A DNA stretch of 64,000 bases, taken from assembly GCA_013265495.1 (NCBI GenBank), contig MU058213.1, positions 4,030,001 to 4,094,000 of the forward strand, given 5' to 3'. This document shows, one piece after another, positions 1-64,000 of this stretch. The notes beneath the pieces are model-generated. The model did no database searches. It saw only the letters and a program-made list of their open reading frames with translations, and was not told the origin of the DNA. Made by a program: the position numbers and the translations under genes. Each line of letters begins with the position of its first letter. The first letter of the stretch is position 1. The stretch comes from Vicugna vicugna. Its lineage: Eukaryota.

Positions 1-540
1 TGTATGCACACAAGGTCAAACAAAGATAGAAAACTGTAGTAAACACTCCTATTCAGAAAGAGAAAGATGGGAGACACACAAGCAGTCACTGGTCCAAAAC
101 AATTCTCTGCTACAAGGGCCTCTACTTTGGTGGTACAAAAATTCCTTGAATGGAACCTGATTCTGCTTGCTGGGAGGGGATCCCTAATTGCTGTCCGAAG
201 CTATTGATCGTACCATCCAGGAGGTCCTTCCTTTTTATGTAACCTTCTTGACCACAGCTGAGGGGGACATTAGGGAATATGTTCTATTTGGGTACCAAGC
301 AACTTTCTCCATATCCTACTCCATTTGGAAAATTCAGGCCCAAGGGTCACTTTATGTTGATCAGTCATAAAATTTTAGCCTAGAATTGTGGTTTCTTTGA
401 CAGTTAAACTCTCTCAAAATTTCTGCTTCTTATTTACGTGATTCCAGTCAGCAAGGAGCCAATACTCACACCCACAAAGTGAAAGACATGCTCACCCCCA
501 GCTCCTGTCTACAACTGACCGAAGTACCCTGAGCCCATGA
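1..540. mobile_element. Old MaLR (MLT1-like) LTR/internal fragment
   Basis: Motif aaacactcctattcagaaag...cagtcactggtcc resembles MLT1J-type consensus (recalled). Confidence 0.5.
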
Positions 541-859
541 GGCATGGGTAGAAGACTGACGCTTTAGCACCTGTTTCCTAAGTCATCTTATATTTCTGAA
601 CAAATTCACTGGGCATTGGTATTTCTGATTCCTGACAGATATTAATATTTAGGATGTGGGAATGAGGAACCAAAATTTCTGAGAATTCTCAGGTATCCAT
701 AAATTATGCAGAATCGTCATTCTGTATTTTCATGATACCATATTTAATATACTTTTAAATAGTTAGGAGTGACCATAATAAGCACTGAATCACTTTTCTA
801 TGACAGTTATACTAAATTTTCAGATGTTTTCTGTTAAAAAAGATATAATGATAAACATA

Positions 860-3750
860 TAGTTTATTAATATGAACCAATGTATTGTGACAAGCTTGTA
901 TATTTTGATACCATTAAATCTACCTGACATAGATATCTGATAACAAAAAACATTAAAGGGAACATCAACATAAATGCCAAATAAAAATCATTTTAAAAAT
1001 CAGAAGCATTACAAATATTTGTTTAGAAGTTTTTCTTAATATGAAATTTGAAAAGTCACAACATATTAATTGCCCTGATAGTCTTTATTTTGCAACAAAT
1101 ATTTCAGACATAGAAATTTTTCTTTTATTTTTGCATTGATATAGTCAAGTTCTGAAGGATTGTCCAAAGACATCTTTAAGTTGGTATTACGTTACATGTT
1201 GCTTCATAGAAGCTCTTTTCCTTTTTTTGATGATAAAAATATTTTGTCTGCTTGCCCTGATTTTGGTCTTGCTGTTGCAATCGATAATTGCTTTTGCTAA
1301 TTTAGAATTGGTATTAGTTTCTGATCTCATTTCAGACTGTTCCACAACATTTACTTCTTTTTGCATTTCTTGTTAAAGGATTTGCAAAGAATAGCACCCT
1401 TTGGCAAATAACCATGTACTGGGAAACGCCACCAAATTCATTTGGTAGTATTTGAATAATGTTAAATTTCTATTTCGTATCAAGGGTAATAGCACCACAC
1501 AGAATCACAAGTCAAAACTGCTAATTTATGGAATTATTTTGCCTCCACAACATGTTATTTTTAGAATATCATTGATGGGATCTGCATAAAGTATCCTAAG
1601 TATATAAACCTATTAATATTTATTTTACTTATAAGAATGACTCACCGTTAGCAGCAGAGAGGGGCATGAATGCACATTTATAACATGGCAATAGCTACAA
1701 ATCAGTGATCAGATTGTGACCACTTCTCTTCTATGGGCTCCTGTTCTGGCTCCTAGAAATGATGACTTTACTCTTGGACTACACGTGTCAGCATCCTCTG
1801 CTCTTACTTCAGTGGATTCCTACAAAACAGCAATGGCTCTAAATTTATACTAAGCTTTAATCCTCACAGAGGAGTTACAACACCTTCTCCTGTTTCATCA
1901 ATTTCTTGACTGATTTGTTTTGAAATTCAGAAAAATATACGTTTCCCAAGAAATGCTGTGAAGGAATTTCCGCAGAGTAAACACTTTGGGGACTCTCCGT
2001 AACCTAAACTAGCGTATGATATGGCCATATTCTTAATTTAATTCAGCTTTCTTGTTTAGGCCTTCTTTTATTGGCAGCGGATGAAAAGCCTGGCCTCTTC
2101 TAACCCTGCAAGTATCTGAATTTTTGAACTTTTTCTATTCTCTTTTTTCCCATTTGCAATCTTACTGTTTTTCTCATCTTCATTCTTAAAGTACCTTGTC
2201 AAATGCAGCTAATATAGTAACCAAAATATGCTGTTAACATTCTGTTATCTAAATTCCTCCAAAAAAACAAAGTCAGTGTTAATCTAGTAAAAGTGAAACA
2301 CGCACAATTTTTTTTTTAGTGCTTACATACATACAAAAGTCCTATTACATTGAAGTCAGTACAAGCAAGTGGTCCTGGAGTAACAATTTTTGATGTAACA
2401 AAAATAACCATGTCAACCAAGAAATCAAAAAATGACATTACAGAAGCCTATAAAAATGTAATGATATTAAAACTTCTATAGTTAGTATATCTTTAAATCA
2501 CATGCTGTCTTTCCTATTAATAAAATATTCACTATCCCTCCTCAATTCCTCAATTTCTATTAATAAAAGAGACCAGTAGGTCCTTTTCTTTAGGTTAAGA
2601 GGTCCTCCATTCCATATGAATATAATCATTGTTGGAATAATAAATACTGTAAGTAGTACCATCAATGGGAGAGTTATTTGCAAAAACTGGTTTATTTTAA
2701 AAGGAATATTCAGTATAAATGCTGGGGATTATAGATACGATATAAAACACCCAACTTCAGAATCAGATCAAATTGGGTTCAAACCTTGGCTTTGCGACCT
2801 TAAGCAAATAACTGCCTAGATATTTGGTTTCCTTACCTTTCCACTTATAGCCAAAACAAGATGACTCATATTTTTCCAATTCCTTTTAAAAATATTTAGA
2901 ATAGTTCTTAAAATTTTTATAGAGTGAGAAAAATTCCAATTTCCTCCCTAAAACATTGGAAAGATGCAAAGGGGAAGAAATAACACAAATAAATATAGCA
3001 TTCAGATTTTCAATGTAAAATAAAAGAACATCCACAAAATGAATATAATACTTCTTAGTATCATTGAACTGCATTTATAATCAATCATAATTCTATGTTA
3101 GGTAACAGGGAACTAAAACATAGTGAAGAACCCTGGTAGTTCTCAGGCAGTCCCTACTGGCTTTCATAGTCATATCAAGAAAGTCTAAGCACTTGTGTAT
3201 TGGTTTGTTATGATTTCAAATCCAGTTGTTTATTATGACTTAAGTGAAGTTTTTATCTAAGGTTGAATTTACTTACATTGAGGAAGCTGTGCCAGGATGC
3301 ATCAACATGTTGTCGATACGTACTCAGTAGTTTAGCTGTTAAAGGGTACCGCTAGGGGCGCTAATCGATAGGAAGATATGGACAAGCAGTCAACATGTGA
3401 TGGACATTTAAACTTTAAATACCAAGAATTTGTGAGGACTTACCAAGAGTGTTTGGTTGGGGCAAGGCTACATTTTGCTGATTTAAATAGCTCTCTGAAG
3501 ACCTTGAGATAATTGCTCCTGCCGTGGCCAGGCCACTCTTGGTCCGCAGCAGTGTTAAAGCAGTCTTTGGAAGAGAAGGGACATCTGTCCCTGTCTTGGA
3601 GGCTACCCCTGGAAGGCAGTGGTGCAAGCCATATAATGGTCCCTGGACCAGTAACATTTGGGGCAGCCCAGCTAGCCTACCAACAGTGGTGCTGTCACCC
3701 CCTAGCAACATGCCCCAACAGCAAGGGACCTAAGCTGACAGCTGATACCC
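860..3750 (-). pseudogene. Candidate decayed multi-exon gene or spliced lncRNA downstream of ZNF280D
   Basis: Series of AG/GT-flanked blocks (3444-~3700, 3277-3360, 2837-2947, ~2327-2721, 1941-2208, 1646-1819, ~863-1595) with protein-like translations broken by stops and a frameshift; AATAAA at 863-868. Confidence 0.5.
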
Positions 3751-3996
3751 AGCTTTTAGCTGGAAGGACTGATTCTTCTGAGAACCAATTCATGGAAAGG
3801 TACATTTCAAATAAATAAACTTCTTTTATCTCCCCTTTGCCTGGAACAATAGCATAATCAATCTATTATTGGCTTGGAGTGTGTTATTTCTTTATTAGCT
3901 TATTAACAAACATTATCCTGCATGCTATTGGCTTGTGAAACATTATTATTATAGACTGTAATTCCCACAGTGAACCTATGTGAAATAAATTATTGG
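3694..3996 (-). promoter_or_regulatory. Putative promoter: RFX X-box-like site and three CCAAT boxes
   Basis: gtcaccccctagcaac at 3694-3709; attggc (GCCAAT on minus) at 3868, 3927 and 3992; adjoins a locally GC-richer segment at 3500-3750. Confidence 0.45.
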
Positions 3997-4052
3997 CAAA
4001 GAAAACCTCACTCCCTGACCACAATCTGTCCGGACAAAACAGCACTCTAAAG

Positions 4053-4257
4053 CAGATGTAAGCAAACTACAGTCCATGGGCCAAACCCAACCAACATTCT
4101 GTTTTTGTAAATAAAGTTTTATTGGAACACAAACACGCTATCGTTTACATATTGTCCATAGCTGCTTTCAAGCTATGAGGACGAGCTGGATAATTGTGAC
4201 CACACAGCCCACAATTACGTACTATCTGGCTCTACACAGAAAGTTTGCTGACGCCTG
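4053..4257 (+). mobile_element. MER58A-like hAT-Charlie non-autonomous element
   Basis: cag...gcaaactac start, core tttgtaaataaagttttattggaacac, end gtttgctgacgcctg; 8-bp TSD ctctaaag/ttctaaag. Confidence 0.85.
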
Positions 4258-5129
4258 TTCTAAAGCATTGCTACTCAACGGTTTGGTTTGTATTCCTCAA
4301 TTGTTTGTTCCTGATCAGAAATGAGATAAGGAGATTATGTGAAAACATAAAACAATTATGTTACCGAGTACAATGTTTATATCAATTTTTTGTTTTCATT
4401 GCTAGACTTTCTCAGTGAAGGATTTACAGTCTGGTATGGTTTCCTTTTCTCATAGTGGATGAGTATAAACAGTTCATTGATCAGGTATTTTGCATACCAC
4501 TACAGTAAGTATTTAGGAGCAGGAGAAGAAACTACTCAAAGCTCAAAAGGGATTATTGTATCACTTAGAGACATTTTGGCATAGTGCTCTAGGGTTTTGC
4601 AGCATTAGGTAGCAGGCTTGGCAACTAAATGAATAAGATTCAGGAAGTAGTCCATGCATAGACTCTTTTTCTCCCTGTCCTTCTAAGGTTTAACTTACTC
4701 AATAAATCTTCTCTGCTATAGATTTATGTTTCAACAAGATGAAGAATAACAGCTATTAAGTCCCTCTCTCCCTCCTTTCTTTAAAGTAGGAAAGATAAAA
4801 ATATTTGCTCCCCCACAAAAATATTCAAGAAAATAAGTCAATACTATATTTTGCCTAGTTAGCCTCTTTAATTTACTGAGCAGATAGAAAACTATATTAT
4901 ATTATAATTCTCTTTAAGTGGAAGAATTTATAAAGCAAATCTATTCTCTGTAAATAGCAACAGTTTTCCCCTAATACTTTCAACCCTAATTTAAAATAAA
5001 TCATGCATCATTTAAAGAATACAGAATGAAATTCTACCATTAACTTTAACATAAAATTTCCTTGAACAGGTGTACAATTTCTAAAAGTGCCAAAGGTAAT
5101 CTGATTCACACAGCTTTCTGAAAAATAAA

Positions 5130-6439
5130 ATTATTCAGGGACAGATTTTTATTGCAAATATTTACTCAAAAACTATGTACAGCAGAATTTTAATAGCCAT
5201 TTAAAACATTTAACATTCAGTGAAATGAAATTTAAGAATTCAAAGCACATTTTAAGAAGTAAAAATGTAGCATTTTAAATAAAAGTTTATTAGTACTTCA
5301 AAGCAAACTACTGTTACTCATATTATTCATTTCTGTATCTATTATTCTCTATATGATAAAAAACTGAAAAATCAATTTAGCAGCCATCTTATGGATAAAT
5401 TAGGCTAAATATCCCAAACCAATTTTTTACATCCTGCTTTAGGTCCCATTTGAAGTTTCTATTTTACAGTTACATAAAAAGTCACTTAAATATGGCTGAA
5501 TTCATGCCACGACATGTTTTCAGTTTACTGCTTTACAATATCTACATTATACCATACTTTGGTTTGGTTTCCAGACCATTTTTATGGGCCTAATTCTAAA
5601 GAAGATCATTAAAACAATACCAAAAGCATCATAGCTACAGGAGTTTCAACAATGGGTTTCTACTTTATACAACTAGTACATCAAGGGATTTCTGCACAGC
5701 TTACACACTGACAAAAAGCACAAATATAAATTTATATTTTAATAATTTCACTTTCACTGAAAGTTTAATTAAGGTAAGCTTACAGCCTGGCAGGCTAACA
5801 CTTGTTTGGAGGTACAAAGATTCAAATATTCTGTTTACATGCTTCTGGCAGTCTGGAATGTTATATTAAATCCAAAGTTAAGTTTGTGTTCATCCAAGTT
5901 CTTTTTAGATCAACAAATTTAGCACTCTAAGCATGCTCCATTTACCAGCTTCATACTCAAAATGAAGCTTTCATTAACAATGCCAATCAGCCATTATTTT
6001 AAATCAATTATTCCCCAAAGAGATGTAGTTTCCAAATCTCTTCCTTTAAGTTAATTGAAAAGGATGTACAGGTAATAAGGACTTTTAGCTTAGGAATGAT
6101 GGAAATTTCAAAAGCTTTATTACTATAACTAATAATCAATTCATACTGGAAACCAAGTTCTGTATCTTTGAAAAGCGCTAAATGAGACATTTTCTTTGCA
6201 AATTTAACTTTAAAATTCCATTCATGTTTTAAAAACTTCTTGGAAATTCACACTAATCATGCTATTAATGGTGAATTGATTTAACAACCTAGGTTGAACA
6301 TACAGGTAAAGTGTATGAATGACCTCCCTCACAGTTTTCCATCTCTGAACTTTGCAACAGCACCACTGAGCTCACCTGATAGCACTTTTCCAAATGCTCT
6401 CACCGTTGGTACACTAAAACTTAGAATGACTAATTAAGT
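5130..6439 (-). other. ZNF280D: ZNF280D 3' UTR (end approximate)
   Basis: AU-rich stretch with no recognisable repeats after the stop, ending near AATAAA signals. Confidence 0.7.
5148..5153 (-). terminator. Polyadenylation signal AATAAA (a second one at 5286-5291)
   Basis: tttatt on the plus strand; U-rich sequence follows on the minus strand. Confidence 0.65.
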
Positions 6440-7064
6440 TCAGCTCTTTTCTTTTTCGTCTGCCAGGTCTACTGTTGTCTCTGTTGTGCTAAGGCTATTT
6501 TCTCCAGGAATGCCATCTGTTTGATCAGACTCTACTTCATCAGTCTTGGCTGGAGGATCACCACTACTTTTCTGAAGAATCTCTGTGGCTTCGTACTCAA
6601 GTACCTCTGACGGAGTCAAAGGCTCCAAATGAATACTGCCTTGCTCACTGACATCAGAGCTAACAGATTCAGGTTCATCTCTTTTTCTCAAAAACTGGTC
6701 AATGCTGACATCACCAGATGTTAACCGCAAACCCTTAATATTCTTCGAAGAAAATCTGACTTCACCGGTGTTGCGCTCTTCAGTCTGATCACAGGAAACA
6801 ATGTTTTCTGAATTGTGGCACATCTTCAACTCTGTTTCCTGACAAATGTGCTCTATTTGTTTTTCCTTCTCCACTTTATCTGCACCAGTGACTGAATCAT
6901 AACTGAAGATATTCTTTGAGCCAGTTTCCTGGTCTCCAAGACAGGTATCATTTTCCTTATCTGAAACTGATACGCCTTCTTCATTTTTTGCTGCTGATGA
7001 GCCCGTAAATAAGTTTGCATCACATCCATTTTTTATTTCCTCTGAAGAAGCTTCATCTTGTTTA
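6440..7064 (-). CDS. ZNF280D: ZNF280D last coding exon, acidic C-terminus (KQDEA...SIHLEPLTPSEVLEYEATEIL...ADEKEKS*)
   Basis: Acceptor ttttttcag|T; contains ORF 6440-6874; TGA at 6440-6442. Confidence 0.96.
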
Positions 7065-9440
7065 CTGAAAAAATAAAGCCATTTATTATCTATTCCTTCA
7101 TTATATAATGTATTTGAACACTATCAAAACAAAGACATTCTCTAAAAAATTAAAAAAAAAAAAGTAAAGGCACATTTGCCCACCAAAAAGAAAAAAAATC
7201 TAAGTCCCCAGTCTTCTCCATGATGTTACAATTTAGGAGGCAACCATGATCTTATGCAAGAGAGAAACTCCATAGTCACAAATTAAAAAGAAACCTGAGG
7301 AGTCTGCTGATTGGTTTTAATCTTGGTTATCATTATTTTTATCTGTTCATACCCTTGCCTTTTTTAGCTAAAATGTAAATGTTCTTATTAATTTGTAAGA
7401 GAACTCTAAACAAGGAATGAATATATACAGAAAACCTATTTTTCTTTTACGATTTATATATCCTGTTAGGCTTAGAGTATCTTTCCCTATGCAAAAATCA
7501 TGTAACCAGTCACAAACATTTCCCCATTTTTCACAGCCTAATTTAAAAAAGCATAAACACACGCCTGAAAAAATATATGTAAATATAAAACATGCATACA
7601 TATGTCTATGCACATATGTGTCTGTGTTTACTCTTAACCTGGTGTGTTAACAGAAACTATTTAGTGAATCATAAAACATTAGAAACAGAAGATTTCTGAG
7701 GATCTCCAGCACCTTATGTAGATTTTGCTTATTTTAACAAAAAGAAATGTAATGATTACATCTATCTTATTTCTTACATTAATCCACCTGGAATTTAGAC
7801 TTTTTTCTAATGAGCTGCCCAAACATCAAAGCAACATTATCAGATGGTCATTTATTATTGGCTAAATTATATTATAAAGCTATTTCCCTGCTGTTCATTT
7901 CATTCTGATGTGTCTTTAGACTACCATGGGCCAATACCACCAAGTTTTGACAAGTATAGATTAACATTGTTCTTTATTATCTACTAGGTCAAATCACTTA
8001 CAGGCTACTATTCGTCTCCCTAAATTTTAGTTTGGAAATGTAAAAGATATTTGTACAAGAATGTTCATTAAAGCAATTTTTAAAACAGTGAATACAGAAA
8101 CAACCTAATATCTAACAAAAGAGCTGTGATGTTAGAAATTATAGTATTAATAAATAGAAACACATGAGTCTAATTTTAAACACTGCCAGTTTCCAAACCA
8201 AATCCAATTTGGATTTTCAACTAAATGTTCGTTAAATCATAAACTAATTTGGAAAATGAACTACCAAGTAAGTTATTAATATATTATTTTCCATCTCAGT
8301 AAATTTTGTTTTTCTTCTAAATCTTCTAAATAGATCTTGCACATTTCTCATTTTGTTATTATTGTGAATTAACTTTTTTATCCATTGTATTTTGTAATCA
8401 CATTATTGATATATCAGAAAGATTCTGAATTTTACACCAAGCTACTTTAATCAATATTCTCATTAATTTCAATCATTCTTAGCTTATTGTCTTGGATCTT
8501 ATAGGTCAATTACTACATCTGCAAAAAAATTATCTTCCCCTCATTTAAATTTGTAGAATTTTAATTTTTGTTCAGATCTTATGGAACTAACTACCATTTA
8601 CAGAAAATGTTAAATTTAGAGGTGACTAGACTGCTTCTTTTAAATCCTTAGTTGAACTTTCCCAACCAGAATTCTAGGAAAAATGCTAGGTGACGAAAGT
8701 GCTAAATAAATTTTTCTAGTGAAATCTAAGAAAAACATCTTCAAAATGTCTTATTCCATAATTTTCTTTTTAGGGGCAACAGATTAATTAATCTCATCAG
8801 GTTAACAAACAATTTATCATAAAATACACAGCATAAAGATAGAAATGCGGAAATTACTAAAAGGCAAAATCATCTTTACTTGGAATAGAGTTCTAATTAG
8901 AATGTTGGATTCTCTTTTGCCAAAAAAGGATTGTGAAGTATCTTGTGTTCTGTAGTGGTCTACTTGAGCGTTAATTTTTTTAAAAAAGCAATCCCTGAAT
9001 TTTGAAACTTCTATGTTGAGATCCCACCACAGACACAGCTTTATAGCTTATTGAAAATACTTAAAAATAAATAAAAATAAGATTTTTAAATTACCTATTT
9101 GCAATAATTGTCACCATCTTGTAACCTGTAGCATCTTGTAACTATTCTCATTTAATAGAGGCATTTAAAATCTGTTAACATTTTATTCACTTGTAAGACT
9201 TTTAAAAAATTTAATAACTGATCAAATGTACTCTACATGTTTAAAAGATTTCAAAACTAAGGATCTGCAGTATATTTTTGTTGTATTAAAATTTCAAAAT
9301 TTGATTTTAATTAAAAGCCATTACTAAAAGCAACACCATAAACAAAAGTTAAATAGCCCTTTGCCAATTAACTGAAATATGACACAGCTCAAGTATCATA
9401 TACATGAATTTCAAGAGATTCAGTTTTTCCTTATGTTTAC

Positions 9441-9496
9441 CTTTCAGAATTTGATGTTTCTCTTTCTCCTTCAGCCATATTAGGTCTTGGAATTTC
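9441..9496 (-). CDS. ZNF280D: ZNF280D penultimate coding exon (EIPRPNMAEGERETSNSE)
   Basis: Acceptor catttcag|GAA, donor AG|gtaaac; 56 nt; phase 0 to 2. Confidence 0.93.
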
Positions 9497-10299
9497 CTGA
9501 AATGATTAATCATATTTTTCTTTCATGTTAATTTAATCAAACTTAAAGTAAACGACTTTTATTATACTAAACTTTCTAGATAAAAAGAACTTAAGTGTGT
9601 GATCTAATATACAAAAGAAATAGAAAAACAATTTCTCAATTTAAAGTATGTATTAGAATAATTTTCATAATTAAAAGCAGAATTTCAAAAATTGCTTTTT
9701 AAAAAACCGGTGAGATATTTCAGTGTGCCAAAAGTTTCTGAATCAAGGACGTGAAACGGTTATCCAGTTATAAGAATACCTGCTTCTCTTAAATTCTTTC
9801 AAATATGGGCCATAATTACAAAGACTTGATTAGAAACTAGTAAAAGACACCTTGAATTTGAATAAGTTTCATCTGCAGTATTTTATACACACATTAAATA
9901 CAGATACTTAGATAAAACATTTCTAAAATTTTAATTTTATATTTGGAGTCATGGTAACCCTTCCATTGTCAAACCAAGTAACATTAAATGAAAGACAAAT
10001 GAAATACTCTGCCTATTTCACATGTTTAATGAGGAGGAAAGAATACAATAAAACCTCAGTAGGCCAGAGGTCTGCCCAGCAGTTTATAACAATTACCAGT
10101 TATTGAGCATATATGATGTATGAGGTGGTATGTTAAGAACTTTATATTCAGTACCTCATTTAATCCTCATATTAGATATTATAAACTCCATTTTTACAAA
10201 GGAGAATAAAGACTGCGTGGGTTAAGCAGAAAACCCAAGGCAATATCAAAAACAATAAGTGGTGAAGTTTCAAATCTAGGTTCAGCTCGTAGTTGCTAT

Positions 10300-12697
10300 G
10301 GTGACTGACTCAAGCCTGTGAAATTGATTGTGGTGTATTGATCATGTACATTTATTTCCTCACTCTCCAAAAACTCTGCTAAAATGCTAAAATGCAGGTA
10401 AAGAAATAAAACATTTTCAGTGATAAAGACCAAGGAAACATCAAAGCATACTAACTGTCAAAGAGATTTCAACAAATTTTTAGGTGCAAAGTGGCTGGGG
10501 AAATGGAAATTGACTTTACAGTGTGGAGGAAGTCACGATGAAATGTCTGAGCAGAGGAGTGCAAAGAGAAGAGAATCAATTTGCCCAGAGAACATAAGAG
10601 ATCTGGTATTTGGAGAAATTCAGTACAATATCCAAAACTTAAAAGGAAAAAATGAAGCATGAGTACTGCTGAGAAATCTAAATGTTTTTTCCCCAACTCA
10701 TACAACAGGTACCTATCCTTTCCTCTACCGCTTAGGCCAAAGGTTAACTCTCTGAACTGGAGACAGTCTAGACTTGTGAACACCAGGAATGGCAAAGGGC
10801 AGGCATGAGGTACTGAAAGAAAACAGAAAAATTTAGTAAAGTCCATAAACTGAATAAAGGAACTCACTTATATCTCCCTGCCTGGTTTCCAGATGCTAGC
10901 AGCCAGAGAAACCACTCTTCACCACACCACCCCCAGCTGGAATCTAAAAGATGCCTCTTTGGATGAAATTATCAGCCTCAAAGGCTTTGAGAGCATCCTC
11001 CCCACCATAGAACAGTCAGTTCAGCATCTGATTTTCCTGTGTTGAATCTAAACAATTGTCATGCAGACTGTGCAGGTCATAGAGCGCACTAATCCAGGAG
11101 GCAACCTTCACAATATAATCCACATCAGCAGTTCTCCAAGTGTGGTTCACACACGCATGTGGCCTCCCAGACACTTCCAGGAGGTATGTGAGGTTAAAAT
11201 GGTTGGTACTAAAGCAGTGGTGAGTAAAAATACTGGAATCTTAACACAAATCAAGGCACTGACATCAAACCAAAATTGTACTGGCAATCACTGTATTCCC
11301 CACTGGCACACACCAGCAGTAAAATTAATTTTACTGAGTATCAATCCTTGAGTGCATGTCTTTTTAAGTCTGCGTAATGAAATAGCAAATATACATACAG
11401 CACTGCTATTGCACGCTGAAAACACCTGGGTCTGTGACTGAGTTGCAAGCAGAACTTAGCCACAATTTTTTCATGGAACATCATTTTTATTTTACAGAAT
11501 AACTGTCAAACTATGAATATTTATACTTGAGTATTTAGAAGACATTTTCTTCAAAATTGACAAAGTGAGATTTTCACATCGAAGAAAACAACTGATAGTA
11601 TTTGTTGCCAGTAATAAAACTCAAGGAGAAATTAAATTTTAGGAAAACTTATAGCCACTATTCATGAGGTTAATGCTAATATTAATGCATGTGATTACTT
11701 GATGTTATATAATGAAACATGTCATCACTTGGAAGATCTATGTAACCAGTGAACCAATATATTCCAAATGACTAATGCATGATGTTATAAAATCATGCAT
11801 GGTTAAAGATCCAATCAAAGTGTAAGACAGACCAATCGATTTTAATCTAACAAAGTACAAGAAGTTCAGCGATAAGGAGTCAGATTCCATGTTGCAACAA
11901 ACCTTTAAGAAAACTTCCACTTGTCTACTTTTGATGTCATATAAGAGAAGAAAAAATCACAGTTAACTGAATAGATTTTTAAAGTACTGGATGAAGCTGG
12001 GTATTCTTCATATATTTCAACCAAAATAAGATATCACAACAGATTGAATGCAGAAACACGAAAATCATTTTCTTCTATTTAACTGGACATTTAAGACATA
12101 TGCAAAAGTGTAAAACAGTTTCATTCTCCTAACTAAATTTATTTTGTTTTGACAAATAGTTATTTCTCAGAAAAATATTTATGTATTATAAGTAACAATA
12201 TTTTTTAAGTTTCATATATTTAATTTCTAGTACAGTAAACATCAATAAACTTTGAGAGTACCAAGGTTGTCCCCTCTAGAGTGTTGCAGTGTACAACCTG
12301 TATGGCCATGTAAGGTAGCCCTGTCCCTGTCCAAACAGGGTTTTCAATAAACTTTTTCAAAGCTTCACTTTTTAATATGTATGGACAGCCAAGGATCACC
12401 ACACAACTGAATACCTTCTTTAAATCAGAGATCAAAATAAACAAGAGAATAAAGAAAGAGGCTAGGAGACATCAGAGACATTGCTGGGAACAAAAGAAAT
12501 ATATACATATGTGTATATATATATATATATATAATTGATATATACTTAATATCCCTTGAGATATGAGATGTTATTACATCCATTAAACAAGAACAAAAAC
12601 TATGAAAATGAAAGAATTAAAGAACAAATAAAAAAATTACAGAGCGATTCAAAATTAAACATATGGCAACCCAAATAAGCAATTAAGTTTAGAAAAT
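10300..12697 (+). mobile_element. Old HAL1/L1M-type LINE 5' and ORF1 region, interrupted by Charlie1; likely 3' part at ~22226-22500
   Basis: Purine-rich degraded ORF1-like sequence; tail tttagaaacatggagataaat...gttgaaaatggctgcctct resembles the HAL1 3' end. Confidence 0.5.
11126..12265 (+). mobile_element. Charlie1/Charlie1a-like hAT DNA transposon fossil
   Basis: Terminus cagcagttctccaagtgtggt; internal segments tttcatggaacatcatttttat and atgactaatgcatgatgttataaaatcatgcatggttaaagatcca typical of Charlie1. Confidence 0.8.
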
Positions 12698-12729
12698 CAG
12701 TGCTTTGCCAAGCCAAATTGGAACCCGAG

Positions 12730-15700
12730 GTAAAATACATAAAACATAAAATTTACCATCTTAATCATTTTTAAAATGTACAATACAGTGGCATTAAATA
12801 CATTCAGATTGTTATGCAACCATCACCACCATCCATCTCCAAATTTTTTCATCCTGTAAAACTGAAATTCTACACACATCAAACAATAATTCCCCATTCT
12901 TCCCTCCCCCCCAGCCTCTGGCAACCACCACTATACTCTCTCTTTTGATTTTGATTGCTCTAAGTACCTCATATAAGTGAAATCATACAATATTTGTCTT
13001 CCTGTTGACTGGCTTACTTCATTAGCAAAATGTCCTCAAAGTTCATCCATATTGTAGAATTCCCTTCCTCCTTACAGCTGAATATTCCATGGTATGTATG
13101 TGCCACATTTTGCTTGTCCGTTCATCTACTGATGGACACTTGGTTTACTTCCAAGTTTTAGCTATTGTGAATAATGCTGCTACGAAAATTGGTGTACAAA
13201 TATCTCTTTGATTTTCTGCTTTCAATTCTTTTCAATAAACCCAAAAGTGGAATTGCTGGATCACATAATTTGTTTAAGGACTGCCACATTGCTGTAGAAT
13301 TTTACATTCCATCAATAGTACACAAGTGTTCCAATTTCTCCACATCATTGCCAACATTCATTTTGTTTTGTTTTGCTTTTGATAGTAGCCATCCTCATAG
13401 GTGTGAGGTGGTATCCCACTGCAATTTCAATTTGTATTTCTCTAATGATTAGTGATGTTGCACATCTTTTCATGTGCTTATTGGCCATTCAAACATTTTC
13501 TTTGGTGAAATGTCTGTTCAAGTCCTTTATCTATTTTTGAATTGGGCTGTTTATTTTTTTTTGAGTTTTAGGAATTCTCAATATAGTCTGGATATTAATC
13601 TCTTATCAGATATATGATTTACAACTATTTTACCCCATTCTATGGGTTGCCTTTTTATTCTCTGGATAGTGTATTAAATGTACAAAAAATTTAATTTGTG
13701 CAATTTGTCTATTTTTAAATTATCTGTGCCTTTGGTATAATAACCAAGAAATTACTTTTAATTTCAATGCCGTTAAGTTTTTGTCCTATGTTTTATTCTA
13801 AGAAGTTTTATCATTTTGGGTCTTACATTGTAAGTCCCTCATTAGTTTTGAGTTAATGTTTCTATACAGTGCTAGGTAAAAATCCAAGTCAATTATTTTG
13901 CACGTGGATATCCAGTTTTCCTAGCATCATTTATTGAAAAGACTTCTTTCCCCATTGTCTAGGCACCATTGTAAAAATCACTTGAACCTATAGACAAGGG
14001 TTTATTTCTGGGCTCTTTATTACATGCAATTAGTCCTGCAGTTTTCAAAACTACTTTGGCCATTTGAATTCCTCTGAGATTCCATATGTATTTTAGGATG
14101 AGCTTTTCTGTTTCTACAAAAAAAAAAAATCTTTGGGATTCTTGTGATTTCTTTGTAGGGACTGCAATAAAAACCTGTAGATTGCTTTGGGTAGTAATGG
14201 CATTTTAACAATATTAAGTCTTTCAACATATAAAGATGGAATCTCTTTCCATTTATTTGTCTTCTCTAATTTATTTCACTAGGTTTTATAGTTTCATTAT
14301 AGGAGTCTTTTGCCTCCTTAATTAAGTTAATTCCTAAGTATTTTCTTCTTTTGTTGCTATTGTGAATTGTTTTGTTTTTGTAATTTCCTTCTCGGATTGT
14401 TCATTATTTGTGTATAGAAGTGCAACTGATTTTTGTGTGTTCATTTTTGTATCCTGCTACTTTGCTGAATTAATTTTAGTCCTAATAGGGTTTTTGTGTG
14501 GAATCTCTGAGGTTTTCAACATATGAATATCATCTACTAACAGAGATAATTTTATTTCTTGTCCAATTTGGATGCTTTTTATCTCTTTTTCTTGACTGAC
14601 TGCTCTGGCTAGAACTTTCAGTAGTACCATGCTGAAAAGAAGTAGTAAAAGCAGGCATCCCTGTCTTGATCTTAGAGGAAATTCTTTTGGTCTTTAACCA
14701 TTGAATATGACGTTGGCTGTGGGTTTTTCATATGTGGCTTTGATTAGGTTGGAGTAGTTTCCTTCTACTTCTAGGTTGTTGAGCATTTTTATCTTGTGAG
14801 GGTGTTAAATTTTGTCAAATGCATTTTCTGCATCAATTGAGCTGATAATGTGGTTTTTATTGCTTCCTTTCCTTGATGTGTATTATTATACTAATCAATT
14901 TTCATATTTGGAACCATCCTGGGATTCCAGGAATGAATCCAATTTGTAGATGGTATATAATCCATTTAATATGCTGATGGATTCTGTTTGCTAATACTCC
15001 GTTGAGGGTTTTTTCATCAATGATCTTAAGGGATACTGGTCTGTAGTTTTATTTTCTTGTAGTGTTTTTTTGTCTGACTTTGGTATCAGGGTAATGCTGG
15101 CCTCACAGAATGAGTTAGGAAGTATTTCTTCCTCTTCAATTTTTGGAAGAGTTTGAAAGAATTGGTATTAGTTCTTATTTAGATGTTTGGTAGAATGCAT
15201 TGGAGAAGTCATCAGGGCAAGGGCTTTTCTTCATTCAGAGATTTTTTATCACTGATTCAGTCTCCTTCCTAGTTACAGGACTATTCAGATTTTCTATTTC
15301 TTCATGATTTAGTCTTCGTAGCAAGAGCAATTTGTCCATTTCGTGCAGTTTATCCAGTTTGCTGGCATACAGCTGTTCATAATACTCTCTTATGATCCCT
15401 TTTATTTCTATAGAATTGGTTGTAATTTTCCAGTTTTCTTTTATGATTTTAGTAATTTAAGCCTTCTCTCTTTTTAAGTCCTTCTGGCTAAACCTTCGTC
15501 AATTTTGTTGATCTTTGCAAGGAACCAACTTTTCATGGGTTTTCTCAGTTGCTTTTCTAGTCTCTATTTCATTTATTTCTGTACAAATCTTATTTCAGTC
15601 CTTCTGCCAGCTTTGGGTTTAGTTTGTTCTTCTTTTTCAAGTTCCTTAAGTTGTACAGTTAGGTTGCTGCTTCGAGACATCTTATTTTTTAATGTAAGCA

Positions 15701-18700
15701 TTTACAGCCATATATTTCCCCTTTAGTATCACTTTCATTGCATTCTGTAAGTTTTGGTATGTTGTGTTTTTGTTTTCACTCTTATCTAAGTATTTTCTAA
15801 TTTCTCATGTGATTTCTTCTTTGATTCATTGGTTGTTTTAAAGTATGTTGTTAAATTTCCACAATCTGGTGAATTTTTCAGTTTTCCTTTTATTACTGAT
15901 TTCTAATTTCAACCTGATGTGATCAGGGAAGATACTTTGTATGCCACCTATCTTTTAAAATCAACTGAGACTTAGTTTGTGGCTTACTATATGGTCTATC
16001 GTGGAAAATGTCCCAACTACACTTGGGAGAATGTGTATTTTGTTCTTGCTGGGTAGAGTGTTCTGTGTATGTGTGCAAAATCTAGTAGGTTTAAGTCCTC
16101 TAGGTCCTTACTTATGTCTGATTGTTCTATCAACTATTGTGAGTAGGGTACTGAAGCCTCCAGCTGTTACTATAGAATGGTCTAGTTTTCCCTTTAATTC
16201 CCTCAGTTTTTGCTTCATTTATCTTGGCGGTCTGTCTTTAGTAGTTTAACTTTTTAATTGTTCTATCTTCTTGCTGTATTACATTTTTATTAATATATAA
16301 TGCCTTTTTCTCTTGTAAGCTTTCTTGATTGAAAGTCTATTTTGTCTGATACTAGTAAAGCCATCCATGTTCTCTTTCGGTTACTATCTGCATGGACTGT
16401 TATACTATTTTTGTCCCTTCACTTTCAGCTTGTCTCTCTGAATTTCAAGTGAGTCTCTTGTAGACAGCATGTAGTTGGATCATGTGTTTTTATCCATTCT
16501 GCTTAGCTCTGTCTTTTGACTGGGAAGCTTAATCCATTTACATTTAAATTAACTACTGATAAGGGACTTATTTCTGTCATTGTACTATATGTCATGTTTT
16601 TGGCTCTCATTTCCTACATTACTGACTTCTTTTTTGTAATGATTTTTTTGGAGTGAAATGTTTCGATTCCTTTCTCATTTCCTTTAGTGTATACGCTGTA
16701 ACTATTTCCTTTATGGCTGCCATGAGGATTACATTTAACATCCTAATGTTACAACTCTCTAATTTGGATATATACCAGCTAACTTCAATAACATACAAAA
16801 AGTCTGTTCATATATAACCCATTTTGGTTGTTGATGTCATAAAGTTACATCTTTATTCATTGTGTACCCAAACATAAACTAATAATTATTCTAAATGCAT
16901 CAGCCTCCTAACTTACGTAGGAAATGAGATTTGGAGTTACAAACCAAAGTTACAGTAATACTAGCTTTTACACTAATAATTGTCTTTTTTTCCTTTAAAT
17001 TATTCATCTTTTAACTCATGTAGAAAACAAAAAGTACAGCTATAAACCACTGTTACAAAATACTAGCTTTCATAATTGCCCATGAACTTACCTTTACTGA
17101 GATCTTTATTTTGCCAGAGAGCTTTGAGTTACCATGTGATGTCCTTTCATTTCACCATTCAGGACTCCCTTGAGCATTTCTTGCAGGGCAGATCTAGTGG
17201 TCACCAACTCTTTCAGTTTTGTTTATATGAAGAATTCTTAATTTCTCTCTAATTTTTGAAGGACAGTAGTGCTGGAAATAGGATTCTTGATTTTATTTTT
17301 TTCTTTTAGCACTTTAAATATATTGATCCACTGCCTGTTGGCCTCCAAAGTTTCTGATGAGAAATCTCTTCTGATGAGAAATCTCTTCTGAAGAGATTTC
17401 TCTGATGAGAAAATGTGGATAATTTTACTGAGAATCCCTTGTATGTGATAATTCACTTCTCTCTTGCTGCTTTCAAGAGTCACTTTATCTAATGAAAGTT
17501 TGATTACAAAATGCCTCAGCATGGGTCTCTGAGTTAATCTTACTTGGAGTTCTTTGTGCTTTCTGAAAGTTTATATTCATGTATTTTATCAAATTGGGGA
17601 AGTCTGCAGTCATTATTTCTTCAATTATTCTCTCTGCCCCTTTCTCTCTTCTTCTTCCGGGACTCTCATGATATGTATGTTGGTTTGCTTAATGGTCTCC
17701 TACAGTTCCCTTAGGCTTTGTTCACTTTTTTTTTATCTTTTTTTTTTTTCCTGTTCCTCAAACTCAGTAATTTCCACTGTCTTATCTTCAAGTTTGCAGA
17801 TTCTTTCTTCTGTCTGCTCAAACTTGCCTTTGAATCCCTCTACCGAATTTTTCATTTTCAGTTATTGCATATCTCATTTCCAGACTTTCTTTCTGGTCTC
17901 TTTGTAGGTTTTCTTTCCTTTTATTTATGTTTCCATTTTGTTCACATACTGTTTCCTTGACTTTCTCCACATACTCTGGACATCTTTAGGACAGTTGTTT
18001 TAAAGTCTTTGTCTAATATATCTGCCATTATGTCTTTTTTTTTCAGGAATAGTTTCTGTTGATTTTTTCTTTTAAAAGGCTATCTTTCCTGGTTTCTTTG
18101 TATGCCTTCTGATTTTTTGTTGAACATTGGACATTTGGATCTAATAATGCAGTAACTCTGTGGGAATTAGATTCTCTCCCTTCCCCAGCATTTGCTGGCT
18201 TTGTTTATTTTTATTTTATTTTTTATTTTTATTGTTGTAGGCTGTCTCTGTTTCCAGATCAGCCTGAGGTATAAACTTAAGGTCTTCTCATGTCTTTTCT
18301 GGTACTTTCCCTGGGCATATGCAATCACTAATTTTACCCATATATAGTTGTTTTTGAATGTGCTAGTCTTTAATGTCTGGCTCCTGAAAGGGGAAAAAGT
18401 GAAAAATGAGGAAGAAAAAGGGCTGTCCCTTTAAATTTCCTGAAAGTCAATTGTGCTGGAGGGGGAGGGGCTTGCAACAATGGGGGAAGGTGCAGCAATA
18501 ATGTCTGCATTATGTCCACTTCTTTGTATGCAACTCTGATAAGAAACAGCAATCACCGAGAAGAGCACAGATACCCAATACCTGGAGGACAAGGTCTTTT
18601 TTGGCTCACCCTGGCTCCCATAAGTCGTGTGCATACTGCTCCAGGAACATGGGCACAGCTGCCTGTCACATGGCTGCTACAGTGCTAAGTGCTCAAATTA

Positions 18701-18878
18701 ACTGAAATTAAAGGCAATTTACCCTCCAGGTCTTCATCTGGAAGTTGCAATCCTTCAACAGACTTCAGAACTCCAAAAGAGTTTTATCAGTGAGATTTTG
18801 CCAGTGTAACTGTTGTCTAGGTGGGGAGACAGATTCCTGGTGCTTCCTACTATGCCATCTTCCTAGAATCATCCTCTC
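12730..18878 (-). mobile_element. Near full-length (~6.1 kb) degraded L1MB-type LINE-1
   Basis: 3' UTR aaaatttaccatctta...caaccatcaccaccatccatctcc; ORF2 remnants ~13400-16600; ORF1 remnants ~17200-18100 (ORF 17238-17522 reads ...DFSSETLEANRQWINIFKVLKEK); 5' end gccatcttcctagaatc. Confidence 0.9.
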
Positions 18879-19014
18879 TGTGTATTTTAAAATGTTTTCT
18901 CCCAGAACATTAAAGTACTTGAAAAATGTTGAAAAATTGAAAAGCAGATATATTAAACTTACAACAGTAGTTTAAGATTAAACATTTTATGCCCACCAAA
19001 ACCAGAATTCATTA

Positions 19015-21150
19015 TCATTTTACTTTACTGGCATTAATGGAAGCAAGCACATTAATAATACTTAGAAAATCTAATTCTTTTCTTGTTTTCAAATAAGTAT
19101 ATTACCATGTTTGCCAATTTTTCTTGTCCAAGTGAAAATTTTAAATAATGTAATATTAACTTTAGCTTACTGAAACTTCTTTTCCAGGATGCTACTGTGG
19201 CTGATATTGTTTTAAAATTCTGAATACCATTCTGCTAATCAGTTTTAGAAGACCAAAACATAATGTTCATATTGTATCACAATTTATTGATTCTGTATGC
19301 TGCTTTTAACTATTCCACATGAAATTTCTCTGGAACCTACATTGTCAGAATATTTAAGAACTGAGTCACTAGCTGATTTTTGTAAATCAGATGTAATTTA
19401 TAGGAAATAACTTTTCTCATTTAAAAATCTGAAGACATTTCATTTAATTTTTCATATATCTATTTCAAATATGAAGTTAGGGCATTTATGACCTTAATAT
19501 CTATTTGATAAGCACTTTTCCCATAAATATCAATACTCTCAGTGGATTCATGCATTTCCAATATCTTTTCTTTTTCACTTATTTTCAAATTCAGTAAGAA
19601 TATTCATATCTCTTGCCCAAATTTTACATTTATTGAACACACCTTCAAAATTATTTTCTCTCATTTGTGGTAAGCAAAGGAATAGGATTTTTATTACACA
19701 TGCAGCTTTATATAAGGTCATGTTTTCTGATTGTAAAGCTTTATCAAACTTTTGCCACTTTGTTCAAAATATCATCCCATATAATTTGTGTAAAAAACTG
19801 TAATATATTTGTACCAAGATGCTTTTAAACTCAGCATAATGTATTTTGACTTTTGATATTGTATCTTTTCATATCTGATAAACATCTTTAATTTGTGTGC
19901 AGTGTCTTGATTGCATTTAATCTTGATGCCCGTCAGGTATCTGCATGTGATTTTAGTGTTGTTTTAGAATTGACAAGAATATTCCATCTGCTCACTGAAT
20001 TATCTCACTCCCAAAATATGCATCCTTTGTACACTACTAAAAAAGATATTTGAATTCACAGATGCAGCATTTTTTACATTAACTTATGTTATGAGCTGAG
20101 CAAAGCACAAATTTGGCATAATTATTTTGGGGGAGAAATATTGGCTTGTACAATCTTGTATACATCTGCCATATCTACTCCATTATCATATTCTGATTTG
20201 GATAATTTTTTTACATAAATATCTTCTCTTTCTAACTTATTAGTAATCTCATAAGCTAAACCGTATCTATCTAGTCTTTTTTTAAAATAACAACTTTACT
20301 GAAATATAATGATCCACTTTCTCTTTTCAATTAAGTGAAAACTTTCTACTCTTGCGATGACATCATTCTTAATGTAAACATACCTAGTAATCATAAACAT
20401 TCATGCATGATGTACTATAACTGGTTTATAATCAAAAAGCAAGGAAAAGTATTGTGCTTCCTTTATTCTCAGTAGTATCTCGGATTTAACATGATTTGCT
20501 AAGAACATTAGAAATTTGTTTTGAATTATACGAGACAAATAAAACAGTATTTTTAATGATGAGCTATATGATTATAATGTCTTTAGTTCAGCTGAACTTA
20601 GAAACATTCCAGCATCTGGACTTTCAGTACTTTCTTGTGATCCTTTGAGAGATAAATTATTTTTGCACAAAATATACAATATGTAAAATCACTCACATAT
20701 TTTTTGTCACATTCTGTAAAGCATCATCTATTAAACTATCAGTTTGAATATACACTTAAAAAAAACTTTCATTTTAAAAAAGCATCATGATGAAATGAGA
20801 TTTTCATGATCACAAATTCTGTTCAAAGTTTTCCAGTCTTTGAAACAAATTTTGAGTTGCAAAATAATGACTCTTGTATTTTTGCTAAAAAGAATGCACA
20901 GGAAACAAAACAAAGACAAGGATTCTTTGGAATAAATGAGCCAATCATAATGAATCAACTCACCACTAGACTATTTCTTAAAAGATCCATCTTTTGAAAA
21001 TCTTCGTCCAGCCTTTGAAACACATCTAAAATCTGCACCTTATCTTGGCAAAGGCCCACACTCTATTGAAACCATTTTTACTTTATTAGAAATAGGTGTC
21101 CCTGATGAGGAATTAAAAATTTAGTTCAAATGGCATCTTCTTATTTTCTT
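19015..21150 (-). mobile_element. Fossil hAT (Tip100/Zaphod/ZMYM1-like) transposase ORF, disabled
   Basis: Collinear hand-translated motifs: DWLIYSKESLSLFCFLCILFSK (20881-20946), YLSRIIQNKFL...IKEAQYFSLLFD (20431-20541), YDNGVDMA (~20190), KFVLCSAHN (~20100), LKSHADT*RASRLNAI (~19940), TVASWKRSFSKLKLILHYLKFSLGQEKL (~19115-19200); stop at 19015-19017. Confidence 0.88.
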
Positions 21151-22049
21151 GTACATGTATACATTAGCTTCTGAAATTTCTAATGTTTCATTTTCTTATA
21201 TTTAACTCACAATTCAAAGAAAATTCTTTATCTCTACATTTCATAGTAATTCTATTCTAATAGTGTCAATGTTAGAGATTTCATTTTAAGTAGCTGGAAT
21301 TTTTTTCCTACGCAAACCTGTTTGTGTCTCCTACAATTCTGATCAATTTCTGCATGTATTTTTCTTCTTCTTTAAACAATGGACTACTTGACTGTTTAGA
21401 TTTCATATTTATTTTTAAGAATTTTAGTATAAATTTTAAATATATTTTAAATTAATATATTCAGTTTAATATACTGACTTTGTTATTATAGTATGACTTT
21501 ATGTGACTTAACTTAATTCATATAAAGTATATTTAACAGAGGTCTAAATCAATATTTGTATAAAAATATGAAAATCAGTAATTAAAAACAGCAGAAAACT
21601 ACATACCAGGTTTTTAGACCAATGTAGTGAAAAACAAGTAGTGAAAAATATATTTTACATAAGTACGTGAGTAACAGTAAATTATAACTCTTTTAAGTGA
21701 AGAAAGTATAAAGTTCCCTGGTAAGAAAATACTTTTTCAGGAAATTTTGGCATTTCATCAAATTTCATTTGTGAAAGGTCAAATATATTAATAAACAAAA
21801 TTTGTATTACATAACTTGGTGCTCTTAATAATATTATAAAAATCACATAAGCATGTATGCATAATTAAATAAAACTTTCTCTTTCACTTAGCAATACTAT
21901 GGATTGAAACTACAAACAATGAAAACAACTTGTCACCTTTCTTCATGACTAAAAAGGATCATTAGAAAAAAAACAGCAAGTGAGAGACTCAGCTCATTGT
22001 GCTTGTGTCCCCCATGTGTATGACTCTCAGGATTATACAAGAGTAGGGC

Positions 22050-22225
22050 TGGAGCCTGTCTTTAATTAAAATTTTGAAATTATGTTCGTCACAGATTACT
22101 CTGCATTAGTTTTGATTTTTATAAATATTAAATGAAATTATTTACCTCATTACTGAATTTTTTGAAGCCCCCTTAAATCTCCTGCCAGACGTGAGACTTC
22201 ATTTGCCTCACTAATTCTGGCCCTG
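22050..22225. mobile_element. MER96B-like hAT terminal arm
   Basis: cctgtctttaattaaaattttg...cccccttaaat...tgcctcactaattctggccctg resembles the MER96B arm (recalled). Confidence 0.7.
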
Positions 22226-23699
22226 GCTTGGATGCTGGGGAGAAAGAGGAAAGTATGCATGGTGGTCTAGAGAAGTAAATTTTAATACTGTACCAGTCAG
22301 TCATAGTGTCAAAAAAAAGACAAATTAATAAAATATGGTTATATTATTTAGAAACATGGAGATAAATATTAGCTCAAACAGCTAAAAGAGTTGAAAATGG
22401 CTGCCTCTAAAGAGTTGGATGAAAAAGGGTGAGGGAGATGAATCACTACTTTTATGATAAACTATCTGCACAAATTTTTTAACTTTTATTTTGACAAAAA
22501 GTAATTCTACAAGGTCTGAAATCCTCAAGATCTGAAAAAGTTACAAAGCAAAAAGCAAAGAAAATATAACAAAAAACAAAAATAAAAACCTTAGGGATTC
22601 TTTATGGATGGCCCAAATAGCATTATAGGAATAAAAACTAGAGTTAGTTTCACACCTCATTAATGAAATCACAGGGATCCTCTATTTTGCATATGGTGTA
22701 TATGTTTGAACTGAGAAAAGAATCTTTAAAAAGAGAGGAAAACACCATAAAGTCACCCTAAGGGGACTCCTGTGTGTATCTACCATACTTGATAAACTTG
22801 GAATATGTAGTTATCTTACTGGATTACAATTCTTTCATCTAGTTGTCCTACTAGATTTTGGCCACTTTGGGGATAGGGAAATAATTTTATTAATCTTTGT
22901 TCCCAACACAAAGATTCCTGGAACATGTTATCAAGTGTCCCCTAATGGCCAGGCGAGGAAGCAAGGAAAGAGCAAGGCATCTGCACATACTTCCTCTCTC
23001 TCACCTCCCTATTTAGTTACAATGCAACTACACTAGCCGAGACCAAAGGGGAAGAGTCATGGTGCATATATCTATCTATATCTATATAGTTAGCAAACAA
23101 AAGCAGTAGAATGTTGCAGTGTACAGAATATACATAGTAGAAGACCAGAGGCTGTTTTAGAAGTAGACTATATTAATATGAATTCCAAATACAATCCAGT
23201 ATATGAAAGGAATTAAGTTTGAAGGAGGAAATGTAAAACCATACAAATGAAAAAGTGGTAATAGGAAAATATTATTGGGGTATGATAACATTGATTTTAC
23301 TACAATGCATCTGATCAACCTCTTGAAGATTAATTCAAGCTATCCACCATATCACATGTGTTCTTAAAACAAACACCTGTATCTATTCAAGGGACTATCC
23401 ACACCACATTTATACTTGAAATAGCCCAGGCCAAGATTGTTTTATGTGGCCTTGCATTCAATATGGCTTCTCTTAACTCTGCTTATGGCTTGCTAAATTT
23501 TTAGCATAAGCCTTTTTTCTTTTAACAAAAAATAAACTTAAGAAAGTTGGTTTATGTAACCAACTGGTTTTACTTGACACAGATGAAACAAAGCAATCAA
23601 AGGAAAGTAAGAGTTTGATGATTTATTCAAGAATGACTGCATCAAGAAAGAATCAATGGGCAATGTCATGAAATGATGAATTCACAAATCTTCTTCATG

Positions 23700-25500
23700 T
23701 CCATGCCTTTACATATTTGGAAAAAAGACAGGCAAACCCTGCTGCCCCCAGTGTATAAGGACCAACTGTGGCTGGGTGACAGAAGAAAACATTTCTATTC
23801 TCAAGACCCACAGACACAGAGCCAGCTTAAGAGCCTCAGAACAACAGACAACATCACCACAATTCCCATTGCCTACCACTAGGCCAGCAAACACCAAATA
23901 ACAAGCAACAGCAGTACTGCTAGAAGAAAGGCAAGTGTGCAGAGAGAGAGAGACAACCTCTGTGGTTCAGTCTCACAAGGAAAGACTAAAACTGAGAGTT
24001 GAGCAAGGACACACACACAAAAAAACCTCCAGCAATGCAACTCCTATCCTACACACAAGGAAACAGTACAGGAATTGAACCTGGTGGTATATAAAGGGTA
24101 ACCACAGTGATTGAAAAACCAAAACCCAAATCAACTCACTACTATGTGGACCCAAATCCCACACTAATAGCCTAACATGAGAAAAGGTATGTCCATTTTC
24201 AGCTATTAATACTGTTGATCTCAGTCCCACATATAATGTCTTGCTTTCAATCAAACATACACAGAAAAAGCAGGAATGGGGGGAAATACATTGTCAGGGG
24301 ATAAAATAATCAGCAGAACCACTTAGTTATAACCCAGCTGTTAGAACTATCAGACAGAAAATTTTAAATGACTATGATTAATATGTTAAATGCTTTGGTA
24401 GAAAAAGAAGCACAATGACAGAGATTAAAAGATGTTTTGATGGGTTCACCAGTAAATCTGACACAACTGAAAGATCAATCAGTAAACAGGCCAATAGATA
24501 GGGTTTACCCAAACTGAAACTCAAAAGAAAAAAAAAGAGTGCAGGGGGAGGAGGGAGTGAGGAGACTAGAACAGGCCATCTAAGAATAGGGAATAACATC
24601 AAATGGTAAAACATACGTGTAATTGGAAGCCCAGAGTAGAAGACACAAGGCAAGTAAGAATACCAATCAGAATGAATGTCAAAAATAAATATACAAATAA
24701 ACATAGATAAACATATAAATAAACAAATGAACAAACCAGACTCAGACACATCATATTCAAACCGATAAAGACTAAAGACAAAGACAAAAACTTGAGGGCA
24801 ACCAAAGAAAATTGACACATTACATACATATACAGAAACAAAGATAAAAATTACAGTAAGACATCGTGTCAGAAAATATGTAAGCCAAAAGACAATTTCT
24901 TTAAATGGGTGAAAGAAAAGTCAACCCAGAATTCTGTACTCACCAAAAACAACTTTCAAAAATGAAAAACAGAGATTTTTTTTGAAGGAAAAAGCATGCA
25001 AGAAGTAATTACTAGTAGATCTGCAACATGAGATATTTCAAAGGAAGTTGTTTAGGCAAAAGGAATATGATACTTGATGGAATCTGAGAGCTACAAAAAG
25101 AAATGAAAAACACTAGAAATGGTGAAAATGAAGTTGGATATAAAATGTCTTAAGTATTTAACTGCTCTAAAAATGACTATTAAAAACAAAAATGGTAACA
25201 CTGTATTCTGTCTTTATAACCTAAGTAAAAGTAAAATATATGACAACATTAGAAACAAAAAAGAACACACAAACTATCAACATAAGGAATGAAAGAGGAC
25301 TCACTGTAGAACCCACAGACATTAAAAGAATAAGGTAATACTACAAACAACTCTATACATACAAATTCAGTATCTCAGATGAAATGTACCAATTCCTCAA
25401 AACCCACAAACACCAAAACTCACCCAAGAATAAACAGTTAACTAAGAAATCCTATGTCTGTTAAAGACACTTATTTATAATTCAAAATCTGTCAAAGGAA
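23700..25500 (+). mobile_element. Old L1M (L1MD/ME-like) 5' UTR, ORF1 and ORF2 fragments
   Basis: gttagaactatcagacagaaaattttaaatgactatgattaatatgttaaa, caacccagaattctgtac, gaaatgtaccaattcctcaaaa. Confidence 0.75.
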
Positions 25501-26182
25501 AACTTTCTGTGGGATAACAGAAAGCCACTCGGGAGAAGGCTATACTCCTCTCTCGGTTTCACTTATTCACTGTACAAGGTAGAAATGCTATTCAAAAGAT
25601 AAATGCTGGACCTGTCTCATTTCATCATACTCAGAAAGAGACAGGTAGTATTAAGCAATATTTTTAAACTGACATCAAGAAAGCAAGTACTTAAGCAAAA
25701 TTATTTCTATACTCATTGATTAGACCTTGAGTGTTATATTCAAAGTGTCTGTTTAGGATAGCTAAACCATATTAAATACATATTCAAAATATTTACATTT
25801 TAAAAATTATTTAAATCTTTGTGAAGAGCCCCAGAAAATAAAATTTTCTAGAAAGATTAATTTCCCAGTGTGTCAGATGTTTGATGCTTCAATGATTTCA
25901 GGATTTTTAAGTAATAAATTTATCTCCATTACTAACTAGTTGAACTAAATAATAAGCAAGTGAAATATATGATATTTTTGTCAAAATAAAACACTTTACA
26001 ATTTTACATAATTATGGTTAGATATTTTTAAAATAATTAAAACAAAATTACAATTTTTTTCTTTCTGATAACATGCCAATAATTGTTAGTGATATATGCA
26101 CATTGAGCTGTTTTAAAAATCACACCAACAATACTTTCAAATGTACAAACTTTTAAGAGGTACGAAATATTACAAAATTTAC

Positions 26183-26228
26183 CTCAGACACAGGTTCTTG
26201 TTCCTTATTGGCAGCTTCATTTTTCAAT
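26183..26228 (-). CDS. ZNF280D: ZNF280D coding exon (LKNEAANKEQEPVSE)
   Basis: Acceptor ttttcaag|A, donor GAG|gtaaat; 46 nt; phase 2 to 0. Confidence 0.93.
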
Positions 26229-28423
26229 CTTGAAAACAAAACAAGTATTGAGTATTTTTTTTTATGTTTACAGTGGAAAAATATGAAACAGTTTTTTTTT
26301 GCATGCTTAAAATAATTTAAATATAAATCTAAACTAATATACATTTTACACTATAATAGTAAATGACTTCTGTAAATATTTTAAGAGAAAAATAGAACGC
26401 AAGAGAATAAACAGTAGATTCAATATATGTTCTAAATAAATTAATACAGATTAATACAGACATATATTTCCTTCTCTAAAAACAAGAGCACTTAAGAAAT
26501 GTTCTCTATGTTACATACAATTTTTTTAAAAAAAGAAGTAACACATTGGTAAGACAGTTTCAAAAAAGAATTACCCTTTAAAAAATAAAAGCAGATTATA
26601 TGCTTAATATATTTAATATGCATCAGTATTTACTACTCTAGGGCTCCAAAAGTGAGAGAAAATATATATTTTATCTATTGTAAAATTCAAAATAGTAATG
26701 TCATATCAATATACACTACAATTAACTTACTCTAGAGGTGGAAAAATTACAGAATTTAGAATTTTGAAGAGTACATTCTCTTAAAAACCTTCATAAGCAT
26801 AGCTCAAATATTAGCTATAAATTTTTAAACTTCGATTTCTAAAAAAATACTAATTATAACTTATTATAACATTCACAAAGGCATATGCCATCTATAAAAT
26901 ATTTTTAAATATATCAATTTAACATAAAAGCTAGCTTTCTCAAAGGATGTTTGTTTTAGAAACTGTTGATAACTAAATATTATTCACTAATATTGTATAT
27001 TAAACCATTTCAATCTGCATATGTAGAGTGTCTACCTGATCGGCAATGTCATTAATAAATGGTTTAGTGATTCGTAACTTAATGAAGGCTTAGTAACTAC
27101 ACTGAAGGACTAATATATTTAACATAAGGAACAACTATACTGACTTAAATTTCATGGACAAAAATGAAGACATCTAGGAGGATAGAAATGTCAACCATCC
27201 TAAGAGCTCACCTCATGGTTACTCAGTGAATTATGGGCTTAGCAAACAGCCCTCTTTATCCATTCTCTCAGGGCACATTAAAAAATTAGGTCTACAAATG
27301 CTAATATTTTTCTAGATATTAACAATATAACTGTGTAAAATTACTTATGTACATTTTATTTAGTATGTCTAATTGCAAACAAGTTAAAATAGAACATGTC
27401 CTTTTTTTTTAGAAGCACTATATTGGTACTGTTTACAATAATTTTTGACTAATTTTGCTAGACAACTAAATGAATAAAATTTGCACAAAAAATTGACAAA
27501 ATGCACAAATGCGTATCATTTTTGAGGTTAAAGATTTTGTAATTCTCTCAGATATTTAATTGTAAACAATAGTCATAAAGATGAAATAATATTAAGTGTA
27601 AAGTACAACTTTATTGCTTTAATAATTTACACGGGAAAGTAACAGTTTTAAGAATAACATGTGTAAAGTTGTAAGAAAACATGGAAAATTAGTCAGAAGA
27701 AACAAAAAGTAGATATTGGATTAAAGAAGTTTTGAAATAACCGTATATTACAACTGATAATCATTTATAAGCATTTAATAATTTTAAAACAGTATGAAAA
27801 CTGTGAAACAAACTGGTCACAAAATAGTTTAAAAATATTTTATAGAAGAATTTTCCTTTTCAGCTTACTGTTGAAAATGTTATCAAAGACCGACCTTAAA
27901 TTCTTACCGAAGAAACATTACCATGCTAATCATTTTCACATATCACTATTCTAATAAATTGATTTTATGCATCAATTAAAATGAAAGCTATTAAGCATGT
28001 GTTACTATTACTGCTGGTATTTCAACTGGGGAAACTGAATTTTCTTAATATCTCCTGCAAGGGAGGTTGGTGACAGGTTTTTATAAGTATTCATTTTACT
28101 GGCTAAGAAACTGGTAGATGAGAACAAAATTAATTATTGAAATAACTAGCAATAAAAGGCTTATGTTCACAATCTTGTTTTGTGGCTTTAACCATACTGG
28201 TATTCTGTTGAAGGGACAGAATTGTAATAACTTATGAAAAAATTTATAATAACAAATCTGAAAAAAAATTAGAAAAGCACACTACATAGAATTTCATTAT
28301 AAATTCAGCATTAAAATGTATACTACACTTTTATAACTACAAAAGCACACATTAAGATTAACAAATTTTAATATAACTACTAATACATCATTAACACTTT
28401 TGAAAAGAAAAAAATGCTCTTAC

Positions 28424-28449
28424 CTGTAATTTTTATTCATTAAAGATAC
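28424..28449 (-). CDS. ZNF280D: Candidate alternative ZNF280D micro-exon (VSLMNKNY-R); a NAGNAG acceptor can extend it to 28452
   Basis: Acceptor ctatttcagcag|GTA, strong donor CAG|gtaaga; phase 0 to 2, which exactly bridges 37752-37944 to 26183-26228. Confidence 0.5.
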
Positions 28450-29229
28450 CTGCTGAAATAGTCATCATTTGAGAAATTCAATTGCTTGGTAGAAGACAGT
28501 GAAATTTGCTAAGCTCAAAGTTCTGAGCTAATGACCTGCCATTAGGTAATTATACTTTTCACCGATGAATGTTGCTTTTTTAATAGAAAAATGTAGTATA
28601 GCATTTAAAACAAACACTATTTAAGATTTCAATGTAAAGAGAACAGAAGGGCTGACTAGTGATGAATTTCAACAACAGTTAATAGAGATCAAGATTGCAA
28701 ATAAGTACTTTTTCTTCTGTATGTAAACCTGCTGAAATAGATCTTTCTAATAAAGGCCGATCCCTTCCCTCTAAAATTCAAAATGAAATAAATGTCCCTA
28801 CTTGCATTTTTCTGCAGATGACATGACCAATCCAAAGCTACATGTAACATGAGTATTTTGGTTACATTACATTAATGTATTCTTCTGAGGTTTCATTCAC
28901 ACTATAAGCATACCATGGGGGTAGAGGGAAGGGTCATAAGGGGGGAAATGTTCAGATTCATTTCAGTCAGACCACATTCTTTCCTTCCAAAAACATTTAA
29001 AAGCCAAAAATTTCAATGCTGATTTTCAAAATGTAATCTTTAAGAATATTTATAAGCAAACTAAAAAAGCTAAGAGGTTTACAACAAGCTACTAATAAAA
29101 TCAACCAGTTCTCAAGAGCTTCCACTTACACATTCAGGATAAAACTTAGGATAGTGATCATCAGACTAGCAAGTAAGAGTAAAACATCTAGTGCACCACT
29201 TCTGATCATTTGTTCTGAGAGGAGTTAAT

Positions 29230-30100
29230 AGATGTGTGGAATGGATGATTGAGCTATACATTTACCAGGCTGCACATACATCAAGTACTGTGCTAAGAGG
29301 TCCAGTCCAAAGTTAAGACATAATCCCTTCTATCAAGGAGTTCACTGTAAAGGAAATGTATTGATGCAAATGTTTACAGAATTGTGAAAAAGTATCAGAA
29401 AAGTGACACCTATATTGTGGCTATACAAAGGACTGAGCCACTTTGGAGGGGAAAGACGCCAGGAAGCAGTGAAGGTTCTACAGTGAATGTGGTTTTGCAG
29501 CAAGAGCAGGAGTTAGCAAAGCAGGGAAAGGAGATTCAAGGCAGAGCAAAAGCAAAGAAATACAAAATAAGACAGCAATAAGATACTGAGTAGTCTCATA
29601 TGACTAGAATGTAGAGAACAAGGGGGAGTAGTTGAACATGCAACATAGCAATGGCTTCTTCAGGAAAGGTCTCGAATGCCATGATAAAGTTTTTGTGCTA
29701 AGAACTTTATTCTAAGGCTAATAAGAAAGTCTGATCAGATTTCTGCATCAGAAAAAGGGCAGTACCAGAAGAGGGTAAGCTCCACTCAGGGAATCCAGGT
29801 ATGACACAGTTTACGACTGTCCCAAGTAAAGCAGTAGGAGTGTCAGTAAAGAGGAGGAAGGTTGGGGGTGGGGTGAGAAACGAGGTAAAACCAGTGGAAT
29901 CTATGTACCAAGTGGATAAAGGTAAATGTGGAGAGCAAATACAACTCTCTCAGTCTTCCTGGAGTGGCAAAAGAATGGTAATGCCATTAACCAAGATAGG
30001 GAAATCAGGGAGAGAAAAAGCATATTTTGGGGGAAACATGAATTCAGTCTTGAAATACGGAACTTGTAATGCTTGCAGAACATTCACATAAAAATATTTA
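29230..30100 (-). mobile_element. L2 LINE fragment
   Basis: Purine-rich L2-like sequence, e.g. aatggtaatgccattaaccaagatagggaa...gaattcagtcttga. Confidence 0.55.
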
Positions 30101-30849
30101 CCACTCAGATCTATTCAGTCTTGTATAGGTCATCCTTTGGCAAAGTTCCAACAATCACCTTGAAATCAGTAACCCTCAAACCATCATCCAGAACATGACC
30201 CCTACATTTTTACTACTTATTTTTCAATCAACAGATCAGAAATATCATAGTATATTAGAATTAGACTTGAGTCCTAAGAGATTATATTATCCTATTGCCC
30301 CCATCTTGTAGATGAGAAAAATATGAGGCCTAAAAGTGCTGAAGTAATAAATCCATTAGGCAACAGAATGTGTCCTACTTCAAATTTCCACTGCACTGTT
30401 TCACGGCCAATTTCCCCTCTTACCAGTCAGGCTCCCTTATAATCATGCCAGGAAAAGTGAAAAACACACAAAACCTTAACTGATCTCTCTGCCTCTAGAT
30501 GCTTTCCACTCTAAAACATGCCAAGTATCATTGCCAAATTAATCTTACCAATAAACCAATTTAAGCCATTTTTTGCTGAAATGTTCTATTGCCCATATAT
30601 CATAGAAATACCGCTCTAAGATTGGGAGGCTAGATTCTGGTCCCAATGCTACAGCTGTGTCGGTCGCTGCCTACTCTCCTAGGGAAACAGAGGGCCTTCA
30701 TGTTGAAGCTCAGGCCCATCCAGCTACTCAGCCAACCATAAACAAGGCAGGAAAGTACACTTAGAACCACAAGCAGGAAAGCAACAGAGTACTTACTAGT
30801 TTAGTCTCTGAAAACAGACTACCATAATTTAAATTGAGGCTCTTCACAG

Positions 30850-31010
30850 ATACATGACTTTGGGCAAATGACTTATCTGTATCTCAGTTGTCTCATCCAT
30901 AAAACTGGGACAACAACAGTGCATATCTCACTACTTTGCGAGACTTAAATGAGTGGATAAATATAAAACACATCGTGTATGTGCTTAATAAATGTTAGTT
31001 ACTATTAACT
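30850..31010 (+). mobile_element. MIR SINE
   Basis: gactttgggcaaatgactt...ctcagttgtctcatccataaaactggg...ttaaatgag...gcttaataaatgttag. Confidence 0.75.
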
Positions 31011-32386
31011 GCCATGGGTAGGGTCAGGAATCAATCTGACTGTCTAGAATTTACTTGAATGTGCCATACAGGCTCTTAAAGCCTGTTACCTAAATATCTT
31101 CAATGTTTTGAAATTTGTTTGCTATACTTCCCCCACCCTCAAACAAATAAACAAAAAAATACATTAACATTCATTCTGTTGCTGGTCTATTTACTCTAGT
31201 ATGAAATGATCTTCCCACTTCTGAAGACCAAGTATGGTTTGCTCATCTGAAGTCAGGGAAGGTAGTGTAAAAAAAATCACTCTGGATAAATAGAGGAAAT
31301 AACTAGGTAAAGACAGAGACAAAGAATCAAGAGAAACAAAACACATTTGTATGTAAAAATATGATGCAAAACGTAAGACCATCAATGGACGCAGAAGATT
31401 CTAATACCAGACTGGGGCTCTAATTTTGTTATTTTGTGGGGTTTTTTTTTTTTTTGGTCGTTGGCAATACTGAATTAAGTCATGAATACTTAATTTATAA
31501 TTTATAAGTGACTATCCTCAGAACTAGGAGACTGAAAAAATGATAGTAACCTCACAGTCACTGGTTGAAGTTGATAGAGTTTGTCCTAAATGAAGAACTA
31601 TACTGAAGTTTCATTTATCTTTCCCATTCAATGGGTCTCCCATTATTCCCTGCTTACCACTGTATTTTGATGTACAGCTCCTACCTACTGACTGTAGGGC
31701 AAATATATTGTATCCACTTCGAAAAGCAGAAACTATTTTACAGTTACCAAAGATTTGGTTTGAGACAGTAATGTCCACGGTAGGATAACAGAATCTAAGG
31801 ACATGATCCATCATCTCCAATTCCAGTTACATTTCAAAATTTTAGAGAAGGAAACAAGCTGAAAATGAATTCCGTGTATCTCATAGATGAGATCAGTTTG
31901 CTTTTTTTCCTGTTAACTCTTTTCTCAGATGTCTACAAAAGAAAAAGCTATTTTGCTATTGCTAAGTAGCACAACTACACATTTTCATAAACTTAGTACT
32001 ATTAGGTAAGTAGCCAAGATCACTGGAAATGAAAGACTGGTAATAATTAACGAAACGTTTTCTTTAGAAAAGAGATTCTGTAAGCTCAAGAAAATTTTTC
32101 CTCCTAAGCAAAGAGGATTATGTACTAGTTTTCAATAAGGGTGTTGTTTCACAGTGTGTAGACAGGAAAAGTCACAATTACATTCAGTTCTGGCCTTTGA
32201 GAATTTTATGAGGTGCAATTTAACACTGCAATAAAATGCCATTCATCCAGCAGCTTGGAGGAATGTACTCCAAGATCTGTGAACTATGAGCCAAAATTAC
32301 AAATAACCACAGAACAGAAGGACTGCCACTAAACTCTCAATGATGAGAGGATTCCACAGGTAGAGTTCCCAAGGTGTCCTGTCACC

Positions 32387-32465
32387 AGTAGCAGCAGTGA
32401 TAACAGTCTTAACAGCAGGAACAGCAGTAGGAGCTGGAGCAGCAAAGCAGCAGCAGCAGGAGCAA
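32387..32465. repeat. Degenerate (CAG)n low-complexity tract followed by a MIR-like fragment
   Basis: agtagcagcag...gcagcagcagcaggagc. Confidence 0.6.
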
Positions 32466-33289
32466 TGGTACCACCAACATGCATTTACTGAATGGTTACT
32501 TTGTCAGGTCAGTGCCAAGTAATTTTAATTAACTATTAAAATAATTTGAATTGCTTAAATCAATAACTTAACATCCACACATTATCTCTATTTCTTATAT
32601 CCTCTCTGCAAAGAATTATTACACACCTTTCACTGATGAGGACGATAAGGTAAAGTTTTTTCACAAGGTTACAAAGCTGGTTAGATATACAACCAGGATT
32701 TAAATCTAGGACTGCCTTATTCCTTCCTCTACACCATAGTTCATGGAGATAAAGAAAAAGATATCTTTCAGTGTGGAGGATTAAAAACAGTAGGTTCCCA
32801 CATTTCAATCAATGATAGAGAAAAGGAGATGCGCAGTAGCCTCTCCAAGTCTGCAGAGGAAGATGAGCTCTTCCAGGTGGTCAAAGACCAAAGTGACTGG
32901 AGCAAGGCTGTAGAAGGATCTCACAGTCGGAGAGGTGGGCTGAAGTGTGAGGTGAACCCGCGTGGTCAGTGTAAGGCAGTAAAATTTAGGGGAAAACACT
33001 GCTTATAAAAGGCAGCTATGATTAAAGTGAAACTATGGGCATTCATGGATATTCCCTAAAAATACAAGTTTATTGAGTTTTAGACACCAAAAAGATCTCA
33101 TGTTATGACTAATACTTGCTTCAAATGATAGCTCTTAAGAAAGATTTACTGGGTTAGAAAAAGAAAGTTAAGAGAAATGATCTGTGAAAATGGTATAAGA
33201 AGGTTAGAATGAAAAGTAGGCTGAAGATTAGGATAATTCTATCTGCATAAAATGCAGGCAGAAGTAAAATTATGAAGAATAGTAAAATA

Positions 33290-33545
33290 ATAGTAACAGT
33301 GATAACTTTATACTTGCTTCCTACGTCCCAATCACTTTTTAAGTACTATATACGTACACTGACTCATTTAATTATCTCTGCACCTCATGAGCAGGTACTG
33401 TTGTTTCTCTGTGTTATACAAGTGAGGAATGAGGCACAGAAGTCTGGTACCCTACCCATGCCACACACATTTTAGTAAACAGCACGGTAGGAACTCCAAA
33501 CTAGGCCATCAACTGCAGACCCTGTGCTCTTTAACCACTTACCAC
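33290..33545 (-). mobile_element. MIR SINE
   Basis: actcatttaatt...gaggaatgaggcacaga...gctctttaaccact. Confidence 0.7.
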
Positions 33546-34629
33546 ATTGTACCTTTAAGGGTCTGAGAGGGTTTAAAATAATCTGGCTCAACCTCCTAAT
33601 CTTAGGATCAAAGAGGACCTCCTCCTGAAGCTGTTTAAGTGGAAAGTAAGACTTATAGAAAACACCTTAACAGATAACAAAAGGCTGAAAATAGTAATAG
33701 TCTCAAGAAAAGTAGGTAAGTGGGTAGACTGATAAGCTAAGCATAAGGAGTTACAGAGAGAAGCTAGAAATAAATGAGAGATTTTTAAGCTTCTTAGGGT
33801 GAAATCATGTAAAGTAACCATACCCTCCAATAACAAAAACAAAAAATCCCTTGCTGCTATAATCCGAGGCAGGATAAGCTAGTAACTTGTCTTTCCCTGT
33901 TATGCATTTATTAGATTTTTACAAACATAATAATAAGGGTATCTTGTAATTTCTAAAAATAATAAAATGGACACTTCTAGCATCTAGTTGTAAATTCCAC
34001 CTTACAAATGATTAATAAATATAAATGAAATGTCTAGGAATCCATCTTAGGCAAAATCTTACCCAATTACTTTTCATTTCCCAGTTCATAAAATCTGAAG
34101 AAGGATTACTCCAGATCAGTATTCTACACACTATTCTGTGGAGATTAAGAAGTTCTTAATTATTCAAAGAAAAAAAAATCTAAGGTCAAATATTCTCTTA
34201 GACATTCACAAACCACATACAGCATGAAAAATCCCACATTAAAGAACCAATTTAACTTAAACTTGCATTGCCTAAATTTATCCAGCCATGGAAACATTCT
34301 CCCCCAACTTATAAATTACGGACATTAGTTCTACAGTACTGAGTTTGCGGAAAGCTAACCTAGTTACCTTCTTTAACAGAAGGGTAAGAGAACTACTTTC
34401 ATGAGAGTATATGAAATAGTTAAATGTGCTGAGGAATAATGTGAACATTTTTCTCAAGGTCAAAGAGCCCCTGTTTCTGCTACTGGGGATAAGGATTGTG
34501 GCACCCTAAATTCATCTTGTCATAAGAACATGTTACGAATTATGGCATGTAAGTATAACCAATAAGGAATAACAGAATCCCAGAACTCCAGAATAAGTCA
34601 GCACTCACATTTTACAAACAGGGTAACTA

Positions 34630-35675
34630 AGGTGCCAAGGACACCACCGCTCCCCTGGTCTTCCTCCCATATCACTGGCCACTCCTTCTCCGTTTCCTTT
34701 ACCAATTTCTTCTCATCTCCCTAACCTTTTATGGTCAGATTCCCCAGAGCTCAGCCTGTGGACCTTGCCCTGACTCTCTCTCTCTACTGTGCCTTTTGGT
34801 GATCTTCACAGAGCCCCATGACTTTTTTCACTGAATTTTAATTTGGGGGATATTTGTCTATCCACATGCAATTGTAAGAAATAATACAGACAGATTCCAT
34901 GCACTCTTTGTCCAGTTTCCTCAATAATGTCTTAGTACAAAATCATAACACAAAAGTATAAGCAGGATGTTCACAGTGAGAAAATACACCAATTTTATTC
35001 AATTTTCTCCAGTTTTACTTGTATTCATTCCCATGACATTTCAAAAGTTAAATGATATTTATAGCCTAGAATACCCCCCCCTAAACTCATAAAGGTCTTC
35101 TATAGTTTATTCCTAAAATAGCAGCTAGGGTAAATACAGAACCTCTCCTGTATTTCAAGGTTTTTATTGATTGTGGGTTTTATTGAGGTATAAAACACTC
35201 CTCTATTCAAAATCCTCTAACGGCTTCTTATCTCAAGGTAAAAGCCACATTCCCTACAATGAATGGTCTGTAAGGTCCTATACACACGGCCCACATCACC
35301 CTGCAGGTCCCATCTCCAACCGCTCCTCCTCCTCATCACTCATTTGTGGCCAAACCAGTCTCCTTGCAGTTCTTCCTCAGGTCTTCCCTCTAACGTCATC
35401 TCTCAGTGAGTCTTCCCCTGATTACCAAATTTTAAACGGCAGCCTCCAAACTCCCACCCAATTCTCCTTATCCCACCTCCCTGCTTTACTTTTCTCCATA
35501 GTATTGACCACTATCTAACATACTATGTATTTTATTTACTTTATATTGTCTGTCTTTTACCACTAAAATGTCAGTTCTGTGAGGGCAGAGATTTCAGTCC
35601 ACTTTTCTAGCGCTTAGAACACCGCCAGGCACAAAGGAGATATTCAAGAAGTAGTCACTGAATAAATAAATGAGG
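34630..35675 (+). mobile_element. L2a LINE 3' region with a small L1MC-like insert (~34835-35030)
   Basis: L2a 3' end cactaaaatgtcagttctgtgagggcagagattt...cttagaacaccgccaggcaca...tgaataaataaatga; insert gcaattgtaagaaataatacagacagattcc. Confidence 0.75.
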
Positions 35676-37751
35676 CCCCAAGAGATGAGGTGCTGTGCCA
35701 AAACATGACAAAAACAGGACAAGAATCCAAGTTTCTGTAGTTTAGGAGTCATTTTTTCTTAGAAGGGTGATGGAATCAAACTGAACCAGTATCACTTTTT
35801 ATTTACTGGTAACCAAAAGCATACATGCAAGACATGGCAATTTCTAATCAGGTGAATAAACTATTAGAAAATTTGATGGCAACAAATGATAAGACTCAAG
35901 CTAAAACCTGTTAGCACCAAATTAAAATTGAACCAACTGCCTATAATAAGGAAGTTTTGCACTAACTGCCTTAAGTGTTTTATTTAAACCAGCTTTTTAA
36001 AAAGGAAGTTTAGGTGCTAGAACTTCAAGAGTTTAAGCTTTAAGAAAATGAACTTGATAATACTACAGTCGACACCAAGCAGTACCAAGAATGTAGTTTC
36101 TTATATTTTTGAATTATAATCAAGGTAGAATAAATACCTGTAAATGAAAAAGGAATTTATATTAAAAATGTAATAAAGACATTATTTCTGGGCATAATTT
36201 CTGTATATTTTAAAAAACTGGGTAGAAAAAGGGTGAATGATGAAATTTTCTAGAGACAGATAAGGAAATAAAGATGAGCATAACACCAGACTATCTACTA
36301 AGAAACTAGCTACTTGCAGAGCTTTTGAAAAAAATCATTCATTTATAGCAGAAATTAGTTTGGAAATTTAAAACTAATGGGTACAACTTTTTTGACTGCA
36401 AGGAGCACACTACATAATAAATAGTCATCTAAATTGACTTTAAATCTGTTTCAAAGTAAAACTTAGGAAGTTCTAATTTTAGAGTTTAAAAAAAAAAAAA
36501 AGATCAAGTCATACTATCAGAGCCTGCCTAGCTCTTATGGCAACTAATATCACAGAAGGTATTCTGCATGTCATCAAAATTCAGTAAATTGGTGTAGTAT
36601 AAATACTGACCTTTCAATTGTGCTGAAAGAAAGAAATGTGAGATGCACTAAGTAGGAAGAGCTTTCAGTCTGCAGGCCAAACCACAGGGCCTCCACGAGA
36701 CAAAGCAATACTCCTATTTATACGATTACATCTACAGCTTTCATATGAAATTCTTTATTAGTAAATAATTCCTGAAGCACTAAACAACAGAATTTTTTAT
36801 TAAAAGAAAATAATAGCATCAGAACTGTTTAATATAACTAAAATAAACAAGTATCAACTTTAAAAAAATATATATATATGGAAATATATTTTATATCTGA
36901 TAGAACCAACTGCATTATTGGTCCCATATTTTTTAATGTTACTATTACCCAAAGGAACTATTAATGGCTAAGTAGATATTATATATTAGGTATATAAATA
37001 TGCAACTTTAATACTTGTTGTAAGGTCTGCAAGAAGAGGTTTTGTCAATTCTTTATACCCTAGAACTCATAATTATTAAGATAATATTAATAATAATCCT
37101 AAAATAAGACAGAGGACATAATAATGTCTAATGGCCTGAAAAAAGCCAAATTAAAAAGGTATAAATAAGCAGCTATAGGAAATCTGTAGAGAATTCTAGG
37201 GAATATCTTGGAGTTCTTTTTTTTTTTTTTTTAATCTTGGAGCTCTTAATAAAACAAAGCAAACACTAAACAACAGTTTTAAAGAAAAGAATATAAAAAT
37301 AGACAACATAAAATAGACATCAGTAAATTTGGGTAACATAAAACCAAGCTATCAAAATTAGCCTAAATTTTTAAAAAATAATAAATCTGAGAATTGATAT
37401 TGCTGAAAAATTATAAAGTTACTATTGGGTAATGTATTTTGAATAACAGTAAGAATAAATGAAATTCTGGAACATAACTGTAAAGACCTGCTGTTCCAAG
37501 GACATGAAAATAACCATGGTCTCCTAACAACCAGAGCTTTTGTATTCCTTGGATGCATTCATGCTAGAGGAAGATTAAAGGGTAGCAGCCAAAATGACTA
37601 AACTTCAGCTTCGAGGCTGAAGCATAGATTTGATTTTCTTGGCCAGATGTGACCCACAAACTTAAAAGCAAGAGCTAAAGCTCCAGTGGTAAGTTGTGCT
37701 CAATTTGGTGGGCCCTGAGACCATCTCTGGCTATATCAGCATCAGCCTTAC

Positions 37752-37944
37752 GGAAGGCCAGCCATGAAGGAAGGGAGTCTCCCCAAGATCTGATTTCTTG
37801 AGACCACAACCTAGAGCAGGTCCCAAGGTCAAATTAGTCACATTCCTTGGAAAGAGAGAACAGGCATCAGTTGTGTCCATCGAAGGGGGACACTGTCCAG
37901 GTGTACCCTGGACATTTTTTGAAATCTCTGGGCTGCTTCTCCAT
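37752..37944 (-). CDS. ZNF280D: Candidate alternative ZNF280D exon (WRSSPEISKNVQG...ETPFLHGWPS)
   Basis: Strong acceptor ctatttttcttatttttcag|A, donor TCC|gtaagg; 193 nt, open in the ZNF280D frame; phase 2 to 0. Confidence 0.6.
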
Positions 37945-38546
37945 CTGAAAAATAAGAAAAATAGCACAATGACAGACAACGAATGAGGAAAAAGACAATC
38001 ATCTGGCCTAAAAACTTAAGACTTATAAGAAATTAAGAAAGCAGACAAAACAGACAAAAAGACAAACAGCCACATCATTTAGAATGTATTTATCTGAAGG
38101 CAAGTATACAGAGAAAAACACAAATTATTTTAAGCAAAGTAAGAAATGACCAGAGCAACAAAAGCTATTTTTGGAGAGAGCCAACTGGAGAAAAAAAACG
38201 TATGTTAAGATATGTCAACCTGACACAAAGATAAGGTGGAATAAGAATCTAGTCCCATTTGAAGCTGAAAAGAGTTGAATAATGATTGCTAGTGTCATGA
38301 ACTTGGCTGCTTAACTGCCTTTGTGTAAGAAAACATCTCAGAACTTTGAACTTAGGAAATTCCAACTTGTCTTGCACCAGGTCACGAGCTCCATAGAGCA
38401 GGAACCTATTTCAACAAGCAGCTTTAAAAAAAAAAACAAAATACTTTAATATTTTTCATTTCTATTAATGATACATTTAAAAATGTAATATGCAATAGTG
38501 CTAAAATCTATCAAAGTAAAATGCACTGAATAAAAATTAAACTTAC

Positions 38547-38583
38547 TCAGAAAGATGTTCAGAAGTTGGGATACAAACAGAAA
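38547..38583 (-). CDS. ZNF280D: ZNF280D coding exon (VSVCIPTSEHLS)
   Basis: Acceptor atttcag|TT, donor GA|gtaagt; 37 nt; phase 1 to 2. Confidence 0.93.
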
Positions 38584-38729
38584 CTGAAATCAGAAGAAAA
38601 GTTTTATATTTAAAACAGTATATGAAATACAATGAGTGAGAATAACGATTTAGTAAAGCATAGTGTAGCTGACCAAAAATACTGGAATAAATGTCAAAAA
38701 TCCAAAGCAACACAATTATATATACGTAC

Positions 38730-38848
38730 CTTTCTCTAACACAACTTGGCAGGCATGAGTTTCGTGTTGACTTAAGTGTGTAGCCATGTTATCTAAGCCA
38801 GAAACATCAGTTAGGAAATCACAATTAAGGCACACTAGAGTAATGCCC
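38730..38848 (-). CDS. ZNF280D: ZNF280D coding exon (GITLVCLNCDFLTDVSGLDNMATHLSQHETHACQVVLEK)
   Basis: Acceptor tttatag|G, donor G|gtacgt; 119 nt; phase 2 to 1. Confidence 0.95.
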
Positions 38849-40309
38849 CTATAAAAAACAAAGCAAATAGTATAAAAGGTTTTTATCTTTTATGAAAATC
38901 CATACACCAGTGCAATGATTATTTTTCCATGGCTTGCTTTCTGTGTCATAACTGTCACTCCCATTTTTGTTACATTAACTTGATATAACCGAAATGGTTC
39001 TCTAGAAAATGGCACGGTCATATTCAAATTATGCTACCACTTATTTACAAAAAGTATTTTTGCTTTTACAAACTTTTTTCTCTCACACCAGTTGCTAAAA
39101 GCTAAGAGTCAATAGACCACAGTGCAGCCTTGGCTCCACTAACGTGTGTCACTATGACAAGTGCCTACGCCCATCTGCATAGTGAGAGTACAATATATAT
39201 AAATGTACTATATATATATTAGTCAATCTATGTTTGTTAAGGCTGTCTTTATACATACTGTACTACTATTGTACTGTATTTTGAATATAATGATGGTAAA
39301 AAATACATCTGTGCTCTAATGGAGCTTTTATCTAGTGTTTATCTAGGTGAAGAAAAAATTAGAAATACGAAGGCTTTAAAAACAGATCATATTATAGCTG
39401 CTATCATTGTGTACTATGTGTTAAAGATTTTCTCATATATTACTTAAATTCCCACCACCAGCATCCAAGGTTGACATTATTCTCATTTAACACTGAATTA
39501 ACTAAAGTAGTTAATTCACTACTGAAGTCCAAAACTTGAGTTCCTCAGCATCCCAGTACTGTGAACTGGCCCACTTGCTGGGGCCTAAACTACTTGATCC
39601 TTTAACAAAACTTCACTGAGGACCGTAGTTCTTAAATGAAATGTACAATGATAATAAATTTTCAAAATAGTCAGGAAACAATTCCCACAGTCAATACTTT
39701 CTGTTGAACTCAGGAATAGTTTTTTATCCTTATTGGATCAATCTGAGTAGCATTCGTTATTTGAAGTATTTAAACATAACTGCCATATTACAGTATGTAA
39801 AATTGTTTTTAAGATTCTAGTTTAAAATGTGTTTAAACTTTTAATTTTTAGTTGAAAGGTATTTAAAAATATTATTAAGCCTCAGAAATATGCAAATGTT
39901 TCAGGGAACTTAGAAAGCCACTTGTTTAATTTATCATATTTATTAGAGTTAAGCACTTGGGAGCTGTGGGTCAAGCATCTGAAGAACTGTTTAAAAGAAA
40001 ATCAAATACACTAAACATATAAATTATGCTAAATCTTTTAAAGTTAAGTGAATGGTAAATGAGACAGTTTTGAAAAATTTAGTCTGTTCAGCTTAAATGA
40101 ACTTTATCAAACATTAATTAAAGTGATTTAATAAGCCCTCTTTAAAGTAATTATTAAAAGGTACTAGATTTCTAAATGGATTATTTTTAAGCTTAAGGAA
40201 AGTTAAGATTTAAATACTTACATGTAATAATTAATTATATGTCTTTTTTTACTAACAAACTGCCCTCACAGACACTAAAAGTAGTCTCAATGGTAAGTAA
40301 CAGTTAAAT

Positions 40310-40645
40310 ACCTATTTCACTGGACATAGTTAATTGGACCAGGGGCAGAATGTCTAACTCAAGCCTTTTCTTGTAACTGGGATTTATAATCAAATTTCTT
40401 GATGTGGGAAAATGTGGGAGGCTGGGAATGCTATGTTTGGGTCATTGATAGAGAAAGCTTGTTTGCACAAAGGAGAATGGAACCCACATCCAGAGAAAAT
40501 AATAAAGACAAGATCATCCTGCTTCAGCAGCTCAGACTAGAAAGAAGCCACATTAGTAACTAATGGCTTTCTGTTTCCCTTATATATTCTGCCTGTAGTC
40601 CGTCCTTCTAGGGATCCATGAGATTCTTTGGAATCCTGCTAATAA
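40310..40645 (+). mobile_element. Old ERVL LTR fragment (LTR33/LTR16-like)
   Basis: taattggaccaggggcagaatgtctaactcaagc ... ccatgaga...aataaattatttttgctta. Confidence 0.45.
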
Positions 40646-42382
40646 ATTATTTTTGCTTAGGTGAAAAAGAATTATGTAATGTGATCATTTTTATTGTCAG
40701 TTTATTAATGAAGCATAAATACATTTTTGAAGTTTATCATATATTTTAAAATTTTAAGTGTTTTACCAATATATAAATACAAATAACATACCTTAGACTG
40801 ACTTCTCCCCTGAAGCTCTAGTCTAACATTATGCTGCATATTTACCCTTAGATGTCACACTGGCCCATAAAAAAATGAACTTCATAAAGCTAAAATCATG
40901 CATGTACTTCCTTCCAAAATTAACTCATCCTGATTGGCCGTTCTTATGCCAATTCCTCTGACAAATAAGCTCAACCGATAGTTACCTCCATCTCTTCTTC
41001 CTTAAACAGTCAATATGTCAAGCATTTCATATTAACAATTCATTGAGTACTAATTCTGTGCTAGTCTAACAGTTTTAGGCATATCATCTCAGCTAAATCT
41101 TAACAAACCCATAAAAGGTAGGTGCTATAAGTTATCACCTTTTCATACAGGATTGAGTTAGCTTAGTCATCTACCACGGGCATAGAGGTGGTAAAGGTCA
41201 GGGCTGGGTTTGAAACTGAGTACTTTCATTCTAGAGCCTAATTTCTTAAAGATGATGTAATACTACCTTATCATTTTAACTCAGGTCCTTACTAGATCAT
41301 TCATAACTGCCACAGAAGTTCTAAGCTATAGGATTCATGTATCATTAACTCACCCTATTGTTGAAATTGAGAAGAAATTCAGCTTTGCTCCAATTTCACT
41401 CAATTTTATATAAAAACATCAAAGGTTCTCCAGTGACCTCCAGTAAGTCTAAACTCCTTAGCGTTAGTTTCAATGCTTTCCCAATCTGGCTCTAAGCTCA
41501 AAACTACTAACCCAGATTTCAATTTTATTACTATTATATGAACTTAGATGCTCCATAAATATATACATTTATTACCACCATTTCCTCTGTATGAGTTTTA
41601 CTTTTTCACTTCTGTACCTTTATTCAGGCCATTCCAACTCAATGCCCCTGTACCTCTTCTATCGATATGAACGATACTCATCCTCTAAAGCCAAGTAAAG
41701 TAACACCTATGCAGATAATTCTAAGCAGAGTCATCTCTCCCCATTTGAAAAAAATAACCCTGACTGCATTTATTAAAATCCCCCTTACTTTAGTGTAGTT
41801 ATGGACATTCACCCTTTATCTCCCATTCAATAACCTGTACATTCTCTGGAGGCTGGTTCCAAGACTTGTTCATTATTATTGTTAAATCTTTATAGGACCT
41901 GCTACATTACATACCTAATAACTGCATAATAGCTAAAGAATGTATATTCCATTCCAATAAAAGAATAATTACAAAAGTTACTGTTCTATAAAATTTTAAG
42001 TATGCTGTGTTCCAGTCACAGAAATAAAAAAATTTTCAACTTGAGACCTATTCAAGTTGACAGAAAAACCATCCCAGATCTTTAAAATCATGTAATTCAC
42101 TTAAAAACCAAACATGCCACTGAGCTTGACAACAGTGAGGTAAAAAGCTATCTAAAATCTCATCTTTTGAAAGCAGTAAAACCCTTTTCATTTTTATAAA
42201 AAATTTTCAGTAAAGACAACATCTAATATAACTTACTTTATCTCCTTCGATTCAGTAAATGTTTTTAAATTAGTACCAATGTATTTTTTAAACTGAGTCA
42301 AAATATTCTCTCTATGTAAGCTAATGGTCCAACAGCATAGACAGGACCTACTGTCTACATGTCGTTTTCAATATATACATTA

Positions 42383-42730
42383 ATTTATTCAACAAATATT
42401 TACTGAGTGCCTACCATGTGCCAGGCACCTATCAATGTCTGGCATAAACAAAAATCCAAACCACACAAATTTTAGTGAGAGAATCCAGAAAATAAAGTAT
42501 ACAATGTATCCAGTGATAAAAGATGATCTAGAGAAAAATGCAGCATAGAAAGGAGATAAAGAGTGCTGGGCTAGAGCATAAGAGAGAGAATACCACTTTA
42601 AATCAAGTGGTCAAGGAAAGACTCAGTCATCAGAATAGAAGACCTGAAAGAGATAAAGGAGATAACCACAGAGAAACCTAGGGAAGAACAAACTAGTCAC
42701 AGAGAATAATGAGTACAAAGGTCCTGAGAC
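42383..42730 (-). mobile_element. L2a LINE 3' fragment
   Basis: atttattcaacaaatatttactgagtgcctaccatgtgccaggcac. Confidence 0.8.
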
Positions 42731-43382
42731 ATAATCACCTCTTTCATCTTTTCCGCTAACCACCAATATCAAAACAAGTGGCTAACCTTATCTGCATATA
42801 TTAGCTTGGTACAGCAAAGACACTGGTATTTCAAGTAGCAATGGTAACATGAACAAAAGAAGCAAATGGGGTCCAAAGAATTCAGAAAAATATGGAAAAA
42901 ATGGTGTTCACTGAATTCTGAGTTAATGTGTGGTAAAACCAAAGTTAACTACCAATGTCCTTAGAAATATTCATCAACAGTTCTTTCTGCACAGTAAGCA
43001 AGTTGTACACTTCTCTTTATTTGAAAAAGGAAAAGAATTATAGACTATATCATACTAATTTCAAGAATATGAGATTTAAGAAATTGACTTTAAAACTGAA
43101 AAAATGTTAGTCACTTTGCCAGGTATTTTAGGTATGTTTTTATCATTCAAATATTATTGGAGAGTCTTATTTTTTTGTCCTCATTTTACAATGCAAATGC
43201 ACGAACATTTCATCTTGACACCACTGGTCACCCCTGAAAAAAAAAATCTATCAAGAGAATGCAGACTAATTAAACCTCTAGTCTAAGGATATAATGACTT
43301 GACTAGAACTCTGCAATATCCAGTAATAATCATTTAGATTTCCAAACTGAGTACCTCAACATCAGGTTAGAAAAAATTTTTT

Positions 43383-44078
43383 AACAAACCACAGTGAGAT
43401 ACCACTTCACACCCACTAAGATGGCTATAATAAAAAAGAGATACTAACAAGTGCTGACAAATACATGGAGAAACTGGAACCATCACATACTAATGATGGG
43501 AATGTAAAATAGTGGAGGTACTTTGTAGAACAGTCTGGCAGTTCCTCAAAGGCTCAACACAGAGTTATCACATAACCCAGCAATTCTAATCCTAAATGTA
43601 CACTTTAAAAAATGAAAAGTGTGTACACAAATGTTCAAGCAGCAATACTCATAATGGCTTCAAAGTTAAAATAACCTAAATGGATAAACAAACTATCATA
43701 TATCCATACAATGGAATTTAGCAGTAAGAAAAAGAAGTACTGATATATGCTACGACATGGATGAATCTTCAGAATATTATGCTAAAGGTAAGAAATGAAT
43801 CACAAAGGATCACATATTGTATCATTTCATTTATATGAAATGTCCAGAATAGGCAAATCTATATAGATAGAAAGTAGATTAGTGGTTGCACATGGATGGG
43901 AGGAGTTGGAAGGAAATGGGGCTAATAACCACTAACAGGGACAGAGTTTCTTTTTGAACTGATAAAAATGTACTAAAATTAACTGTGATGACTGCACAAC
44001 TCTGTGAATATACCAAAAACTATTAACTGAACAATTTAAATGTGTGAATTGCATGGTATTTGAACTGTATCTCAAAAT
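43383..44078 (+). mobile_element. L1MB7/8-like LINE-1 3' fragment
   Basis: aaccacagtgagataccacttcacacccactaagatggct ... gtgaattgcatggtatttgaactgtatctcaa. Confidence 0.88.
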
Positions 44079-44147
44079 TTTAATATATAATATTTTTATT
44101 AAGTCATAATTTTTCAATAGACATAAGAAAAAAGATCAACTAGTTAC

Positions 44148-44210
44148 CTGAGATCTTCTGAATACTTCTTAAAGATACAAAACCTTTTACTTGGACGGTT
44201 GCTATGAAAG
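44148..44210 (-). CDS. ZNF280D: ZNF280D coding exon (FHSNRPSKRFCIFKKYSEDL)
   Basis: Acceptor ctcccag|C, donor AG|gtaact; 63 nt; phase 2 to 2. Confidence 0.94.
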
Positions 44211-45069
44211 CTGGGAGACACAAAAGAGATTTTATTAATTTTATTACACGTAAATCATACTAATTTATAGCTATATATCAAGTCTATACTTAAATTTCCA
44301 GTTTTGAGTAAAATATCATGCTATAAATAATAAAATAATGTTTGTCATCCCTGTTTAACTCAACATTTAAACTTACATTCCATTTTATCTATTTATTTTC
44401 TAGTGACATGTATTTCCCTAAGCATATTCTCGCATGATCAGTACCTCATCTTCGGATGAAGAAAGGAAATACGCAAGAGTTAAAAAAAGCACACCAAATT
44501 ATTTCTTCATCTGTTAAGAGTTGAAAACATAAAAAGATTAACAAAATTTATGTGAATTATGCAACTGTGTAAAACGTATCTTCATTTGGAGAAGGACTGG
44601 GAGAAAATGTGTAAATATAAAAATAATTACAGTAGCAAATAAAGATTATGAATACAAAAAAGAGTTGAAAACAATTTAAAATTTTTGCTAATAACATTTC
44701 TGCTATAATATGAATGGTCATCAATAATAATCATTCTTTAAATCATTTTCCAATCTTAACATATTCACGCCAAGGGAGGGGAAGCAGACTCCAAATGATC
44801 TTGGAAGTAAACAGTACTTGAGCTAAATGCCACTGTTTACCACTTGTAAAATTAAATAAACATTTAGAGAATTCTTTACAATTACTAGTAGAGGTTTAAA
44901 AAAAAAATTAAAGCAGAACTCAAGAGCTAAAACAACGCTTCTCCTAAACAGAGAACAGAAAATCCCTAACCACTTTGTAGCCAATGAGAATAGCTTTTAT
45001 ACACCCTTTTAAATCAGATAAGGAAAGCTTTCCTGTACTAGAAAACCAGGATTAGTTTAGCACAGGACT

Positions 45070-45255
45070 ACTTAGCACAGATAAAAGCGGAGTCATAGAC
45101 TAATAACTTCAGCATCACCTGAGAGCTTATTTAGAAATGCAAAGTCTTATGCCCCCCACAAACCTACTGAATTTATCTCTGGCAGTGGGGCCCAGGACTG
45201 TTTTAACAAGCTTTTCCAGTAATTCTTATGCAAGCTAAAATCTGAGGAGCAGACT
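45070..45255 (+). mobile_element. MER5A-like hAT-Charlie element
   Basis: cagcatcacctgagagctt...agaaatgcaaa...cctactgaat...gggcccagga..gttttaacaagc. Confidence 0.8.
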
Positions 45256-48200
45256 TAGAGTAGCTAAAACACCAGGTCAATTGTGAGTCTCAGATACAAG
45301 GTAACCATAATCAGGGGAGCATGCATGTATGGGAAAACAAATACTCTGACCAGCTATAATCCCCAGACAATATACTAAAAAGCTTTCTAATACTCATTTC
45401 TTCAATCAGGGGATAACTACTATTATTAAGAGTTTAAAAACTCAAAGTAACATCACAAAAATAAAGGGATTTTTTAAGAACAGAATGTTAGGAGGTTGGG
45501 AAACAGTGAAATTATATGCAACAATTTGTGCACATAACTGTATTTCCTCAGAGGAGTATGTCCAAGATTTTATCTGATTCCCAAAGAATGTGAACCAAAT
45601 AAGATCTTTTAATGAGATTTAAAAGTTATTTTCAAAAGCTTTCTTCCTTCTCCTCCAACAGACTATTTTGATTTCTTTCTTTATTTGGTAAGAGGAGAGA
45701 AAAGATTATAGTTTAGGGTCTTTTTGATGGTTTCTCTTTCTGTCTATAACTTGTACCTTATTAAAATGTTGGTAATTTTAAAACTTTAGTTGTCTGAAAT
45801 CATTTCTGATTTAGAATTGCTACCTATAAAAAAGATTTATACTGACTAGAGGTTGATGATATACAATAATAAAGGAAAGTTGTCTGCCTCAGAGTTCACC
45901 ATCCAGTGTTCGGCAGTGAAGGTAGTCAACAGGCAGCTGGCACAGGATGAAGGCCTAACAAGTATCTGTTAAACAAGTGAATACATATTCATAAATAATT
46001 ACCATAAGATAAACAACAACAGTGACACGTACAAAGGTTTGTGGTTGCATGAAGGAAAGCTGCAGGTAAGTGGAAAGGCTAGGTAACAGTCAGTAGCACA
46101 TTTCAGTGAAGAGGGTCCCTATGCTGCCTCACTCCAGACAAAGCAAAGAGCAAGATATGGAAGGATTTTCAAGAAAATAAGAGTTGAAGGCACAGGAAAA
46201 GTAGTTAGAAATTAGATATTAAAAGGGCTTATATTCTCCACAAAATTTGAACTTCATCATATTAATGTTAGGAAGAGCTGAAGGATTTTAGGCCAAAAAA
46301 TGACCTGACCAGTTATCAGTAACAGAAGGAAGGAAGAAATGAAAAAGGGGCCAGGGGTGGGGTGTAGAGAAGAGACCATTTATGATGCTACCATAATAAT
46401 CTAACTGTTCTTCTAATGACTCTTATTTAGTGCCAATAAATCTGTATAAAACACATAATGAACTATTTTTAGCATATCTTATAAAAATTAATTCAGTAAT
46501 TTGTCTTATCCATTGTATAGGAACAAACTGTTACACCAGCTTTCTTTTCTCTTGGAGAAATTTTAAATCATCCTTCAAAGCCTAAGTGAAATGTCATTTA
46601 TATGTCACTTTCCCTTATTTGTTGTTTAAAGAATCATCCTTACCTTCTCTGTGCTCTAACAGTCATTTGTTTATCACATTAAGTTAGGTAAATATATCTC
46701 TCCAACTAACTTGTGAAAATTAAAGCCAAGGACTTTATCTACAACATTTAATAATGACAACTTAGAAACAAGAGCTATAATTACTTAAAAAAAAGAAAAG
46801 AAAACATGATTTGGGATCAGCAGTCACAGCACCAAATCTAAGATATTAAAAAAAAAAAGCTTTTTTAAACAAAATGAGATCTCACTAGAGTTCTTTTTGG
46901 AATTTCAGATTAAAAGTTTCTTAAATAACCTTCTTAGGATAATTTTTTTTAAAAAGCTGTAATTACTTGAATACCTCCTAGGTGCAAATCATTTTATCAA
47001 GCACTTTAAGTACATTTTCTCTAATAACCACAATAACTTTCTCTTCAAGAAAAGGAAACGAGGAGTCAGTTAAGAAGTTGCCCAAAGTCACACAGGTAAT
47101 AAATAAATGAGGAAGCCTGGATTCAAATCCAGATTTGTCTGATTCTTCACCACCAGTTTACCGTACTTCTTAGCAAATAGTAAACTCCGCTAGAAAAAGA
47201 GATATTTAGTACTTATATCTGTTAACTTAATTCTATTACATGTAGAGAAAAGCTTTTTTATACATAATGCTGAAGAATAATAGCAATATTACACAGAGAT
47301 TTGTTTGCATTTTTTTCCAGGTGATTTCTATTGCTACCTAAAAGCTGTAAGCAAATAAGGTGCAATAATTTAAACCAAACCCAAATAATGCCACCTTTAA
47401 AAAATTCACTTAAAATTTATATCTTTAATGATGCCCTTCTCTGTAAAGAGTCTTATTCCACAAATGTTCCTACGGCATCATGGTTTTTTTAATATCCCCT
47501 TTTATTTAGAGCATTCTATAATTATAATAATTGACTACCACTTGCTGTTTGTAATGTGCTAGGTGACATGGTGAGTATAAAGAACCCCTCTTTCTCAAGG
47601 AGATAATACAGATATAAACAAATATAATAAACAACAGACTAGATGAATGGCACACAACTCAAAGTAAGAAATGATCCCTGTGAGTAAGGTAAACTGAAAG
47701 GAAGAATGGTGCATTCCAGGGACCAAGAAAGAATCATGAAAAGCCACTGTCAAAAATGAGTATGGGAGAAAGCTTATTCTGGGGAAGAGCAATCAATTTA
47801 TGGGGATGAGAGTTTTTCTAAAATGGATTGGGGCAAATATGAGACTGGAGGGAAAAAGATCAGTTGCGAGTACAGAGGTGGAATATGATAGGGATTAAAA
47901 GCACTCATCCTCTGGAGAAAATGAGGTTTCTGTTCATACAAAACTCAAACCTATCACAAGGATCCACACTGGGCAGAGACAGTGATAGGCCTTTCAGTGG
48001 GAGATACTTAATTCAAGGAATGAAGCAGAGAAAAAGGGAAAAGGGATTTACCAAACTCCAGGATTGGCAATGGAAACTTTCAGTTCCATATGAATCTAAC
48101 AAAGACTAACAACGTGTGTGATGACAATGAAGCGCACGGTTGGGGCTCACTGGGAACTGGGAAAAGGGTAGAAGGGAGTTGGGCTAACTGGAAATGTTCT

Positions 48201-49579
48201 GGAATAGAATGGGATTTAGAGGTTCTATTGGACAGGTGAGAAACCTATGATAAATGGGAGAGGGAAGGGTGAAATGACTTTTGGTTTAGGAAAAGAAAAT
48301 ATTTTAAAATTTGATCCCCTATAAATTAAGGGCATAAGTAAAGCTGTATTTGGGCAGCCATGTATCTGTCATAGAATAAGGGATTTTCCACACTGAAGTA
48401 TACTCAAGGAGAAAGGATGCTGGGGGCCTGTTAGAGGAAATGGATTACAGGTGTAGTCCACTGCAGCTGGGAGGCAGAGTGGCAGAATGCGGAAGGTGCT
48501 GTCTCAGGAAGCCATGAAGCACACTGGCACATAAAGAGAACTTCACAAGCTTAAAAAACTTGGGACAACGTATTTTTTCAGCTAGTGTTCCACATTCACA
48601 CAAATGATGCCTTGAAAGAGTATTTGGATGGTAGTTATGTGAATTCTATAAAGATAATGTTCGGTTTGTTTATGTTCTTTTTAGATGCCAGTGAGTCAAA
48701 GGTAAAAATATCTATTAAATAATTAGAAAGATAGAGTTAGATCTCAGGAAAACTAAGGATTGAAACTGAAAGATTTAAAGTTGAAAGGCAAAGTGACAGT
48801 GGTCACAGAGAAAGAAAATGTAAAGAGAGAAGAAGAGTTGAAGGAAACAAATTTTAAAATGAGATAGGAGTAGCCAAAAAGGAAGAAAAAACAACAGTGC
48901 TAACAGTTTAACACAAGCCGAAGAGGATAGTTTCAAAAGTGAGTGACAACAATGTCGAATACTTGAAAGAAGTCATGGAGTACTAAGAGTGAAAAAAAGT
49001 TGAATAAATGTTGTGATAAGAACATGACAGAAAATCTTAAAAGGGGCAGGGCTAGTTGGTAGGTGAGGATGACACTCAAATTAAAAGGTAAAAAAATGAA
49101 TCACAGATAAGCTAGTAACAAACATTTTTTAAAAATATTCATGGTAAGAAGAAGAAAAGAAGTAAGGAAAGTAGGTGGTAAGGACAAATCTCCCTCATCT
49201 TTAAAAAAAAAACAAAACCTGAAAATGTAAGCAGAAGAAACTGGTAGAAGAGATGAAGTTGCAAGTTAACTGAATAAGGTTGTGGAAGAACTAGAAGAGG
49301 TAAGTGGCAGGGTTAACTTTACAGAAGTGGAACATGTTTGATTTCTGAGATCAATGTCTAGATGAAGGTAACACGAAAAACTCTGAGGTTGAAAAGATTA
49401 ATTAAAAGGATGACCTCCAACTGAGTAATTAGTAGGCCAGGTTAACAACTAAGAGAAGCTAAAATAAAATCTTTATAGTACTAAAAAATGGTTTAATTAG
49501 GTACTATAGGTAAAAATAAAGTATTTAAAAATAAAAAGTTAGGACTCAAAGTTAAAGATCATGGGTCAAATACAGATGG

Positions 49580-50288
49580 AGAATGGCCACCATCAAAAAT
49601 TCTACAAATAATAAATGCCGAAAAGAGTGTGGAGAAAAGGTAACCTTCCTATGCTGTTGGTGGGAATGTCATTTGGTGCAGCCACTATAGAGAACAGTAT
49701 GAAGGTTCCTAAAAAAACTAAAAACAGACCTACCATATGATCCAGCAATCCCACTCCTGGGCATATATCCAAAAAGACAAAACCTCTGATTTGAAAATAT
49801 ATATGCACCCCAATGTTCATAGCAGCACTGTTTACAACAGCCAAGACATGGAAGCAACCTAAGTGTCCTAAAGAAGATGTGCTATATACGTACACAATGG
49901 AATATTACTGAGTCATAAAAAAGAATGAAATAATGCCATTTGTAGCAACATGGACAGACCCAGAGACGATCACACTAGGTGAAGTCAGTCAGACAGAGAA
50001 AGACAAATATCAAACGGTATCACTTATGTATGGAATCTAAAAGATTGATACAAATAAGCTTATTTACAAAACAGAAACAGACTCAAGGACCGAAAATAAA
50101 CCTATGGTTACCAAAGTGGAAAGGAGGGAGGAGGGCTAAATTAGGAGTTTGGGATTAGCAGATACACACTACTATATATAAAACAGATGAAAAACAAGGA
50201 CCTACTGTACAGCACAGAGAACTATACTCAGTATCTTCTAATATTCTGTAATGGAAAAGAATATGAATATGGGAAAGTGTATGTGTGG

Positions 50289-50331
<43 letters not shown>

Positions 50332-50432
50332 ATATACCCACACATATATGTATAACTGAATCACTTTGCTGTACACATGAAACTAACACAACACTGTAAA
50401 TCAACTATACTTCAATTAAAAAAAAAAAAAAA
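49580..50432 (+). mobile_element. Younger lineage-specific (cetartiodactyl-type) L1 3' end with internal (TG)/(TA) microsatellite and poly(A) tail
   Basis: ORF2 tail gagaatggccaccatcaaaa...ccatatgatccagcaatcccactcctgggcatatatcc; 3' UTR ends taactgaatcactttgctgtacac...aatcaactatacttcaatt followed by poly(A). Confidence 0.9.
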
Positions 50433-51075
50433 CCTCCAAAAAGAAAAAAACTGTGAGTCAGAGTTGAGTGAATCAAGTACTGTTTGCTAGTCTAGAATTG
50501 AGCACAAAGGTCAGAAAAGGCAGCTGTTCAAGTCTTTGGCCTTTATGCCAGGTGAGCATGACTAAAGGTATAAAGAATTCTAGAACAAAAACAAAGCAGC
50601 ACCCAAAACAGATGGTCCTGAAGGTGAGGATGACTATCAAGTTATATGGCTGCTGCTGGACTGGAAAAAGGAATCAAAGTCCTGAAAGTCCTGGGGTATT
50701 GAGAATTCAAAAGAAATGAACAGTATATATGATAAGATTAAAATGGTACTGTGGTAATAAAGGGGGTACAGTAACTTAAAGGTTGATGTAATGCACTGTC
50801 ACTAAAGAAGTAAAGGTACCAAGAGGTCAGGCCAGTCATCAAGGGAGTTAAAAAACTGTGAGAGAGGTGCTGAAGCCATCAAGAAAGGTGGGAGAATCCC
50901 TGAAAGGAGCAGGTGATAATGACCAGAAAGTAACATAGATGTGATGTCATGATCTATAAGAAAATCACTTTTATTAGTTATACTTTAATACTAACTTTTG
51001 CAAAGCTGAAACCTCACTTCAAAAAAATCAACTTACTGTCTTATATCTGAACAATTTTCAACTATTTTGTTTGCA

Positions 51076-51207
51076 TTTTTTTATTGAAGTATAGTCAGTT
51101 TACAATGTTGTATCAGTTTCTGGTGTACAGCATAATGCTTCAGTCATACATATACATACATATATTCATTTTCATATTTTTTCATTATAGGTTACTATAA
51201 GATACTA
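51076..51207 (-). mobile_element. Short 5'-truncated lineage-specific L1 3' end
   Basis: ttttttattgaagtatagtcagtttacaatgttgtatcagtttctggtgtacagcataatg. Confidence 0.8.
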
Positions 51208-51901
51208 TTTTTAAACAAATAAAAATCCATTTTGAAGTATGCCCCTACAAATGAGATACAAATGAAAATACGGAGGCTGTAAAGGCTTTCTCTACATAGA
51301 GTAAAATACTAGGTACTCACATAGTCTATGTTGAATGAATTAATGAAAAAGAAATCCAACAGTGGCATCATTACTGAAACAGTCTCTCATTTCACTGAAT
51401 GACTGCAAGGATAGATGACTTGATGGACAGATAGGCAGAACGATTACAGAGAAAAAGAGAGGGAAAGATAAACAGACCCAATAAAGTTCCTAATATCACT
51501 GAAAATTCTGGAATCTCTCAAAGTGACTGCTTTGAAGAGAATAACACTCATGAGATGACATGTATTTATTTCATAAATATATTTAAAACATTTAAGTTTT
51601 TGTCTTTGTAAGTAACCACTTCAAAAGTTCTACAGGAAAAAAAAAATTCCCATAGAAAAACTATTTTCCCTAACAAACCTATCCTAATTTCATTAGCCTA
51701 ACTGTTCTTATAATTTGAATTCTAATAACCTTATGAATAACTATGCTGAAAAATAGTACCAGGCATCAACCTAGAAGTTCTCTAATGCTCCTGAAAAGGA
51801 AAAAAAAAAAAAACTAGCTTCTATTAGGGTAACTGTTTTCAAAACCAGACTTGCTGAACTGTAATTTTAATCGGTAATTATAGATGTTTAACTCATCTTA
51901 C

Positions 51902-52042
51902 CTCATCATATGATTCACATAGGCTTTGCTACAGCTAGTGTTGTATCTGCAAAAACTACAATGGACATATGTAGGAAAGTGGTTTGCAAAATCTTTTATT
52001 TCAGAACAACACTCAATGCACTTGTGAACTCCCCGACGATAC
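51902..52042 (-). CDS. ZNF280D: ZNF280D coding exon ([22 protein letters not shown]...[19 protein letters not shown])
   Basis: Acceptor ccataag|G, donor AG|gtaaga; 141 nt; phase 2 to 2. Confidence 0.96.
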
Positions 52043-52516
52043 CTTATGGAAATACAAAGAAAATGATAAAAACATATTTTAAAACAAAAATAATTAGGAA
52101 GAGTCATCTTATGTTCTGTTAATTAAAGCCAAGGTGTTTAAATTAACATCTTTAAACAAAGACTTATTATTTGAAAAATCTCCTATGGAACAAGAGCTAG
52201 AAGTATAAACAATCTAAAATTAGCTAACGTTTCATACCAGAATAAGGAGATTAAGTTAATTCAAATATCACAAGATATAAGTGACAACATATAATGCCAG
52301 TGGATATTATAGAAATACCAATGAATACTAGATAGAAAAAACAGTAATTTAAGTACTGTTCAACAGTTGTAAAAAATACTTTTTTATTATTTGCCTGACC
52401 TTTAAGTGACAGTATATAAATGTACAAGAGAGTTGTATAATGGGGTAAATTTATATTAAATAAAGTCTTCATACTTAAAATTAAACTAGTATTGTGTATC
52501 AGTAATAAAAGATTAC

Positions 52517-52824
52517 CTTAAGTTCCTCAATGCTGTATTGACTTTACTTTTTTTATTGCTACTAGCCAATGTGCTTTGTTTCCTTTGCATATTAGAAATT
52601 TTTGATTTGTATTTAGATTTACTTCCATTAGGCTTACTTGCATTAGGTTTACTTGCAATGGGTTTAGCTGTATTAGGTTTACTTGTGATAGATCTTGTGG
52701 GACTTTTAGCAGTTATATTTTTAGTCCTTGGAGGTGAGAGCTGAAGGGTAGAAGTGCTTGCACTAATGGAAGGTGTAGTTGAAGATCCTGATTGAAGGGG
52801 TCCAACTGAAGCTCGAATAGTAAC
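52517..52824 (-). CDS. ZNF280D: ZNF280D coding exon (VTIRASVGPLQSG...SKPN repeats...NTALRNL), Ser/Lys-rich linker
   Basis: Acceptor ttttgtag|GTT, donor AG|gtaatc; 308 nt open; phase 0 to 2. Confidence 0.95.
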
Positions 52825-53529
52825 CTACAAAAATTAAGATAATATTTGCTTTAGAAAATTAATCACTGCATTTGTGTTAAAATATTAGTACATAACAAAG
52901 AGTTAAACCAAGGGCAAGTATAAACTACAACTGGATTAATTCTTCCATTTATTCTAAATGTTCATACCAATTAAATGAAATTAAACTTGATATTTATTCA
53001 CTCATAGTATTACATTTTTGTATTTGATATCAGTTTTACGTTAACAGTTATTAATGGATAATTAGGTGTTAAAGCAAGTTATATGAGCACATTAAATATT
53101 AAAAGAGCACATTCCATAGCTATTTCTATGCTCTGATACAACTTTTTAAATTTACAAACATAGAGATCAAAATTGCAATCTCAAAGCCTAAAAATAACCC
53201 TAGAAAGGCCTGGATTACCTTTTGACAACTATAAAACAAACAGATCTACAATAAATATGATTTCCTCTTTCCAGGGGCTCATTAGGCAGGATGTACATTT
53301 ACAAAAGTTATGGGAGGGGTTATATCAATTCATTATACTGCACGGAGAGTTTAATAATATTTAGAATTTCCCTAAAGGGAGCTAATATAAGGCTTATTTT
53401 TTACTATTCAGAAATTATATTTGCTGGTTGACAATGGAAAACACAACTGCCTACCAACAGTCTCATTGATCATTTGACTATACTCCTATGTATTTGGGGA
53501 ACAGTCTATGAGGAAGTATAATGAAAAAC

Positions 53530-53790
53530 ATGTGGCTTGGTATCATGGTAAAAGCACTGGACTGGGAATCAAAAAGCCTGAGATTAAATCTAATACTACT
53601 CCTTCCTAGCCATGTGACCTTAAATAAGTAATTTATCCTCTTTATCTAGAGATTCTTTATCTAGAATAAGGGACAATATCTGCCTTGTCTACTTCTGTGG
53701 ATTACTATATGGATTAAATAATAGAATGTATGAAAAAGCACACCAAAAGCCTAATTCTAAGGTGCTATAAAAACATTTAGTATCATTATT
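53530..53790 (+). mobile_element. MIR SINE
   Basis: aaagcactggactgggaatcaaaaagcctg...ctagccatgtgaccttaaataagtaattt. Confidence 0.75.
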
Positions 53791-54677
53791 ATTATCATCA
53801 TCATCATTATTAAGGGAAAGGAGAGAGGACTGCACTGCTTACATTAGTGTTCTGCATGTCTAGTCCCAGCATGGAATGAATGGATTGTAGGGAAGGATGC
53901 TGGATAGCTTCTCTTGCTCTAGGTCTTCAGAGCATGGCTTTATATTGTTTTAGTTAAATTCAAATAACAGACATACCCACATTCAAAGGTAAGTACCCAA
54001 AGCCAAATATAAATGCTTTGGGGATTATTTCACTTTGGATTATCCATGCCTCTGTTTCCCTCCACTGGAGCAAATATTCAAGAGCTGACTGTATATAAAG
54101 AAGTCAGAGAAAACAGAGGTATATAAGGCAAAAAGGGAAAAGGAAGTTACAGTCATCAGTATGCAGTCAGACATGTGTTGGCTCACTTAAAGCATAATGC
54201 TATCCAGCAGCAGAACTTGCTTCTCTTAGAGGAGATTCAGTAATAACCACTTCAGTAAACACCTGAGAACCTACGGCATTCAAGGTTCTGTATATACCAG
54301 ATGCTGAGGACACAAAGATAACTAAAACACAATTCCTGATCTCAAGCATCTTATAGTTTAGCAGATAAAACTGACATATTCAGTGCCAACTGGAATAGCT
54401 CAAGAATAGCCCAGGTAATGTTAACACAACCCACCGACCCAGGAACAGTTAACCTTGTTACACTTTTTACAAATGAATACCACTCTAGCATAGCATACAC
54501 TATTGACCAAAAAACAATGGTTAGAAGACATTTTCCTAAACATAAGAAATAAAATCTTAAATTAAAAACTTAAAATATGAAACCACTTTTTAAAGTATTA
54601 TATTCAATAGATAAAACCAGGCAGGAGTTATTTTTATTATCATACAAAATGTTAAAATACGACATATGTGAACTTAC

Positions 54678-54812
54678 TTTTGTTCCAGGAGGCAATCCTT
54701 CTAGTTGTTTAGGTTTTATAAATGTCCGATGGTGCTGAGTCTTGTGATCCATTTTCTCTTTGCATGTCAAAAATTGCAGCCTGCATTTTGTACAACGATG
54801 TATTCCTTTTTT
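54678..54812 (-). CDS. ZNF280D: ZNF280D coding exon ([14 protein letters not shown]...LEGLPPGTK)
   Basis: Acceptor aaacag|AAA, donor AAA|gtaagt; 135 nt; lies inside ORF 54570-54875. Confidence 0.96.
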
Positions 54813-55297
54813 CTGTTTAGGAAAAAGAAAAAGGGAAGAAAAATAATTTCTACAACCACAAATCCTGTGTCCCAAAACTGCTCTGGTTTCATTATAATGA
54901 TACTAAATAATTTTAAAACTAGTATTTTACATCTCCTAGCATAAATAATAGCAAAATATTATTTTATGTTTTAAAACACTCTTTGCATTAGTACACTCTT
55001 TGCATTAGTATTTAGGTTTCAAAAATGTGTTACTATACAGAAAATGAACATGAAATTGTATCAATAGATTCTAATGAAAGTTCTCTCAACACTGGTATGA
55101 AAGCTCTTTTAATTATAATTTAAAAATATTTAGACTTATGATACTGTGAAAATGAGCCGTACTATATTTTTTTCCTAGAAAAAAGTAAATTCTTTCTATT
55201 TTTTGCTATTTCTTGTTGGTTAACAAGTTGGAAAAGTAAATTCAAATATCTAATCAGACATTTCAAAGAAGTTTGTTATAGCAATGGTTGTATAAAG

Positions 55298-55510
55298 CAG
55301 TGCTATCTAATAAAACTTTCTGCAATACTGAAGACATTTTAGAGCTGCACTGTCCAATATGACAGCCACTAGACAGATGTGGCTATTGAGCACCTGAAAT
55401 ATGTCAGGTGTAACTGAGTAACCAAATTTTAAATTTTATTTAATTTTAATTAATTTAAGTTTAAACAGCTACATATGGCTAGTGGCTACAACACTGAACA
55501 CTGAACAGTG
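55298..55510 (+). mobile_element. MER3-like hAT-Charlie element
   Basis: cagtgctatctaataaaactttctgc...ctgtccaatatgacagccacta...tggctagtggctac. Confidence 0.85.
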
Positions 55511-56199
55511 TGAATATGGAGGCATAAATCAGAATAACTACTCCCAATCTACTAACTGGTTGAGACCCTTTGACTAAGTCCCTTCTCAAACCTAATCCTG
55601 TTATTCCACAGATAGGAAATAGGACCCAAGAAAAATCTAAATCACTTTCCCATAGCTATTTACTGACACTGCCAGACTCCTGATCCAACGTTCTTTCTAC
55701 TATACAGTATCAACTACAATCTTTACCTATGTGCTCTCATTAATTTGAAAATTATGTATGTATATGCATATATATATATAAAGTGAAACAACATATAAAT
55801 ACAAAAGAATGTTTTCTCTAAAGCTGAGATCTGCCAGATACATCACTATTTCCATTAAAATACAACCAATCATTTATAAAATTCAAATAGGTAATACACT
55901 GGGTAGTACTAAGCACAGTTACTGGCTCACAGCAGGCATTTCATAAATAAAAGTTCTTTACAAAATTCAAAGCAATATATAAATTAATATGTTTGTACCA
56001 CTATTCTAGGTGCACCTTAAGAGTATTTTTAGAAGTGGGATGCAATGGATTTTATGGGAGGTACAGGCAACTCAAACAAATTCACTTATATGTGCTCAAA
56101 GAAGAATAAAAAAAAGTGAAACATTGGGCAAGAAACAGATATTAAGTCAACAGGACAAAAAGAAGTTCTCCAAAATCCAGTACCTAGAAATCTTCTATC

Positions 56200-57300
56200 C
56201 ACAATCGCTCCCTAGTTACTGCATCATTTCATGGCTTTAAATATCATTTATCTAACTGCCCAGTTGACATTACTACTTGATGTCTAATACTCATCTCAAA
56301 CCAATATAGGCAAAACTGAATTTTGCATTTCTTCCCTACCTCCCTGCCCCCCCCCAAAATATGTTCCTTCCCCAGTCTTCACCATATGACAGTATATGAA
56401 AATTCTATTCTTGTAACTGCTTCGAAAAAAACTTCTCTCTCATATCCCGTATTGAAACCATTAATGAAACCTGGCAGCTCTACCTTCAAAAACTGTCATG
56501 ATATATTCACTTATTACCTCCAACGACTGCTACCATACGTGTCCAAGCCACTCACCTTGACTATAACCTCCTATCTTCTCCCTGTCATGTTCTTTCCTCC
56601 CTATGGCCTATTCTCCCCATAGCTGCCAGTGATCTTTCACATGCTTAAAATGCTGATGCGGAGGATGCTACAGCTTAGTGGTAGAGCACATGCTTAGCCT
56701 GCATGAGGTCCTGAGTTCAATCCCCAGTACCTCTATTAAATAAAATAAAATTTAAAAATAACACTAATTATCTTCCACCCACCAAAAAAAATGTTGATGG
56801 TTTTCCAAAGTCCTGAATCTGGTTTACAAGGCTCTCTATGAATTGGCCTGCATTCTATTGCTACAACCTTATGTCCTACTACTTTTCCTCTTTATACTTT
56901 ACTCTGCTCCCATTCTTTGAATGCCCAGGTATACATTCACTTCACTCCCTATATAACGTTACCTCTTCTAGATTTCCACATGGATTACCCCTTTATTTCC
57001 TTCAAAGAGGCCCTTTTTGACCACTATATATACAAAACAGCAACCATTTCTCCACTCCCACCATCTCCCCAATCCTTAGCAGTCCTCATCCTCCACATTT
57101 TCCTTCCACAGTACTTATCACCAGCCACAGTAAGATCACAGGATACATTCAAACATAAGCACACATGTATTTATTCTTTTTTCTCCACTATAATCCAAAT
57201 TTCACAGGACACAAATTTTGTATTGTTCACTGCAATATAGTACCTAAAAGAGTCCCTGGCACCTAGTAAGGCACTTAATAAATATTTGTTAAATAAATGG
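56200..57300 (+). mobile_element. L2a LINE fragment interrupted by the SINE at 56659-56787
   Basis: gacattactacttgatgtctaatactcatctcaaac ... cctggcacctagtaaggcacttaataaatatttgttaaataaatg. Confidence 0.75.
56659..56787 (+). mobile_element. tRNA-derived SINE, Vic-1-like (camelid)
   Basis: A box cagcttagtggtagagc, B box gagttcaatccc, tail ...ctaattatcttccaccc plus A-run; TSD aaaatgctgatg / aaaatgttgatg. Confidence 0.85.
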
Positions 57301-58551
57301 ATAGTGAGACAGAAAGCAAGAGACTGACAGTACGTAAGAGCAGCAGGTACAATTTAACAAGCTCAAAATGTCTGCCACTCCATTCAGTGAACATCTGGCC
57401 AAAATCCTGAGACAGAAGAATACATTAATCTACTATTCTTAGCTGGATACAACTCTGGCACATCTCTCTTGTTTATGTATGCATTTCAGTGTGCAAAAGG
57501 TGATAAAGAGATAGTACATTTTTTAATAACATGATGTTCAACCAAAGAAATAGTGATCTATTTGAAGGGTAGAGAAGTAATTACATGTTGAACTTTTTTA
57601 ATAAGCATACTACACTGTTTGGGAGATATGAGGGATATAAGGGTAATTCTGACTAGAATTCTGACTACAATTTCTGACCCTAGACCCAATACCAATGTGA
57701 AATCTGACTCTGTGGTAAAACAATAAAATCTTGGGCTCAGAATTCAAATTTTTAACTCTGCATTTTATTAGGCAATATGATACTGAGCAACTTACTTACT
57801 CCAAAACGTTGTTTCCTGTCTATAAGGGTGATTGTGAGGATTAAACAAGATATTGCATGTAAAGCACCTGCTACTGTCATAAAGTAAATGACTGCATATG
57901 TTGACTGCTTACTGTTTTTATTAAAGATGTAATGAACATGTTTAACACATCCACAATCACTTTCATTATTTCTGAAGAGTGATATAAACTGGATTGTTAG
58001 CACTAAAATCACCCAAGACTTAACAATATATCCTCTTAAAGAAACGTTACAACCAAAGTCTTTTAAGACAATAAAATGAGCCATAGAGTCAGCAATTCTT
58101 ATTATCTAATACTGCACCAATAATGTGATCTCAATTATAAGTTTTTGCTCAGCTATGGTTTTCCAGCCTTTTGTAAATAATCATACAAATTGTAAATACC
58201 TTGAAGGATGACTAATGGTTGTTCTTATTAATGGAGTCTCCTCTCTTAATTACTGGTTGTCTACCTAGTAGGTACTCCAGAAAAACAGACAAACAAACAA
58301 AAAACAACTGGACACCCATAGGAAGTGAAGACATAAAACTCAGGTATAAAAACTGATTATAAATCACATGGCCCACATAGTGGGCCCACATATTTCTTTC
58401 ATTCTTTCCACATCCACATTTCACTCTGGAGCTTAGTAAAGCATATGGGAAAACTGATGTTAAAAGCCCATAATGAAACAGAACTACTGTTTTATACTTC
58501 ATTCTCCCTTTCAAAATTAAAGGTCAAAGATGAAATATAGAGTACCAGGAA

Positions 58552-58790
58552 CAGTGTTTCTTAAACTCTGTTCCATAAATGTTAATAGATATTGTGCAAA
58601 TAAAGGGTTCAATGGCCAAGTAAGTTTGGGAAAAATACATACTTTATCCCTTGCATAGAGATTTATAATATTCATTAGCATATTAAAATCTCTGAGGATT
58701 CTTGTTTTAAAAAAGAAATGAAACTGTTTAATTTTGTAAACCTAGGAATTTACCAAATTCTTTTATCATTAACACCTGACAGAACATTGC
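58552..58790 (+). mobile_element. MER113-like hAT-Charlie fragment (a similar piece lies at ~34105-34300)
   Basis: cagtgtttcttaaact...gggttcaatggccaagtaagtttgggaaa...cattagcatattaaaatctctgag. Confidence 0.55.
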
Positions 58791-59870
58791 TGGAGAAACC
58801 TAGAATAGAAAGGTCTTGCCAGAACTTCTCAACGATGGGTGGCATCCTAGTCACAACATAGGTGATCCCGATTCATTTGGAAATTCTACTTTTATGATCT
58901 TTCCCAATTAAAAAACACAAGTCCATTTCATGATTATCTAATGACTAGAATGGAAAGCAAAGCAAGCACCAATGCTGAGTAAACTGACATGCCAATTTAA
59001 TCAATAATAAGAAAAGGTAATGAGCTGATTAGTGAGGCGGCAAAACTTGATTACATGATCAGATTCAGTAAATCCATCGTCTTCTGGTTTTGGCAAAGGC
59101 ACTGCTGTTGCTCTTTTGACCACTTAAGAACAGGATCAGTATTGCATAAAAGTTTTCAGCCCAAACAAAGGACGATTTAATTGCTTCAGGAAAAGAACCA
59201 GTAAATGTAACAACAGAATGAGAAAGAAGTGTATAAGCACTAATACTGGGTCCCAAAAATTACACAGCAGAACTGCCAGACGTCATCCACAAATCAAGCT
59301 ATGATCTAAATATAGTTCTTTGGCAGAGTTCATATATCAAGAAATACATAAGTGTCATTACTGCTTCCTCCATCACTGGCAGCTATGAGACCACTCCTGG
59401 TAAATGATGCCAACATGTCTTCATACAATAAGGGGGCTAAAAGAAGAAGTAAAGTTTGAAGAGGAAGAGGAAAACAAGATTATGAGTTCTCAATTTCTTC
59501 TTTATCAGTTGAAACTCATCTTTTCCCCTGCTCCTGATAATAACCTTCAAAATCATCCCCATGCCCACTCAGACTCTGAAATATCCAATCCTTCAGCTAT
59601 TCTTCCACTCATCTTCTCTTTTTCCCTTCAATCAAAGTTTCCTATTTCTAGCTATCTTTCAGAATTTTCATGTATGAGCCATATCATCACTAAAAAGGAA
59701 GCAAGAAAAAGAAGTGGAAGTTTAACAAATAATTTGGCATAAACTACAAATCAAACACATCATTTGGAACAACAATGCTTCCCTTGCAGAACAAACCTAA
59801 CCATTGTTCTAAGTCATAATCTATCTTTTCTTTAAAACAACATGAACAAATAAGAACTTATAAATCTCAC

Positions 59871-60017
59871 CTGATGCTTCATATAATGATGCATATAGGG
59901 TGTTGCAATTTTAATAACTTTGAGGCAAAATGGACATAGCAAGTTCTTAGTGTTTTCATGGGATGTTCTAAAATGAGTTTCTACATCAGAAAACGATGAT
60001 GACCTATAATTGCAAAC
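59871..60017 (-). CDS. ZNF280D: ZNF280D coding exon (VCNYRSSSFSDVETHFRTSH...CPFCLK...HYMKHQ)
   Basis: Acceptor tttgatag|GTT, donor CAG|gtgaga; 147 nt; phase 0 to 0. Confidence 0.96.
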
Positions 60018-60567
60018 CTATCAAAAAAAGAAGATTTAGTTTAACTTGAAAATTTATAATGATATCCAATCACAAAGTAACAATGACAGGTCACTTGTTT
60101 AGAAGAATATGATGTACTATTATTAATTCATAATGATGCCTACATAACCAAGAATCCCACTAATGCAAGCGCCAAAAGATCATCTTTGAGACAGAAGAGT
60201 TCAAAGTTTAGGGATACTTCCCAAAATATAACTAGATTCCCTTCTTTTTATCAGATATTTTTGTTACTCCCAATCTTGACTTGAAATTTCGAGTTCTGAC
60301 ACCTCTTGTCCTATAAAGTTCTTCCTGCTATATAAAATGGCATCTTCCTTTAGATTATATATGGCCTCCAGGCTATGGCAGTGACTATTTTTATCTTATT
60401 TTCAAACTATTCCTCCAAATTTGGAAAAATGCTAGTCCCAAAACATTTGGTAGGGTTCTCTGAAATAAAAGTATTTCATATTTTTCTTGGATGCCTACAT
60501 TCTTCCATACATAGCAAGGTAAGTCCATGTTTGCCTTTCTGCCACAGGGTTTTTCTTTATCTAGTAC

Positions 60568-60944
60568 AGGAGTGGTCAAACAACATCCTGTGGGTCAGTT
60601 TCAACTCTCTGCTGGCCCCACGTACAATACATGAGTTGTGCCAAGGGACTTTCTACTAATAAATTATTTATGAGAAATTATAATTTCATTAAATTAATCT
60701 AAATGGTTAGAAAAATAAAACAATATATATCCTGACAATTGAAAATTATATGAAATTCAAATTTCAGTTGAAATTTGATTCAAAGTTTTATTGAAACACA
60801 GTCACACCCATTCATTTACTTACTGTCTATGGCTGTCTTCGTGCTACAATGGCAAAATTAATTAGTTGCAACAGAGACCTATGACCCTAAAAGCCTGAAT
60901 ATTTACTATCTTGTCCTTTACAGAAAAAATTTGCTGACGCTTGG
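60568..60944 (+). mobile_element. MER58B/C-like hAT-Charlie element
   Basis: aaagttttattgaaacacagtcacacccattcattta...tttacagaaaaaatttgctgacgcttg. Confidence 0.75.
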
Positions 60945-61021
60945 CCTAATAGTTTTACATCTTGTAACCAAAACAACAGATAACAAACAAATACCATGTA
61001 TATAATAAAATATGTGTATAC

Positions 61022-61122
61022 CTGGCAAATATACGGCATTTCACCAGGTTTATGATTGTCCTTCATATGTTGTAAAAGAATATGCTCTGTTTCAAATGAT
61101 AATTCACATATTTTGCAAATGG
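61022..61122 (-). CDS. ZNF280D: ZNF280D coding exon ([33 protein letters not shown])
   Basis: Acceptor cttttag|CC, donor CAG|gtatac; 101 nt; phase 1 to 0; C2H2 finger. Confidence 0.96.
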
Positions 61123-61359
61123 CTAAAAGTGGGAGGAAAAAAAGACATTACACCATTTTAGTATGTATATATATACACACACACACAAGTATCGAATGAT
61201 TATGTTGTACACTCGAAACTAAAAATTATATCAATTACTCCTCAATTTTTAAAAAAGTATCCTCTCAACGCAAACAAAAGATTATATATATATATAAATA
61301 TTTTATATATCTATATCAACAATAATAATAACAGTAGTACTGGTAGTGGCAGTGGTGGT

Positions 61360-61590
61360 GAACAGTTACATAGTGATTAACTGTGTGTCAAGCACAGTTC
61401 TAAACACTTTACTTACATTAACTCACTTAATTTCTATAACAACATTATGAAGTAGGTATTTCTACTATCTCTATTATTCAAATACTAAGGAACTTGCCTG
61501 AGATCACATGAGGAACATATATTAAGAGGCAGAGCTGGGATTTGAACCTAAGCTGTCTTGCTTCAAAATCTGTGATTTTAACTACCACTG
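61360..61590 (-). mobile_element. MIR SINE
   Basis: cacagttctaaacacttt...aactcacttaat...aacttgcctgagatcaca...ggcagagctgggatttgaacct. Confidence 0.8.
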
Positions 61591-61902
61591 GATTTACTTT
61601 TCTTTTTCAAGTTCAAATGAAGGGCATTGACTTCATATTTGAAAACTATGTCATCTGAGGCTTCTAATTTAGTCCCCCACATATAACGCACAGGTTATTT
61701 ACTCTAATGAATTATTTACAAGAGGGACTTTAATTTTAGTAATTTTTATTTTAAAGTTTATGTAAGTTAAAACTTAACTTCTTCAATTCTACTCCCAAAT
61801 TTCAAAGTCTCTTTCTTATTTTTCTAATGTGCTTGTTCAGCTTTTCAGAGTTTATACTGTTAAAATCAACAATATTCAATTTTTAAACGAACTGTAACTT
61901 AC

Positions 61903-62060
61903 TAGAAAATTCATGGGGGGTGTGTGTACTTTCAATGTGACACTGCAGTTGAAATGGTGTGGGAAACTGACGGTAGCAGTGCTGGCAGGTGGTGTGGTTT
62001 TCCCAGCTTTCACTGCTCTGCTTCTCAAGTTCCAAATGGTGTTTCATGTGGTTCATAAAC
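61903..62060 (-). CDS. ZNF280D: ZNF280D coding exon (FMNHMKHH...[24 protein letters not shown]), C2H2 fingers
   Basis: Acceptor tttatag|G, donor A|gtaagt; 158 nt; phase 2 to 1. Confidence 0.96.
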
Positions 62061-64000
62061 CTATAAATGATTGTCAACAGGTGCAAAAATTCAGATTTAA
62101 AAACAAAATCTCACAAATAAATACTTGCATCTAAATCTTAAAATTACAGATACATTACTAAAATAAAATCTCAAAAAGCCTTAAAGTCCTCTGGAAAAGT
62201 GTGCACTTTAAATAAACACTTTCATTAAGTAGCTAAGTAAACATCTTTTTATCTTTGTTTTAAAATAATTCATTAATACCATTAATCTGACATATCACTA
62301 ATTTGTTCTCAATCATTTGAGATTATTAAAAATTTTAAGATAAAACAAGTTTATTTTCCATACAAGAAATACTACTTATATTTTTAAATAAAATACTGAA
62401 AGGAAGAAAACTACCACCAAAAGCAACTACAGAGTCATGAGAGAAATCTTTTAAGGCTGTGAAGATATACAATAGATTCCAGCTGCTTAAAAGACAAATT
62501 ACTGGTATTTTTACTTGTGTCTTGGTTTCTAAATGCATGTAATAGCAATTTTAATGCCTACAATTACAAGAACCTTTTGTTTTATTTAATGATACTGGTT
62601 TACTGTTAGCATAGACTGCTCATTTTAACTTGCAGACTGTGCCCTTTGTAGGCAATGCCCATTTTTCAGTTTTAAATTCTGCTATTTCAGCTTCCCTAAA
62701 AGGCTTCTTATGAGCAGGAACTATGACCTTCAATAGCAGAGAGTGCAATAAAAATGGTATACCTATTTAAAAGAGCTTACTGAAGCTTTTTGCTGAATTT
62801 GAAAGTAAAGTTATTCAATCAAAGTAACAATTTTTAGACTGGGTCAACTATTAACAATTATTCACTTTGAGTTCCTACAGGAAATAATGTTGAAACTACG
62901 TGATGATGTCATCAATGTGGATAGCAATCATCATAAAGGTTATAGCATTTCTTTCTTTTTCACACCTCCACAATACTACTCCTTAGTACAGGTTATGGTG
63001 CACTTTGAAATATCTTTTAGTCTTCCTTTGGTTTCAACATCTGCTCTACAAACACCTACACTAAATCATAGTCTTGGCTAAACATTTACATGTAGAGAAA
63101 ATGTCACGAGCCATTAAACTTTCAGCTCACAACTTTCAGCAATTAAAGTGTATCTATATAAAATAATCTCTTAACTAGCAAGTTTTCTCTCAGTTATTAT
63201 ATGAGCCCCCATTAGGAGTTCATACTACTTAAACCAACAGATGGAAATGAGGGAAACAAAAAAAAAGCAAGCATCTTGCAAGGATATTCACAGAACAAAA
63301 TAAACCTGTTTCAGGTGACACTCCATATAGGAAAAAAAAAAACCGTACTACAATATGTTGACAGGACAGCGAGTAGAAAGTTAGTTACCACTTTCTTACC
63401 ATTCTCTACAAACATCAACTTACCCTCCTAGTTCTTACCAACAATGGAAAATATTACTTAACATGTCTAAATCCTTTGGTTATAAAGTATTTGCCATCAA
63501 GGTTACATTTACTAAACAATCAGTATCTCAAAAGATGTTCAATTCCTGAATGTTACCACATGCTCTTTGCTTAAAATTTCTACATTTTGAGATACTCTAG
63601 AAATATATAACTAGTATTCTGAAACAATGACAAAAAAATTTTTTATTTTCATATGTTTAAAATTAATGTATTAATCTCAAAGGTAAAGCCAAAAAACTAC
63701 TGCTGAAATAATTTCTAATATCATATACATAATATTTGAGTATAACAAAGATCTAAGCTGGTGAGCCATATTTCTATGCTTTTTACTATATTTATTAATA
63801 TGATTTTTCTGGTGTATTTTACTAAAATGGGAAAAATATGGACTGGGGACAGAGCTCTACTGTAATATTGCTTCAGTGTTGTATCACATCCCTTCTGTTA
63901 AACTATTGGGACCATTAGCTATCTATGGTCATTAAAGTTTGAAAAAAGGGAGATAAAAGAAATGTGAAAACTCATGAAATAACATACGTTAGGTAATTTT

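What the first reader, a model, noticed from the sequence alone, without database searches (positions are those of the whole stretch)
860..3750. Hidden compact multi-exon unit just downstream of ZNF280D: candidate dead (unitary) gene, possibly testis/cilia-type
Seen: about 3 kb with no recognisable repeat carries a regular chain of minus-strand splice sites. Donors are TTG|gtaagt (3444), AAT|gtaagt (3277), AAG|gtaagg (2837), TAT|gtaagc (2327), AAC|gtatat (1941) and ACG|gtgagt (1646). Matching AG acceptors are at 3360, 2947, 2721, 2208, 1819 and 1595. Introns would be 83, 329, 115, 118, 121 and 50 nt, with AATAAA at 863-868. The blocks translate like decayed protein: RP*RYPLTAKLLSTYRQHVDASWHSFLN (3277-3360); an open GGNWNFSHSIKILRTILNIFKRNWKNMSHLVLAISGK (2837-2947); LHLTRYFKNEDEKNSK...ILAGLEEARLFIRCQ/fs/KEGLNKKAELN*EYGHIIR*FRLRRVPKVFTLRKFLHSISWE (1941-2208). 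Several stops are one C>T change from Gln or Arg. Inference: a once protein-coding gene now disabled, or persisting as a spliced lncRNA. I do not recognise the protein, the ancestral frame of some blocks is ambiguous, and the 50-nt last intron is too short to work as it stands.
Basis: partly seen in the sequence, partly recalled or inferred. Interest (0 to 1): 0.75.

Follow-up and report, generated by a model that had tools for sequence, protein, structure and literature searches.

The report
Decayed orphan gene behind ZNF280D
Just behind the ZNF280D gene of this mammal, three to four short blocks with splice signals join into a stop-poor reading frame and keep arginine-type CpG codons, so they are likely the remains of an unidentified protein-coding gene that is probably broken now and possibly still transcribed, but no related protein and no spliced read was found.

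Summary
All 12 splice sites and the quoted translations are at the stated places. Donor density and per-block stop counts match background, three sites score far below real ZNF280D sites, the chain as given is not one frame, and every stop codon is one C>T from Gln or Arg.

Two new signals support a coding past. First, with acceptor 3335 instead of 3360, the frame from ATG 3711 stays open for 146 codons over three exons (conservative shuffle P 0.007-0.013). Second, 7 of 8 CpGs in blocks 3277-3360 and 1941-2208 are Arg codons in the proposed frames (P 0.009, or 0.058 with frames free). Upstream AGs favour 3360, which closes the frame at codon 98.

No homologue was found. The HMMER search would catch an annotated relative at 60% identity or more. 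Four reproductive-system RNA runs hold a third of the stretch; junctions are untested. The scan has no look-alike elsewhere.

Best reading: a disabled orphan gene (0.5). Rivals: chance or read-through (0.28), an intact short protein (0.17).

The parts
6440..7066 (-). ZNF280D last coding exon (neighbour, not part of the unit); 3' UTR probably runs to the AATAAA at 5153
   Evidence: 84% identity over 208 aa to hippopotamus ZNF280D
4075..4262 (.). Short DNA-transposon-like insertion (resembles MER58; name recalled) between ZNF280D and the unit; CpG O/E 0.63
   Evidence: identity recalled, not tested
3701..3711 (-). ATG at 3711 (G at -3), overlapping an RFX X-box-like half site at 3709-3701
   Evidence: half-site pattern recalled; 3 matches on the two strands of the window
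3444..3711 (-). Exon 1 candidate, GC 53%, open frame of 89 codons ending in phase 1 at donor 3444 (8.5 bits). It may be split by a 72- or 90-nt intron (donors 3681 or 3699 to acceptor 3608, 13.1 bits) that keeps the same frame
3277..3360 (-). Exon 2 candidate, donor 7.5 bits. Acceptor 3360 (4.0 bits, no AG within 54 nt upstream) or 3335 (6.5 bits, AGs at 3352 and 3361 upstream). 4 CpG, 3 of them Arg codons; one TAG at 3354
2837..2947 (-). Exon 3 candidate, 111 nt, phase 0-0, open; donor 11.7 bits (top 0.2% of GT sites), acceptor 6.1
   Evidence: 3 such donors in 128 kb of strand at thresholds set on this block, one a true ZNF280D exon
2327..2721 (-). Doubtful block. In phase with exon 3 it gives a stop after 3 codons, with AATAAA at 2696 (possible terminal exon or UTR). 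Another frame is open for 73 codons with a hydrophobic 19-mer. A 48-nt sub-block 2374-2327 would keep phase 0 with two stops
   Evidence: hydrophobicity reached by 4.5% of 134 background ORFs
1941..2208 (-). Exon 5 candidate: weak acceptor (0.1 bits), open for 46 codons in phase 0 to a TAA at 2070-2068 that overlaps AATAAA (2072). A second frame 2068-1941 has 2 stops and 3 CGN Arg codons, read as the old C-terminus behind a frameshift
1646..1819 (-). Block with strong sites (8.7 and 10.7 bits) but fed by a very weak donor (1941) and out of phase with the preceding frame; unsupported as coding
860..1595 (-).

Best explanation
The stretch 3711-1941 is likely the remnant of a small, compact, intron-containing protein-coding gene lying in tandem just behind ZNF280D, probably disabled now by a frame shift near the end of exon 1, nonsense codons and a second frame shift in the last exon, and possibly still transcribed. 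Shown: the splice signals, the open frame across exons 1-3 (and 5a), the CpG/Arg pattern and the stops. Inferred: that these reflect past selection on a protein; that the spliceosome uses acceptor 3360 (first AG after the branch-like TTGAC at 3393), which closes the frame at codon 98 and would make any RNA effectively non-coding; and that the gene evolves fast or is unannotated elsewhere, since no relative at 60% identity or more is on record. The open pieces would encode a basic protein (pI about 10, no membrane segment), which fits but does not prove a germ-cell role.
For: (1) With the best-scoring acceptors (3335, 2947) the frame from ATG 3711 is open for 146 codons. 0 of 5000 dinucleotide shuffles reach that length, and 1.3% give any ATG frame through exon 3. 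With exon 3608-3444, 0.66% of 10000 shuffles give an open chain with any of 3 acceptors and 3 frames allowed. It is the only locus of 100 codons or more on either strand at 3 of the 4 threshold sets that asked for 100 codons, with one other locus at the loosest. (2) Blocks 3277-3360 and 1941-2208 hold 8 CpG in 352 nt (O/E 0.56) against 0.14 in the rest of 1596-3750 and 0.155 in the window. They are 2 of only 4 CpG-dense patches in 64 kb; the others are the ZNF280D last exon and the repeat at 4120-4281. (3) 7 of those 8 CpG are CGN Arg codons in the proposed frames (P 0.009 with frames fixed). 1 of 37 background windows with 3 or more CpG has 3 in one phase. (4) Two of these Arg codons (3360, 3351) lie upstream of 3335, which points to an old exon start at 3360 in the same frame, now cut by TAG 3354. 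(5) 7 of 7 true ZNF280D acceptors have no AG closer than 26 nt upstream; 3335 has one at 18 nt and 3360 none before 54 nt (first-AG rule from passages of PMC9284458). (6) 4 RNA runs from 2 studies hold 0.32-0.36 of 319 sampled words, against 0.88-0.99 in 14 DNA-type runs.
Against: No homologue: HMMER over 1.84 billion representatives, 0 hits at E<=0.001; word searches 0; ESM Atlas 0; Pfam 0 credible; PDB only three hits at E 0.27-0.71; metagenome and viral scans 0. Retained CpGs suggest a recent loss, which should leave annotated orthologues within reach (100 of 100 simulated relatives found at 60% identity, 73 at 50%, 21 at 40%). With all frames free the CpG-phase P is 0.058. A non-coding repeat nearby also keeps CpG (O/E 0.63). 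Thresholds and tests were chosen after seeing the data, and comparable donor-exon chains occur at 2 other loci of the window. Donor density and per-block stop counts are at background. The amino-acid composition test was negative for 8 of 8 blocks, but passed only 2 of 8 true ZNF280D exons. The RNA share fits an unspliced read-through about as well (0.40) as spliced models (0.32-0.34). No junction was observed.
Confidence: 0.5

Rival explanations
1. No coding past: ordinary AT-rich DNA behind ZNF280D, covered in RNA by read-through or by a plain lncRNA, in which splice-like words and open frames coincide by chance.
For: Donor density and stop counts at background. Two other loci give similar donor-exon chains. 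All homology searches are empty. Unspliced read-through to AATAAA 2696 predicts a word share of 0.40 against 0.32-0.36 seen. Several tests were tried post hoc.
Against: Two largely independent signals meet in the same frames: the open three-exon frame (P 0.007-0.013) and CpG in Arg position (P 0.009). CpG excess is confined to the blocks and absent from the DNA between them. ATG 3711 is also in phase with two further donors and the region's strongest acceptor.
Confidence: 0.28
2. A living, lineage-restricted or very fast-evolving gene. Splicing 3444 to 3335, 3277 to 2947 and 2837 to 2721 or 2208 would give an intact basic protein of 149 or 192 residues, a truncated descendant of a longer ancestor.
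For: The frame is open from ATG 3711 for 149 codons (via 2721, AATAAA 25 nt into that exon) or 192 codons (via 2208, stop overlapping AATAAA 2072). 3335 outscores 3360 in the matrix (6.5 against 4.0). Two such transcript models predict shares of 0.32 and 0.34, as seen. The positive-control search showed no ZNF280D above 83% identity, so proteins of the window's own lineage may be missing from the database.
Against: AGs at 3352 and 3361 precede 3335, unlike 7 of 7 true acceptors. Acceptor 2208 scores 0.1 bits. The shortest models predict shares of only 0.13 and 0.17. No orthologue at 60% identity or more is on record. A rescue AG in the right phase has a fair chance of existing in a dead exon (inference).
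Confidence: 0.17
3. Part of the unit, above all the GC-rich block 3444-3750, is an old transposon or LTR remnant whose internal splice signals were co-opted.
For: The block is GC-rich (53%) but CpG-poor (O/E 0.09) with raised TpG/CpA (1.39) and has long frames on both strands. A repeat-like insertion lies 300 nt away.
Against: No transposase, RT or other Pfam match in six read-through frames, no viral match, no tandem or long internal repeat.
Confidence: 0.05

Closest known systems
[quoted passage not shown]
   Same: Intron-containing unit at an intergenic site, with nonsense and frame lesions and possible residual transcription.
   Different: Those cases are defined by an intact syntenic orthologue in another species; none is found here. 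The locus is not among the 29 chr15 rows of the Hezroni candidate table, and ZNF280D and MNS1 do not occur in either paper's searched supplements.
Lineage-restricted (orphan) or de novo small genes of mammalian reproductive tissue (class recalled, not looked up)
   Same: Short introns, short basic predicted product, no detectable homologue, RNA signal in reproductive-system samples.
   Different: Arg-type CpG codons beyond the present stop and upstream of acceptor 3335 suggest decay from a longer frame rather than birth. Translation is not shown.
RFX-regulated cilia and spermatid genes (PMC4498915, 12 passages seen)
   Same: An X-box-like half site close to the presumed start of the unit; the paper reports RFX2 sites close to the TSS.
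   Different: Only a half site of a recalled pattern, not the 14-bp inverted repeat the paper describes; no TSS is known.

Membership tests
Unitary pseudogene | Exon-intron structure kept (not a processed copy) | tested here: inconclusive
   Donors 3444, 3277 and 2837 and acceptors 3608 and 2947 lie within the range of true ZNF280D sites and join in frame; no spliced read was seen.
Unitary pseudogene | Recognisable coding past | tested here: met
   Open spliced frame P 0.007-0.013 and CGN phase P 0.009 (0.058 with frames free); statistical only, post hoc.
Unitary pseudogene | Disabling lesions in the frame actually spliced | tested here: inconclusive
   Stop at codon 98 with acceptor 3360, none for 146 codons with 3335; the AG rule favours 3360.
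Unitary pseudogene | Intact syntenic orthologue in another lineage | tested here: inconclusive
   0 hits. These exclude annotated relatives at about 60% identity or more for exons 3 and 5b, not distant or unannotated ones. Exons 1 and 2 were not put through the large protein searches. No vertebrate genomes could be searched.
Unitary pseudogene | No functional paralogue in the same genome | not testable with these tools
   No genome is held for this window.
Spliced lncRNA | Spliced, stranded RNA from the unit | tested here: inconclusive
   4 RNA runs hold 0.32-0.36 of the words; no reads were laid.
ZNF280D alternative 3' exons | Blocks occur in ZNF280D protein isoforms | tested here: not met
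   0 tblastn hits below position 6400 for the 18 proteins.
RFX target (testis/cilia gene) | Full X-box at a TSS and testis or ciliated-cell expression | tested here: inconclusive
   Half site at 3709; the full pattern has 0 matches in the window; tissue known only as 'reproductive system'.
Transposon remnant | Match to a repeat consensus | not testable with these tools
   No repeat library on hand; Pfam six-frame scan empty.

The most novel reading that the evidence does not exclude
An unannotated mammalian gene with no known relative sits between ZNF280D and its downstream neighbour. It is either still alive here as a 149-192-residue basic reproductive-tissue protein, rescued by a shifted splice acceptor that skips both a frame shift and a stop, or intact in other mammals and missing from all protein catalogues.
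Probability: 0.17. Interest if true: 0.7.

Novelty: new member of a known kind. Interest (0 to 1): 0.4.

Why it matters
If the coding past is real, this is a mammalian gene that protein catalogues and the gene-loss tables searched here do not list. One look at a multi-species alignment and one RT-PCR would identify it and date its loss. If acceptor 3335 is used, it is an uncatalogued living protein and an example of splice-site shift rescuing a dying gene. If it is chance, it shows how easily such chains are read into AT-rich DNA. As a class, dead or orphan genes are well known, so surprise is moderate.

Tried and rejected
Read-level test of the junctions: nothing was laid, so strand, splicing and the choice between 3360 and 3335 stay open. 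Own-genome search: no genome held.

Homology, all empty: (one RnlA_toxin match at 14.3 bits against a cut-off of 27, rejected). One search gave three PTPRN chains at E 0.27-0.71 across exon and intron letters, rejected. Rfam gave only a tRNA-like SINE head at 56664.

The 76-codon frame in 2498-2728 is ordinary (81 frames of 70 codons or more in 7000-64000). A membrane-protein reading through that frame was considered (phase-1 chain from 3608, 10 stops in 341 codons, P 0.003 by shuffle and 0.012 by sliding). It was ranked lower because it puts exons 2 and 3 in frames with 3 stops and no Arg-type CpG, and HMMER and the Atlas found nothing for it.

Literature: 10 searches, none listing a paper on a gene at this spot. 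bioRxiv 2024.03.17.585361 (one passage) concerns a provirus on the other side of ZNF280D. PMC6886504: 7 of 9 supplement files searched, 0 hits; the 8-MB Data S6 file was not searched and the coordinate terms may not match its format. PMC5577775 file 3: no row at recalled human coordinates. PMC5838959: two passages, no usable consensus. The recalled human lncRNA names RP11-1129I3.1 and ENSG00000260392 gave no paper; AC090515.2 gave 5 listings that were not read.

Full report
Context. The window is mammalian and holds the 3' part of ZNF280D on the minus strand. A hippopotamus ZNF280D protein maps in 11 pieces from 62086 to 6443. The best hits of a 46-residue piece are hippopotamus and whales at 80-83% and deer and goat at 74-75%, which suggests an even-toed ungulate. 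A tRNA-derived SINE at about 56660-56790 resembles the camelid type (recalled, not tested). The finding starts about 1.4 kb behind the likely ZNF280D poly(A) signal at 5153.

Observation. All 12 sites, the intron lengths, AATAAA 863-868 and the quoted peptides are as stated. The arguments built on them do not hold. With a recalled position-weight matrix, the donor count in 1600-3500 is reached by 20-47% of 132 background windows. Donor 1941 and acceptors 2208 and 1595 score 0.1-0.7 bits, where true ZNF280D sites score 4.7-11.8. None of 8 blocks is stop-poor for its length and GC. Every stop codon is one C>T from a Gln or Arg codon, so that remark is empty.

First new signal: an open spliced frame. 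The best-scoring usable acceptor after donor 3444 is 3335, not 3360. With it, the frame from ATG 3711 runs through 3711-3444, 3335-3277 and 2947-2837 for 146 codons without a stop. None of 5000 dinucleotide shuffles reached that length, and 1.3% gave any ATG-led frame through the third exon. Starting from the strongest acceptor of the region, 3608, 0.66% of 10000 shuffles gave an open chain when three acceptors and three frames were allowed. A search of both strands for ATG-led three-exon chains of 100 codons or more found only this locus at three threshold sets and one other locus at the loosest. The same ATG is in phase with donors 3699 and 3681 and acceptor 3608, so exon 1 may itself be two exons in the same frame. 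After 2837 the frame ends at codon 149 via 2721 or at codon 192 via 2208, each close to an AATAAA. These thresholds were set after seeing the data, and chains of comparable donor strength exist at two other loci, so the P values are optimistic by at least a factor of three.

Second new signal: CpG in Arg codons. The window is CpG-depleted (O/E 0.155). Only four patches hold 4 or more CpG per 100 nt: blocks 3277-3360 and about 1915-2039, the ZNF280D last exon, and a repeat-like stretch at 4120-4281. Blocks 3277-3360 and 1941-2208 together have O/E 0.56, the rest of 1596-3750 has 0.14. Seven of their 8 CpG are CGN codons in the proposed frames, against 8 of 18 in ZNF280D exons. The shuffle P is 0.009 with the frames of exon 2 and 5a fixed by the open chain, and 0.058 with all frames free. 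Selection on Arg codons is the simplest cause (inference). The CpG-rich repeat nearby shows that density alone can arise without coding.

Dead or alive. Two of the Arg codons (3360, 3351) lie upstream of 3335, and three lie beyond the stop at 2070-2068 in a shifted frame with two further stops. This suggests a longer ancestral frame that began exon 2 at 3360 and continued to at least 1941. The first AG after the branch point is normally used (PMC9284458, passages). Acceptor 3335 has AGs at 3352 and 3361 behind a branch-like word at 3393, whereas 7 of 7 true ZNF280D acceptors have no AG within 25 nt. With 3360 the frame from 3711 closes at codon 98. I therefore rank 'disabled' above 'alive', but the choice rests on a rule, not on reads.

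Homology. A read-through of the frame that holds exon 3, the open frame of 2327-2719 and 2068-1941 found 0 of 1.84 billion representatives at E<=0.001. In simulation that search found 100 of 100 relatives at 60% identity, 73 at 50% and 21 at 40% when both exons were present. Word searches with 1941-2068 and 2071-2208 scored none of 1 and 11 candidates. A matched control from ZNF280D found 18 proteins, all at 67-83% identity. So the database holds mammalian proteins, the word search reaches only about 70%, and proteins of the window's own lineage did not show. The Atlas, Pfam, PDB, metagenome and viral contigs and the scan's earlier notes gave nothing credible. Exons 1 and 2 went only through Pfam, PDB and the notes. 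The absence of annotated orthologues conflicts with the recent loss that surviving CpG would imply. A fast-evolving or unannotated gene would reconcile the two (inference).

Expression. Of 24 listed runs, 14 DNA-type runs hold 0.88-0.99 of 319 sampled words of 860-3900. Four RNA runs labelled reproductive system, from two studies, hold 0.32-0.36. The near-equal shares suggest a defined transcript (inference), but an RNA run can hold DNA. No reads were laid, so strand and junctions are unknown. The testis or cilia label has only this and an X-box-like half site at 3709 (pattern recalled) behind it.

Comparison with what is known. It works like a unitary pseudogene or a lncRNA left by a lost gene (PMC5577775, abstract), but the defining orthologue is missing, so membership is not shown. 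It is not a ZNF280D isoform on record. Ten literature searches and supplement searches in three papers named no gene at this spot; one large supplement file was not searched.

Verdict. Disabled orphan gene 0.50, chance or read-through 0.28, living short protein 0.17, repeat origin 0.05. Interest 0.4: a known kind of object, unidentified, and cheap to settle with one alignment and one RT-PCR.

Noticed in passing
window 4075-4262: Repeat-like insertion (resembles MER58, recalled) that keeps 5 CpG (O/E 0.63), one of four CpG-dense patches in the window; may mark low germline methylation near a promoter. An ATG at 4077 is in frame with donors 4020 and 4012 and the exon-1 frame.
   Followed up: partly
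window 33666-34609, minus strand: A second chain of strong donors inside a ZNF280D intron gives ATG-led open frames of 86-107 codons at looser thresholds; none of the 18 ZNF280D-type proteins maps there. Probably chance, and a measure of the background.
   Followed up: partly
window 51902-52042: A zinc-finger exon with a strong donor (10.6 bits) is not among the pieces hit by the hippopotamus isoform X3, which suggests alternative splicing of ZNF280D.
   Followed up: no
window 56660-56790: tRNA-derived SINE (Rfam tRNA 33.8 bits), not a tRNA gene; resembles the camelid type (recalled).
   Followed up: partly
window 2501-2719, minus strand: 73-codon open frame with a hydrophobic 19-mer (KD 2.68; reached by 4.5% of 134 background ORFs of 60-90 codons); out of phase with exon 3 in the preferred frame, unexplained.
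   Followed up: partly
window 52613-52685: 15-nt tandem repeat (4.9 copies) inside a ZNF280D coding exon, encoding a short Lys/Pro/Asn repeat.
   Followed up: no
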